A stretch of DNA of 64,000 nt from Paragordius varius (Eukaryota; Animalia; Nematomorpha): positions 12,090,001-12,154,000 of the forward strand of contig OZ176052.1 in assembly GCA_964247055.1 (NCBI GenBank). Direction: 5' to 3'. The stretch's first letter is position 1, and each line of letters opens with the position of its first letter. Shown here piece after piece: positions 1-64,000 of the stretch. The position numbers and the translations under genes were made by a program. The notes under the pieces were generated by a model. The model made no database searches and had not been told where the DNA came from. It worked only from the letters and a program-made list of their open reading frames with translations.

Positions 1-196
1 TTGGAGATGAATTGGTGGCGGTTATGTAAGGTGGATGAAATGTACTCATTGTGTTCTGTTGAAAAGGGGATGAAACATTTTCTGGGGATAAATTGAAAGT
101 TTGGAAATTTGAATTTTCATCTAACTTAAATGGTACTAAGCAAGTACTGCATTGATCATAGGGTTTTTGGCAAGTTTTGCAAATTATGAAACTCAT
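1..196 (-). CDS. Partial first exon of the orphan proline-rich gene (copy 0, cut by the window edge)
   Basis: Near-identical to 27598-27792 (MSFIICKTCQKPYDQCSTC...). Confidence 0.6.
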   Translation of the reverse strand, partial: MSFIICKTCQKPYDQCSTCLVPFKLDENSNFQTFNLSPENVSSPFQQNTMSTFHPPYITATNSSP

Positions 197-664
197 TAAT
201 GATCAATTAGATCCTTCTACTATTTATTGTAATTTGAAAATATTAATTGCAAAAATATACATTACTGAATAATTATTAGTATCATTGATTGTTAATACTA
301 AACGTAGACATGATGCAATAGGCATATCAATTAAACGTCATTTGGATAAATATTAATGATAAATATCTATATGTAAGGGGCTTTTTATTGTACACATGGT
401 CAAATGTGATGAGATAGCTATTTGCTATGCTCAGCCATTTATTTCCCAAACATTCAAAGTTGTAGCGTTTTTCGTCTGGAAATATAAAATATTATAAAAT
501 ATTAATAAATATAATACATTATGGATTTGAATATAATTATTACCAGGAAATCAATGTATATTGATTCCGGTAATCACATAAAAGTTGTTGGATTATAATA
601 ATTCCTCTTTATGTTAAGTGCCATAAAAACAATTTTTATTTCATTTTAAGGTTATAAGTATGAT

Positions 665-1600
665 TAAATATGGATCAACTTGCACAGCTATGTGTTACCA
701 GGTCTGTATGGTCTAAGCTCTCTCGCATGCCCTAGTGTAATAAAACTAAGGGATGTCCATCATCATCTATAATACCAATATGATTACCATTATGAAATAT
801 AAAAATAAGCTTGCTGCCAATTAGTCGGTGGGTGTCAGAGATATATGGCAATCCAAGAAAGTTGGGCTTAAACTGAAATTAAAAATCTTGAAATGTATGA
901 TTATCCTTGCGTAATATACTGATGCTCGTGGCATACGCACATACATGCTAGGATACAAGTTTTCATAAAAAGATGCCTATGACGCATCACTTGCGATATA
1001 CACACGCCTTTGAAGAGCTCACAACTGTTTACCTCCCATATCCAAAAAATTTTAATCATTTGCATAACACTAACCATTCTTCTAGCTGGCCTGAAGATAA
1101 TGGCACACCAACTCCGGCCTAATTCTAGGACCCCACTGCGAGAGGCCTTAAATGAAAGTTGGGTAATGCACCCTGGAAAAAACGCTTACGATATGGGAGA
1201 ATTGTATTGTTAGTGTAGCGCATGGGAGTAAGCAATGACAGTTAACTCAGTCGGTGGATATCGGAAATGGTAGAGCGGTAAAATCAAGAATGTACTTGTT
1301 GAAAAAAAGATCAAAATATATAAAGACAGGAGACGAAAGGACGCGAGACCAGAAGAAGGAGGGCTAGCCAGGAATGACATCCCCTATACCACGAATATCG
1401 ATCTAATGCAGACGACCACAACTAGTGGCATGTCATATCAGATTTGACTATAACATTGGATAAATGATACATTGATACACTAATCGTAGAATAAACAACT
1501 ACTTGTCGCCATTAAGAGGTAATGGTATAGAATTTAGGGTATATACTTAATGTGCTGTAGGATATCAAGTTAGGATATAAAAATAAATATAACCCAATAA
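665..1600 (+). mobile_element. Highly degenerate non-LTR retrotransposon (LINE) 3' fragment, unit 1
   Basis: Frame-broken remnants of non-LTR RT and its C-terminal region: KVGLKLKLKILKCMII (GLKIN..KTK.M-like), YMLGYKFS, ...TP...KLG..PW..RLRYGRIVL..RM. Followed by AATAAA. The unit 3 copy reads VLPQVGMI*ALSP (GVPQGSILSP-like). Confidence 0.45.
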
Positions 1601-1783
1601 TTTATTCTTTCCCACAAAATTGCAATAACAATTCATGCATACCTTATATTTTTAACGTATCATCATATCCCTCAAGGTAAACCCAACGAGACGATAAAGT
1701 GAAAAATGAAGGCTTAAAAAATATTAAGTTTTTTATAAAAAATCTATACATTTCGTGCAATATCTTTATTATTTTAACTAATG

Positions 1784-2895
1784 CACCAAATGTAAATAAT
1801 ACCAGTTTAACTAATATAAGAAGACAAAATAGTACTCAACCGATTAATTTGACACCGCCATTTGACTCATCAGACATCAGACGACACAGACAAAGAAGTT
1901 GATCCTGTCAAAAGCGAGCTCTCATGTGCCTAAAAAACGAATACGGGATGCACTGCTTTTCTTATACATCAGAAGAAAAAGAATGTTAAAAGTCATTGTT
2001 TGCTCATAAAAAAATATGGTGTACATGCTCCATCGATTCAATTGTGTGGTTTAAATATTTAAATGATTTATATGAAAGAGAGTGGGCACTCTGGCAGACC
2101 ACACGGCCGAGACGAAGTGCAAGACTAATTGGATGATGATTCAACTCAAACTCATTTTATGAGTGTATAACAACCAGTCGATGTATACAAAATGAGAAGG
2201 ACTCAGTAAATACTGATTAGACAATTCGCATGGCAATTATAAAATCACCAATCTACTTGAGAAATCCTGCTTCTATGCCACAAAAGCATATCATTCTGCA
2301 TGGATTATAAGATGGTGAGCAGGGTTTGTAAATTGAGAGAGAAATGGCTTCTATGTTGACAACTGGTCCATCAACATCAAAATAAAACACTTCGGTAAAA
2401 CCATGAATGTGTCTGGTGGACCAAAGCGCTGTTGTGCATTATGAGCTTAAGAAGCCCGAAACCATTAATACAAAATTCAATCTGCAGAAAATGATTAATT
2501 AAATTAATGCATTAAGGAAAACGACCAAAATGGGCTCGAAGACAGGACGATAAATTTTGCCACATAACAATGCGTCCCACACGGCAAAACCAATAAAAGA
2601 CACCTTATAATCGCTTCGAGAAAATACTTTTGCATCCGCTAAACTCTCCTGACCTGGCTATCACTATTCCCTACTCGCATCATGGTATATGCTTGCAGAG
2701 AGCAGCTTAATAATTTGGAAAACGTTTGAAAATGGCTTGACAGATGGTTTACCAAAAAACATTTAGTTTCCAATCATGGCATTCATAACTTAAGAGTTGG
2801 AGGAATTTTTATAAGGAGAATATCTCGAATAAAATAAATAATTGATTTCCTCAATTACGTTTTTTAGCAAAAAGCCGTATTACCTTAGACTACAC
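1784..2895 (+). mobile_element. Mariner (Mos1-like) transposase fossil, unit 1
   Basis: Broken-frame motifs GKTM.CVWWDQSAVVHYEL, HNNASHTAKPIKDTL, HPLNSPDLA (YSPDL motif) and KWLDRWF..K..F..HGIHNL. Degenerate TIRs (CACCARATGTA / TACACCTGGTA) and a length of about 1.1 kb. Confidence 0.85.
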
Positions 2896-2928
2896 ATCAA
2901 CGCTTGTGCTAAGGAAAATAATCTAGAG

Positions 2929-4544
2929 CAGGGCTTCTTAAACTATGGATCGCGACCCCATTTGGAGTCGCGAGTGATAAGAATAGAGTTAAACAAAAAA
3001 TGTTTTTAACTTGTAAAATTTTTATAAAGGAAAATAACAATCATCGTAGATAAATATATCAAAAATTTTCTGGTTCTGAAAGACTATTTATACCAGCGTT
3101 TCTATTCCAATCATTACAATCTATATATTTATAAAAATGGAAAATGTTGGCTTTGAGATCTGCTTCCGGAAAACCGGTAAACCCATTTAAATCCAAATGT
3201 CAAAAAATATAATCATCAATGAATGCCTAGACAATAGCTTTCCCCTTTTTTGATATAGGCTCCGAGTTCGGACCCACACCCTGTGAAAAACGGTTTTTTG
3301 AAAACAGAACAATCGTCTCTTTGAGACATATATACGGAAAACGTTTTGGACCATTCGATTTCAAATATGAAAATTATTACTTTTTTTCGATTGCGCCGAA
3401 CCTAGTCGGCTTACTTTTTTAATTTAGGCCTTCTTTTTACCCGTTCCCCCCGTAAAATGCCATTTTTTAAAAAAAGTAAATTTTTCGCCCAGGATATGAG
3501 ACCGTTGAAATTCACTGAGGATTCGAGTTATTCTCTGTTAAAAGCAAAAATTATAATCTTGCGTTTTTTAATATTGGCTGCTGGGTAAACGGATAGCCGC
3601 TAAAACTGCGCCACTATAAAGAAATTGAGTTTTTTGAAGCTTATTTACAGAAAGTTCATGAAGCCATATGAGCTCATTAAAAGCTTGAAATATTACCCTT
3701 AACTAGGTAAAAATTAAGGTTTTTTTATTACCGTTAATTTGGGGCCTTTATGCCCTAAAACGCCATCACATAACAATTATTTAGTGTTGAGGTATTTTTT
3801 CGAATAACCCATGAAACGATGGTATCAAAGATGATTCCAAATATTTCCTATAAAGGCAAAGAATTTAACTCAGCGCTTTTTCAATAGAGGTCTATGGGTA
3901 GGGGTCTACCGGTTTAAAACTGAGACGCCATATAAGATAGGTGTAATTTCGGAGCTAATTTTCGAAAAACTTAAGAAGCCATACGAGTTGATTTAACACA
4001 TTTCCTGGGAATTTGTATAATATCTTCTTTTCTTCAAACAGGGGCCACAAATGATTTACTTTTTATATCCCTTGATCCCAGTTGTATAAACACAATTTCA
4101 AAATTAAAACTTTTAACCATGATTTCTTAAACCAAAAATCTTAAAATAAATCCAATGATAGTTGAATATTAACTTTAATAAGGGACGGATTAAATATGGT
4201 CAATTTTGACTACACAATATTTTAGCCTATGCAAACCCCGTAAAAGAATAATTAAAGACGTTCTTTTTATTAAATATGTTTATTATTATTTTTTATCTCA
4301 ATTAACTCTATTTTTGCAAATTATTTAGAATAACTATCGGTGAGACTATGCCACACCGAAGCGTGACAGGAGCTATTATCTTTTATAAATTCACGAATCA
4401 AAAAATGTCATAGAAATTTATAAAAAATGTAGATTTATTTTTGTCAATCTCTCAAAACCGAAATTTCTTTCATATTTGTTGGGGTCGTTGAGAAACTCGC
4501 AATCATAAATGGGGTGGGTAACTACAAAAGTTTAAGAAGCCCTG
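2929..4544. mobile_element. Non-autonomous hAT (Charlie/Buster-type) element containing a Helitron-like insert, copy 1
   Basis: 16-bp TIR CAGGGCTTCTTAAACT / AGTTTAAGAAGCCCTG. Flanks ATCTAGAG / ATCTAAGA resemble the NTCTAGAN-type 8-bp TSD. Empty sites are seen at ~15262 and ~48820. Confidence 0.9.
3120..4376 (+). mobile_element. Non-autonomous Helitron-like element inside hAT copy 1
   Basis: 5' A|TCTATATATTTATAAAAATG; 3' GC-rich hairpin (..CACCGAAGCG..) followed by CTAT|T, which is CTAG|T in the other two copies; no TSD. Confidence 0.75.
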
Positions 4545-4989
4545 ATCTAAGAATTAATTTTTTTAAATCTCTAAAATAATTTTAAATTTTAAACATTTTT
4601 TAAACAAACGGGTTTAATGAAAATTTCACATAATATATAACATTTTCATGTTAAATATACATAATTGCAAAATTTAACAATAAGAAATTTAAAAAATATA
4701 CCACACAGTCTAAAAAACATTTTCAATGAATGAAAATGTTTTCTTAATTGAAACAATTACCCAGTCAATCTATACGATTATCCAGTATTTCGAAACATTT
4801 TCCCATTCAGTAAAAACATTTTTGCAATCAATAAGGGTTTGGTTTTGATAATAAATATTAAAACAAGTTTTAACCATAACCTTGTGCATATAGTTGGGTT
4901 TATCGGTATAACCACGTTAATATTTTCTGGACAAAAAAGCTAAATTTATTCAAGAAGTAATCAATAGAAGCGTTTGTAACACAATAGAT

Positions 4990-5600
4990 CAGATCATATT
5001 TAATCATATTGAACAATAATCGCATTCCTCCAAAGTCGTCTTCCTTGGCAAATATATTTCGACCTTACATGCTGTTGGCTTTTGATGTAAAATATTGGGA
5101 CTTAATATTAATAATGACATACGAGGAAAGAATGGCTAAATACGCGAGCAAAAAAATGAGCCTTCTAGTCGTTAAAGATGAAAAAGCCTGCACGATTTTT
5201 AAAAATCGTCCAAAGACGCGATATATTGGGAATCTTTTTATGACACCTTTGGGCCTAAATTCAGGGGCTAATTTAAAAAGCTTGGATATCAACGCAATAA
5301 TGAGAAAAATTCATTTATATATAAATAGGCGTCCACGTTTTCCAGAAAATTGATTCAATGCCTCTCACTGGGATCTATTCAATATTATTCTTTCAAAGCA
5401 TTTTATACTGTGATAAAATTACTAAAATACAGGTTATTCGATTTCTTAGGGTTTTGAACATCTTTTTACCTACGATCCCCAATCAATATACGTTAAAAAA
5501 ATATTTTAGTTTCGACAGATAATATCGATGGTTAAAACCTAAAATTAAAGACGCTTTTATCAGTTACCCCAGTTAGAGCAAAATCGAATAGTACTAATAA
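4990..5600 (+). pseudogene. Unidentified degenerate coding-like segment (second copy ~17350-17975)
   Basis: ORF 5009-5353 and ORFs 17615-17973 are homologous but broken at different positions. No family recognised. Confidence 0.3.
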
Positions 5601-6149
5601 TGATTATTATTGAAATCGCATTAATGAGTTTTAGATAAATCAGGTTTTATTCTGCTAACCATTTTCTTTTTAAATCCTTCTCTTGTTTAGAAAAAAATTG
5701 TTTTATCAAATTTTTATCTGCACAATCAAAAAATGATTTTGAATAACTCAAATAGTCGGGTTAAAAATTACTTAGTTTGCAAATATAAAGAAAAAACCTA
5801 CAATTGCGCATATCAAATAGCTTTTATGGTCAAATAAAATTAATAAAAAGATATATTTTGACGCATAATATAACACATTTCAACGGTTAAGTCAAACTAT
5901 AACTCATTTTCATAAGTTGAAAACCATTATAATATAATCATGGCTACATTGATCAAATAAAAAAAGCAATAAGCATTTCTAAAAACTCTTAACCATGGCT
6001 AAAACGCTTATTAAAAAACGCTCTCCACAAAACTTCTTACTTTTTGATAAATGTTTTAAAATTATAGGTTCTCCGAAAAGACACCCAACAACACCAACAA
6101 AAGAAGTCACCAATTTTTTCATTCAAATTTAACTTTTTTCTATCTTTAG

Positions 6150-7680
6150 GTTGCAAAAATAATAAGATAGTCAAACCCCGTATACTAATTTATCAAAACA
6201 CCCGTTAACCAGGGATGATAATCCATGTGGAATACAATCAAAACTAAAGAATGATGAGAAAGTTACATTCAAAAGTGAAGTTGAAAATATTTTTAATAGC
6301 ATTAACTGTATTTGGTTTAATCTAATATAATTTTCTAATACTTACAGAGATAGCGGAAATAATAACGATATCATTCAAAAGGAATAGGATATACGAGAAA
6401 AAAGTTTCAAAAATTCAAAAATTAAAACGACTCTGCAAATTGTTGCAGGAAAAGAATAATAATTTAGAGAAATAAATCAGCTCGAATTCACGCTGTTCAT
6501 TAGCACATTATAAAAATATAAATGCATTCAAAAACGAGCCTCAAAATACCAAATTAGACGTTAAAAAGACGAAGTCCTGCCTTTGTTTCACAGTTATGAA
6601 AATGACACCCCTCAAGCCTATTACATAAATGAAAATGTATTGGAAAACGAGTACGAAAGTACGAAATTAGATTTGGACGTTGAAAAAGACGAGGCCTTCC
6701 CTTTGAATATTGTTAATAAAAATGAGACAAATATATATTTTAATTTGGAAACATCAGATAACGCATATCAAGTTAAGGAAAATGAATCATCCCAAACAAA
6801 TTGTAAAAAATATCTTGGTGGCTATAAAGAATTCGGAGATCAACCAGTAGTATAGCTATAAAAGAGAAAAAAGCAATACATGTTATGCCAACAGTATAAT
6901 ACAAGCCCTTTACTTTATCCCTGATTTCCAAGATGTTAACCAATCAGAAAACCAATTAGAAACAATTCTAAAAAACATATTCAATTTGAACGAGCATCAT
7001 GACGTCGATGTTCCCGATTTGTTGAAGTCATTAATCTGTAAATTTGTTTTATTATATATAGATTGGAACCATAAAATAAATAAAAGCGCCATGGAGAATT
7101 GTAACTCAATTTGATAAACTCCCTTTCTGAAAAGAATGTTTCCGTTAGAAAATTATTTCCACCTTTAAATTAACAAGTAAAAGATTATTAATTAGTAGTG
7201 ATGCTGTTATTGCGATAACGTGTCATACAAATTGGGGGTATTGGGTTAAGTCTACCGATTGGCAACTATCTATCAGTTTCCGATTGCATAACTTCCTATT
7301 GTGAACCCGAACTATTGGAAGATTTTAGCTGCTCAAAGTAATATATTTTATCTAAATAAAGTTGCTCCAATGTGGGAACTGTCACCAGACAAACGGAATT
7401 GTATGAAGTGTCCACGATACTCATTATTCATTTAAGGTTTGACATCAAGGGAAAAAGAGTCAATAAATCCGTTAAAAATAATTTATTTAATATCCCAGCC
7501 CTGGGCTCTGGATTTTCTGCCAATTTAATTGGAATTTCGTCACACGATGGAAGATTGTCCAATATAGGCCATTTTGTCGTGTATTGCTTACGTGATAAAT
7601 GGTTGACGATATAAAGTTAAAAAATAGAACAAGTAAAGAAGTGTGTAAAGTTAAATCCTATGTGCTCTTCTATAAATATT
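6150..7680 (+). pseudogene. Ubiquitin-specific protease (USP, peptidase C19) pseudogene, unit 1
   Basis: Partly deleted Cys box (..NTCYANSIIQAL), IHLRFD, and His box GISSHDGRLSNIGHFVVY. Multiple frameshifts and stops. Confidence 0.85.
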
Positions 7681-9549
7681 TAGAATTTCGTGACCAATGT
7701 GCAGAAAGGAGTAGGAGTAAAGTTGGGCTTCTTTGATACGACTTCCCTCTTGTTAAATCATGCAACACAAAACATTAAAGGTTAATTGCTATTGTTATAT
7801 CATATAGGTATAACAAGGTTTATTTTCCGATGGGTTAACGGGAGCAATGATATCAGTGCAAATTGAGCCAATTCAATGCCATACTTTTCAAAGCCAGCCT
7901 GGGAAATTTCCGAAAGCACGAAGAAAAACAAAATATATACTATGTTTATATAAATATATATATATATATATGTATCAGACTCTGTTGTTTGTTATGCAAT
8001 AAATGGTAGTTTTTGTGATTTTTATATGAATTTAAACTCTGCATTGTTTTTATGATCAATGGTTAATTATTTCCACAAAAAAAGTCTTCGACATCATTTT
8101 CCTAAAATATGATGACATCTTTACTGTATTGATAGTGACTTTTTTGAATAATTTTAAAAATATCTGGCCAGAATTTTCTAGAAGATAAAGTGTATTGATT
8201 TCTGACACAATTTATAAGCTATGTAATATTTATATATGCTTTAACTATCAATCCAACTAATGTTTTAAACCAAAAAATTATAAAATTTCCATAAAAAATT
8301 AATTTAAATTCGCTATCATATAAGATAAGGTCAGATCTTGCACAATTTATTTCTAGGTCTCTAATTCTTATCCATTTTATTTCGACTCTAGAAGTTGTAA
8401 TGGCTCTTATATGTTTTTAAATTTTATTGATTCATATATATGGATAAATCGCTTATTTTGCACAGTGCTTGATTGTTTTGTTTTTCGAAATCACTAGGAT
8501 ATGCTTAATGCTAATGTTATAAGGATGCAAATAAGCATATTTAAATATAAATTATTTTATATATTTAAATATTTAATTTATATTTTGTAAAAAATATATT
8601 TAAAAATAATAAAATTTTACTATACTTCCAAAAAAATTACTAGCAATTTTTCTAAAAACAGATGCTTTTTTTAATGACCATGCTCAAAAAATTAATAGTC
8701 ACTGACCTGGTCATGACTTGTTAAGCACAACCCTATACATAACAATTAATTGACGAGTTTTCTCGGTTGTATTTAATTTTCGACCAGATATGCTAGTAGA
8801 ATGCGATTTTTTAATTTTGCATTTATTCTTGATATTTCTGAAGCATATGGCTTTTAAATTATCATCTTTTTCGCATAGTGTTATAAATACGAACAGTAAT
8901 ATTAGATGGTAAATTTTCTTGATTGTATGATGCGTGTGAATCAAAATTTTCCTAAAATAAAACTCAAATGAGTTGGGTTTTGTTCACCTATAAGCTCCCA
9001 AAGCGCTGTTGTAATTGACACTTATCCGGTTTTTTTTTGAAAATTTTTTAAAATTATATGTGTTGGATAAAAACATTCCTGATTTGTATTATTTTAATAT
9101 ATTAATTTAATTTAAACATAATATGATTTTTTATGCATATCTGGTATTTCATATTTATACATCTCAACTTTTATACCACGCAATCAAGTTTAAAACAATA
9201 CCTTCTTAAGGAATGTTTAGAATTATCTTTGGGTGAAATTTGATGGTTAATCTGAAATAATATTATTTGTTGTTGTTTAAATTGAAAATTAAAATTAATG
9301 TTAAGTCAAATTTATTTATAGCGCAATTCAATAGCTTAACACATCTTCAAAGTTAGAATTGTTGGTCAATATATTTTATACAATCATTCATATTAATATT
9401 ATTATTTCGTTATTTTTATTTTGCATTTATTAATTTGCGCATAGCATATAAACATTATATTAGTTTTTATATATTTTTTAATATTTAGTTTAATAGGTAT
9501 TGGGTTTTACGATAATTATTTTTTTAATATTTCCCATGCCCATGCCTAT

Positions 9550-12406
9550 TCATTTGGCAGGGGCAAAGCCATTGTTCCTATTTTTTGGAACTGAGGTTGG
9601 TTCTGCACTGCAACAATTCCAACAATTTGTCTCGTTATTTATTTGAGTTGCTGCATTCGGGGTGGGTGAACGGTGACTTGGTGGTACTTGAGCAAATCTT
9701 GGGTTATTGATGTTTGAGGGCGGTGGTGCAAAGTTTGGCGGTAACGGCATTGGTGGTTTAAGGGGTCTTGGCGGTGGTGGCTTTTGAAATTCAGTAGATG
9801 GAGAAAAAGCGGGAACTACAAATGGGTTATTAATGTATGCGGGCGGACCTTGTGCATAATTTGGCGGTAGCGGCATTGGTGGTTTCAACGGTCTTGAAGG
9901 CGGTGGCGGATTTTGAAGACCAGTAGATGGGGAAAAAGCGGGAGCTCTAAATCTCGGCTGAAACAACGGCGGTCTAAACATTAAACCTTGACGGGGTGGA
10001 AGGAAAGGCGGTGTTGTATTAATTGGTGTGGCGGAAGTAGACGGTTTACTTATTAATGAACCTTGACGAGGGGGAAGTGGTGGCGGTGGGGTATGTGTTA
10101 ATGTAGATGAATCTGTAAAATCACTCTCACTTTCAACCGTTAGAAGCTTGTTCATTCCCTTCTTACAATTTTGATAGGGGGTGGAAGAAGATTCACTACT
10201 AGTTGCAAAGAATATAGGTTTATCTTCTTTTGAGGAAATGTTTTTCTCCCTTTGCTTTTTACTTCCATTCTTGGGTTTATCGGCATCAGCGGTCTTAGAT
10301 GGCCTTCGTTCTTTAAAGGAACAAAAATGATTTTTAAACGATTATTATCAACAAATGTCCATAAATATAAAACTTTTCATTCTTATCATTATTTTCAAAA
10401 TATAAGAGGCATATAATTGTTTACCTTAAACCCATATAACTACCTTAAAATTTTAAGGAACAACAATAATATGTTTTATAAATTATCATTTCTCAGCTCA
10501 AATAGTTTAAGTTTCACTAAGAATTATCTATCATTCATTTGGTTTTTCCTAAGAAAAAAACAATTTCTAAAAAATAATATATTTGTATATATTATGTAAC
10601 TTTTATTTTTGGGTTTTGAAGTGAGATCAGAGAGGGAATCCACATTTAGTCCTGTATGTTTTTTCAACAATCTCTTGGCGATTTGTTTTTCAATATTGCG
10701 TTCTCTACACCGTTCATTATTAAATGTCTCATATATAGATTGCAAGTTTTGCGAAACTTGTTGAGAATATTCCGCTAGCTGTTGGCAAATTTGGGCTTCT
10801 TGGCGTAAAACCTCCTCAAAATTAAGCGACGTCAATTTACCTTTTCTATTTTGTGTAAATATGGCGGTTCCTTGTAATATACATGGGCCAGGTTTTGTCT
10901 GTTGCCAAGGCTCAAATTTACTGGGTCTGTAGATTGTCCAACTGTCATTCGGCTTATATTTAATTGGCGGTTTCTCCTCCTTTTGTCCCTCTATGTATTC
11001 TTCATCTTCATTTCTGCATTCGTACGGATATTTGTTGGGTGAATTAATTGTTGATTCATTACTGCCATCTTGCACATAATTATCAAGCCACATACCGAGT
11101 AATGTCTGTATAGAAAAAAAGGGGAATGTTTGTTGCAACTTACTGATTTCTGGAGTATACGACAATAACCCTGTATCTAAATTGCTTTCATTTCTTATTT
11201 CGTTAAAGGCAGTATTTGAAGTAATTGGCGATGGTATCTGGTAAGTAATATTTTTAGTAGTATTAGCGTAATGCGAATATGTGCATCGTTAAAATAAAAA
11301 ATTTGGGCTTATGTTAGCATATACGTTATATGATTTATAGGGTTTCGGAATCGATAACCAAATCGTTACGGCTAACAAATCATTTTTGCTTCTTGTTTCC
11401 TTTATTAAAACGGTATTATAAGTATATGGATTCTCTCTAACAATTTTTAATCTTGTTAGCATTAGGGTATTTTACGGATATTTTAATTTTTTTAAAGGTT
11501 TGCAACCCTAACCCCATAAATCATACGTTAATGTAAACATAGCCCAAGTTTCTGCAAAACTTTTATATAAATATTTTTGAATAAAAAACATTTATGACGG
11601 TTTCCGTTCTGTAATTTTAGCTGTGCAAGTTTCAACGACTCCTGGATGCGGTTTTAATATTTTATAATGCTTATAGAAACTACTGCAATTAAAGGATTTT
11701 TTTTCGAAGCACGAAATATACAGTTTATTTATTTTACAGCTGTTTGTAGAGTATCTCTATTATAAATGTCAACTGCTAAAACTATCGAGCTTACCAATAA
11801 ATATGCAAATCAATGCACCAATATTTTATTTAAAATCTAAAATTATGGATCAATAAATTAAAAAATTATCATTGAAGTTAGTGAGCCAATATTGTTAGTG
11901 TGGTCTCTTTAAATCGACAAACAATACTACACAAAATTGCTTTTAATAATTTACCATCAAAAACCGACGAAAATTTTTAGACAGAGAAAGTAGTTTTTTA
12001 TATTACCCATCAATATATTATTCAATTATTCGTTTGAAATATAAGTCCCCAATTATTTTTGCAACGAAAAGGATTTACATACCGGAGTGACGTTTGTAAA
12101 TAGGCCAGTTTTAGAATCTAAATAATTCACCATGTGAGCTTTGGTGTCTGGAATCGTTTTAGGTGATCCATTGTTAATTGTATTACTTGTATCTTGATAG
12201 TTGTTGGTTGGAGATGAATTGGTGGCGGTGGAGAGGGGTGGATGAAATGTACTCATTGTATTTGGTTGAAAAGGGGATGAAACATTTTCTGGGGATAAAT
12301 TGAAAGTTTGGAAATTTGAATTTTTTTCATCCAACATAAATGGTACTAGGCAAGTACTACAATGATCATAGGGTTTTTGGCAAGTTTTGCAGATTATAAA
12401 ACTCAT
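9550..12406 (-). CDS. Orphan multi-exon gene with a proline-rich C-terminal exon, copy 1 (middle exons possibly disrupted)
   Basis: ORFs 12053-12406, 10524-11165 and 9550-10155 are exons. Exon 1 ends at a GTATGT donor (12082). Intron 10600-10311 joins a phase-1 donor to a phase-1 acceptor in frame (..KPKNK-KRRPSKTADAD..GMNKLL). Confidence 0.65.
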
Positions 12407-12984
12407 TAATGATCAATTAGATCCTTCTACTATTTATTGTAATTTGAAAATATTAATTGCAAAAATATACATTACTGAATAATTATAAGTATCATTGATT
12501 GTTAATACTAAACGTAGACATGATGCAATAGGCATATCAATTAAACGTCATTTGGATAAATAGAATTAATGATAAATATCTATATGTAAGGGGCTTTTTA
12601 TTGTACATAATATTCTGGTCAAATGTGATGAGATAGCTATTTGCTATGCTCAGCCATCCATTTCCCCAACATTCAAAGTTGTAGAGTTTTTCGTCTGGAA
12701 ATATAAAATATTATAAAATATTAATAAATATAATACATTGAGGATTTGAATATAATTATTACCAGGAAATCAGTGTATATTGATTCCGGTAATCACATAA
12801 AAGTTGTGGGAATCATAATAATTCCTCTTTAAGTTATATGCCATAAAAACAGTTTTTATTTTGTTTTAAGGTTATAAGTGTGATTAAATATGGATCAAAT
12901 GTTTGTTATCTCTATAGATAACATGGAATGCCTAAATTGCGATATTTAGATAAGATCAAAAAAATACCGCACATTCGATCCATC

Positions 12985-13920
12985 AACTTGCACAGCTATG
13001 TGATACCAGATCGGTATGGTCTAAGCTCTCTCACATGCCCTAGTGTAATCAAACTAAGGGATGTGCATCATCATCTATATCAATATGATTACCATTATGA
13101 AATATAAAAATAAGCTTGCTGCCAATTAGTCGGTGGGTGTTAGAGATATATGGCAATCCAAGAAAGTTGGGCTTAAACTGAAATTAAAAATCTTGAAATG
13201 TATAATTATCCTTGCGTAATATACTGATGCTCGTGGCATACGCACATACATGGTAGGATACAAGTTTTCATAAAAAGATGCCTACGACGCATCACTTGCG
13301 ATATACACACGCCTTTGAAGAGCTCACAACTGTTTACCTCCCATATCCAAAAAATTTTAATCCTTTGCATAACACTAACCATTCTTCTAGCTGGCCTGAA
13401 GATAATGGCACACCAACTCCGGCCTAATTCTAGGACCCCACTGCGAGAGGCCTTAAATGAAAGTTGGGTAATGCACCCTGGAAAAAATGCTTACGATATG
13501 GGAGAATTGTATTGTTAGTGTAGCGCATGGGAGTAAGCAATGACAGTTAACTCAGTCGGTGGATATTGGAAATGGTAGAGCGGTAAAATCAAGAACGTAC
13601 TTGTTGAAAAATAGATCAAAATATATAAAGACAGGAGACAAAAGGACGCGAGACCAGAAGAAGGAGGGCTAGCCAGAAATGACATCCCCTATACCACGAA
13701 TATCGATCTAATGCAGACGACCACAACTATTGGCATGTCATATCAGATTTGACTATAACATTGGAGAAATGTACATTGATACACTAATCGTAGAATAAAC
13801 AACTACTTGTCGCCATTAAGAGGTAATGGTATAGAATTTAGGGTATAAAATATATACGACTAACTCTATATACTTAATGTGCTGTAGGATATCAAGTTAG
13901 GATATAAAAATAAATGTAAC
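12985..13920 (+). mobile_element. Degenerate LINE fragment, unit 2
   Basis: Collinear near-copy of 665-1600. Confidence 0.45.
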
Positions 13921-14111
13921 CCAATAATTTACTCTTTACCACAAAATTGCAATAACAATTTATACATACCTTATATTTTTAACGTATCATTATATCACTA
14001 GAAGTAAGCCCAATTAACCCGAGACGATATAATGAAAAATGAAGGTTTAAAAAATATTAAGTTTTTATAAAAAATATAGACATTTCGTGCAATATCTTTA
14101 TTATTCTACTG

Positions 14112-15237
14112 CACCAGATGTATATAATACCAGTTTAACTAATATAAGATCTGAAAAAAACGCAACCGATTAATTTGACACAGACGCCATCTGGCCCATC
14201 AGACATCAGACGACACAGACAAAGAAGTTAAAACTGTCAAAAGCGAGCTCTCATGTACCTAAAAAACGAATACGGGATGCACTGCTTTTCTTATACATCA
14301 GAAGAAAAAGAATGTTAAAAGTCATTGTTTACTCGTAAAAAAATATGGTGTACATGCTCCATCGATTCAATTCTGTAACATGGTATAAATATTTAAATGA
14401 TTTTAATATGAAAGAGAGTAGGCATGGTAGATCACACAGCCGCGAAGACGAAGTGCAAGACTAATTGGATGATGACTCAGCTCAAACTTATTTCATAACG
14501 TGTATCACAACCAGTCGATGTATACAAGATGAATAATAAACTCAGGAAATACTGACCAGATAATTTCATATAGAAATTATAAAATCACCAATGGACTTGG
14601 GAAATCCTGTCACGCCACAAAAGCATATCATTCTGCATGGATTATGGAGGATGGTGAGAAGTGATTATTGTAAATTGAGAGAGAAATCCTAAGTTAAAAC
14701 CGGTCTATCAACATTAAAGTTAATTATTTCGGTAAAACAATGACTGTGTCGGGTGGACCGAAGCGCTGTTGGGCATTATAAACTTAAGAAGCACAGTAAA
14801 ACCGTTAATAGAAAACTCTATCTACAGAAAATGACTAATTAAATTAATCATTAAGGAAAACGACCAAAATGGGCCAGAAGACAGGACGATAGATTTTGCT
14901 ACATAACCATGCTTCGTCCCACATGTCAAAATCAGAAGACACCTTATAATCGCTTCGGGAAAATACTTTTGCATCCGCTGAACTCTCCTGACCTGAGAAT
15001 CACTAATCCCTCCTTGCATCATGGCATATTCTTGCAGAGAGCATCTTAATAATTTGGAAAACGTAAAAATGGCTTGACAGATGGTTTACCAAAAAAGCAT
15101 TTAGTTTCCTGTCATGGCATTCATAACTTAAGAGCTGGATAAATTTTTCTAGATGGACAACATCTCCAATAAAATAAATAATTGATTTCCGATTGTTTTT
15201 TAGGAAAAGCCGTTATTACATATGACTGCACCTGGTA
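14112..15237 (+). mobile_element. Mariner fossil, unit 2
   Basis: Collinear with 1784-2895 and ends ...GACTGCACCTGG|TA. Confidence 0.85.
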
Positions 15238-15645
15238 ATCAACGCTTGTGCTAGTGAAAATAATCTAAAGAATTAATTTATTTCACTCTAAAATAATTTT
15301 AAATTTACCAATTCCTTTAAATGTCAGAGAGAGACTTTTAAAACTTATATATTTTTAAATCAAACGGGTTTAACGAAAATTCCACATAATACAACATTGA
15401 ATGTATGTTGATCAAATATACATAGTTGGAAAATTTAACAATAAGAAATTTAGAAATAGATATTATACCACAGCCCAGTCTAAAAAACATTTTCAATGAA
15501 TCAAAATGTTTTCCTTATCGAAACATCTTCCCATCAATCTAAACTTATATCCAGTCAATCGAAACATTTTCCCACTTACTAAAAACATTTCTGCAATCAA
15601 TAAAAACGGTTTGGTTTTCATAGTAAATATTAAAACAAATTTTAA

Positions 15646-16180
15646 TATTTGGATACAACACATTCATTTCAGTCCTTAGATTCAAATTGAAGTAGTTGGA
15701 TACCTCAGGCTTGTTTAAAATATATTTCAAAAACTATGGAAGGAATTGAAAAGATGGCAAAAAGTTGACATTACGTAACATTAATGAACCGAAATAAAAA
15801 AAAAATCAAAAATATTTGATATCACATATTTTAGAATAAAACCCCAAAGTAAATTTTAGTCAACATGACTGATTAACCAAACTTAAAAATAAAAGATAAA
15901 CCACATTTTCGGCCTCTAACAATATTATAAGTGATTAATTTTAAAAATTAGCTTTACTTTTAGCTTTAAAATTAAATAAACACGATATTTTGCCAAAATC
16001 TTATTAAATAAAAATGGCGTCGAAGTAGTTTTATATGGGCCTTTTTTGAAACTAAATTTGTAATTTCCACTTTATATAATTTGTTTAGGATATAGTAAAT
16101 TTAAATGGGTGCCGATTTTTCTTTCCTTAGTCTAAAAATATCAACACAAATATAGTTTGGACTATTTGATAATAGAAGTG
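15646..16180. mobile_element. TTAA-inserting (piggyBac-like) MITE, unit 2
   Basis: Flanked by TTAA / TCAA, with ends TATTTGGATAC and ...GAAGTG. Unit 1 has the empty site TTTTAACCATAA at ~4868. Confidence 0.7.
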
Positions 16181-18526
16181 TCAACCATAATTTTTAATCA
16201 TGAGCAAACTAAATAGGATATTGTATTTTGCGAGCACAACTTTTTATTGCAGTTTTGCTTTTATTTAAAGTCCAATCTTGCAATCATAAAAGGATTTAGT
16301 CTTAATTATATTTTTTGATGTAATCCACATACACCTCAAATTTAACCTTAATATCATCTTCGATTTTAAACATGTCTAATTCCCGTTTAAATCTTTGAGA
16401 TTCAATTTAAAAATAATTTGGGTATATATAAACTAAATTCTCATATTGATTAATATTTTTTGGATAATCATAATTCATATTTATTTGGCCAGTGTGATAA
16501 TTTTTATTAAAAATCAAAACAAGCCATTTGTTATGAGGGATCTAACTTTATAAATTTTTTAAAAAATGTTAACTAGGGTAATGACGCAAAAATATAATCT
16601 ATGCCAAAAATAAATATAAGTTCAAGGTATAAGTTAATTTAGCTTAAAGTGAAATTCGACATATTAAAAATCGAATATGAAATGTTTGTGGTTAAATTTT
16701 ATGTGTAAATGGATTATACACGTAATATAAAAAATCATTTATGATAGCTCAAGTGTGGTTAGAATTAATAGCAACTGCTTAAAAAATGCTATTAAAAAGT
16801 AATTCCATTTTAGTAAGCTCACGATGAGTAAAAGTTATTTTGATATCATGTTTTAATATTCAAAAAACCAATCCTATTATTTGCAAATCGCTTAAATTAC
16901 TGGAGCGTTTCGATGGAAAAATGTTTTTAACCTGTCAAATGGTATATTATGTATTTTTGGCCTGCTTCACGGTTATTTATTACCAAATCGTTAGAAATGT
17001 TTTTGGCGTTAAAGAGTTAATACATTACGATCACGGTTCCTTTTCTCAAATTATAAAATTGTTTTTTTTTTAAAAAAATGAATTTTTCCAGTGATAACAA
17101 AGTTACTGATGGCAGCGTGTTGGACACATCTGTTTTAAGTATTTTCATCATGTGCTATTATAAATTATATCATAGATGAGTGAATGTATACCAATTTGTA
17201 GTAAATCGAAAATATTAAATAATTTTAATTTTTGCATAATTGGGAGCTTTTAAAATATTGTGCATACAGGTGGGTTTATCGAGACATGCACGTAAAATAT
17301 TCTGGACAAAAAAGCTAAATTTATCAAGTAATCAATAGAAGCGTTTGTAACACATTAGATCCGATCATATATAATCATATTAAACAATAATCGGATTCCT
17401 CCCAAGTACGCGTCTTCCCTTGGCAAAATTATTTCGACCTTACATGTTGTTGGCTTTTAATGTAAAATATTGGGACTTAATATTAATAATGACTTACGGG
17501 GGAAGAATGGCTAAATATGCGAGCGAAAAGAATGAGCCTTCTAGATTTCGTTAAAGATGAAAAAAAGCCTGCACGATTTTTAAATCGTCCAAAGACGCGA
17601 TATATTGACAATATATGTTTATGACACCTTTGGGCTTAAATTCAGAGGCTAATTTAAAAAGCTTAAATATCGGCGCAATTATGAGAAAAATTCCACTTTT
17701 ATATTTAAATGGTCCACGTTTTCCAGAAAAGTGTGTCATCTCACTGGGATCTATGCAATATTATTCTTTCAAATCATTTTATACTGGGATAAAATTACTA
17801 AAATACAGGTTATTCGATTTCTTCGGGTTTCGGACATCTGTTTAGATACAACCCCATATACGTTAAAAAAGTTTTGGTTTCGACAGATAATATTGATGGA
17901 TGTGTTTAAAGCGCCTAAAATCAAAGACAGTTTTATCAGTTACCCCAGTTATAGCAAAATCGAATGGTTATAATAATTAAGATTGTTTTTGAGATCGCAT
18001 TAATGAGTTTTAAATACAGGTTCTATTCTGCTAACCATTCTTTTTAAATCCTTTTCTTGTTTAAGAAAAAATCGTTTTAGCAATTTTTTATCTGCCCAAC
18101 CAAAAAATGATTATGAATTATAACTGAAATAGTCGGGTTAAAAATTACTTATTTCCAAATATAAGAAAAAACCTACAATAGCACATAAATTGCTTTTTTG
18201 GTCAAAATGATATTAATAAATATTTTTTAACGCATAATTTAACACATGTTAACGAATAAGTCAAAATATAACTCATTTTCATAAAATAAAAACCATTATA
18301 ATATAATCATGGCTACATTGATCAAAAAAGCAATAAGCGATTCTAAAAACTCTTAACCATGCCTAATAGGCTTATAAAAAACGCTCCCTCAAAACTTCCT
18401 ACTTTTTGATAAATGTTTAAAAATTTTAGGTTTTTCGACAAAGGACACCCAACAACACCAACAAGAGAAGTCACCAAAGAAGTCAAAATCTTTTTTTTCA
18501 TTCAAATCTAACTTTTTCTATCTTTA

Positions 18527-20100
18527 GGATGCAAAAAGAAGAGGATAGTCAAAACCCCACAATATACTAATTTATCAAAACACCCGTTAACCAATGATGA
18601 TAATCCAAGAACACAATTAAAACTCAAGAATGATGAGAAAGTTACATTCGAAAGTGATGTTGAAAGTATTTTTAATAACATTGATTGCATTTGGTTTAAT
18701 CTAATATTATAATTTCCTAATACTTACATAGATAGCGGAAATGATAAAGATATTATTCAAAAGGAATAGGGTATACGGTCAAAGAAAAAAGTTTTAAGAA
18801 TTCAAAAAACGACTCTTTACAAATTGTTGCATGAAAATGAAAAATAGTTTAGATAAATAAATCAGCTCGAATTCACCGCTGTCCATTAGCAAATTATAAA
18901 AATGAAAATGCTTTAAAAAACGAGCCTCAAAATACCAAATTAGACGTTAAAAAAGACGAAATCCTGCCTTTGTTACACAGTTATGAAAATGACAAGCCCC
19001 CTCAAGCCTATTACATAAATGAAAATGTATTGGAAAACAAATATGAAAATACCAAATTAGATTTGGACGTTGAAAAGATAATAAACATTGTTAATAAAAA
19101 TGAGACAAATGTATATTTTAATTTAGAACCAACAGATAACACATATCAAGCTAAAGAAAATGATTCCCAAACAATTTGTGAAAAATATCTTGGTGGCTTT
19201 AAAGAATGCTGAGATCAATTGAGTAGTATAGCTATAAAAGAGAAAAAACCGATAGGAATCGTCGATAAGGGCAATACATGTTATGCCAACAGTATAGTAC
19301 AAGCCCTTTACTCCACTGATTTCCTCGATGTGATCAAATCAGATAATCAATTAGAAATAGTTCTAAAAAAGATATTCAATGGTTTGAACAAGCATCAAGA
19401 CGTCGATGTTCCCGATCTGTTGAAGTCATTAAACAGTAAATTTGTTTTATTATATATAGATCGGAACCATAAAATAAATAAAAGCGCCATGGAGGATTGT
19501 TACTCAATTTGATAAACTCCCTTTCTGAAAAGAATGATTCCGTTGGAAAATTATGTATCATTACCTTTAAATTAACAAGTAAAAGGTTATTAATTATTAG
19601 TGAAATGCTGTTATTGCGATAACGTTCATACAAATTGGAGGAAAGTGTTGGGTTAAGTCTACCGATAGGTAAAAAAATATCAGTTTCCGATTGCTTATCT
19701 TCCTATTTTGAACCAGAACTATTGGAAGATTTTAACTGCTCAAAGTAATATATTTTATCTAAATAAAGCTACCCCAATGTGGGAGCTGTCACCAGACAAA
19801 CGGAATTGTTTGAAATGCCGACGATACTCATAATTCATTTGCAAAGGTTTGACATCAAGGGAAAGAAGGTCAATGAATTCGTTGAAGATAATTTGGAACT
19901 AAATATCCCAGCTCTGGGCTCTGAAATTTCTGCCAGTTTAATTGGAATATTGTCAGACGAAGGAGGATCGTCAAATATAGGTATTATGTCGCGTATTTTT
20001 TACGTAATAAATGGTTTCTATTTGACGATAAAAAGTCAAAAATAGAACAAGTAAAGAAGTGCGTAATGGTAGCAGTAAAGTTGTGCTTCTTTAATAAACG
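18527..20100 (+). pseudogene. USP (peptidase C19) pseudogene, unit 2, with 22-24-nt introns
   Basis: Cys box KPIGIVDKGNTCYANSIVQAL; KCCYCDN...EESVGLSLPI; ILIIHLQRFD; His-box region and WFLFDDKK. Candidate introns 19436-19459, 19579-19600 and 19745-19768. Stops and frameshifts are present. Confidence 0.88.
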
Positions 20101-20289
20101 ACTTCTTTCTTGTTCAATCATGCAACAAAAACATTAAAGGTTAATTTTAGACGTATCAATATTTGTTATAATGCTATTGTTATATTATATATGTATAAAA
20201 AGGTTTATTCTCCGATGGGTCAAGTCATGCTTTTCAAAGCCATCCTCCAAAATCTCCGAAAGCACGAAGAAAAACAAAATATATACCAT

Positions 20290-20328
<39 letters not shown>

Positions 20329-20329
<1 letters not shown>

Positions 20330-23207
20330 TGTGTGCAAAAGAGAGGGCCATTTTGAATTAACGAAAAAATTTTTTTCATGAGATAGCTTATGACCAGTGA
20401 ATTAATATGCCGCCAAAATAATTATTTGGTGACAACCTAGTTTTTGAAATATTGAGAGAAAATCGAAATCGGGCAAAAAGTAAAAATTAAGGATAATTTA
20501 GGATAACTCAAAAATGATAAAATTTGAGATATTATGGTTTATTATTATTTTAGGATATATTTTCAATATATAAATAGCCTAAAATCATATAGTTAGGTTT
20601 TCTATAAAATTTAAGCTCAAAAGATGGCTTTTTTCCTTTAACACACTCACATGACAATTTTTTTATAAAACCATAATAATATAATTTTTTTAGTTATTTA
20701 CTAGAATTCACTATTAACATCTTAACATCCATATTTTATTCAGTAAAAAGTAATATTTCAAAATATAACCAAAAAATATAGTTTTTTATTTTTACATTTT
20801 TTTGTCATCTGGTTTGTGAGTGTATAAAAAATTTATACTGTTTTATTTTGGAATCTTACATGAATGCGAATTTATGCACAATAGGATTTAAAATTAGTGG
20901 AATATCAACCAACAATCCGTACAAATCCCACAAATATTAATTTGTTATAAAACATACTTGTTACAGGGATTTGTAAGGATGGTTGGTTGATATTTTACTA
21001 CTTTTAAAGCCTATTTTGCAAAAATTATATATTTTATAATTCCCACTCATGTAAGTATCCAAAATAAAACAGTATAAATTTTTTTAAACTCTTAAAGCAG
21101 ATGACAAAAAATGCAAAAATTAAAAACAATTTTGCTTTATTTTGATATATAAGTAATTTTTACTGAATAAAATATGAATTTTAAGATTTTAAGAGTGATG
21201 GGTAGTAAATTAAAATATAATATTTTAATACAGTTTCATTAATTTTTTTTTTCTTTTAAGTGTGATAAACGAAAAACGCTATCTTTTGAGTTAAATTTTA
21301 AAACCCTAACTATATGATTTTATCCCAGGGCTTCTGTAACTATGGGTCGCAACCCCATTCGGGGTGGCGAGTGATAAAAATACAATTTAACAAAAAATGT
21401 TTTTAACTTGTAAAATTATTGTTATAAAGAAATAACAATCAAGATAAATATATCTAAAATCTTTTGGTTCGGAAAGACTGTTTTTACCAGCATTTCTATT
21501 ATGATTATTATAATGTATATATTTATAAAAATGGAAAATGCTGGGTTTGTGATCTGTTTCCGGAAAACCGATAGAACCATTCAAATCCAAATGTTAAAAA
21601 AATATAATCATTAATGGATGCTCCGACAATAGCTTCGCCCTTTTTTAGAATTGGGCTCCCAGTTCGGGCCCACCCCATTGTAAAAAACGGGTTTTTCGAA
21701 AACAGAAGTCCAGTAAAATCGTGCCCTTGAGACAATTTTCCGGAAAACGTGTTGGACCATTCTTTTTCAACTATGATTATTTTCACTTTTTTTCAATTCC
21801 ATCGAACCTAGTCTGCTTACTTTTTTAAATTAGGTTCTCTTTTTCCCCGTTCCCCCCGTAAAATGCCATTTCTTTCAAAAGAAAACTAAATAATTTTTTG
21901 CCCAGGGTATAAGACCGTTAAAGTTAACCGAGGATTCAAGTTATTCTCTGTTAAAAGGCAAAAATTTTAGTCTTGCGTTTAAATATTGGTTGCTGGGTAA
22001 ACAGATAGCCGCTAAAACTGCCCCACTATATAGAAATTGCGTTGATTCGGAGCTAATTTACAGAAAATTTATGAAGCCATATGAGCTTATAAAAGCTTAA
22101 AATATTACCCGTAATTAGGTAAAAATTAAGGTCGGGTTAATTTATTAGCCGTTAATTTAGGACCTTTATGCCCTAAAATGCCATCATATAACGATTGTTT
22201 AGTGTTGAGGTATTTTTTCGAATTACCCATGAGACGATGGTATCAAAAATCAGCGCTTTTTCCATATAGGTTTATGGGTAGGGGTATACCGGTTTAAAAC
22301 TGAGACGCCATACAAAATAGGCGTAGTTTTGGAGCTAATGTTCAAAAAACTTAAGAGGCCATAGGAGTTCAGTTAAACAAATATCTGTGGAATTTATATA
22401 ATAACATTCTTTCCTTTAAAAAGAGACCACAAATGATTTACTCTTTATATCCCTTGACAGCTGTGTGAACATAATTTCAAATTAGAACTTTTAACCATGA
22501 TTTCGTAAAACGAAATATTAAAATAAATTTAATGATAATGAAAACTTTAATAAGGGACAGATTAAATATGATCAATTTCGAGTACACAATATTTCAGCCC
22601 AAAAACCCGTAAAAGAATAATTAAAGAGATTCTTTTTATAAAATATGTTCATTATTATTTTTTATCTCCATTAACTCTATTTATTGCAAATTATTAAATA
22701 ATTACCGGTGAGACTACGCTTCACCGAAGCGTGACCGGGCCAGCTAGTATCTTGTAGAAATTTACTATAATGTTAAAATATATAAAAAATGTAGAATCTT
22801 TGTCAATCTCTTAAAACCGAAATAATCCTCATAAATATTATCCACAAAATTTTTAAGTTTTCGAAGAAACTATTATTTTAATTTTATATTTGTTGGGGTC
22901 GTTAAGAAACTCGCAATCATAAATGGGGTCGGGAACTAGAAAAGTTTAAGAAGCCCTGTTTTAGGCTATTTATATATTGTAAATATATCCTAAAATGTTA
23001 ATGAACCATAATATCTTAAATTTTATCCTATTTTTCGAATTATCCTTAATTATGCTTAATTTTCACTTTTTGCCCGATTTCGATTTTCTCTCAATATTTC
23101 AAAAACTAGGTTGTCAACAAATAAAAATTTTTGCGGCAAATGAATACGCTGGTTATAAGCTATCTCATGAAAAAAAAATTTTTTGTTAAAATTTTTTTTG
23201 CACACAG
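20329..23207. mobile_element. Fold-back MITE (~1.24 kb, almost wholly inverted repeat) inserted in a (TA)n tract and interrupted by hAT copy 2
   Basis: (TA)n CTGTGTGCAAAA ... TTTTGCACACAG (TA)n. Arms pair inward to a centre near 20940 (CAACCAACAATCCGTACAAATCCC / GGGATTTGTAAGGATGGTTGGTTG). The empty TA site is at ~7947-7972 in unit 1. Confidence 0.85.
21326..22958. mobile_element. hAT MITE plus Helitron composite, copy 2 (independent insertion site)
   Basis: TIRs CAGGGCTTCTGTAACT / AGTTTAAGAAGCCCTG; flanks TTTTATCC / TTTTAGGC; internal Helitron-like insert 21514-22747 ending CGCTTCACCGAAGCG...CAGCTAG|T. Confidence 0.88.
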
Positions 23208-23238
<31 letters not shown>

Positions 23239-24887
23239 GACTCTGTTTGCTTATGCAATAAATGGTTGTTTTTGTGGCTTTTAAATGAATTTAAACTTTG
23301 CATATTATTTTTATGATCGATGATTAATTATTTCTACGAAATATAGTCTTCTACATCATTTTCCTAAAGTATGATGACATCTTTACTGTATTGATAGTGA
23401 CTTATTTTAATGATTTTAAAATTATCTGCTCAGTTTTTTAAAAGACAAACAAGTGTATTGATTTTTTACACAATTTATGAGCTAAGTAATATTTGCTTTA
23501 ATCATCAATTCAACTGATTCAAACCAAAAAATTAAAAAATTTCCATGAAAATTTAATTTAAACTCGCTGTCATATAAGATACGGTCAGATCATATTGCAC
23601 ATTTTCGCCACGTATTTCTAATGCTTATCAATTTTTTTTCGACTCTAGAAGTTGTAATGATTCTTAGTTTTTACATTTTATTGGTTCCCATTATGGAAAA
23701 TTGCTTATTTAGCACAGAGCTTGATTGTTTTGTTTATCGAAATCATAGGATATGCTTAATGCTAATGTTATAAAGATGCATGTTTAACAATTAATGTATT
23801 GTTAAATAAGCATATTTAAATATCGATTATTTTGTATATTTAAATATTTAATTTATATTTTTATAAAAAATATATTCAAAAATAATATAATTTTACTATA
23901 TTTCTAAAAAAATTTACTAGGAATTTTTAAACAGATGCTTTTTAAATGACCATGCTCAAAAAATAAATAGTCACTGACCTGGTCATGACTTGTTAAACAC
24001 AACCCTATAAATAACAAATAAAATTTAGTTGGCCCGTTTTCTCGGTTTTATTTAATTTGTAGAGGGCGATTTTTTAATTTTGAATAGCAGAAAAATTAAG
24101 TAGCTTTTTCTCTAGATTGTGTACTGCTTTTATTTTTGATATTCATTATTCTGAAACATTGGCTTTTAAATTATCATCATTTTTGTCGCACAGTGTTATA
24201 AATACGAAAAGTAATATTAGAAGGTATATTTTTATTGATTGTATGATGTGTGTAAATTAAAATTTTCCCAATAATAAAACTCAAATGAGTTGGGTTTTGT
24301 TCACCTATAAGCTCCCAAAGCGTTGTAGTGTAAATGGCACTATCCGATTTTTTTAAAATGAAATTTTATTTAAAAAATTTTAAAAATAAATGTGTTGGAT
24401 GAAAACATTCCTGATTTGTATTATTTTAATATATTTATTTAATTTTATCAAAATATAAAGATTTTTTATGCACTGGTATTTAATATTTACACATCTCCAC
24501 TTTTATATCAGGCAATTATTTCCATCAAGTTAAAAACAATAGCTTCTTAAGTAATGTTTAGAATTATCTATGGGTGAAATTTGATGGATCTGAAATAATA
24601 TTATTTGTCGTTGTTTAAATTGGAAATTAAAATTAATGTTAAGTCAAATTTATTTATAGCGCAATTCAATAGCTTAACACATCTTCAAAGTTAGAATTGT
24701 TGGTCAATATATTTTATACAATTATTCATATTAATATTATTATTTCGTTATTTTTATTTTGCATTTATTAATTTGCGCATAGCATATAAACATTATATTA
24801 GTTTTTATATATTTTTTTAATATTTAGTTTAATAGGTATTGGGTTTTACGATAATTATTTTTTAATATTTCCCATGCCCATGCCTAT

Positions 24888-27792
24888 TCATTTGGCAGGG
24901 GCAAAGCCATTATTTCTATTTTTTGGTACTGAGGTTGGTTCTGCACTGCAACAATTCCAACAATTTGTCTCGTTATTTCTTTGAGTTGCTGCATTCAGGG
25001 CGGGTGAACGGTCACGCGGTGGTACTTGAGCAAATCTTGGGTTATTGACGTTTGAGGGCGGTGGTGCAAAGTTTGGCGGTAGCGGCATCGGCGGTTTCAA
25101 CGGTCTGGAAGGCGGTGGTGGTTTTTGAAAATTACTAGATGGAGAAAAAGCGGGAACCTCAAATGGGTTATTATTGTGTGCGGATGGTCCTTGTGCAAAA
25201 TTTGGCGGTAGCGGCATTGGTGGTTTCAACGGTCTTGATGGTGGTGGCGGATTTTGAAGACCAGTAGATGGGGAAAAAGCGGGAGCTCTAAATCTCGGCT
25301 GAGACAACGGTGGTCTAAACATTAGACCTTGACGAGGTGGAAGGAAAGGCGGTAGTGTATTAATTGGGGTGGCGGAAGTGGGTGGTTTACTCATTAATGA
25401 ACCTTGACGAGGGGGAAGTGGTGGCGGTGGGGTATGTGTTAATGTAGATGAATCTGTAAAATCACTCTCACTTTCATTCAAAACCGTTAAAAGCTTGTTC
25501 ATTCCCTTCTTACAATTTTGATAGGGGGTGGAAGATGATTCACTACTAGTTGCAAAGACTTTAGATTTTTCTTCTTTTGAGGAAATGTTTTTCTCCCTTT
25601 GCTTTTTACTTCCATTCTTGGGTTTAACGGCATCAGCGGTCTTAGATGGTCTTCGTTCTTTAAAGGAAACAAAAATTATTTTTAAACGATTATCATCAAT
25701 AATAATCCATCATTATAAATTATTAATTTTATCCATTCATATCATAATTTTTCAAAATACTAAGAATAATAAATTTCACCTTAACCACATATAACAACTA
25801 CCTTAAATTAAGGAAGTTTCAAAAATAAATTATCATTTCCAATTTCTCAAATAGTTTAAGTATCACTAAGAATTATATATCATTCATTAAGTTGTTTCCT
25901 AAGGTGAACAATTTCTAAAAAATGATATATTTGTATATATTATGTAACTTTTATTTTTGGGTTTTGAAGTGAGATCAGAGAGGGAATCCACATTTAGTCC
26001 GGTATGTTTTTTCAACAATCTCTTGGCGATTTGTTTTTCAATATTGCGCTTTCTACACCGTTCATAATTAAATGTCTCATATATGGATTGCAAGTTTTGC
26101 GAAACTTGTTGAGAATATTCCGCTAGCTGTTGGCAAATTTGGGCTTCTTGGCGTAAAACCTCCTCAAAATTAAGCGAAGTCAATTTATTTTTTGTATTTT
26201 GTGTGGATATAGCCGTTCCTTGTAATATACATGGGCCAGGTTTTGTCTGTTGCCAAGGCTCAAATGGACTAGGTCTGTAGATTGTCCAACTGTCATTTGG
26301 TTTATACTTAATTGGCGGTTTCTCCTCCTTTTGTCCCTCTAGGTATTCTTCATCTTCATTTCTGCATTCGTACGGATATTTATTGGGTGAATTAATTGCC
26401 GATTCATTACTGCGGTCTTGCACATAATTATCAAGCCACATACCGAGTAATGTCTGTATAGAAAGAAAGGGGAATGTTTGTTGCAACTTACTGATTTCTG
26501 GAGTATTCGACAATAAACTTGTATCTAAGACGTTTTGACTTCTTGTTTCTTTAAAGGCAGTATTTGAAGTAATTGGCGATTGTATCTGGCAAGTAATATT
26601 TTTAGTATTATTAGCGTAATGCGAATATGTGGATCGCTAAAATTAAAAAATTTGGGCTTATATTAGCAGATACGTTTAATGATTTATAGGGTTGCGGAAT
26701 CGATAACTAAATCGTTCCGGCTAACAAATCATTTTTGCTTTTTGTTTCCTTTATTAAAGCGGTATTATAAGTATATTGATTCTCTCTACCAATTATTTTT
26801 CTTATTAGCATTAGGGTAGTTTACGGATATTTTAATTTTGTTTTTTAAAGGATATGATATCACCCCAACTGTGTGGAAATTATTTGGCTATCAACCCTAA
26901 CCCTATAAATTATACGTAAATGTAAACATAAGCCCAAGTTTCTACTAAACTTTTATATAAATATGATTGATTATAAAAACATTTATGACGGTTTACATCC
27001 TGTAATTTCAGATGTGTAAGTTTCAACGACTCCTGGATGTGGTTTAATATTTGATAATGCTCATAGAAACTACTGCAATTAAAGGATTTTTTTGAAGTAA
27101 GAAATAAAATCTGTTCATTTTTTACAGCTGTTTGTAGAGTGTCTTTATTATAAATGTCAACTGAAACTATCGAGCTTACCAATAAATATGCAAAAAATGC
27201 ACCAATATTTTATTTAAAATCTAAAATAATGGATCAATAAATTAAAAATTATCATTGAAGTTAGTGAGCCATTATTGTTAGTGTGGTCTCTTTAAAATCG
27301 ACAAACAATACTACTACAAAATTGCTTTTAATAAAACCTTACAATCATAAACCGACGATAATTTTTAAGACAGAGAAAATCTTTTTCTATATTACCCATC
27401 AATATATTATTCAATTACTCGTTTGAAATATAAGTCCCCAATTATTTTTGCAACGAAAAGTATTTACATACCGGAGTGACGTGTGTAAATAGGCCAGTTT
27501 TAGAATCTAAATAGTTCATCATGTGAGCTTTGGTGTCTGGATACGTTTTAGGTGATTCATTGTTAATTGTATTACTTGTATCTTGATACTTGTTAGTTGG
27601 AGATGAATTGGTGGCGGTGGAGAGGGGTGGATGAAATGTACTCATTGTATTCTGTTGAAAGGGGGATGAAACATTTTCTGGGGATAAATTGAAAGTTTGG
27701 AAATTTGAATTTTCATCTAACTTAAATGGTACTAAGCAAGTACTGCATTGATCATAGGGTTTTTGGCAAGTTTTGCAAATTATGAAATTCAT
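24888..27792 (-). CDS. Orphan multi-exon proline-rich gene, copy 2
   Basis: ORFs 27442-27792, 26910-27182, 25899-26513 and 24888-25502; same donor and acceptor positions as copy 1; a candidate 37-nt intron near 26638-26674. Confidence 0.65.
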
Positions 27793-28344
27793 TAATGATC
27801 AATTAGATCCTTGTACTATTTATTGTAATTTGAAAATATTAATTGCAAAAATATACATTACTGAATAATTATAAGTATCATTGATTGTTAATACTAAACG
27901 TAGACATGATGCAATAGGCATATCAATTAAACGTCATTTGGATAAATAGAATTAATGATAAATATCTATATGTAAGGGGCTTTTTATTGTACATATGGTC
28001 AAATGTGATGAGATAGCTATTTGCTATGCTCAGCCATTTATTTCCCAAACATTCCAAGTTGTAACGTTTTTCGTCTGGAAATATAAAATATTATAAAATA
28101 TTAATCAATATAATACATTGAGGATTTGAATATAATTATTACCAGGAAATCAATGTATATTTGTGGGAACTATAATTATTCCTCTTTAAGTTATATTCCA
28201 TAAAAACAGTTTTTTTATTTTATTTTAGGGTTATAAGTATGTTTACATATGGATCAAATGTTTGTTATCTATATACAAGATAACATGGAATGCCTGAATT
28301 GCGATATTTAGATAGGATCAAAAAAATAACGCACATTCGATCCA

Positions 28345-29275
28345 TCAACTTGCACAGCTATGTTTTACCCCAGGTCGGTATGATATAGGCTCTCTCACCT
28401 TCCCCAGTGTAATCAAACTAAGGGATGTCCATCATCATCTATAATACCAATGTGATTACCATAATGAAGTATAAAAATGAGCTTGCTACCATAGGTCGGA
28501 GGGTGTCAGAGGCCTATGGCTACCTAAGAAAGTTGGGCTTAAACTGAAATTAAAAATCTTGAAATGCATGTTTATCCTTGCGTAATATACTGATGCTCGT
28601 GGCGTACGCACATACATGCCAGAAAGATACAAGTTTTCATAAAAGGGTGCCTACGACGCATCACTTGCTATATATACATACCTTTGAGGAGCTCACAACT
28701 GCTTACCTCCCACATCCAAAAAATTTTAATTTTTTGCATAAGCCATTCTTCTATCTGGCCTAAAGAAAATGGCACACCAACTCCGGCCTGATTCTAGGAG
28801 ACCACTGCGTAGGGATTAAAATAAAAATTGGGTCATGCACTCGAAAGAAACGGTTCTGATGTGGGAGAATTGTATTGTTTATGTAGCGCGTGGGAGTGAG
28901 CAATGACAGTTAACTCAGTCGGTGGATACTGGAAATGACTGAGCGGTAAAATCAAGAATGCACTTGTTGAAAAAAAGATCAAAATATGTAAAGACAGGAG
29001 ACGAAAGGACGCTAGACCAGTAGAAGGAGGGCTAGCCAGAAATGACATCCCCTATGCCACGAGTATCGATCTAATGCAGACGATCACATTTAGTGGCATG
29101 TCATATCAGATTTGATTATAACATTGGATAAATGATAACATTGATACCTAGTCGTAGAATAAACAACTACCTGTCGCCATTAAGAGGTATTGGTCTAAAA
29201 TTTAGCGTATAAATATAATAGGACTAATTTTATATACTATGTAGGATATCGAGCTAATAGAAAAATAAATTATGT
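28345..29275 (+). mobile_element. Degenerate LINE fragment, unit 3
   Basis: Collinear with 665-1600 and more diverged. Confidence 0.45.
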
Positions 29276-29475
29276 AACCCAATAATTTACTCTTTACCAC
29301 AAAATTGCAATAACAATTTAAACATAAATTAAATTTTTAACGTATCATTATATCACTAGATGTAAGCCCAATTAACCCGAGACGATATAATGAAAAATGA
29401 AGGTTTAAAAAATATTAAGTTTTTTATAAAAAAATATAGACATTTCGTGCAATATCTTTATTATTTTAACTACTG

Positions 29476-30573
29476 CACCAGATGTATATAATACCAGTTT
29501 AACTAATATAAGATGTCAAAAAAACGCAACCGATTAATTTGACACAGACGCCATCTGGCCCATCAGACATCAGACGACGCAGACAAAGAAGTTAAAACTG
29601 TCAAAAGCGAGCTCTCATGTTTATCAATCAGTAAAATCGAACTGTGTGCCTAAAAAACGATTACAGGATGCATTGCTTTTATACATCAGAAGAAAAAGGA
29701 TGTTGAAAGTCATTGTTCCATCGATTAAATTGTGCAACATAGATTATATATTTAAATGATTTTAATATGAAAGAGAGTGGGCATGGCAGACCAAGCCGCG
29801 AAGACGAAGTGCAAGACTAATTGGATGATGACTCACTCAACTCAAACTCATTTCATTATTGTATCACAACCATTCGATATGTACAAAATGAGAAGGATCA
29901 ATAAACTCAGTAAATACTGACCAGACAATTCGCATGGCAATTATAAAATCACCAATGGACTTGAAACATCCTGCTTCCGGAGGATGGTGAAAAATGGTTT
30001 TTGTAAATTGAGAGAGAGAAATGCTAAGTTGCCAACCGGTCAATAACATCAAAGTTAATCAATTTACTAAAACCATGAATGTGTCTGGTAAACCAAAGCG
30101 CTGTTGTGCATTACAAGCTTAAGAAGCCCAGTTAAACCGTTAATGGAAAACTCTATCTGCAGAAAATGATTAATTAAATTAATGCATTAAGGAAAACGAC
30201 CAAAATGGACCCAAAGACAGGACAATAAATTTTGCCACATAACAATGAGTCCCACACGGCAAAACCAATAAAAGACACCTTATACTTCGAGAAAATACTT
30301 TTGCATCCGCTGAACTCTCCTGACCTGACGATCCCTATTCCCTCCTCGCATCATGGTATATGCTTGCAGAGAGCAGCTTAATAATTTGGAAAACGTTTGA
30401 AAATGGCTTGACAGATGGTTTACCAAAAAACATTTAGTTTCCAATCATGGCATTCATAACTTAAAAGTTGGAGGAATTTTTAGAAGGAGAATATCTCGAA
30501 TAAAATAAATAATTAATTTCCTCAATTATGTTTTTTAGCAAAAAGCCGTAGTTACCTTAGACTACACCTGGTA
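29476..30573 (+). mobile_element. Mariner fossil, unit 3
   Basis: Collinear with 1784-2895 and ends GACTACACCTGG|TA. Confidence 0.85.
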
Positions 30574-30606
30574 TTCAACGCTTGTGCTAAGGAAAATAAT
30601 CTAGAG

Positions 30607-32209
30607 CAGGGCTTCTTAAACTATGGATCGCGACCCTATGTTTAGTCGCGAGTGACAAGAATAGAGTTTAACAAAAATTTTTTTTAACTTGTATAATTTT
30701 TATGAAGAAAAATAACAATCATCGTAGATAAATATATCATAAAATTTTCTGGTTCTGAAAGACTGTTTATACAAGCATTTCTATTCCAATCATTACAATC
30801 TATATATTTATAAAAATGGAAAATGTTGGCTTTGTGATCTGCTTCCGGAAAACCGGTATACCCATTCAAATCCAAATGTCAAAAAAATATACATTAATGA
30901 ATGCCCAGACAATAGCTTTCCCCTTTTTTGATTTCTCCGAGTTCGGGCCCACACCGTGTGAAAAACGGGTTTTTCTGAAAACAGAACAGAACAATCGTCT
31001 CTTTGGGGCATATATACGGAAAACGTGTTGAACCATTTGATTACAAATATGATTATTATTACTTTTTTTCGATTGCGCCGAACCTAGTCGGCTTAATTTT
31101 TTAAATAGGCTCTCTTTTTACCTGTTCCCTCCGTAAAATGCCCCATTTTTTTAAAAAAATTAAATTTTTTGCCCAGGATATGAGACCGTTAAAATTCACC
31201 GAGGATTCGAGTTATTCTCTGTTAAAAGGAAAAATTATAGTCTTGCGTTTTTTAATATTGGCTGCTGGGTAAACGGATAGCCGCTAAAACTGCGCCACTA
31301 TATAGAAATTGCGTTTTTTTGGAGCTAATTTACAGATAGTTCATGAAGCCATATGAGCTCATTAAAAGCTTGAAATATTACCCTGAACTAGGTAAAAATT
31401 AATGTCGAGTTTTTTTATTACCGTTAATTTGGGGCCTTGATGCCCTATAACACCATCATATAACTATTATTTAGTGTTGAGGTATTTTTTCGAATAACCC
31501 ATGAGACGATAATATCAAAGATGATTCCAAATATTTCCCCTATAAAGGCAAATAATTAACTGAGCTTTTTCCATATGGGTCTATGGGTAAGGGTCTATCG
31601 GTTTAAAACTGAGCCGCCATACAAAATAGGCGTAGTTTTGGAGCTAATTTTCACAAACCTTAAGAAGCCATACGAGTTTAGTTAAACACATTTCTGGGGA
31701 ATTTGTATAATATTCTTTCCTTTAAAAAGGGACCACAAATGATTTATTATATCCCTTGATACCAGATGTATGAACACAATTTCGAATTCTTTCAACCATA
31801 ATTTCGTTAAACGAAAATCTTAAAATAAATCCGATGATAGTTGAATATTAACTTTAATAAGGGACGGATTAAATATGGTCAATTTTAAGTACACAATATT
31901 TCAGCCTATGCAAAACCCGTAAAAGAATAATTAAAGTTCTTTTTATTAAATATGTTTATTATTATTTATCTCCATTAACCCTATTTATTGCAAATTATTT
32001 AGAATAACTATCGGTAAGACTATGCCACACCGAAGCGTGACAGGGCCGCTAGTATCTTGTTTAAATTTACTATCAATCGGTTATAGAAATTTATGAAAAA
32101 TGTAGATTTATTTTTATCTCTCAAAATTGAAATTTCTTTTATATTTGTTGAAGTCGTTGAGAAACTCGCAATCATAAATGGGGTGGGAAACTACAAACAA
32201 GAAGCCCTG
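30607..32209. mobile_element. hAT MITE plus Helitron composite, copy 3 (same site as copy 1)
   Basis: TSD ATCTAGAG / ATCTAAAG. Helitron-like insert 30799-32052 with A|TC start and CTAG|T end. Confidence 0.9.
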
Positions 32210-32550
32210 ATCTAAAGAATTAATTTATTAAACTCTCTAAAATAATTTTAAATTTACCAACTTTATTAAAGATTTCAGAGAGAGAGAGACTTCTAAGACC
32301 TATACATTTTTAAAAACGGGTTTAACGAAATTCCACATAATATATAACAATTAATGTATTCTTAAAAATACATAATTGCAAAATATAACAATAAGAAATT
32401 TAAAAAATATACCACAGCCCAGTCTAAAAAACAATGAAGGAAAATGTGTTCCTAATCGAAACATTTCCCCAATCAATTTATACGATTATCCAGTCTATCG
32501 AAACATTTTCCCATTTACTAAGAACATTTTTGCAATCAATAAAAACGGTT

Positions 32551-33182
32551 TATTTGGATACAACACATTCATTTCAGTCCTTAGATTCAAATCGTGGTAG
32601 TTGGATACCTCAGGCTTGTTCAAAATACTTCAAAAACTATGGAAGGAATTGAAACTATGACAAAAAGTTGCCCTTATGTAACATTAATGAACCGAAATAT
32701 TAAAAAAATGATTCAGTATTTGATACATATTTTAGAATAAAACCCAAAAGTAAATATTTAGTCAACATGACTGTTTAGCCAAACTTAAAAATAATAGAAG
32801 ATAAACCAATTTTTCTGCCTCTATCAATATTATAAGTGATAATTTTAAAATTTAAAATTAAATAAACACGATATTTTGCCAAAATGTTATAAAATAAAAA
32901 TGTCGAAGTAGTTTGATATGGGCCTTTTTGAAACTAAATTTTTACATTGTTCCATTTAATATAATTTGTTTAGGATATAAGGCCTGTAAAAATAAGCACC
33001 TACTGGGTAGTATGGAACTTGTTTTTCAAAACAAAATTTTATTTAGATATGTTGGCATATTTATATGATTTTTATTAGAATAGAAGCACAAATTTAAATT
33101 GGGACCGTTTCCTTTGGTAGTTTAAAAATCATAACTCAAATTTAGTCTGGAGTATTTAGATACCCCAATTTGAATCGAAGTG
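32551..33182. mobile_element. TTAA-inserting MITE, unit 3
   Basis: TATTTGGATACAACAC ... TTGAATCGAAGTG|TTAA; homologous to 15646-16180. Confidence 0.7.
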
Positions 33183-33726
33183 TTAATAACAGTTGTAAAA
33201 TCCGTATTATGATAATCAAAATTTAAATAGAAAATTCAAAAGTTTGACAACTGTTATTACAAAACATAATCAATCCATCATTTACCATTACAATATCATC
33301 TGGTATTTAATATTTATACATCTCAACTTTTATATCAGCAATTATTTCCATTAAGTTTAAAACAGTACCTTCTTAAGTTATGTTTAGAATCATCTCTGGG
33401 TGAAATTTGATGTTTAATCTGATATAATACTATTTGTCGTTTAAATTGGAAATTAAAATTAAGTCAAATTTATTTGCCATATAGCGTAATTCAATAGCTT
33501 AACACATCTTCAAAGTTAAAATTGTGTAGTAATATAATTAATTTAGTCAATATATTTTAAACACTCATTCATATTAATTTTACTGATTGGTTAATTTTAT
33601 TTTGCATTTATTAATTTGCGCATAGCAATATAATCATTATATTAGTTTATATATATTTTTTTATGATTAATAGGTAGTGGGTTTTGCGATAATTATTTTT
33701 TTAATATTTCCCATGCCCATGCCTGT

Positions 33727-36534
33727 TCATTTGGCAGGGGCAAAGCCATTGTTTCTATTTTTCGGTACTGAGGTTGGTTCTGCACTACAACAATTCCAAC
33801 AATTTGTCTCGTTATTTATTTGACTTGCTGCATTCGGGGCGGGTGAACGGTGACGTGGTACTTGAGCAAATCTTGGGTTATTGATGTTTGAGGGCGGTGG
33901 TGCAAAGTTTGGCGGTAACGGCATTGGCGGTTTAAGGGGTCTTGGCGGTGGTGGCTTTTGAAGAACAGTAGATGGAGAAAAAGCGGGAACTCCAAACGGG
34001 TTATTAATGTATGCAGACGGACCTTGTGCAAAATTTGACGGTAGCGGCATTGGTGGTTTCAACGGTCTTGAAGGCGGTGGCGGATTTTGAAGACCAGTAG
34101 ATGGGGAAAAAGCGGGAGCTCTAAATCTCGGCTGAGACAACGGCGGTCTAAACATTAAACCTTGACGAGGTGGAAGGAAAGGCGGTAGTGTATTAATTGG
34201 GGTGGCGGAAGTGGGTGGTTTACTCATTAATGAACCTTGACGAGGGGGAAGTGGTGGCGGTGGGGTATGTGTTAATGTAGATGAATCTGTAAAATCACTC
34301 TCACTTTCATTCAAAACCGTTAAAAGCTTGTTCATTCCCTTCTTACAATTTTGATAGGGGGTGGAAGATGATTCACTACTAGTTGCAAAGACTTTAGATT
34401 TTTCTTCTTTTGAGGAAATGTTTTTCTCCCTTTGCTTTTTACTTCCATTCTTGGGTTTAACGGCATCAGCGGTCTTAGATGGTCTTCGTTCTTTAAAGGA
34501 AACAAAAATTATTTTTAAACGATTATTATCAACAAATGTCCCTGAATATAATTATTACTTATCATTCATATTATTTTCAAAATATAAGAGGCATATTAAA
34601 TTTCACCTTAACCACATATAACAACTACCTTAAATTAAGGAAGTTTCAAATATATATCATTCATTAAGTTGTTTCCTAAGGTGAACAATTTCTAAAAAAT
34701 GATATATTTGTATATATTATGTAACTTTTATTTTTGGGTTTTGAAGTGAGATCAGAGAGAGAATCCACATTTAGTCCTGTATGTTTTTTCAACAATCTCT
34801 TGGCGATTTGTTTTTCAATATTGCGCTCTCTACACCGTTCATAATTAAATGTCTCATATATGGATTGCAAGTTTTGCGAAACTTGTTGAGAATATTCCGC
34901 TAGCTGTTGGCAAATTTGGGCTTCTTGGCGTAAAACCTCCTCAAAATTAAGCGAAGTCAATTTATTTTTTGTATTTTGTGTGGATATAGCCGTTCCTTGT
35001 AATATACATGGGCCAGGTTTTGTCTGTTGCCAAGGCTCAAATGGACTGGGTCTGTAGATTGTCCAACTGTCATTCGGTTTATACTTAATTGGCGGTTTAT
35101 CCTCCTTTTGTCCCTCTATGTATTCTTCATCTTCATTTCTGCATTCGTACGGATATTTATTGGGTGAATTAATTGCCGATTCATTACTGCGGTCTTGCAC
35201 ATAATTATCAAGCCACATACCGAGTAATGTCTGTATAGAAAGAAAGGGGAATGTTTGTTGCAACTTACTGATTTCTGGAGTATTCGACAATAAACTTGTA
35301 TCTAAGACGTTTTGACTTCTTGTTTCTTTAAAGGCAGTATTTGAAGTAATTGGCGATTGTATCTGGTAAGTAATATTTTTAGTAGTATTAGCGTAATGTG
35401 AATATGTGCATCGTTAAAATAAAAAATTTGGGCTTATGTTAGCATATACGTTATATGATTTATAGGGTTTCGGAATCGATAACCAAATCGTTCCGGCTAA
35501 CAAATCATTTTTGCTTCTTGTTTCCTTTATTAAAGCGGTATTATAAGTATATGGATTCTCTCTAACAATTTTTAATCTTGTTAGCATTAGGGTATTTTAC
35601 GGATATTTTAATTTTTTTAAAGGTTTGCAACCCTAACCCCATAAATCATACGTTAATGTAAACATAGCCCAAGTTTCTGCAAAACTTTTATATAAATATT
35701 TTTGAATAAAAAACATTTATGACGGTTTCCGTTCTGTAATTTTAGCTGTGTAAGTTTCAACGACTCCTGGATGCGGTTTTAATATTTTATAATGCTTATA
35801 GAAACTACTGCAATTTTTAAAGGATTTTTTTTCGAAGTAAGAAATAAAATCTGCTCATTTTTTACAGCTGTTTGTAGAGTGTCTTTATTATAAATGTCAA
35901 CTGAAACTATCGAGCTTACCAATAAATATGAAAAAAATGCACCAATATTTTATTTAAAATCTAAAATAATGGATCAATAAATTAAAAATTATCATTGAAG
36001 TTAGTGAGCCAATATTGTTAGTGTGGTCTGTTTAAATCGACAAACAATACTACTACAAAATTGCTTTTAATAAAACTTTACCATCAAAAACCGACGATAG
36101 TTTTTAAGACAGAGAAAGTAGTTTTTTATATTACCCATCAATATATTATTTAATTACTCGTTTGAAATATAAGTCCCCAATTATTTTTGCAACGAAAAGG
36201 ATTTACATACCGGAGTGACGTTTGTAAATAGACCAGTTTTAGAATCTAAATAGTTCAAGATGTGAGCTTTGGTGTCTGGAATCGTTTTAGGTGATCCATT
36301 CTTAATTGTATTACTTGTATCTTGATAGTTGTTGGTTGGAGATGAATTGGTGAGGGTGGAGAGGGGTGGATGAAATGTACTCATTGTATTTGGCTGAAAA
36401 GGGGATGAAACATTTTCTGGGGATAAATTGAAAGTTTGGAAATTTGAATTTTTTTCATCCAACATAAATGGTGTTAAGCATGTACTACATTGATCATAGG
36501 GTTTTTGACAAGTTTCACAAATTTTAAAACTCAT
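33727..36534 (-). CDS. Orphan multi-exon proline-rich gene, copy 3 (mosaic of copies 1 and 2)
   Basis: ORFs 36181-36534, 34676-35290 and 33727-34335. Confidence 0.65.
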
Positions 36535-37119
36535 TAATGATCAATTAGATCCTTGTACTATTTATTGTAATTTGAAAATATTAATTGCAAAAATATACAT
36601 TACTGAATATTATACTAATATGACGATGTCTTTGATTGTTAATCCCAAACGTAAACATGATGCAATAGGCATATCAATTAAACGTCATTTAGATAAATAG
36701 AATTAATGATAAATATCTATATGTAAGGGGCTTTTTATTGTACATAATATTCTGGTCAAATGTGATGAGATAGCTATTTGCTATGCTCAGCCATCCATTT
36801 CCCCAACATTCAAAGTTGTAGAGTTTTTCGTCTGGAAATATAAAATATTATAAAATATTAATAAATATAATACATTGAGGATTTGAATATAATTATTACC
36901 AGGAAATCAGTGTATATTGATTCCGGTAATCACATAAAAGTTGTGGGAATCATAATAATTCCTCTTTAAGTTATATGCCATAAAAACAGTTTTTATTTTG
37001 TTTTAAGGTTATAAGTGTGATTAAATATGGATCAAATGTTTGTTATCTCTATAGATAACATGGAATGCCTAAATTGCGATATTTAGATAAGATCAAAAAA
37101 ATACCGCACATTCGATCCA

Positions 37120-37810
37120 TCAACTTGCACAGCTATGTGATACCAGATCGGTATGGTCTAAGCTCTCTCACATGCCCCAGTGTAATCAAACTAAGGGATG
37201 TCCATCATCATCTATATCAATATGATTACCATTATGAAATATAAAAATAAGCTTGCTGCCAATTAGTCGGTGGGTGTTAGAGATATATGGCAATCCAAGA
37301 AAGTCGGGCTTAAACTGAAATTAAAAATCTTGAAATGTATGATTATCCTTGCGTAATATACTGATGCTCGTGGCGTAACACGCACATACATGCCAGAAAG
37401 ATACAAGTTTTCATAAAAGGGTGCCTACGACGCATCAGTTGCTATATACACATACCTTTGAGGAGCTCACAACTGCTTACCTCCCACATCCAAAAAATTT
37501 TAATCCTTTGCATAACACTAACCATTCTTCTAGCTGGCCTGAAAATAGCGGCACACCAACTCCGGCCTAATTCTAGGACCCACTGCGTGAGGCCTAAAAT
37601 GAAATTTGGTAATGCACCCTGGAACGCTTACGATGTGGGAGAATCGTATTGTTCATGTAGCGCATGGGAGTAAGCAATGACAGTTAATTCAGTCGGTGGA
37701 TACTGGAAATGATAGAGCGGTAAAATCAAGAATGTCCTTGTTGAAAAAAAGATAAAGGACGCTAGACCAGAAGAAGGAGGACTAGCCAGGAATGACATCC
37801 CCTATACCAC
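37120..37810 (+). mobile_element. Degenerate LINE fragment, unit 4, 5' part (resumes at 47279 and runs to ~47505)
   Basis: Other units read CCCCTATACCACGAATATCG. Here this is split as ...TATACCAC | insertion | ACCACGAATATCG. Confidence 0.5.
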
Positions 37811-37824
37811 TGTTAAAAGGGTTA

Positions 37825-37972
37825 GAATAATGGAATAGGACCTTGGTTCTATTTTGTGGTTTTCGGAATCCGAGGTAATGATTAAGAGGAACGGACGGGG
37901 GCATCCGTACTGTGGCGCTAGAGGTGAAATTCTTGGACCGCCGCAAGACGAACAACTGCGAAAGTATTTGCC
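37825..37972 (+). pseudogene. 18S rRNA fragment B (central region, roughly nt 810-960)
   Basis: GAATAATGGAATAGGACC...GGGGGCATCCGTACT...AGAGGTGAAATTCTTGGAC...GCGAAAGTATTTGCC are conserved eukaryotic SSU motifs. Confidence 0.93.
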
Positions 37973-38887
37973 TATTAACAGTGGTATTCGTATTTGGGTT
38001 GCTAAGAAGAGGACTACGTAATTGATAATTTGCGTGAGGATTGTATGTTTGAGGTGTCGGAATACTACTCGTAGTCCCATACATTTTACTGGCTTTTTTA
38101 GCCATGGTCGCCAACAATTCTTGGCTATGTTTGTACGTGACACACAATGTATTTATCCACTCTTTGAGGCCAACATCATCTTGCTGAGTTAATATCATCT
38201 TTTCCTTATTTTCATGCTTATAATTTGCACTGTTCACCCTTGATCATCATGAATTCAGTATCAACCGATGCGATTTGGTCCATAAATACCAGTTCAGGTT
38301 TTCCCGACTCCGGGTATAATTCAAGTCGATTCGGGTATAATTTAGCATACCGAGTTTGCCAGGCTGAGGCGAAGGGACCCCCAAGTTTTTTAAGGTAGCC
38401 ATGTATGATACAATCAGATTCCTTTTCATCAGCGTCAAATTTGGTTTTTTGTTTGTTTCGTTTTTTTGCCTCTAATTTATCCGTTTCTTGGTTAACTACA
38501 TCAAACACCGTTTCTGCAATCTCTTCTTGCCATCGTTCTGATATGACTATGGGAAAATTCTTATAAATCTCCTGATCGAATTCCGTTAATTTAATTTCTT
38601 TGGTGTCTTCTTCATCGAATGAGCCAATATCAAAAGCGTCGGCTGCATTGACCTCCCCGCTAGGGGGTATGAGAGGTGGCGGATATCTCCGCATGTAAAC
38701 CATGGTCCAATCGACACCCACAAAAAATAGATGTTCTTTCACTTCTATTGTCCCATATCCGCAACAACCCAATCTAAGTTCTACATCGCGAGCCAAAAGT
38801 CCTTCGAGCACAGACTTAACTTCGGGCGTAAAAGTGTTTGGTAATTCAACATCCATTGTTAATGTCATTCTATCGATTTCGTGTTTA
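37973..38887 (-). pseudogene. GRK2: Intronless GRK2/Gprk1 (beta-adrenergic receptor kinase family) fragment: end of the kinase domain, AGC C-tail and PH domain
   Basis: [84 protein letters not shown] and DDVGLKEW..MAKKASKMYG. One frameshift near 38225; no start or stop; no introns. Confidence 0.93.
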
Positions 38888-39699
38888 GTTGATCCTGCCA
38901 GTAGTCATATGCTTGTCTCAAAGATTAAGCCATGTATGTCTAAGTATAAACTTACTCAAAGTGAAACCGCGAATGGCTCATTAAATCAGTTATGGTTTAT
39001 TAGATTGTCAATGTTACATGGATAACCGTGGTAATTCTAGAGCTAATACATGCTAAAACATCGAATCGTTTGGTTCGATAGCTTATATTAGAACAAAAAC
39101 TAACCGTTTTTGGTGATTCTGGATAACTTTTTGCCGATCGCATGGTCTTTTACCGGCGACGTATCTTTCAAATCTGCCTTATCAACTGTCGATGGTAGGT
39201 TATATGCCTACCATGGTCGTAACGGGTAACGGAGAATCAGGGTTCAATTCCGGAGAGGGAGCCTGAGAAACGGCTACCACATCCAAGGAAGGCAGCAGGC
39301 GCGCAAATTACCCAAGTTCGGAGAGGTAGTGACGATAAATAACAATGCAGGTCTCTTACGAGAACCTGTAATTGGAATGAGATCACTTTAAATCCTTTAA
39401 CGAGGATCTATTGGAGGGCAAGTCTAGTGCCAGCAGCCGCGGTAATTCCAGCTCCAAAAGCGTATATTAAAGTTGTTGCAGTTAAAAAGCTCGTAGTTGG
39501 ATCTCGGGTAACGGGAGGAAGCCCGCTTAGCTGCGATCGTTTCCTTGTCCGACCTACAATCCGTCTTGTCTTAGGTGCTCTTCACCGGGTGTCTTTGGTT
39601 AAACGGAACGTTTACTTTGAAAAAATTAGAGTGCTCAAAGCAGGCTCGATGCCTCGAATATCTGTGCATGGAATAATGGAATAGGACCTCGGTTCTATT
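38888..39699 (+). pseudogene. 18S rRNA fragment A (from about nt 7 of mature 18S to the AATAG/CTATT hairpin)
   Basis: GTTGATCCTGCCAGTAGTCATATGCTTGTCTCAAAGATTAAGCC; GCCAGCAGCCGCGGTAATTCCAGCTCC. Several normally invariant positions are mutated (GCCATGTATG, GGTTCAATTCC, AAGTCTAGTGCC). Confidence 0.95.
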
Positions 39700-39722
39700 C
39701 CATTATTCCATGCACAGATATT

Positions 39723-42700
39723 AAATTATAAAAACTGGTGCCGTCTAGGCAAACCAGCACTAGATTTTCATAACAATAATATTTTCATACATGCATACAA
39801 TAATAATCGTATAAAAACATTAGGTAAATGCAAACTACAGGTTGAATTAGATAAAAGAACGCACATTCTAGAGTGCTTTATTATAAACAACAATTTACCA
39901 TCAATATTTGGAATGGACTGGATAAAACAATTGAATTTGAAATTACCCAGTCATGTTATAATAAATAACTTATCTTCATATGATATATATAACAAATTTA
40001 ACAAGTTATTTTCTGAGGGCCTTGGTTGCTGGAAAGGCGAACCGATTAAAGTGCTTTTAAGTAATAATAATTGTGGTAGAATTTTTCCAAAAGGGTGCCA
40101 CTATCATTACAAAGCAAAGTGGATGATGAGATAAATAGATCGGTAAAACTGGATATAATTGAGCCTGTTGATCCAAAAAAGAAATCGTTTGGTCCAGCCC
40201 TACGGTAAATATTTTAAAACCGAATAAAGAGCTTAGAATATGCGCGGATTTTAAAATATAAATCCACACATAAAACCGCCGCAATACATAATCCTTTGAC
40301 GACCTCATCTCAAAAATTTTCCTTCGGCAAATCTTTCTCAACACTAGATTCGAAAGACGCCTATTTTCAAATTCCAGTAGACCCAGATAGTCAGCACTTA
40401 CTAACAATTTCTACACACAAGGGGTTTTATAAGTATAATTGCCTTTTGGGTTGATTCAACAAATAATGGACGAGTTATTAAAAGATTGCACAGGTACCGC
40501 CGTTTATTTAGATGACGTTATAGTGACAAACAGGCGAAACCGAGACAAAGCACAAGGACAACCTAATAAAGGTATTTACCAAATCGGAGACAATGGGATT
40601 AAAATTGCGCAAAGATAAAATAAATTTTTTTCAACCATCTGTGGAATTCTTGATCATATTATTTCTGAAAATCGCATTAAACCCTCCCCAAATAAAATTA
40701 AAGCCATCCAAAAGTCCCGACCCCGACCAACAAAACCACTCTTAAATCATTTTTGGGTTTACTTTTTCATGCAAAATTCATCCCTTCCCTAAGCATTTTA
40801 ATGGGAGAACTACATAAATTAGCAGGTAACAAACAAAAGTGGTGTTGGACGCTAACGCATGATTCGATATTCAAAAAAGCTAATGACTTGATCTGCCAGA
40901 GTTTTTCCTTGCATCCGTATAATCCCAAACTACCTATAGTCTTGGAAATCGACGCGTCAATGTCAGGATACAGTGCTATTTTATCACATAGAACAACAGC
41001 GGGCAATCGCCCGATCGCCTACACGTCAAAAAAATGCTCTCAAGCTGAAGAAAACTATTCAGTAATTGAACGAGAAGCAAAAGCTATCCTAATAGCGTTA
41101 GAGAAGTTTAAAACCTTTTTGTATGGCAGAAAATTTATAATACAAACGGACCACAAACCTCTAATGAAACTATTTGGGCCTCAAAGAGATCTAAGTAAAA
41201 TTAATAATTGTAAACTAGTACGCTAAATAACTAGAACATTGGTATTCGATTTTAACATAGAATATCACCCTGGTACAGAAAACATAGCTGACTGCCTATC
41301 GAGACTTCCCATTGAAAACCAGGAGGCGATGGCTATTGTGAAAGACGATGAAAGTAGCAATGTTCATTTGATTTGGTCCACGAATTAAATTTAAATAGAG
41401 ATATTATCTATCAAGAGTCGATAAAGGATCCTACGATAGCAAAATTAAAAGTAGCCCTAAGGTCTAATAATTGGACGGACCCTTTGGTCAAGCCTTTCAT
41501 CGCAATGAAAAATGAAATTGAGGATGCATACCGTTTATTATTTGTGGGGGATCGGGTAATAATCCCGAACAAAATTAAGCCAGAGATTTTAAGATACCTG
41601 CATAGTGGCCATCCGGGAATACAAGCCATGAAACTAATAAGCCGTGAAAAGGTTTATTGGCCCGGTTTGAGCCAAGATATCGAAAAATGGGTGTGTAGTT
41701 GCCAAAACTGCCAAAGGCTGCCCCCAAATGTATCCGAAAATCCCACTATCAATGGAACGGGAATACAACCATATGGGAACGGCTCCACCTAGATATCGAT
41801 GGACCCATTGACAATTTATACAGGGTGGTACTAATTGATCATTGGACCCGCTGGGTGGAGGTAAAGACGTTACGCTGTGTGAATACAGGTAATATTCTAA
41901 AGTTTTTAGAAACCTGTATTTGCCGGTATGGGTACCCAAAAGTGGTGGTTACTGATAACGGCTCTTATTTTAAATCGGGGGAGTTTGAGAGAACTTTAGC
42001 TTCCTCTAATATAAAACACGTAACATCAGCTCCCTACCACTCCCGAACAAATGGGTTGGTAGAGAGGGTAATTTACACTCTAAAAAATCATTATTCAATG
42101 TCAACCCCACTTTCCTCAGACCCAGTGCGAAGATTAAACCAAATCTTATGGGCTTACCGAAACACGCGACACAGTTCCACGAAGGAGACCCCCGCGCATT
42201 TGTTTTTAAAAAGAACTATGCAAAGCCCATTTACATGGATGAAAACGAAACCCAACGAATTCATGGATACTCCTGACATTCCATAGGAGTTTGAAAAGGG
42301 GCAAAAGGTATATATCAAGAATGAATTGTGTACTGGCTGGAAGGAGGGACAAATCGTCGACAGAACGGGATGGTCGTACAATGTCAACGACAATGGCAAA
42401 ATTATCCGCAAACATGCTGATCAATTAAAGAATCGCATGGATTGGTCGGCCGAAGGAGAAGACAGGAGAAGTGAGGAAAAGACTAAAAATCTAGATAACC
42501 CGGAAATATCAGGCAGCATTCCTAACTCATCATCCGCAAACTTAAACAACAATGATAATAACCTCCGAAAACATCCCACGGAACATGAAATAAGAACCCC
42601 TGAAAACATCGAGGAGAATCCGGAATCAGAAAGTGCGCCTTCAAGTGAGAATACTCCCGTGCAAACAAGTGACACTTCTCCTACTACGACTCGCCGGTAT

Positions 42701-42750
42701 CCGATTCGATCCCGAAAGCCACCCGACCGATATCAAGCTTATGGAAGAAG
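39723..42750 (+). pseudogene. Degenerate Gypsy pol of element 1 (C-terminal half of protease, RT, RNase H, integrase)
   Basis: WCRLGKPAL..IFGMDWI (protease); LDSKDAYFQI and AVYLDDVIV (RT); LEIDAS..TDHKPL (RNase H); HSGHPG..CQNCQ, LHLDIDGP, VTDNG and NGLVERV (integrase). Many frameshifts. Confidence 0.93.
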
Positions 42751-42753
42751 GTA

Positions 42754-43002
42754 TGTTAAAAGGGTTATTATCATACGCAAATTATCCTTCTCTTTTTAGT
42801 GCAAAATACACTTTTGTCCTTGTTACGTTAAAAATATATATTACCTTGGTTGTGAATGCAAATTATTTTATTTATGCTTATTATCTTTAACAACGTTTAA
42901 ATCAGACAACTTTATCCTTGTGAATGCAATAACCAAATTTCAGAATATATATAAGGAATCATTGTGACACGCAGATCATAATATATTATTCAGTTTTGTT
43001 GT
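42754..43002 (+). repeat. 3' LTR of element 1, first part (remainder 47235-47278; ~293 bp in total)
   Basis: Follows the polypurine tract GGAAGAAGGTA (42743-42753), starts TGTTAAAAGGGTTA, and is split by element 2. Confidence 0.85.
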
Positions 43003-43274
43003 TGTAGTAAATCAAGAAACCGTAAAACAATAAGATTTATTGAGATAAAATGCAAAAACTAAACTACATACAGTTTGCGATGTATATATACTTTTTGTGA
43101 ATACAATATTTACATGTTAAGCCAAGGTAAAATAACTTGTGCAGGTTAAATACAAAATTGATACAATCGTTTAACTCATATATAAAAGGTCATCAAAATG
43201 TATTCAAATCTAATATATAATTTGGTCTTGTCTAAGGTTAACTAACTTGATGTATTCTAATCTATCATATCTCC

Positions 43275-46200
43275 TTATCCAAATCCGAGCCGATCTGGTG
43301 CTTTTCTTTCCCTAAGAGGATATCTCCTTTCAGGTTCTTTCTCAGTTGTTTTTTCCGTTCTTATTTCAACCTGGGTGTCTTTCTCGTTTTCTTTTTCTTT
43401 GCTTGGTTCCTCCCCCACCTCCCGATTATTGGTTGTCATCTCTTCATCTGTTTGGTTTATCGTTACATTATCCTCCTCCTCAACGCCGTTCTCGACTCCG
43501 GTCGGCCGTAATTGATCCGCATGCTTGCGAAGTGTTCGATTTCCATTTTTAACCGTGTACGAGAGTACCCCTGTTCTCTCCAAAATTATACCTTTTCTCC
43601 ACCCTGAATTGATTTCATTCTTTATGTACACTTCTTCGTCCAGTCTAAAAGTTTGATTAGGAATTAGGTCGTCCTCTAATTGTTGTGCGGGTGTTTCCCT
43701 AACCCAAGAGAAGGGGGTATTAATTTGTCTTTTCAGAAATAAATTATACGGGCACTCTTTTGTGGCGCTATGTACGGCGGAGCGATAACCCCATAATACT
43801 TGGTTTATTTTTTTGTCAGGAGTCAGCTTAGAATCCGTTAACGATTTATAGTGTGCTTTTAAGGTGTAAATGACTCGTTCCACCAGCCCATTTGTTCGTG
43901 GATGATAGGGGGCGCTAGTGACGTGTTTGATGTTTGCTCGTTGCAAGGTCTCATTAAAATCTTTCGATGCAAAATATGTTGCATTATCGGTAACGATCAT
44001 TCGGGGAAACCCGTACCTTACACACCAAATTTCCAACCAATGTAGTATGTTTGCCGAATTAACAGTTCTTAGCAATTCGACTTCAACCCATCTGGAGCTA
44101 CTATCGATAGCTACTAACCAATACAACCCATCTATAGGACCAGCAATATCAAGATGTATCCTTTCCCAGATACCCGTATTAAAATTCCATTTGTACGTTG
44201 GATTACTTTTTATGTTACTCCGGTTTAACTGACACCCCATACAAGATCTCACATAATTTTCAATATCTTGGTTTATACCTGGCCAATAAACCCTAGCCTT
44301 GGCAGACTCTTTCATTACATTAGCCCCCGAATGTCCAACATGCAAAAATTTTAACGTTTCATTTCGCAACGCCCTGGGTATAAACAGACGATCGCCCCAA
44401 TACAACAAACCATATGATTCTTGTATTTCGTTTCTTATACTCAATACCGAATTTAGAATTGGAGCTGACCAATCATTATGATGTAGAGCCGATTTTAATG
44501 CCATCAAAAACTCATCCCGTAAAGTATTTTCTTTCATTCGCTGTACGCTTAAGTTGTCAGTTGTTAGAAAGTTGATTTGCCTGGGTTGCTCCTCCACTTC
44601 CTCAGTCGGTTCTTCATACGGTAGACGAGATAACCAATCCGCTAAATTTTCCGAACCATTAATATATTGTATAGTAAAATTATAATCGGCTGTTCTGAGT
44701 ATCCATCTTACTAATCTACTATTGTTAATATTACTTAGATCTCTCTTAAAACCAAACAACTTGATCAGGGGTTTATGATCGGTTAATTATACAAACTTTC
44801 TGCCATACACAAACATTTTAAATTTTTCTAGCGCATATAAAATTGCCCTTGCTTCTTTTTCAATTACAGAGAAATGTCGTTCTGCCTTCGCACATTTTCG
44901 AGACGCAAAAGCTATCGGCCGTTTTCCCTCACTTGTCATATGTGATAAAACTGCTCCGAATCCGTCATTCGATGCATCTGTTTCCAACACTAACGGAAGG
45001 TTCGGGTTAAACGGTATTAGACATAAGGCATTACTCACCAACAGTTTAGCTTTATCAAAAACCATCTCTTCTTTTGTCGACCAACACCATTTCTTAGAAC
45101 CTGTAAGCGCATGTAAGTCCGCGATTGTAGCAGGCAAAGATGGAATAAAACGCGCGTGAAAATTTAACATTCCCAAAAAAGACCGAAGTGATGTTTTATT
45201 GGTAGGTGTAGGACAATTCAAAATTGCTTTTACTTTTTCGTTATCTGGTTTAATTCCTTTGTCTGAAATTATATATCCTAAGTATGACACTGAGGAACGA
45301 GCTAATTGGATTTTATCCTTTTTTAATTTCAAACCCACAGCAGCTAATTTGTTCAACACTTTTTTTAAATTATCCTTATGCTCCATTACCGTTGTTCCAC
45401 TAACAATTACATCATCTAAGTAAACCGCTGTACCTGGACAATCTTTTAATAACTCATCCATAATTTGTTGAAATATCGTGGGTGCACTAGATATTCCAAA
45501 TGGCAGTCTCTTAAATCGAAAAAGGCCTATATGTGAACTAAACGTTGATCAAACGTTGGAATCAGATGATCTACAGGAACCAGACTTGGGTTTAAAGTAA
45601 CTCTAAAATCACCACATATACGAATATCGTTATCATTCTTTTTAACTATCACCAATGGAGTTACCCAGTCAATTCGTGTTTGCGAGGGGTTTATGGACTC
45701 TATAATCCCCAGACTTTCCAGCCTCTTTAATTCACTCTCCACCTTAGACTGAAGCGGAATAGGTACCCTTCTGGTCGCAAATCTTTTGGGGATACTCCCT
45801 TTTTTGAGAAACAACTTAATGGGTGGTCCCGTGTAACACCCCATACCCTCACAAAACAAATCCTTAAATTTATTCAATTCCACGTAATTAACATTTTTTA
45901 CACATACCGGCTCTGGAAATCTGCATTCAAAACTTTTCATCCATGGTAGCCCAAAAATGTTACCCCAATCATCCCTCGTAACCATACATTCCAACTGTTT
46001 GACCATACCATTCCATTTCACATCTACCATACATTGTCCCATCACCTCTACACCTTGCTGGTTGAACCCAACTATTGGACCCGCGGGAGCTAAGGTCGGC
46101 CTCCCAATCTCCATCCACGCTCTTCCCAATCAATAATATTTGAGCTCCGGTATCGTACAACATCCTCACCCAATGGCCATTCAGACTTGCTTGCGTTCGG

Positions 46201-46922
46201 GCTTCATTATTATTATTGTTACCATGAAGTCTATTAACGCGCCGGCAACACCTGCCAAAATGACCACGTCCTTTGCATCGATAACACTCCTTGTTTGAAG
46301 CGGGACACCAGTTGATCGCATGCACGTATCCACATTTTCCACATTTTTTTCTTATCATCATAACTTGCCTATTGTCGGGACCCTGATCAATCAAACAGCT
46401 GTCCGCCTTTTCGTATGCCATTGCCATTTCTACCACCATCTCCAACGTAACCGGTTTCCCATCAACCATTGCATCTGGAAATTTTGTGAACAGATCTATT
46501 TCCAATCTTTTGAGTTGTAACCCTCCAACAAACCCATCTCTGATTCTTAGCATTGCATCTTGCTCAAAGTTGCACCGGGCAGCACATTCCTTTACTCGAA
46601 TCAAAAAATCCATCACTGATTCCGTGGCTTCCCTTCGGAGTTGCGTAAACTGAAACCTGGCTGCAAACGCATTGTATGTCGGAGCAAATATTTTTTTTCC
46701 AGCTGCTACCAAAGCATCCCAGCCCACTTCCTCTAACAGTACAGGATAAAAGAATTTCTTCAACTTTGGAATATGGGATAGACCAATGTTGGCCAATAGT
46801 AAGTTTTTTTTTGTTTCATCATCTTCTGGAATTAATTTCACTTTTAACATTCTCTTTATATAATCTATGTAATCCTCGAAACTCGTTGCTGGATCATAGG
46901 GTTCTAAACTTAATTTCTCCAT
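43275..46922 (-). pseudogene. gag-pol of element 2, disrupted
   Basis: Gag with CCHC-like knuckles (CGKCGYVH..C, CYRCKGRGHFGRCC); protease LYDTGA; RT YLDDV; RNase H LETDAS; integrase HHCC and DDE. Lesions: frameshift at ~46130, RT deletion at ~45540, and in-frame TAA at 44787-44789. Confidence 0.93.
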
Positions 46923-46949
46923 GCGCGAATGTAATGAGGTAAAAAAAAA

Positions 46950-46962
46950 TTCGACCGCGCCA
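46950..46962 (-). promoter_or_regulatory. Primer-binding site of element 2 (TGGCGCGGTCGAA; tRNA-Ser-like by resemblance)
   Basis: Lies 2 nt inside the 5' LTR and starts with TGG, complementary to tRNA CCA. The tRNA assignment is an inference. Confidence 0.75.
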
Positions 46963-47697
46963 AATGTAGTAAATCAAGAAACCGTAAAACAATAAGATTT
47001 ATTGAGATAAAATGCAAAAACTAAACTACATACAGTTTGCGATGTATATATACTTTTTGTGAATACAATATTTACATGTTAAGCCAAGGTAAAATAACTT
47101 GTGCAGGTTAAATACAAAATTGATACAATCGTTTAACTCATATATAAAAGGTCATCAAAATGTATTCAAATCTAATATATAATTTGGTCTTGTCTAAGGT
47201 TAACTAACTTGATGTATTCTAATCTATCAGTTGTTATACTAAATAAATATATATATATATATATCCTTTTTTATATCAACCACGAATATCGATCTAATGC
47301 AGACGACCACAACTAGTGCATGTCATATCAGATTTGACTATAACATTGGATAAATGATACATTGATACACTAATCGTAGAATAAACAACTACTTGTCGCC
47401 ATTAAGAGGTAATGGTATAGAATTTAGGGTATAAAATATATAGGACTAACTCTATATACTTAATGTGCTGTAGGATATCAAGTTAGAATATAAAAATAAA
47501 TAATGTAACCCAATAATTTACTCTTTCCCACAAAATTGCAATAACAATTCATGCATACCTTATATTTTTAACGTATCATTATATCCCTCAAGGTACACCC
47601 AACGAGACGATAAAATGAAAAATGAAGGTTTAAAAAATATTAAGTTTTTATAAAAAATATAGACATTCGTGCAATATCTTTATTATTTTAACTACTG

Positions 47698-48794
47698 CAC
47701 CAGATGTATATAATACAAGTTTAACTAATATAAGAAGACAAAAAAGTACTCAACCGATTAATTTGACGATGCCATTTGACCCATCACACATCAGACGACA
47801 CAGACAAAGAAAATGAGTCTGTCAAAAGCGAGCTCTCATGTTCATTATTCAGTAATTAAGTCGAACTGTGTGCCTAAAAAACGATTGCGGGATGCATTGC
47901 TTTTATACGTCAGAAGAAAAAGGATGTTAAAAGTCATTGTTCCATCGATTAAATTGTGTAACATAGTTTAAATATTTAAATGATTTTTATATGAAAGAGA
48001 GTGGGTACCATGGCAGACCACACAGCCACGAAGACGAAGTGCAAGACTAATTGGATAATGGCTCAACTCAAACTCATTTCATAAGTGTATCACAACCATT
48101 CGATGTTTACAAAATGAGAAGAATCAATAAACTCAGTAAATACTGACCAGACAATTCGCATGGCAATTATAAAATCACCAATGGACTTGAGATATCCTGC
48201 TTTCGGAAGATGGTGAGAAATAGTTTTTGTAAATTGAGAAAGAGAAATGCTAAGTTGCCAACCGGTCAATCAACATCAAAGTTAATCACTTCAGTAAAAC
48301 CATGAATGTGTCTGGTGGACCAAAGCGCTGTTGTGCATTATGAGCCCCGAAACCGTTAATACAAAACTCTATCTGCAGAAAATGATTAATTAAATTAATG
48401 CATTAAACGACCAAAAATAGGCCAGAAGACAGGACGATAAATTTCGCCACATAACAAGGCTTCGTCTTACATGGCAAAACCAGTATATACACCTTATAAT
48501 CGCTTTGAGAAAATTCTTTTGCATTTGGAAAACTCTCCTGACCTGGATATCATTATTCCCTCCTCGCATCAACATGGTATATGCTTGCAGAAAGCAGATT
48601 AACAATTTGGAAAACGTTGGAAAATGGCTTGACAGATGGTTTACCACAAAAACATTCAGTTTTTTAGCATTGCATTCATAACTTGAGAGCTAAGGAAATT
48701 TTTGGTGGACAATATCTCGAATGAAATAAATTTGATTTCCCTGTATAATTATTACTTTTTTTAGCAACCGTAATTATTTATGACTACACTGGTA
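47698..48794 (+). mobile_element. Mariner fossil, unit 4
   Basis: Collinear with 1784-2895. The downstream hAT site is empty (AATCTAGAGAATT). Confidence 0.85.
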
Positions 48795-49182
48795 TCAACG
48801 CTTGTACTAGGGAAAATAATCTAGAGAATTAATTTATTTGACCCTCTAAAATAATTTTATATTTACCAATTTTATTAAAGATGTCGGAGAGAGACTTCTA
48901 AGACCTATACATATTTAAAACAAACAAGTTTTACAAAAATTCCACATAATACAACATTTAATGTATGCTATTCAAATATACATAATTAGAAAAACAATAA
49001 GAAATTTATAAAAAAGATAATATACCACAGCCCAGCCCAAAAAACATTTTGAATGAATAAAAATGTTTTCCTTATCAAACCATTTTCCCAGTCAATCTAA
49101 ACGATTATCCAGTCAATGGAATTTTTTTGCAATCAACAAAAACGGTTTGGTTTTCATAAAAAATATTAAAGCAAGTTTTAAC

Positions 49183-49403
49183 ATTTGGATACAACACATT
49201 CATTTCAGTCCTTCGATTCAAATCGAGGAAGTTGGATACCTCAGGCTTGTTTAAAATATACTTCAAAAACTATGGAAGGAATTGAAACAATGGCAAAGGT
49301 TTGCCCTTATGTAACATTAATGAACCTAAATATAAAAAAAATCATTCAAAAATATTTGATATTACATATTTTAGAATAAAACCCAAAAGTAATTATTTAG
49401 TCT
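49183..49403. mobile_element. Truncated TTAA MITE at the end of the tandem array
   Basis: TTAA|CATTTGGATACAACAC...; homology to 15646-16180 stops near 49403. Confidence 0.65.
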
Positions 49404-49524
49404 ACATTAAGGTGAATTTTGAACTTTGACGCAGTACAAAATTAAAACATAATTTGCCTGTTTTTACACCATCGGTGTGGTATATTACATAGTTTCTACA
49501 AAATTCTCCTGATGAAATATATAT

Positions 49525-50190
49525 CACTGTGGGCAAAAAAATTTTTAACGAAATTTTTTTTTCATGAGATAGCTTATGACCGTATCATTTGCCATAAAAA
49601 TTTTTATTTGTTAACAACCTAGTTTTTGAAATATTCTGAGAAAATCATAATTGGGCAAAAAGTGAAAATTATGGATAATTAAGGATAATTCAAAAAATAA
49701 TGATAAAAGTTGAGACACACTTAAAAGTCAAAAATTTTATTATGAAACTATAATAAAATATTTTTTTAATTATTTACTAGCTAAACTCACCATTAAAATC
49801 TTAACATTCATATTTTATTCAGTAAAAAAAACTTCTATATCAAAATAAACTAAGAAATATTGTTTTTATTTTTTCATTTTTTTGTCTTCTGGTTTATGAG
49901 TGTTGTATTGTTTTGGAATCTTACATGAATGGAAGTTATAAAGTATAAATTTAAAATAGGATTTAAAAGCAGTAGAAATTTAACCAATCCGTACATATCT
50001 TAGAAATATTATTTTGGATTAAACAAACCTTTAATTGAATTTATACGGATTGTTGGTTGATATTCTACTACTTTTAAATGCTATTATGCAATTATATACT
50101 TTATAACTCCCACTCATGTAAGATTCCAAAACAAAACAGATTAAATTTTTTATACACTCATAAACCAGATGACAAAAAAAAATGAAAAAA
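49525..50190. mobile_element. Truncated copy of the fold-back MITE
   Basis: CACTGTGGGCAAAA...CATGAGATAGCTTATGACC, homologous to the left arm of 20329-23207, running through the centre and part of the right arm. Confidence 0.8.
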
Positions 50191-50750
50191 ACTCTTAATT
50201 TTTTATGAAGCAGGTTATTTCGAAATCATATGCCATATATAATAAATTTTAAATAATATGTTACGGGATTAACAATTTTATATAGTTTTCCGTTTGTAAT
50301 TATAACAAAAAATGAACTTCCGTTGATCAAACATTTATTAAAATAAATTAATTTTTGTTAATTTTAAATTTGAGGCAACTCTTTTTGCGGAAGCCCTTAG
50401 TGAAAAGCCATTAGCCTGAATCTTACGGTTGAGTCCGAGTTTATAGTTTCGCCACTGCGCGAAATGCTGCAATCATAAGCGGTTGGACCGATAAATCCAA
50501 TTTTATGTATAATTCGAGCTGAAAATAAATATTAACAATTAAAAATAGACCAATCTTAGTTTTTTACCGCAATGACCCATTTCTTTACAAATTATGGTTT
50601 TATTTTTACAAATAAATAATTAATATGTTTTAATAAATAATTATTTTTTTTAATTTCGAAAAGCAGTACAAAAGTGGGCGCAGTACAATAGCAGTTTTTT
50701 CTGAAAAACCAGTACAGTACTGCGGGAAAACAGCCTATCTAGTCACATTA

Positions 50751-50781
<31 letters not shown>

Positions 50782-52099
50782 CAAAACAGGGGGGTATAAA
50801 AAGATTAAATATATAGATGATATTTGCAAGATTCAATAAATGTTTTTGTTGACCTAACAATTTATATAAAAAACTTATTTAAATTTCGTGCATATTGCTC
50901 GATCCCACTATTGCCACCACAATCTCACAAAAAACAAGTTTTTTGGTGAAATGGAAATGCTTGACACCAAAAATATGGCTAAAAATCATAAAATATGCAA
51001 AAAGAAAAACAACCTTTTTATAATATTTTAATAGATGTAGCTTCCGAAAATCTTGGTATGTTTCCAAAGTCTAACTTTCCTGAAAATAAACAATAAAGGT
51101 AAGATTTAGGAATATTTAATATATGATAAGATTATGATATAAATTGTTTTTAAAAAGCAAACTTAAATAAATTTTTTGAGGTAATTTGCGTATTTTATGG
51201 TTTTTGTATGGTCAAAACGGTAGAAAATAACTATAATTAGCACCTGAGTTAAAGGGTATCTGAAAATCCCCTCTATGTTTGGGTTGATATTTTAACTAAT
51301 AAGAGAAATTGTGCCAAATAAAATTTCTGCTTCTCCTAATAATTTAATAAAGAAGCCAAAATATCTAAATAAAATTCAGTTTTGAAAATGGGTATAAAGC
51401 TACTTCGACGCCCATTTTATTTTGTAACATTTTGCAAAACATTGTGTTTATTTGATTCTAACGCAAAAGTTAAATACTTTTTAAAATCACTCTAACATTG
51501 ATTTAAGCAGAAAAGGTGGTATTTATTGCATTATTTTTATATTTAGCAATAACACAAATGTCATTTTGAAAATGACTTGAGGTTTATCCATAAAAAATAA
51601 TATCAAGTTTTTTTTAAATTAATTTCGGTGCATCAAAATTATATGATACACAATGTAAATCGGAGGAAATAAATAATATTCTGATGAATTAAATTAGATT
51701 ATTTTAGTAAATATCAAAAAATAGTGCTTTTTGATTATTACGAGTAATAACAAAGTTATTTACACTTTTATAGTAACTTTTCCATATGAAAAATGGCAAA
51801 ATTTGTGCATTGCCAGAAATTATCACTTAACTATATCATATACCACATATGATTTTTATTTTTCCATGTGGGCTTCAAAAGTCGCAATTTACATTGCTTC
51901 TCTAAATGGGGTAGTTGTATTAAATTAGGCTAAAATCCCAATATTGCGCAGTAAAAAGGTTTATAAGCTAAAAAATATCAGCTAAAAATATTTTTTGCAT
52001 ACTTTTTTCAAAGCCTTTATTTTAGGAAAACAGCCCTTTAGAAGAGGAAAAAATTGGGACTTTTGGAGTCCACAAAATGTTTTACTCTTTATAGGTATT

Positions 52100-52635
52100 T
52101 TATGATATATTTTAGTCAAATTTTTTGATATGAACCATTAAGCTGTTGGCAAAAAATTGATTTAAAAAAATGTCCGCAATTTTGCCATTTTCTGGCATGG
52201 ATCACTTACCACAGAAATTACTTTCTTAAATCCTTCGTGAGGGCCAAAATCAGCACCATAATCCTGACACATTTACCTATCAGAATATATTTTTCAAGAT
52301 ATATTTTCATGACCCCCGATTTGGTACACTGTGTATTAAATTCTATCGATCCCGGCATTTTTGCATTCAGCGAAAAAAATGGAGACTTTCGAGCTCAGAT
52401 CTATAAATTAAAATATTTTAAAAATATTGTTTTGATTTTTATAGGTAGTTTAAAATAAATTTAAGGATATTTTTTTGGAATAAAGCATTTACCTTAGAAA
52501 AAATTTTAATACAAAAATGTGGTCAAATTTTGCCATTGTCTGTAATGGAGCACTTAGCACGAAAGTGTAAATAACTTGGACTCGCTAGTGCCAAAACCAA
52601 AAGCACCATGATAATCCTGATTCATTTTCCTATCA

Positions 52636-52670
<35 letters not shown>

Positions 52671-53250
52671 AACAGGTTATTTTTTTGTCTACATCGTGGC
52701 GATTTAGGTCGTAGTGCTATAAAATATATATTTCATCAGGTTTATTGTTTTGTGGATAATGCATTATTAAGTAAAATATCCATATTCGCAAAAATCTTAT
52801 TTTTTATCAAAATTTAGCATAATATAAATTTGATTAGGCGCAATTAGCATTTCTGTGGTTATTTAAGGAGATTTTCCACATAGGCCAGAATTTTTTAATA
52901 CTTTCTGAGCCTAAATCTGAAAAACTAAAATTTAATAATTTTGTTCTGTTTTATGTATTTTAGTCATATTTTGGAATGAAGCATTTAGCTTTGGCCAAAA
53001 ATTTTTTAGCAACTACGAAAAATTTGCCATTTTCTTAAATGAAACAATTATCACAAAAGTGTCAAAATCTTGCTTATTAATTACCAACTACCAAAACCAA
53101 AAGTATAATAATTTGAAAAAACGAATATATATTTAAAGATATTTTTCGGACACTGTGTTATTGGATTTATAATAAATACCCATTTCCGATTTTGAAAATA
53201 GTAGCATTGTGATTATACAACATTTCAAATTTTCTATTTTAAAAAATATT
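52100..53250. repeat. Three diverged direct repeats with a period of ~360-490 bp
   Basis: Recurring AATTTTGCCATT...CCAAAA...ATAATCCTGA...CCTATCAGAATATAT blocks at ~52180, ~52530 and ~53025. Confidence 0.6.
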
Positions 53251-53329
53251 TTAATTTTATGTTAATTATTTTATTTCTTTTTCCCGCTTTTTTTTGTTTT
53301 AAATTAATATAAAATAACATTATTTTTTT

Positions 53330-53879
53330 TCTACCTTCGTTCATTACAAATCAAAACTATTCTAATTGGAGTAAATAGCCAGACTAAATATAAACCAATA
53401 TTTTTAAAAAACTACTGAAAGAAAATGCTTCTATCTCAATAAAAATTATATAATTAAGCCAAAATATCTAAAAAAATTTAATTTTGAAATAAAGTTCCAT
53501 GTCAGACTACTTCGACGCCATTTTTAATTTACAAAATTTTTCAAAATAGCGTAATCTATTAAAAGGTTATATTTAAACTAATTTTTATTACATCTAACAT
53601 TGATTGAAATAGAAAAAGTGGTTTATTTTGTAATATTTTTCAATTTAGTCAATGATGTTGCGTTGACTAAATTTTTACCTTTGAGTTTCACATCAAAATA
53701 AGTAATATCTAAATAAAGTTTTCATATATTCCGGTTTATTAATGTTATATAAGTGCAAAATTTTGCCATGGTTCCGATTCCTTCCATTTTTTTAAAGTAT
53801 TTAATTTAAAACAGACCTGGAGCATCCAGCTACCTCAATATCAATCAAAGGACTGAAATGAATGTCTTGTATCCAAGTG
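53330..53879. mobile_element. TTAA MITE, inverted relative to the array copies
   Basis: Ends GTATCCAAGTG|TTAA; reverse-complement homology to 15646-16180. An older relic lies at ~51240-51600. Confidence 0.65.
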
Positions 53880-54025
53880 TTAATATTCCGCACATATGGC
53901 TTTTAAACGACGTTAATAATATCTTATAAAAATAAAAAATTTATTATTTATAAGAACAAGGAAAAGTAAAGGGTGTAGCGTCGGAAGATGATCGGCCACC
54001 TCCCGTCAAGGCATTACCATATTAA

Positions 54026-54587
54026 CACTTCGATTCAAATTGGGGTATCTAAATACCCCAGACTAAATTTGAGTTAGGATTTTTAATAAACTACTGAAGG
54101 AAACGGCAATTTAAATTTATGCTTCTATCCTAATAAAAATTATATAAATATACCAAAATATCTAAATAAAATTTTGTTTTGAAAAAAGAAGTTCCATGTC
54201 AAACTACTTCGACGCCATTTTTATTTTAAATTTTTTTTCAAAATATCGTCTTCATTTAAATTTAAGGATAAAATTAAAGCTAATATCTTATTAAAATTCA
54301 CATAACATTGATAGATATGAGAAAAGCCGTTTATTTTGTATTATTTTTCAATTTTATCATTGCACACATGTCACGTTGACTAAATTTTTACCCTTCGGTT
54401 TTAGCTTTAAATAAGTAATATCAAGTATTTTTAAATAAATTTTTTTATATATTTCGGTTTATTTATGTTATATAAGTGCAAGATTTTTGGTTTCGATTCC
54501 TTCCATATTTTTTATTAAACAGGCCTGGGGTATTCAACTAACCCAATTTGAATTGAAGGACTAAAATGAATGTGTTGTATCCAAATG
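54026..54587. mobile_element. TTAA MITE, complete, inverted
   Basis: TTAA|CACTTCGATTCAAATTGG ... GTATCCAAATG|TTAA. Confidence 0.8.
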
Positions 54588-54656
54588 TTAATGATAGAAT
54601 AAATTTAAATATTTGTTTCACATCATTTTGTACTCGCGCAGATTAAAACAGCTGTG

Positions 54657-56307
54657 ATGAATAATCACCCAAAGCCCTTATCTGCAAAAGATAAAAAGTA
54701 AAATTTGGTTTTAATTTAGTTCCTTTGCCTATTATACTGTGCAAAAGCGTTTACCCCAAATATTAGGGAAAATTATAGATTTTGTTTCAAGAAGCTGGTA
54801 CGGTTTTAGAATAAAATATGGCAAGGTGGTCTTATATCATATAAAAATTAGGATGCAGAAGAGGATATCAATATGATTACCACATGCTTATCCAGACTCC
54901 TATACCAATTAACTACAAATAAAAGTTTGGAACCTTTGAATGATTCACATCCTGATGTTGATATGTGGAACCGTGCCTTTACTGAATTTTCTAAAACATC
55001 CCCCCTTACTTGGTTTGAAGGCCCGTGGTTGTTCATAGAACCATATCTATATCGCAAAGTTAATGAGTCATTTTTCAAAAGGTTCATCATTTAATTATGT
55101 TTAGTCAATACCTTCAATCATTTGACCCTTTTAGTGAAATTAAATACCAATCATACGTCAATGCCATTCCGGTTGTGTATCTTATCTGTGAATATCTTTA
55201 CAATTTAGAAGAAAAAGGTTGGGAAAATATTGATATAGAAGATGTTTTCCACAAAATAATGAAGGTATTTTTTATTTTTATCTGTAGGTTTCCTTATGGG
55301 GCAATAAATTTGATTTGTCTTTATCCAATATGACTGCTACACAAGCAATTGAAAATCCACTACAAAATTTAGAATCTCTAGATGGCTTTATTATGAGAAA
55401 CGATATTTCTTTTGTTTATAATCATCTTAAAAGACGTCTTGATTATTTCAAGCACGGCAAGACCGAACACGGTTATCAATCACAAAATTCACTTAAAGAT
55501 AAATATCCTGAAAAAGCTCTCGTTCATTTTATTTTGGATAATTCTGGATTCGAATTGTTTACAGATTTGATTTTAGCCTACTTTCTTATCAAAACTAATT
55601 TGGCGGATCGAATCATGCTATGGGGAAAATCAATGCCTTGGTACGTTTCAGATGCCACGGCTTTAGATCTGATAAATATTTTGAATTGGCTATCAGAACC
55701 CCAAACTGTTGAAGACGAATATGCGAATAATGAAGAAAATGTGGAAAATAAGGAACATGTATTCAATGATCTTTTGGTGGAAAAATCAAAAAATAAAACC
55801 GATGACGTCAATGAGAGTAAGAATGGGGATGATAAACCGAATGAAGGAGCAAAAAATATGGATAGACACACCCTTAGAAAACTTACCAAATATGGAAAAT
55901 GGTTTTCCGAAAAATTCAAACTGCTTATGGAAACGGACAAGTCTAACAATAAATTAATTTCTGCCATAGAATACAGAGATGATTGGTTCTGGACGTTACC
56001 TTACGATTTTGACAGGATGCCCGAAATTAACAAAGTTCTTTATGATGAATTAGCTGAAGGATATTTGTTAATATTCAAAGGTGACCTAAATTTTCGAAAA
56101 TTAGTCGGAGATTTAGATTGGCCACACACCTATTCTTTTCGGGAATCCTTACGAAGATTTCGCCCTGGGCCTCTGGTTGCAATGAGAACTAACAAAAGTG
56201 ATCTGATTGTCGGACTTAGCGAAGAAATGGACAATATCGCATGCGCTTCTTATCCCAAAGATTGGATGATATCTGGGGATTACGCAATCATAGAATTTGA
56301 TCAATAA
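54657..56307 (+). CDS. ARMT1: Damage-control phosphatase ARMT1 (DUF89), five exons
   Basis: After removing introns 54698-54719, 54826-54851, 55082-55104 and 55265-55287 the frame is continuous: SFAYYTVQKRLPQIL, PWLFIEPYLYRK, VSLWGNKFDLSL, FILDNSGFEL, PWYVSD, FWTLP and IFKGDLNFRKL. Confidence 0.95.
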
Positions 56308-56411
56308 TTTGTGATATAATTTATATTTATACTAGTCTGTAGCAAAAATTTGTGATAATAAAACAATAAATATTTTCAGGTGTTATATGGTGGTATGTTG
56401 AAACATATGCT

Positions 56412-59400
56412 ATGTATAATGTTAATCGAGTTTTTGACAATCCATTTTATCACACAAAATACAGAGAAAATATATTAGAAAAACCGTTTGGATTTTTTTC
56501 TAAAAGCTTACTCGGACATTTTGGTTGTGTAAATGCAATCGAATTCTCTAAAAACTCTTCTGGTCAACTACTAGCATCTGGTTTTAAAATAAATTTATTA
56601 TAAGGTGGTGATGATCGTCGCATTCTTTTATGGAAATTAGATGAATCATTAGAAGATAGCAATAAATCTTATGTACTATCAACTTTTCATAACAGCAATA
56701 TATTTTGTTTGGCTTTTGATTCTCAAACTTTTTCACTACTAAGTGCAGGTATATTAATAAATTTCATATCTTAGGAAATGATGATCAAGTTATACATCAC
56801 GATTTAATAAAGTATACAAATTACTTAATTTGTTCTTAGAGATACGGTTAAAAATGTATTTTTGTATGAGGATGCGATATACGGGCTTCATATGGACCCC
56901 TTTTCTGATTTTCTTTTTTGCGTGGCTTGTGAAGATGGACAGATTCTTTTAACCGATATTAGAGCAGAGAAAGGTTGTTTTTATCACACAGATACTTAAG
57001 ATTGTTACTTAAAAGTTATTATTCTTGAATCCTGGTAGTTATTAGGTTTATGTTGTGATATAACATACGGGCTCTTTAAATTTTATTCAATTATTTGGGC
57101 ATAAATTTCAGCAAATCTTTTGGTTTATTTTTCAGATATTTAATTTAGCTTATACCCCGTTCTACATATTATTTAATATTTATAGAATAGACTGTAATAT
57201 TTAAATTCTTGAATTTGTTATTGTTAAACCCAACGACTGATTACCAAATAATATTCATTACTTTATGTTTACATGATAAAGGTAAACGACATTATTTAAT
57301 TTTTCTAAAGCATTTAGGTTTGAAATTCATATAATTTTAAATATAATCCTTAGATTCTATCCGTATAGCCAGTTATCAAAGCCCTTTCCACTCCGTGCAA
57401 TATCATCCTGTTGAAAACAATATTCTACTAACTGCTAATACACGAGAAGGTATTGGACTTTGGGATATTCGTAAACCTGGCAGGTAAAAAATTAAAATTA
57501 AAACTTGACTTTGAACTTGTTGAAAAGAAAAATCAAATTACCCAAAATTTTCTTATTGTGATAATAATATTGGTGCTCTTTTGATAGTAAAAATTAAATT
57601 TTTAAAATACAAGGCATAAAAACTGATGACAAATATTTTTTTAGGGAGCCATATTTTTTAACCCTCGTTTTTTATAGGACGCAAAATCAAGAATGATATG
57701 TAAATTGGTAAACTATATAACATTTTTAATTTTAAGTGTAAAGGTTATATAAATTAATATTTAAAAAAGTTCTTACTTTAAAAATATCTGCTTTCGGTTT
57801 TCCGTTTTGCTCATATAATTTATATTTTTACTATATATTTCCACAGTTCTCTGTACAAATGTCGAACGGCTAGTCCAATCAATTGGAATTCTGGGAAATC
57901 TCTCTTTGGATATTCAAGGTGAAACAATTTATCTTTAATTATTCTGCCGGGGTCGAAAATATTAAACCTATTGTATAATTATAAAGTTAATTAAAATCAA
58001 ATCATTATTAAAATATGTTTTTGCACAAAAAAGTGGAATTTAAAAAATACATAGCATTTTTCATTCAAACTCAATATTTCTCTATCAAGCTAAATCTTTT
58101 TTAACCTCAATCTGCATTTTATCATTTATTTTAATTAACTAAAATTTTATAAACAATAATATTTAAGCATAATCACAATCTTGCAAATGAATTATATTGC
58201 ATCTAAAAATACCGCTAATGAAAATATATAAATATTTTGACGTAAAATGGCAAATTAATAAAGGTAATTATATTTAATAATTGAGGTTAATTGAAAAAGG
58301 TATAGTATACGAAAACCAATGATAAATTTAATAGTAAATTCTAGTTTGCTCAAACAAAAAATTCTTATCTAACAATAATTATTTTTTCTCCTTGGGATAG
58401 CATTTGTGCCAACGAAGCAGTTGGTAATGCAATGTGTGCCCGTTTTAATGGAGATGGAAGCTTAGTGTTAGGCCTTAGTCGAAGACTGGGACCTCGGCTT
58501 TTCAAATGCGACTTAAAAATTGGAAGTGATACGACACCTCTTATACCAATTTGTACATTTGATCATGACACTTATTACAATAGTTGTACGATGAAAAGTG
58601 CTTGTTTTGCTGGACATTCTAATCAGGTAGTATATAATAAAACGAAAATGATGGACTGCGTAACATAAATTCTGTAACACAGGTATAGTAAAAATGATTT
58701 TTCTTTTGAATTTTTAATTAATACACACTTTAATATCGTGCTGTTTTCGCATATGTGTGTTTATAATATATTTAAACTACAAACATAAAATCCATACATG
58801 ACTGTATGATAGACAGTTTTTTATTTAAGTACTGTATAGTCGTTAGAAACACTCTTAACTGTTTTTAATGTCAAACTATTACAAAAATGTCATAAAACAA
58901 TGGTAAAAATAAACTAAATTAAAAAACGATACAAAAATTTACAATATAATTTCATAAATATTAATTTTTTTTAATGTTTTGTTTTTGCAAATTATTCTTT
59001 CAAAATTAATGAGTGTAAGTTTGGTAAATTTATATATTGTTTGATTTGTATAGTTTGTAGTTTCAGGGTCAGATGACTTTAACGTTTATGTGTGGAAAAT
59101 ACCAGATAAAATACTCACTGATAATAACCAATTGCCTCCATCAGGTACTTTATACTTAGTTAAAAGATTTTTCCAAAAAAACCTTTTCTGCTATTACATT
59201 GCATTTTGCAAAATCAGAATATAGCTTTTCAAAAAATATACTTTTTTTATGATTAGATATGGTATCACAAACGCCTCATTTTATCCTTGAAGGCCATAAA
59301 TCGATCGTGAATCAAACAAGGTATGAACCTAATCGCTGTGTTTTAGTTTCTTCCGGGGTGGAAAAAATTATAAAAGTAAGTATATCGTCAAACTGATTTT

Positions 59401-62400
59401 TTTTAAAAAATTGTTATTAATTGTTTTGAAGCCTGAATTTATCTGGATACAATTATGAAATATAAAATTGAGCGTGCTACCTCCAATTTATATCATTTTT
59501 TCCGTATTTCATAACTAAAAACTATGAGTTACATAAAAATTCATCAAAAACATGGTTCTGTTAGAAAATATTCTATTCATGTTTCCCATTTATAATTATA
59601 AATTTTTTTTGTAAAAAATTTGTTTTTACCTGTACACTTTTTTACTAATATAATGTATTAGTTATGGAGCCCATTCCCTATTGGACTTAAAAAAGATAAA
59701 ATAGTGGAACGTGATAACCTTGAAAATATCGAAAATGTTTCTTGCTCAATCACAAACTCAGAACATTCTTCCCTTGATATCAATTCAAGTATGATATATT
59801 TTAAAAATAATATTTAAAATTCAACACTGTTTTTACATATAAAAAATATTTTTAAAATGGTCCTAATAAAGTTTTCCGAAAACTAGAAACGGTTTAAAAA
59901 ATAGATTACTAATTTTTATTTTAACGTCATAATTTTTTAAACTGTTTTCTATATTATGTAAAAGTTTTTTTTACAAAAAGTACTAAATATATTTAAATTT
60001 ATATTAAAATATGTTTCGGAACCAGAAACAAATTATGAGTTTCAATCTGTGATCTATATAAATTTTATTTTGACCATAATCTTTAAATCATATAAATTTG
60101 ATTCCGTTGTTTAATTTTTATCCTTATATGCCTTAATTGGCTATTAAGTTTAAAAAAAATTAAATCCTACTTTTAATTTTACATTTATTGTGAATTACTA
60201 ATATATTAACTTAAAAATAACTTTACCAGGTGTGAGAAAGCTTCTATCAATGTCTTGATTTTGCGGTTTTTTTATATTAAGGCCCTACCTTTTATATAAT
60301 AAAAATAAAATATATTAGTTCTTTATAGGATTTTTCAAGTATGCTTATCAATTTAAATATGTATTCTATTCAATTTAATAATACAAAATACATTATTATC
60401 TTATTTTTTTATTAGCAATATAAAATACGTTGAATTTTAGCATTTTATTAAATAAAATCAGGTCAATTATCTTATTAAATAAAAATTAAATAACCAAAAC
60501 AAGATATCATAAGATAACGTGTATTTGTTCAAGAAAAATATTATTTTCAGACTATTGAATTGCAATCAATTTTTAATTTTACTTTTTATGGTACTTTTGA
60601 CCAAATTTGGCAGTTAATAAAAATTTAAAGACAAATTTTTTTAAATTACATTAATATTCCTTTCCGGTTACGAAAAAGGTATTGAGTTGTATGGTAAAAT
60701 ACTTAATTTAATATATCACAATCGTAAACTAATAGGTTGTATTATAGAGGATAAATCAAAGATAAAAATATGGTGACTTTTACAGTTTAATCATTTATGC
60801 TAACCTATTCACATTATTGTTGGTGGAATACAGTAACGTGTGTTATAAACCAAATTTTGCCCATTATTAAAAAAAAGTAACGTAAGATAGGAAAAAAACT
60901 GTTTAATTTCAGCTTTTTGTTGTTGTTTTTTTCCATACACCATTGTGTTGCCAATTAACCAACTATAGTGTGAATAAGCCAACATAAATGTGCATAATGT
61001 ATGTATTTAAAAAGATGTTTTTACTCTTATGATCGAAAATTTTGGATATAGTTTGAATTTAATAAATTTTACAAGAATACAAATTATTATTTTAACATAA
61101 AATATTCCTTCTCGTTGACAATATTAACTTATAATCAACATAGTTGATAATTCGATGCGTGAAGAAAGCCGACGAGATTTCCTCCTTAACAGAGCTGTTC
61201 AAGACATTGGCGTTGAACGAGAAGACGTACAAGAAGATACTGGAATGCTTGCTTTTTTCGATTCTCTTTTACAACACGAACTGGAAAGTTCAAATTTTTT
61301 TATCAAAGCTTTTACTTACAAACACTAAGTGATCTAATAAAATATTATTGTCAACAATCAAACCGCTTAACGTGTTTAATCTTGATGGAATATTTACGTT
61401 TTTTTCATCATTGTTAGTATAATTAAAGCCAAGGTTAGATTGTTTGCAATCTATCATTTTTTCGGTTAAACATTTTAAGAATATGTTTATCATATCAATA
61501 ATTGTACAAATATTAATGGTTCTTTAATATTTTAAATTTGATCGAATACATTTTTGAATGTTACTAAAACTCTTTTTATGATTTCACAATGTTTATTAGT
61601 GTAGCTCATATTTTTATTTGTTAACATAGAACTAACTGCCTTTAACCGTATTAAGCTGTCAAATCGGTTTATAAATTCATATTATTTTTAACCTTTGTAA
61701 TGGAAAAGGACGGAATATTGCAGAAACAATTTTTGTATCCGTATATTATAAGCGAATATAAAACCGAAAAAAGATCAGTGCTACCATGCACGCTCTACAA
61801 TTTTAATTCACGGAATATTTTATATTTCTGTATAAAATTTGATTAATATAATTTTAACCTTTGTTAAAATTATTTTTTCTCTGTAAAAAATCATAATAGA
61901 TATTACATTTTTATTGAAAGGTTGGGAATCTGATAACTCCTCTCTTTCATCCATCTCACAACACAATGATGACGACTCAGATTTCGATGAATGCATTTCT
62001 TTTTTGACTGAAACAAGTCCGCCCTTGTCGTCACCTTCTGTAAGTCATCCTGTAAATACGGCAAATAATATCAACAGTAATAATAATAATGTTATTGGAG
62101 GTCAAAAACGAAAAAAGAAAAACCTGTGCAACTTTAATAGTAATAGCTTAACTGCGCATAAAACATTTAAAAATGATATTTCAACAACAACAACAACATC
62201 ATCTAGTCACCAAAATACATGTGATGATGGACACAATGCTGGAAAAAACAAGTTAGGTTCCACATCAAAAACTGGGGGTAAATGCACTTCTTTACTTTCG
62301 ATATTACCGGAACCACAAAATAGTTGTTTTGTTAAAAATGGGAAAAAATTAAGGTCTCAACCTTGTAACACACAAACACAACCAACTGCTACATCAAGTT

Positions 62401-63210
62401 CATTCACCAATCTCTTGATTTCATTCTACAAATCGCATTATGAACATTTTCAACCAATCAATATAACCGTTAAAAACGATAAAAAACTTAGCTCTCAAAA
62501 TACGAATACTTTAGACGATATGCATTCTATCAAAAGTAATCACAATTCAAAAGATTTTAAAAGAAAGTCATTTAACTCCTATCTCTATGAAACATCCAAA
62601 ACTACGCCGAGTACAAAATCCAAGGCAAGTTGTTTAATACAAAACTCTAAATGTGATTTAATGAATTCCGACGAAACTTGTGATATAAGTCCACATCCTG
62701 TTTCCAACAACAGAAAAACGCGGTTAGAATCAATGATTGTTGAGAAAAAAGCGTATGATCGTTGGAAACATAAATTTATTTATGAGTGGCCTAACCAGAC
62801 CCCTGAATCTAGAATGAGTGTTAAACACAAACAAAATTCTAATAATATTCCAACTTCCAAAAAAAGAAAATATGTTGCTCAGCAAAACGAAACAGCTACA
62901 AATGATCATATTGTTAAAGCTATACCAAATCGGCATTTAACTTTTGGTAATATATTTGTGAAACTAATATTTCTATCCTAAAATATCATGTGAATTTAAA
63001 CTAATTGTTTTATATATGATTTATAATATTTACTATATATATTCTCTTTTAGAATTACAGAAACAGGGAAGTAAATCAAAGTTTTTGAAGCTAACAGATG
63101 ATAAAATCACTTCCATACAAGAGCAAATAAATTTAGAACCGGATTCTAAGAAAATACCCGATAATTATTTCGACCAACAAAATTCTGATTCGGAAAACGA
63201 ATTAATTTAA
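56412..63210 (+). CDS. DCAF5: DDB1- and CUL4-associated factor 5 (WD40), multi-exon
   Basis: LLGHFGCVNAIEFS, ASGGDDRRILLW, HNSNIFCLAF, LWDIRKP, YYNSCTMKSACFAG, SGSDDFNVYVW, GHKSIVNQ, SSGVEKIIKLWSP and MLAFFDSLL. Exons near 56412-56580, 56605-56748, 56775-56811, 56840-56973, 57354-57483, ~58400-58626, ~59054-59145, ~59260-59375, ~59660-59788, ~61144-61290, ~61921-62948 and ~63052-63210. The late exon boundaries are approximate. Confidence 0.92.
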
Positions 63211-63398
63211 ATAATATGAATATTAATATATTTTTATATGTTCATAGAAAATTATTAATAAATTCCTATTTAACGCACACAATTTCCAAATTTAATGGTT
63301 ACTCTTTTTCAGATATTATGTTTATTTATCTTAAGGCGTTTATACACTAATTCATTTTACCATATGGTTTATCAATATACCATTTACCCTTCAAGAGT

Positions 63399-63591
63399 GT
63401 CCTTGAACAATTCAAGTTGGTCCTTGAACAATTCAAGTTGGTCCTTGAACAATTTAAGTTGGTCCTTGAACAGTTCAAGTTTGTCCTTGAACAATTCAAG
63501 TTGGTCCTTGAACAGTTCAAGTTGGTCCTCGAACAATTCAAGTTGGTCCTTGAACAGCAAGTTGGTCCTTGAACATTTCAAGTTGGTCCTT
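63399..63591. repeat. 21-bp minisatellite, about nine copies of GTCCTTGAACAATTCAAGTTG
   Basis: Direct tandem units without spacers; each unit has the internal inverted repeat CTTGAA-CAA-TTCAAG. Confidence 0.95.
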
Positions 63592-64000
63592 AAAATTTAT
63601 AAATTTTGATTTAACCATAATTTTTGCATTTATTCTTTTATTTTATTATTTATTAACCTAATTTTCATTATTTATTATATATTTATTCATTTAAAAATAA
63701 AAATTTTTATTGAAAAACCACTTTTTTGTTTCAAACTATTTTTTTTTCAATTAAACAAAATTATTGACTTTTAAATGTTTTTAATGAAAAAATTTAATTA
63801 ATAACCCAGAAAACTTATATATTTTTTCATTTCGTATCAAAACCTATAAATATCCAAAATTATTTTAAGAAATGAATAAAGATATAGGGTTTCTCAAAGA
63901 TTAAAAGTTGATATCGATTTAAATTTTATGTTATATAATAGAAAATAGGTTAAAAACAATAAAATAGATGAATTATTTACAATTTGATTGATAAAATTTA

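Follow-up and report, generated by a model that had tools for sequence, protein, structure and literature searches.

A Ty3/Gypsy copy with fragments of 18S rRNA and kinase mRNA, probably integrated as a single template-jumping cDNA

A Ty3/Gypsy copy in the 64,000-nucleotide stretch of Paragordius varius DNA analysed here (the window) contains two pieces of 18S rRNA and a fragment of spliced GRK mRNA. The sequence suggests that the insertion is real and was made by integrase, and that it probably derives from one aberrant Ty3/Gypsy cDNA, which would have been built through end-to-end jumps between templates before its integration. In animals, LTR-mediated retroposition is a well-documented process (Tan et al. 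2016, Genome Res, PMC5131818). Host-RNA capture by LTR elements is already known; the window case is unusually messy. Most knowledge of host-sequence pickup by these elements comes from mRNA captures with microhomology joints, and the window fossil suggests that an animal Gypsy family took another route, with homology-free, end-to-end joints. Along this route broken 18S rRNA would have been used, one fragment priming on its own native helix, and the product would have been integrated despite having 14 bp of one LTR tip, a length matching the first plus-strand intermediate. The insert would then record RT hopping between RNAs in a family that is open to experiment, both on its particles and on the biochemistry of its RT.

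Positions 37811-47278 of the window form a single 9,468-bp insert with TG at 37811 and CA at 47278. Both copies of the exact ACCAC duplication noted in a preliminary description of this DNA were located, as were all the pieces in the order it gave, from the 14-bp stub to the LTR. The order from left to right is LTR stub, 18S piece B, antisense GRK, 18S piece A, snap-back, pol, PPT and 3' LTR. In the 18S numbering, the G of GTTGATCC is nt 1.

37806-37810, no strand: target-site duplication, left copy ACCAC; sister units have one ACCAC at the homologous site
37811-37824, plus strand: LTR stub, 14 bp (U3 tip, TG...), identical to 42754-42767; family copies L025 and L030 have the same LTR start
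37825-37972, plus strand: 18S piece B, sense, own 18S nt 791-939, with 2 substitutions and one 1-nt deletion relative to rDNA
37973-38887, minus strand: internal part of the spliced mRNA of a GRK2/Gprk1-type kinase, in antisense orientation relative to the element
38888-39699, plus strand: 18S piece A, own 18S nt 1-819, with 9 substitutions and deletions of 2 and 5 nt
39700-39722, plus strand: snap-back, 23 nt, reverse complement of 18S nt 777-799, forming palindrome arms
39723-42753, plus strand: decayed Gypsy pol and purine-rich PPT abutting the LTR, by homology to full-length family copies
42754-43002, plus strand: 3' LTR, first 249 bp
43003-47229, minus strand: nested Ty3/Gypsy element of a different family, with duplication GTTGT at 42998-43002 and 47230-47234
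47235-47278, plus strand: 3' LTR, last 44 bp, CA end
47279-47283, no strand: target-site duplication, right copy ACCAC, an exact match to the left copy

As had been reported, none of the three sister units has an insertion at this site. In 3/3 of these paralogous units (near 1345, 13650 and 29015) the homologous sequence is ...CCCTAT-ACCAC-GAATATCG with one copy of ACCAC, which is replaced by GCCAC in unit 3 (near 29015). A 5-bp duplication is typical of the Gypsy family (GACCG at L025, CCTGT at L037). Together with the family-typical LTR tips, it supports integration of a Ty3/Gypsy copy here as a single unit. An L1-type target-primed chimera is marked by poly(A), a 7-20 bp duplication and the absence of LTR tips. 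The window insert does not have these marks, and poly(A) is absent at both ends of every piece. The whole of 37811-47278 had been described as a Gypsy chimera. It is one insert, but 4,227 bp of it (43003-47229) are a young nested Gypsy that sits in the 3' LTR and is unrelated to the chimera. The 265-bp LTRs of the nested element are 100% identical to each other, and its gag, PR, RT, RH and IN are spread across 4 broken ORFs. Before it arrived the chimera measured ~5.24 kb; with it taken out, the 3' LTR is 293 bp.

Homology of the pol stretch to full-length family copies starts exactly at 39722/39723, eight codons past the protease DTGA motif, whose context was recognised via alignment to full copies. 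This confirms that pol begins just after the protease DTG. The stretch comprises the C-terminal part of the protease, RT, RNase H, integrase and a C-terminal tail; Pfam matches within 40218-42283 follow the order RVT_1 (weak), RT_RNaseH, Integrase_H2C2 and rve, with several frameshifts. BLAST identity of pol is 92-95% to at least 14 genomic copies, the closest being L025 (up to 97% over aligned columns). The part of the element from LTR nt 15 onward through the PBS, gag and the protease N-terminus is missing. The lost ~1.18 kb make up a quarter of the 4.55-kb element and not the 5' third originally estimated, and 1.9 kb of host sequence (two overlapping 18S pieces and the spliced GRK mRNA) stands in their place. 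The copy retains its PPT and TG...CA tips, the 5' LTR is represented by the stub only and the PBS is absent; the full relatives L025 and L030 have PBS TGGCGCGG... With neither a promoter LTR nor a PBS or gag, the window copy is a dead end.

In the 18S sequence Rfam identifies SSU_rRNA_eukarya with 628 bits. Pieces A and B overlap by 29 nt, and each has 98% identity to the homogeneous rDNA array on G000:C2. Because they differ together from this uniform array by 11 substitutions and 3 deletions (11/960 = 0.0115), they are not misassembled rDNA. The first nucleotide of piece A lies 6-7 nt inside the mature 5' end, no ETS is included, and a start at this place would fit an RNA template. The arms of the fold-back palindrome lie at 39657-39688 and 39691-39722. 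The snap-back appears to have been added once the 3' end had folded back on a native 18S helix (nt 800-808 with 811-819). The arm retains the native wobble T, so the template for nt 811-819 was 18S rather than the opposite arm.

The GRK piece spans the sequence from the KHEIDR motif, across the PH domain, into the C-terminal tail, and each end is mid-exon. It matches eight exons of a single gene of the same genome (G000:C2:13272182-13276913). Because the seven GT-AG introns are precisely gone, the piece comes from spliced mRNA. It is coding throughout, and against the spliced parent gene the window copy has two 1-nt deletions. Identity to the assembled gene is 93%, with 7/12/43 mismatches by codon position, dS of 0.28, dN of 0.029 and dN/dS of 0.10. 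Since these differences are mainly silent, the source was another functional allele or lineage. The best relatives of the piece in the database are GRK1-like proteins (74-78% identity). A protein search with the 216-aa GRK ORF, in a limited length range, gave no candidate for the source allele, with nothing above 78% identity. Other accounts of the fragment were rejected. If the 7% divergence came from neutral decay of a copy of the assembled gene, dN/dS should be 0.5 or more, against the 0.10 observed. A natural antisense transcript of GRK does not suit as template, since the introns removed are GT-AG on the sense strand, nor is 37973-38217 a 3' UTR, since the spliced parent gene shows coding throughout. 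Transduction of an older genomic mosaic is ruled out as the GRK piece is unique in the genome.

A search of the genome for relatives, proposed in the preliminary description, yielded full copies L025 and L030 and also L037, a second mRNA capture in the same family. L037 contains 782 nt of spliced Argonaute mRNA, an L1-PAZ-L2 fragment, joined after 8 nt of PBS. It has a target duplication of its own, and its junction overlaps are 0 nt in one case and, in the other, where there is a 3-nt filler, no more than 2 nt. Because L037 holds a second, independent mRNA capture, host-RNA capture appears to recur in this Gypsy family. L042 and L047 have inverted self-copies inside. L036 and L038 are truncated near the pol position of L037; upstream of the truncation are other repeats and no host genes. 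RNA shuffling in the family is recurrent and may still be ongoing, the Argonaute-PAZ capture being in a very young subfamily.

The four inter-template junctions of the window insert have overlaps of 0, 0, 0 and 1 nt and no filler, and they fit the end-to-end 'clamping' of retroviral-type RTs (PMC8363836). Template jumps onto co-packaged RNAs had been suggested. The spliced GRK piece and the fit of piece A to an RNA template agree with this suggestion, but RNA templates do not account for every piece. Because of the segment orientations, some segments were copied from DNA and not RNA. Judged by orientation, two of the pieces, the antisense GRK fragment and the snap-back of 23 nt, must have had a DNA template or been made on the opposite strand.

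A series of jumps could produce the observed order as follows. Minus-strand DNA would start normally, since the right LTR is complete, and copy the Gypsy RNA back to the protease region. A homology-free, end-to-end hop would then lead onto the 3' end of an 18S fragment (about nt 7-819) that had folded on its native helix and was already 23 nt longer. RT would run to the 5' end of the 18S RNA, hop to a GRK first-strand cDNA and hop again to a second 18S fragment (nt 791-939). The last hop would be to a 14-nt nascent plus strand, made by RT from the PPT before pausing; in HIV-1 a 12-nt plus-strand intermediate is documented at the PPT pause (PMC3185654). This 14-mer would supply the left LTR tip and prime the plus strand, and integrase would join both tips to the target. 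Such a one-step model would require 18S fragments and GRK cDNA inside the particle.

It had also been claimed that a single aberrant reverse-transcription product was integrated. Integration as one unit holds, but a one-step product is indistinguishable from later repair with cDNA filler. In the latter case a full-length Gypsy insertion with its duplication would have suffered a break or deletion, and the gap would have been patched by end-joining with free cDNAs. We regard this history as unlikely, as is its particular gap, in which LTR nt 15 through the protease N-terminus was lost and 18S and GRK cDNA fragments served as filler. Yeast and mammalian cells are known to capture cDNA at breaks. 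Blunt junctions with 0-1 nt overlap are consistent with such repair, and mixed fragment orientations with an inverted repeat at a fragment end are typical of end-joining with filler DNA. The relative ages may point the same way. The pol end branch is 0.022, a value that includes pre-insertion change too and is ~2x the 18S divergence (~21 changes expected vs 11 seen, P~0.02). Unless private mutations were already present in the source copy, the lower 18S value would fit a filler that arrived after the element did. However, the left break must by chance fall within 14 bp of the LTR tip, and the length of the resulting stub matches a defined RT intermediate. The host-RNA filler of L037 also lies at the LTR/PBS-to-pol position, which points to the particle and not to random breaks, and the end of 18S piece A coincides with the RNA 5' end, which is what run-off copying would give.

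Ligation before integration is quite improbable. Double-stranded cDNAs would have been end-joined to a truncated Gypsy cDNA and a short LTR-tip fragment, and integrase would have inserted the patchwork. An equally doubtful inventory of pieces goes with it, namely one GRK cDNA and two 18S cDNAs, of which one would have a hairpin end left by self-primed second-strand synthesis. End-joining is known to act on linear retroviral cDNA, as in 2-LTR circles, and ligation accounts for random orientations, blunt joints, the palindromic end and the 29-nt overlap of the 18S pieces, which would come from two source molecules. Four ligations would be needed, however, with both LTR tips surviving, and a 14-bp double-stranded LTR tip is improbable as a free fragment. 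The native wobble base of the snap-back fits sense-strand self-priming, for which ligation is unnecessary. An assembly or library artefact, either a chimeric read or cDNA/rDNA contamination built into the contig, is hardly credible. High-copy rDNA is prone to misjoins, and the junctions are known here from the assembly alone. Against this stand the exact target duplication and correct LTR tips at a site empty in three paralogous units. The 18S pieces are unlike every scored rDNA copy and the GRK piece is 7% off the genomic gene. GRK-piece-specific words turned up in four runs, which come from two samples of this organism, and a similar chimera structure occurs elsewhere in the genome (L037).

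Retroviral transduction resembles the proposed integration of a template-jumping Gypsy cDNA in that RT, switching templates on co-packaged RNA, puts host mRNA sequence in place of an internal part of the virus. Transducing retroviruses, unlike the window copy, are replicable with helper virus and carry inserts in sense orientation. We know of no transducing retrovirus that carries rRNA. The closely comparable retrocopies of Tan et al. 2016 (PMC5131818) are attributed to template switching in virus-like particles. There, as in the window insert, intron-less host mRNA replaces internal element sequence, several parental RNAs can be combined and the product is integrated with the element's ends. 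Those retrocopies keep both LTRs, derive from mRNAs and show microsimilarity at 86% of junctions, with a median length of 6 bp. In contrast, the left LTR of the window insert is only 14 bp, the typical microsimilarity is absent at its junctions (0-1 nt), and it has two 18S pieces, one antisense piece and a snap-back. Bs1 of maize and the chimeric cDNAs and retrosequences of yeast Ty1 likewise contain pieces of several unlinked host genes acquired via RNA (PMC13317346, PMC5131818). Bs1 propagates with both LTRs, whereas the window copy lacks a promoter LTR; with its Argonaute capture, L037 is nearer to Bs1. Abundant non-polyadenylated RNA in retroelement copies is also found in Cassandra TRIMs, which carry 5S rRNA in their LTRs as a stable, propagated module unlike the window insert (PMC7215508). 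It is found again in LINE-1 chimeras with U6, rRNA and other RNAs, which are target-primed with poly(A) and long duplications (PMC13174262); the window insert has LTR tips and a 5-bp duplication.

The captured genes differ from their assembled counterparts in the same manner, as the Argonaute fragment of L037 also departs from the assembled gene almost only at silent sites, with 20 differences at third codon positions. Because of this pattern, and because runs labelled as four other organisms contain 15-33% of the GRK piece's words, we considered whether both mRNAs came from a related other lineage or species, via Gypsy particles from a donor cell. The mRNAs would have been packaged in the donor cell and reverse-transcribed after transfer. 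If true, the chimeras would be direct records of particle-borne RNA passing between lineages, but we consider this origin very unlikely. Very divergent haplotypes within the species are a far simpler reading, and the silent-site pattern of the captured genes is an independent sign of very divergent functional alleles in the species.

The genome is that of an animal, AT-rich and 110.6 Mb in size, and the window, G000:C3:12090001–12154000, contains four diverged tandem units. The fourth holds the chimera, a Ty3/Gypsy copy with pieces of 18S rRNA and GRK mRNA (37811–47278). The units (1–37800 and 47284–49000) are paralogous, 83–89% identical near the insertion site and spaced about 8.7–15.4 kb from start to start (unit 4 also with the insert); their minus strand has proline-rich ORFs, such as the one at 33727–34335. 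No clear coding sequence was seen at the insertion site. When 37560–37810 was joined to 47284–47530, the product aligned end to end with units 1–3. At the homologous junction the other units have a single CCCTAT-ACCAC-GAATATCG (GCCAC in unit 3), and in unit 4 ACCAC flanks either side of an insert of 9,468 bp with TG at its start and CA at its end. This alignment bears out the preliminary description of one insert with TG...CA ends, an ACCAC duplication and empty sister sites; as one unit, the insert is genuine. Evidence for its junctions is confined to the assembly, the target duplication, the extent to which the pieces differ from their sources, and the word shares of sequencing runs.

Features of the chimera (18S nt 1 is the G of GTTGATCC).
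37811–37824, plus strand: LTR stub, the same as nt 1–14 of the LTR starting at 42754
37825–37972, plus strand: 18S piece B, nt 791–939 of the organism's own 18S
37973–38887, minus strand: GRK fragment, on the opposite strand to the element
38888–39699, plus strand: 18S piece A, nt 1–819 of the own 18S
39700–39722: snap-back, reverse complement of 18S nt 777–799
From 39723, plus strand: Gypsy pol, matching one family at 92–95% in at least 14 genomic copies
42754–43002 and 47235–47278, plus strand: 3' LTR of 293 bp, split by the nested Gypsy
43003–47229, minus strand: nested second Gypsy, inside the 3' LTR of the chimera

Homology to the family copies ends exactly at 39722/39723, which in full copies lies eight codons past the protease DTGA. 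Pfam domains for RT, RNase H, the integrase zinc domain and the integrase core follow in order, interrupted by frameshifts, and a purine-rich tract directly precedes the LTR. Alignments and Pfam thus reproduce the order proposed earlier, from stub, 18S B, antisense GRK, 18S A and fold-back to pol, PPT and LTR. Full-length family members measure about 4.55 kb, so the chimera has lost about 1.18 kb (the LTR from nt 15, the PBS, gag and the start of PR), and 1.9 kb of host sequence stands in its place. The insert size of 9,468 bp given in the preliminary description stands, but the nested Gypsy had been missed; without it the original chimera was about 5.24 kb. The nested element is a Ty3/Gypsy of another family, with two LTRs of 265 bp at 100% identity and a target duplication of its own, GTTGT. 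Its gag, PR, RT, RH and IN are spread over four broken ORFs despite the identical LTRs, and its PBS starts TGGCGCGG, as in the family of the chimera.

Eight exons of the sole GRK2-type gene in the assembly (G000:C2:13272182–13276913, minus strand) are represented in the GRK piece. It lacks, with exact joins, seven canonical GT-AG introns; either end lies mid-exon, and poly(A) is absent from the piece. 18S piece A begins at GTTGATCC, immediately before which the rDNA reads ATACCTG; this puts its start 6–7 nt downstream of the usual mature 5' end, without ETS, as would be expected of run-off on mature or near-mature rRNA. The missing introns and ETS agree with the suggested capture of rRNA and mRNA, and the host pieces of the chimera are evidently derived from RNA.

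Against the rDNA, which is uniform in every scored copy, the two 18S pieces together show 11 substitutions over 960 nt (1.15%; 7 are G:C to A:T) and three small deletions. The pieces are old retro-copies, and this divergence rules out misjoined rDNA as their origin. The pieces share 29 nt (nt 791–819), which requires either two template molecules or a second pass. The fold-back noted previously was confirmed in detail. In the native 18S helix nt 800–808 pair with nt 811–819, with one G-U pair; the window tracks 18S up to nt 819 and then the complement of nt 799–777. The wobble position in the fold-back arm has the native T, indicating that nt 811–819 were copied from 18S itself, after which the 3' terminus (nt 819) self-primed on its upstream sequence for 23 nt. 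In the rDNA array (G000:C2:1812522–2370316) the 18S start region is uniform across all scored copies, unit spacing is about 9–25 kb, and the units form blocks of opposing orientation, minus as far as about 2.12 Mb, plus between about 2.14 and 2.35 Mb, and minus beyond that.

A search for other copies with mRNA pieces, as had been proposed, found L037 (G000:C2:12602400–12610200), so the same Gypsy family has captured host mRNA again. In L037 the 5' LTR is followed by 8 nt of PBS, then a spliced Argonaute mRNA piece of 782 nt, pol and a 3' LTR; the target duplication is CCTGT. Pol resumes mid-RT; gag, PR and half of RT are replaced. The Argonaute piece (locus 3762–4543, minus strand) spans 10 exons in sense orientation, with an intact 260-codon frame covering ArgoL1-PAZ-ArgoL2, and its parent gene is G000:C1:12329562–12333481.

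Compared with its spliced own gene, the GRK piece has mismatches at 7 first, 12 second and 43 third codon positions (dS 0.28, dN 0.029), in-frame indels of 3 and 21 nt and two 1-nt deletions. Neutral decay from the assembled GRK gene predicts a dN/dS of at least 0.5 and was rejected, as the observed value is 0.10. The Argonaute piece differs from its parent gene by 3, 0 and 20 mismatches at first, second and third positions. Because the differences are mainly silent, both source mRNAs came from functional genes already diverged from the assembled alleles. For GRK this implies a putative second functional, highly diverged allele or lineage outside the assembly. The simplest reading of these differences is that the mRNA sources were very divergent haplotypes of the own species, though a lost paralogue or a foreign lineage may have supplied them. 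Sequencing runs of the own organism hold 51–89% of the GRK piece words. Runs X5–X8, labelled as four other organisms (B–E), hold 15–33% of its exact 31-letter words, more than the approximately 10% we estimate for 7% diverged sequence. These organisms may be closely related and have GRK genes of greater similarity, or they may carry the chimera insertion.

Donor and acceptor overlap by 0 nt at stub/18S-B, 18S-B/GRK and GRK/18S-A and by 1 nt at snap-back/pol, and filler is absent at all four junctions; the joints of L037 likewise lack homology. Relative to the element plus strand, the 18S pieces are sense and the GRK piece and 23-nt snap-back antisense. A natural antisense GRK RNA is excluded as template, since the introns removed are those of the sense mRNA. 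With a single nascent strand moving over RNA templates alone, no path would yield the observed order. With these mixed orientations, the GRK piece and the snap-back, at a minimum, must have had DNA as template or have arisen as the opposite strand. Of the multiple template jumps proposed at the outset, the RNA origin of the pieces holds, but jumps among RNAs alone fail on the polarity of these two pieces.

We suggest that the minus strand began normally, departed from the Gypsy RNA in the protease region and then passed end to end across short nucleic acids within the particle. Successive templates would be a self-extended 18S fragment (to its 5' end), GRK first-strand cDNA, 18S nt 791–939 and a 14-nt plus-strand DNA. 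Once copied, the last would give the left integrase site and could prime the plus strand. On the PPT primer HIV-1 RT adds 12 nt, pauses and cleaves the primer away (PMC3185654), so a 12–14-nt plus strand with an exact U3 tip is a defined intermediate. Retroviral-type and LTR-retrotransposon RTs perform end-to-end "clamping" on a few base pairs from non-templated addition (PMC8363836), which produces seamless joints without donor-acceptor homology.

LTR-mediated retroposition that yields multi-gene chimeras is known from flies, mosquitoes, fish, birds and mammals (PMC5131818), and also from plants and yeast (PMC13317346, PMC5408686). The window chimera shares this principle. However, it lacks two published hallmarks, the presence of both LTRs and microsimilarity at the joints, and it adds 18S rRNA, a self-priming hairpin of rRNA and a piece of antisense cDNA.

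The window chimera has an end branch of 0.022 in a tree built from 20 family copies. The family loci L025–L051 form two subfamilies, with end branches of 0.009–0.023 versus 0.0006–0.0055. L037 (0.0055) and its subfamily (0.0006–0.005) are very young, and the short branches suggest very recent activity. At 0.0115, divergence of the 18S pieces comes to about half of the pol branch (11 changes seen versus about 21 expected, P ~0.02). Such a gap mildly favours a two-step origin, in which a normal Gypsy insertion was broken later and patched with cDNA filler younger than the element. However, private changes already present in the transcribed source copy explain it equally well.

Two members, L042 (G000:C5:10063000–10069500) and L047 (G000:C1:9458600–9463000), have an inverted self-copy of gag/PR/RT as their 5' part, with breakpoints near element position 1664–1671; they are fold-back or twin-priming-like structures. 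L039 and L040 have a common internal deletion breakpoint at element position 2098, and L050 has an inverted 3' LTR.

Follow-up and report, generated by a model that had tools for sequence, protein, structure and literature searches.

A Gypsy-type mosaic insertion in Paragordius varius with 18S rRNA and antisense mRNA fragments and a hairpin-templated seam

LTR elements are known to duplicate genes and shuffle exons by way of the chimeric retrocopies that they make. LTR-mediated examples have been described for Ty1 in yeast, for Bs1 in maize, in Drosophila and in vertebrates (Tan et al. 2016, PMC5131818). Their junctions show a median microsimilarity of about 6 nt, and some of them carry 2-26 bp of extra sequence (PMC5131818). 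The locus described here keeps base-exact seams that bear on the question of how non-homologous and antisense pieces get joined.

Priming by RNA, self-priming and end-to-end jumping are known activities of reverse transcriptases (RT). Among the Gypsy-group elements, Tf1 and sushi are self-priming: the folded-back 3' end of the RNA primes normal reverse transcription. TAR-dependent self-priming was reportedly described by Guo et al. in 1997. This reaction, in which the minus-strand strong-stop DNA of retroviruses primes itself, is an in vitro dead end; nucleocapsid suppresses it, and it is not observed in particles (PMC6088434). For LINE-1, chimeras with 28S and 5S rRNA partners are documented, and self-priming by RNA (tRNA) fragments has been proposed (bioRxiv 10.1101/2025.02.02.635956); 5' inversions of LINE-1 arise by twin priming (PMC2912911).

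The window, a stretch of 64,000 nucleotides of the nematomorph P. varius, is situated on contig C3 of a 110-Mb assembly; the rDNA array is found on contig C2. A 9.5-kb insert occupies positions 37811-47278 of the window. It starts with TG, ends with CA and has ACCAC on both flanks, and three paralogous units, which represent empty sites, read CCCCTATACCACGAATATCG without interruption. Ends of this type, together with a 5-bp duplication, point to an integrase-type insertion. The insert and its flanks are composed as follows (window positions and strand).

37806-37810, no strand: target-site duplication ACCAC, left copy, recognized from the empty sites in three paralogous tandem units
37811-37824, plus: stub of the Gypsy-A LTR (U3 nt 1-14, TG start); the same 14 nt open the 3' LTR at 42754 and the intact copy L041
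37825-37972, plus: 18S piece b, nt 797-945, 98% identical to native 18S
37973-38005, plus: 33-nt patchwork filler with three rival sources
38006-38887, minus: GRK2-like mRNA fragment with 7 introns removed, in eight exon pieces, antisense to the element
38888-39699, plus: 18S piece a, nt 7-825, with 10 substitutions and 2 deletions against native 18S and no upstream external spacer
39723-42753, plus: body of Gypsy-A, beginning in mid-protease and covering RT, RNase H and integrase, with degraded frames, colinear with L041 from 1220 and 93% identical
42754-43002, plus: Gypsy-A 3' LTR, first part
43003-47229, minus: nested, younger Gypsy-B, flanked by its own GTTGT duplication and with no difference between its 265-bp LTRs (100% identity)
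47235-47278, plus: Gypsy-A 3' LTR, last part, CA end
47279-47283, no strand: target-site duplication ACCAC, right copy

The natural intact copy L041 (4627 bp, identical 305-bp LTRs) was used for coordinates only; neither a consensus nor a repaired element was built. Its primer-binding site begins with TGG, 2 nt past the LTR, and looks tRNA-type. Measured on this copy, the interior of the element in the window was replaced and not interrupted: positions 15-1219 have given way to 1898 nt of foreign sequence. Element sequence is thus present on both sides, as a 14-nt U3 stub on the left and a full 3' LTR on the right, within a 5-bp duplication. The Gypsy part, about 93% identical to its relatives, begins at NYKNWCRLGKP, 6 codons past the protease motif DTGA of the intact copy (1220 of 4627). 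The jump into a Gypsy protease that the initial annotation had described is correctly placed, as the sequence runs colinear with about 25 family copies from 39722/39723 onward.

The left end consists of exactly the 14 terminal bases of the LTR, which is what selection for an integrase-competent end predicts; a later internal deletion leaving the same end would be a coincidence of roughly 1%. A terminus of 14 nt can hence suffice for clean insertion. The nested Gypsy-B is 4.2 kb long, young and apparently complete; its frames for gag, RT-RNase H and integrase are split into pieces of 200-494 aa.

Both kinds of captured sequence were copied from RNA. Piece a opens at nt 7 of the mature 18S (the native gene starts with TACCTG, followed by GTTGATCC), and this start without any spacer indicates an RNA template. 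Piece b has three changes compared to the native sequence, and the two pieces together have drifted by about 1.5%. Because it overlaps piece a by 29 nt, piece b must derive from another template molecule or from a repeated pass. All 12 changes of piece a fall within roughly its first 550 nt; the remaining 270 nt or so match native 18S exactly. Under a uniform rate, such an uneven spread has a P of about 0.02; it may reflect chance or a conversion patch.

The 882 nt of the mRNA fragment are the reverse complement of a spliced transcript. They match eight exons of a gene at C2:13272194-13276913 with 90-97% identity, and the removal of the seven introns shows that this piece, too, was copied from RNA. 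The fragment encodes the C-lobe of the kinase, the linker and the PH domain and continues into the 3'UTR; the encoded protein has 74% amino-acid identity to arthropod G protein-coupled receptor kinases. It begins within an exon of the kinase domain and is hence an internal fragment. The seam between GRK and 18S occurs once in the genome. A junction of two cDNAs at the 5' ends of their RNAs was considered for it and rejected, because the GRK piece starts mid-exon in the kinase domain. The GRK fragment is more diverged from the sole matching gene (90-97%) than the 18S pieces are from native 18S (about 98.5%); its parent may be another allele or a paralogue missing from the assembly.

At its 3' end, piece a runs into a fold-back. 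The initial annotation treated this junction alone, though it is one of six seams in the mosaic. Three features make it up.

39657-39679, plus: snap-back template (18S nt 783-805), defined by arm complementarity and the native 18S alignment
39680-39699, plus: native 18S hairpin, nt 806-825, source of the paired 3' end, with a predicted 8-bp stem
39700-39722, plus: 23-nt non-native snap-back extension, an exact mirror of 39657-39679 that is missing from native rDNA

The arms 39657-39684 and 39695-39722 are perfect reverse complements, as had been reported (28/28). Inward pairing extends them to 32 nt, with one G.T pair and a loop of 2 nt. For the 83-nt fold-back stretch, a folding energy of -56.1 kcal/mol is predicted (z = -13.2), and none of 200 shuffles was as stable. 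Searched as a miRNA precursor, the fold-back reached best family scores of 28-40 bits, against gathering thresholds of 68-109; these matches were set aside, as any perfect hairpin would score likewise and all are far under threshold.

Aligned to the native rDNA unit on C2, the 18S match ends at 39699 (nt 825), the 3' base of the native hairpin. Past nt 825, native 18S reads TTTGTTGG; the window reads the mirror arm instead. These next 23 nt (39700-39722) were described as a copy of the upstream arm, and they are indeed the exact reverse complement of 39657-39679, or 18S nt 783-805 (23/23). The alignment to the species' own 18S also bears out that the extension is non-native: the native rDNA is without the long inverted arm, and the extension is found in 0 of about 120 copies. 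The exact junction word occurs once in the 110-Mb genome. About 123 rDNA matches to it are ordinary antisense 18S, with one mismatch each.

Only the inner AATAG/CTATT pairing had been taken as native. The native stem is the inner one, but its helix is 8 bp long (AATAGGAC/GTTCTATT, with a 4-nt loop) and not 5. The predicted energy of this 8-bp stem is -7.8 kcal/mol as RNA and -2.0 as DNA; its G.U pair makes it marginal as DNA. In the Rfam 18S model, the variable region that holds the helix has no annotated pairs; the complementarity is retained in the Rfam consensus sequence. That the helix is native is suggested by the folding prediction, by this complementarity and by 18S structure maps, which we take to show a helix at nt 806-825.

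As expected from self-priming, the extension sets in where the 3' end was already paired in a hairpin, and it complements the bases located 5' of that hairpin without a mismatch. It is likewise a short inverted templated insertion at a junction (23 nt), as expected from Pol theta or synthesis-dependent microhomology-mediated end joining (SD-MMEJ). At its end, the patch has a single nucleotide (T) in common with the Gypsy sequence. Microhomology is equally scarce, 0-1 nt, at the U3/18S and GRK/18S seams; the fourth seam is obscured by the filler.

Strand-switched copies occur elsewhere in the Gypsy-A family. In L043 (C5:10062500-10070500) and L045 (C5:11112500-11121500), antisense internal segments replace the 5' part and are fused to a sense body. 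In L044 (C1:9456500-9464000), U3 nt 1-45 are followed by antisense 1684-1140 and then by sense sequence from 1690, with 8 nt in common at the seam between U3 and the antisense segment. The right end of L044 is an inverted U3 beside a 5-bp duplication, GCCGT; the position of this inverted terminus next to the duplication indicates that the strand-switched end predates insertion. Two independent Gypsy-A copies have the same sense-strand breakpoint, 1690, just past the purine-rich tract AAAAAAGACTAGA, which is possibly an internal plus-strand priming site.

What the sequence of the fold-back requires is an 18S-sense strand with a free 3'-OH at nt 825, paired in the native helix, and 23 nt templated on nt 805-783. 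The geometry deduced in the initial annotation (18S-sense 3' end at nt 825, 23 nt added on itself, then Gypsy plus strand) is therefore the right one. By itself, the seam fits an RNA or a DNA 3' end, and RT or a host polymerase of the Pol theta type, alike. We tentatively favor, with a probability of about 0.4, an aberrant pre-integration cDNA made by the Gypsy RT, in which rRNA fragments served as primers and a hairpin-primed snap-back left the scar. The nt-7 start of the 18S, the spliced GRK, the integrase-type ends and the strand-switched sister copies make such an RNA-level, pre-integration origin plausible. We infer the order of events, the RNA nature of the primer and the use of the element's own polymerase.

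An rRNA primer is favored by the polarity of the 18S pieces: 18S-sense is the rRNA's own polarity, and DNA would need a prior cDNA and a second strand. The helix, stable as RNA and marginal as DNA, argues in the same direction. Moreover, both segments with first-strand polarity, the antisense GRK and the 23-nt patch, are located directly 3' of 18S-sense sequence, which points to 18S fragments as their primers. A more specific version, which we hold as possible but doubtful, is that packaged mature 18S fragments primed the Gypsy RT in vivo, once on themselves and once on host mRNA, and that the products were stitched together by the minus strand.

In the favored pathway, a Gypsy virus-like particle would assemble cDNA from its own RNA, co-packaged 18S rRNA and host mRNA. 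A mature 18S fragment ending at nt 825 would fold on the helix of nt 806-825, and the element RT would add 23 nt to its 3'-OH, with nt 805 down to 783 as the template. The snap-back product could then switch onto Gypsy minus-strand cDNA at mid-protease. Equally possible, a minus-strand cDNA stalled at broken genomic RNA could jump to the RNA of piece a with its additional 23 nt; after this jump, the minus strand would copy back to the 5' end of the 18S. The next jump would reach the 3' end of a molecule composed of the RNA of piece b and antisense GRK cDNA. In a last jump, a 14-nt nascent plus strand would give the U3 terminus, extension of this 14-mer would complete the plus strand, and integrase would insert the finished mosaic.

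Several points speak against this pathway. It needs four or five non-homologous switches within one cDNA, and the 0-1 nt of microhomology at three seams is low compared to the roughly 6 nt usual in published LTR chimeras. We know of no 18S cleavage at nt 825. The filler, furthermore, contains a perfect 13-nt inverted copy of the junction between host and U3. The term 'non-canonical primer', used for the rRNA in the initial annotation, goes too far in any case: the locus is a one-off dead product, with no 5' LTR, primer-binding site, gag or second copy.

Positions 37975-37987 of the filler (37973-38005) are the reverse complement of the left host/U3 junction, 37804-37816 (13/13, or 17 nt with one mismatch), and an inverted match of 13 nt was reached by only 1 of 5000 shuffles (P about 2e-4). 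If not due to chance, this copy of a junction located 160 nt upstream, which is present only after integration, implies that some synthesis took place after joining the chromosome; a real patch of this kind would place a host polymerase prone to snap-back at the site. Two other sources compete with it. The filler also chains colinearly to 18S patches (nt 958-965, 1045-1053, 1090-1100 and 1123-1125), with a P of about 5e-4 against shuffles and about 3.5e-3 against random targets, and its first 9 nt are the GRK 3'UTR directly beside the end of the fragment. The GRK 9-mer and an 18S 9-mer together cover the whole 13-mer. Any of the three, the host/U3 junction, the 18S patches or the 9-mer of the GRK 3'UTR, may have given rise to the filler. 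Its 24-nt core was not found elsewhere in the genome at up to 3 mismatches, and the search for a remnant of a primer-binding site in it gave nothing convincing. An annealing of 18S nt 945 to the GRK 3'UTR by 7 nt of microhomology was considered and dropped, as the filler has 18S patches and the rival match to the integration junction.

Host repair is the most probable of the alternatives, although we consider it rather unlikely. A DNA 3' end reading ...CTATT would have snapped back on a short inverted repeat, been extended by 23 nt by a Pol theta-type polymerase and been joined to a Gypsy end; the 3' end would belong to an 18S cDNA captured at a break in the integrated element, or would arise during gap repair of an incomplete integrated cDNA. 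A 23-nt inverted templated insertion with 1 nt of microhomology is a signature of snap-back repair (PMC2943611, PMC4912351), the other junctions lack microhomology as in end joining, and the inverted patch in the filler fits such an origin. However, three RNA-derived fragments of 150-880 nt would have to be captured in one event, with a breakpoint 14 nt into the LTR, and the hairpin is weak as DNA (-2.0 kcal/mol). The 13-mer, moreover, is fully covered by the two 9-mers, and the sister copies had strand-switched ends before integration.

A pre-integration reaction of the element's RT primed by DNA instead of RNA is unlikely as well, and less well placed than host repair. A plus-strand 18S copy would have run off at nt 825, snapped back and switched to Gypsy minus-strand DNA. 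The resulting anatomy is the same as with an RNA primer, and one plus strand, primed at the polypurine tract (PPT) and starting from U3 nt 1, could thread the entire mosaic; retroviral RT is also able to self-prime DNA hairpins in vitro (PMC6088434). The polarity pattern is nevertheless explained less parsimoniously, as two independently primed 18S cDNAs and second-strand synthesis are needed, and the DNA hairpin is marginal.

A later mutation in place is very improbable. Here, a replication strand switch in a quasi-palindrome would have lengthened an existing junction between 18S and Gypsy to a perfect palindrome. Quasi-palindrome correction is an established mutational mechanism, and the arms are still perfect despite 12 changes elsewhere in the 18S piece. 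Yet the nearest 270 nt of 18S are likewise unchanged, so the perfect arms are not special, and the start of the patch coincides exactly with both the junction and the base of the native helix. Finally, an assembly or library artefact from a chimeric or fold-back read is hardly credible: library chemistry can create palindromic junctions, but the 18S pieces differ by about 1.5% from all native copies (two deletions included), the target duplication is clean, a younger element is nested in the LTR, and the 23-nt patch is unlike the form of long-read fold-back chimeras.

Compared to the described systems, the locus is a variant of LTR-mediated chimeric retroposition that stands apart by its rRNA donors and its hairpin-templated seam. 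A literature search that was not aimed at this question, and which speaks only weakly for absence, turned up no published rRNA-Gypsy chimera with a hairpin-templated seam. Three of the four defining features of an LTR-mediated chimeric retrocopy are present, microsimilarity being the exception. As in the known retrocopies, the interior was replaced by sequence derived from host RNA, the element is found on both sides, more than one donor RNA contributed, the insertion is of the retrotransposon type, and some junctions carry extra bases. The differences are also clear: mature 18S was a donor twice, the mRNA is antisense, the 5' LTR is cut to 14 nt, microsimilarity is nearly absent, and one junction carries a hairpin-templated 23-nt mirror copy.

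On the favored reading, the locus shares with TAR-dependent self-priming a 3' end that pairs within a native hairpin and is lengthened by RT along its own strand to give a dead-end product. The TAR hairpin is viral DNA, whereas here a cellular rRNA supplied the hairpin, RNA was probably the primer, and the product has survived as an integrated copy. In Tf1, as in the pathway proposed here, reverse transcription in a particle of the Ty3/Gypsy type starts from the 3' end of an RNA that has folded back; for Tf1 this is its own normal primer, whereas the primer-binding site of the present family looks tRNA-type, and priming by rRNA would be accidental. Template switching by RT, with rRNA or snRNA fragments joined to the element and some partners antisense, also links the locus to LINE-1 chimeras. 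LINE-1 is, however, a non-LTR element that uses target-primed reverse transcription, in contrast to the integrase-type insertion of a Gypsy LTR element. Snap-back by SD-MMEJ or Pol theta likewise leaves a short, inverted insertion across a junction, templated after priming from an inverted repeat close by (PMC2943611, PMC4912351). Such repair takes place where a chromosome is broken and uses loops and primers a few nt long, whereas here the flanks are RNA-derived and located inside an element with integrase-type ends.

The mosaic is a unique, old locus, a dead single-copy element with no sign of function. Its value is that of a mechanistic fossil and not of a working part or a new system. From the hairpin-templated patch, both the polarity of one intermediate and the position of its 3' end can be read, and this allows a concrete model to be offered, in which rRNA fragments act as accidental primers and end-to-end jumps follow. 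If true, the locus would document a natural case of reverse transcription primed by rRNA and show how an LTR element can shuffle host sequence of either orientation.

When other orphan 18S pieces were sought across the genome, the about 120 rDNA copies swamped the search. A second orphan fragment is nonetheless present at C4:8076974-8077157 (L050 974-1157), covering nt about 475-659 with 87% identity, at about 0.7 kb from exons matching the FANCI domain. No snap-back seam is found at this fragment. It is positioned between AT-rich inverted repeats of about 75 nt, with an outer 23-nt inverted pair at 782-804 and 1311-1333 (L050), and looks like a fold-back or MITE-like DNA element rather than an RT seam. 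The rDNA array itself (C2, about 1.81-2.96 Mb) holds more than 120 units. Their orientation alternates from block to block, and they are spaced about 8 to 26 kb apart. This layout is unusual and partly palindromic.

In a self-comparison of the window, four tandem copies of an AT-rich unit of 9-15 kb, 84-97% identical, start near 1, 12208, 27597 and 36336 and span positions 1-37800 and 47284-49400 of the window. The copies differ by other insertions, and only the fourth carries the mosaic.
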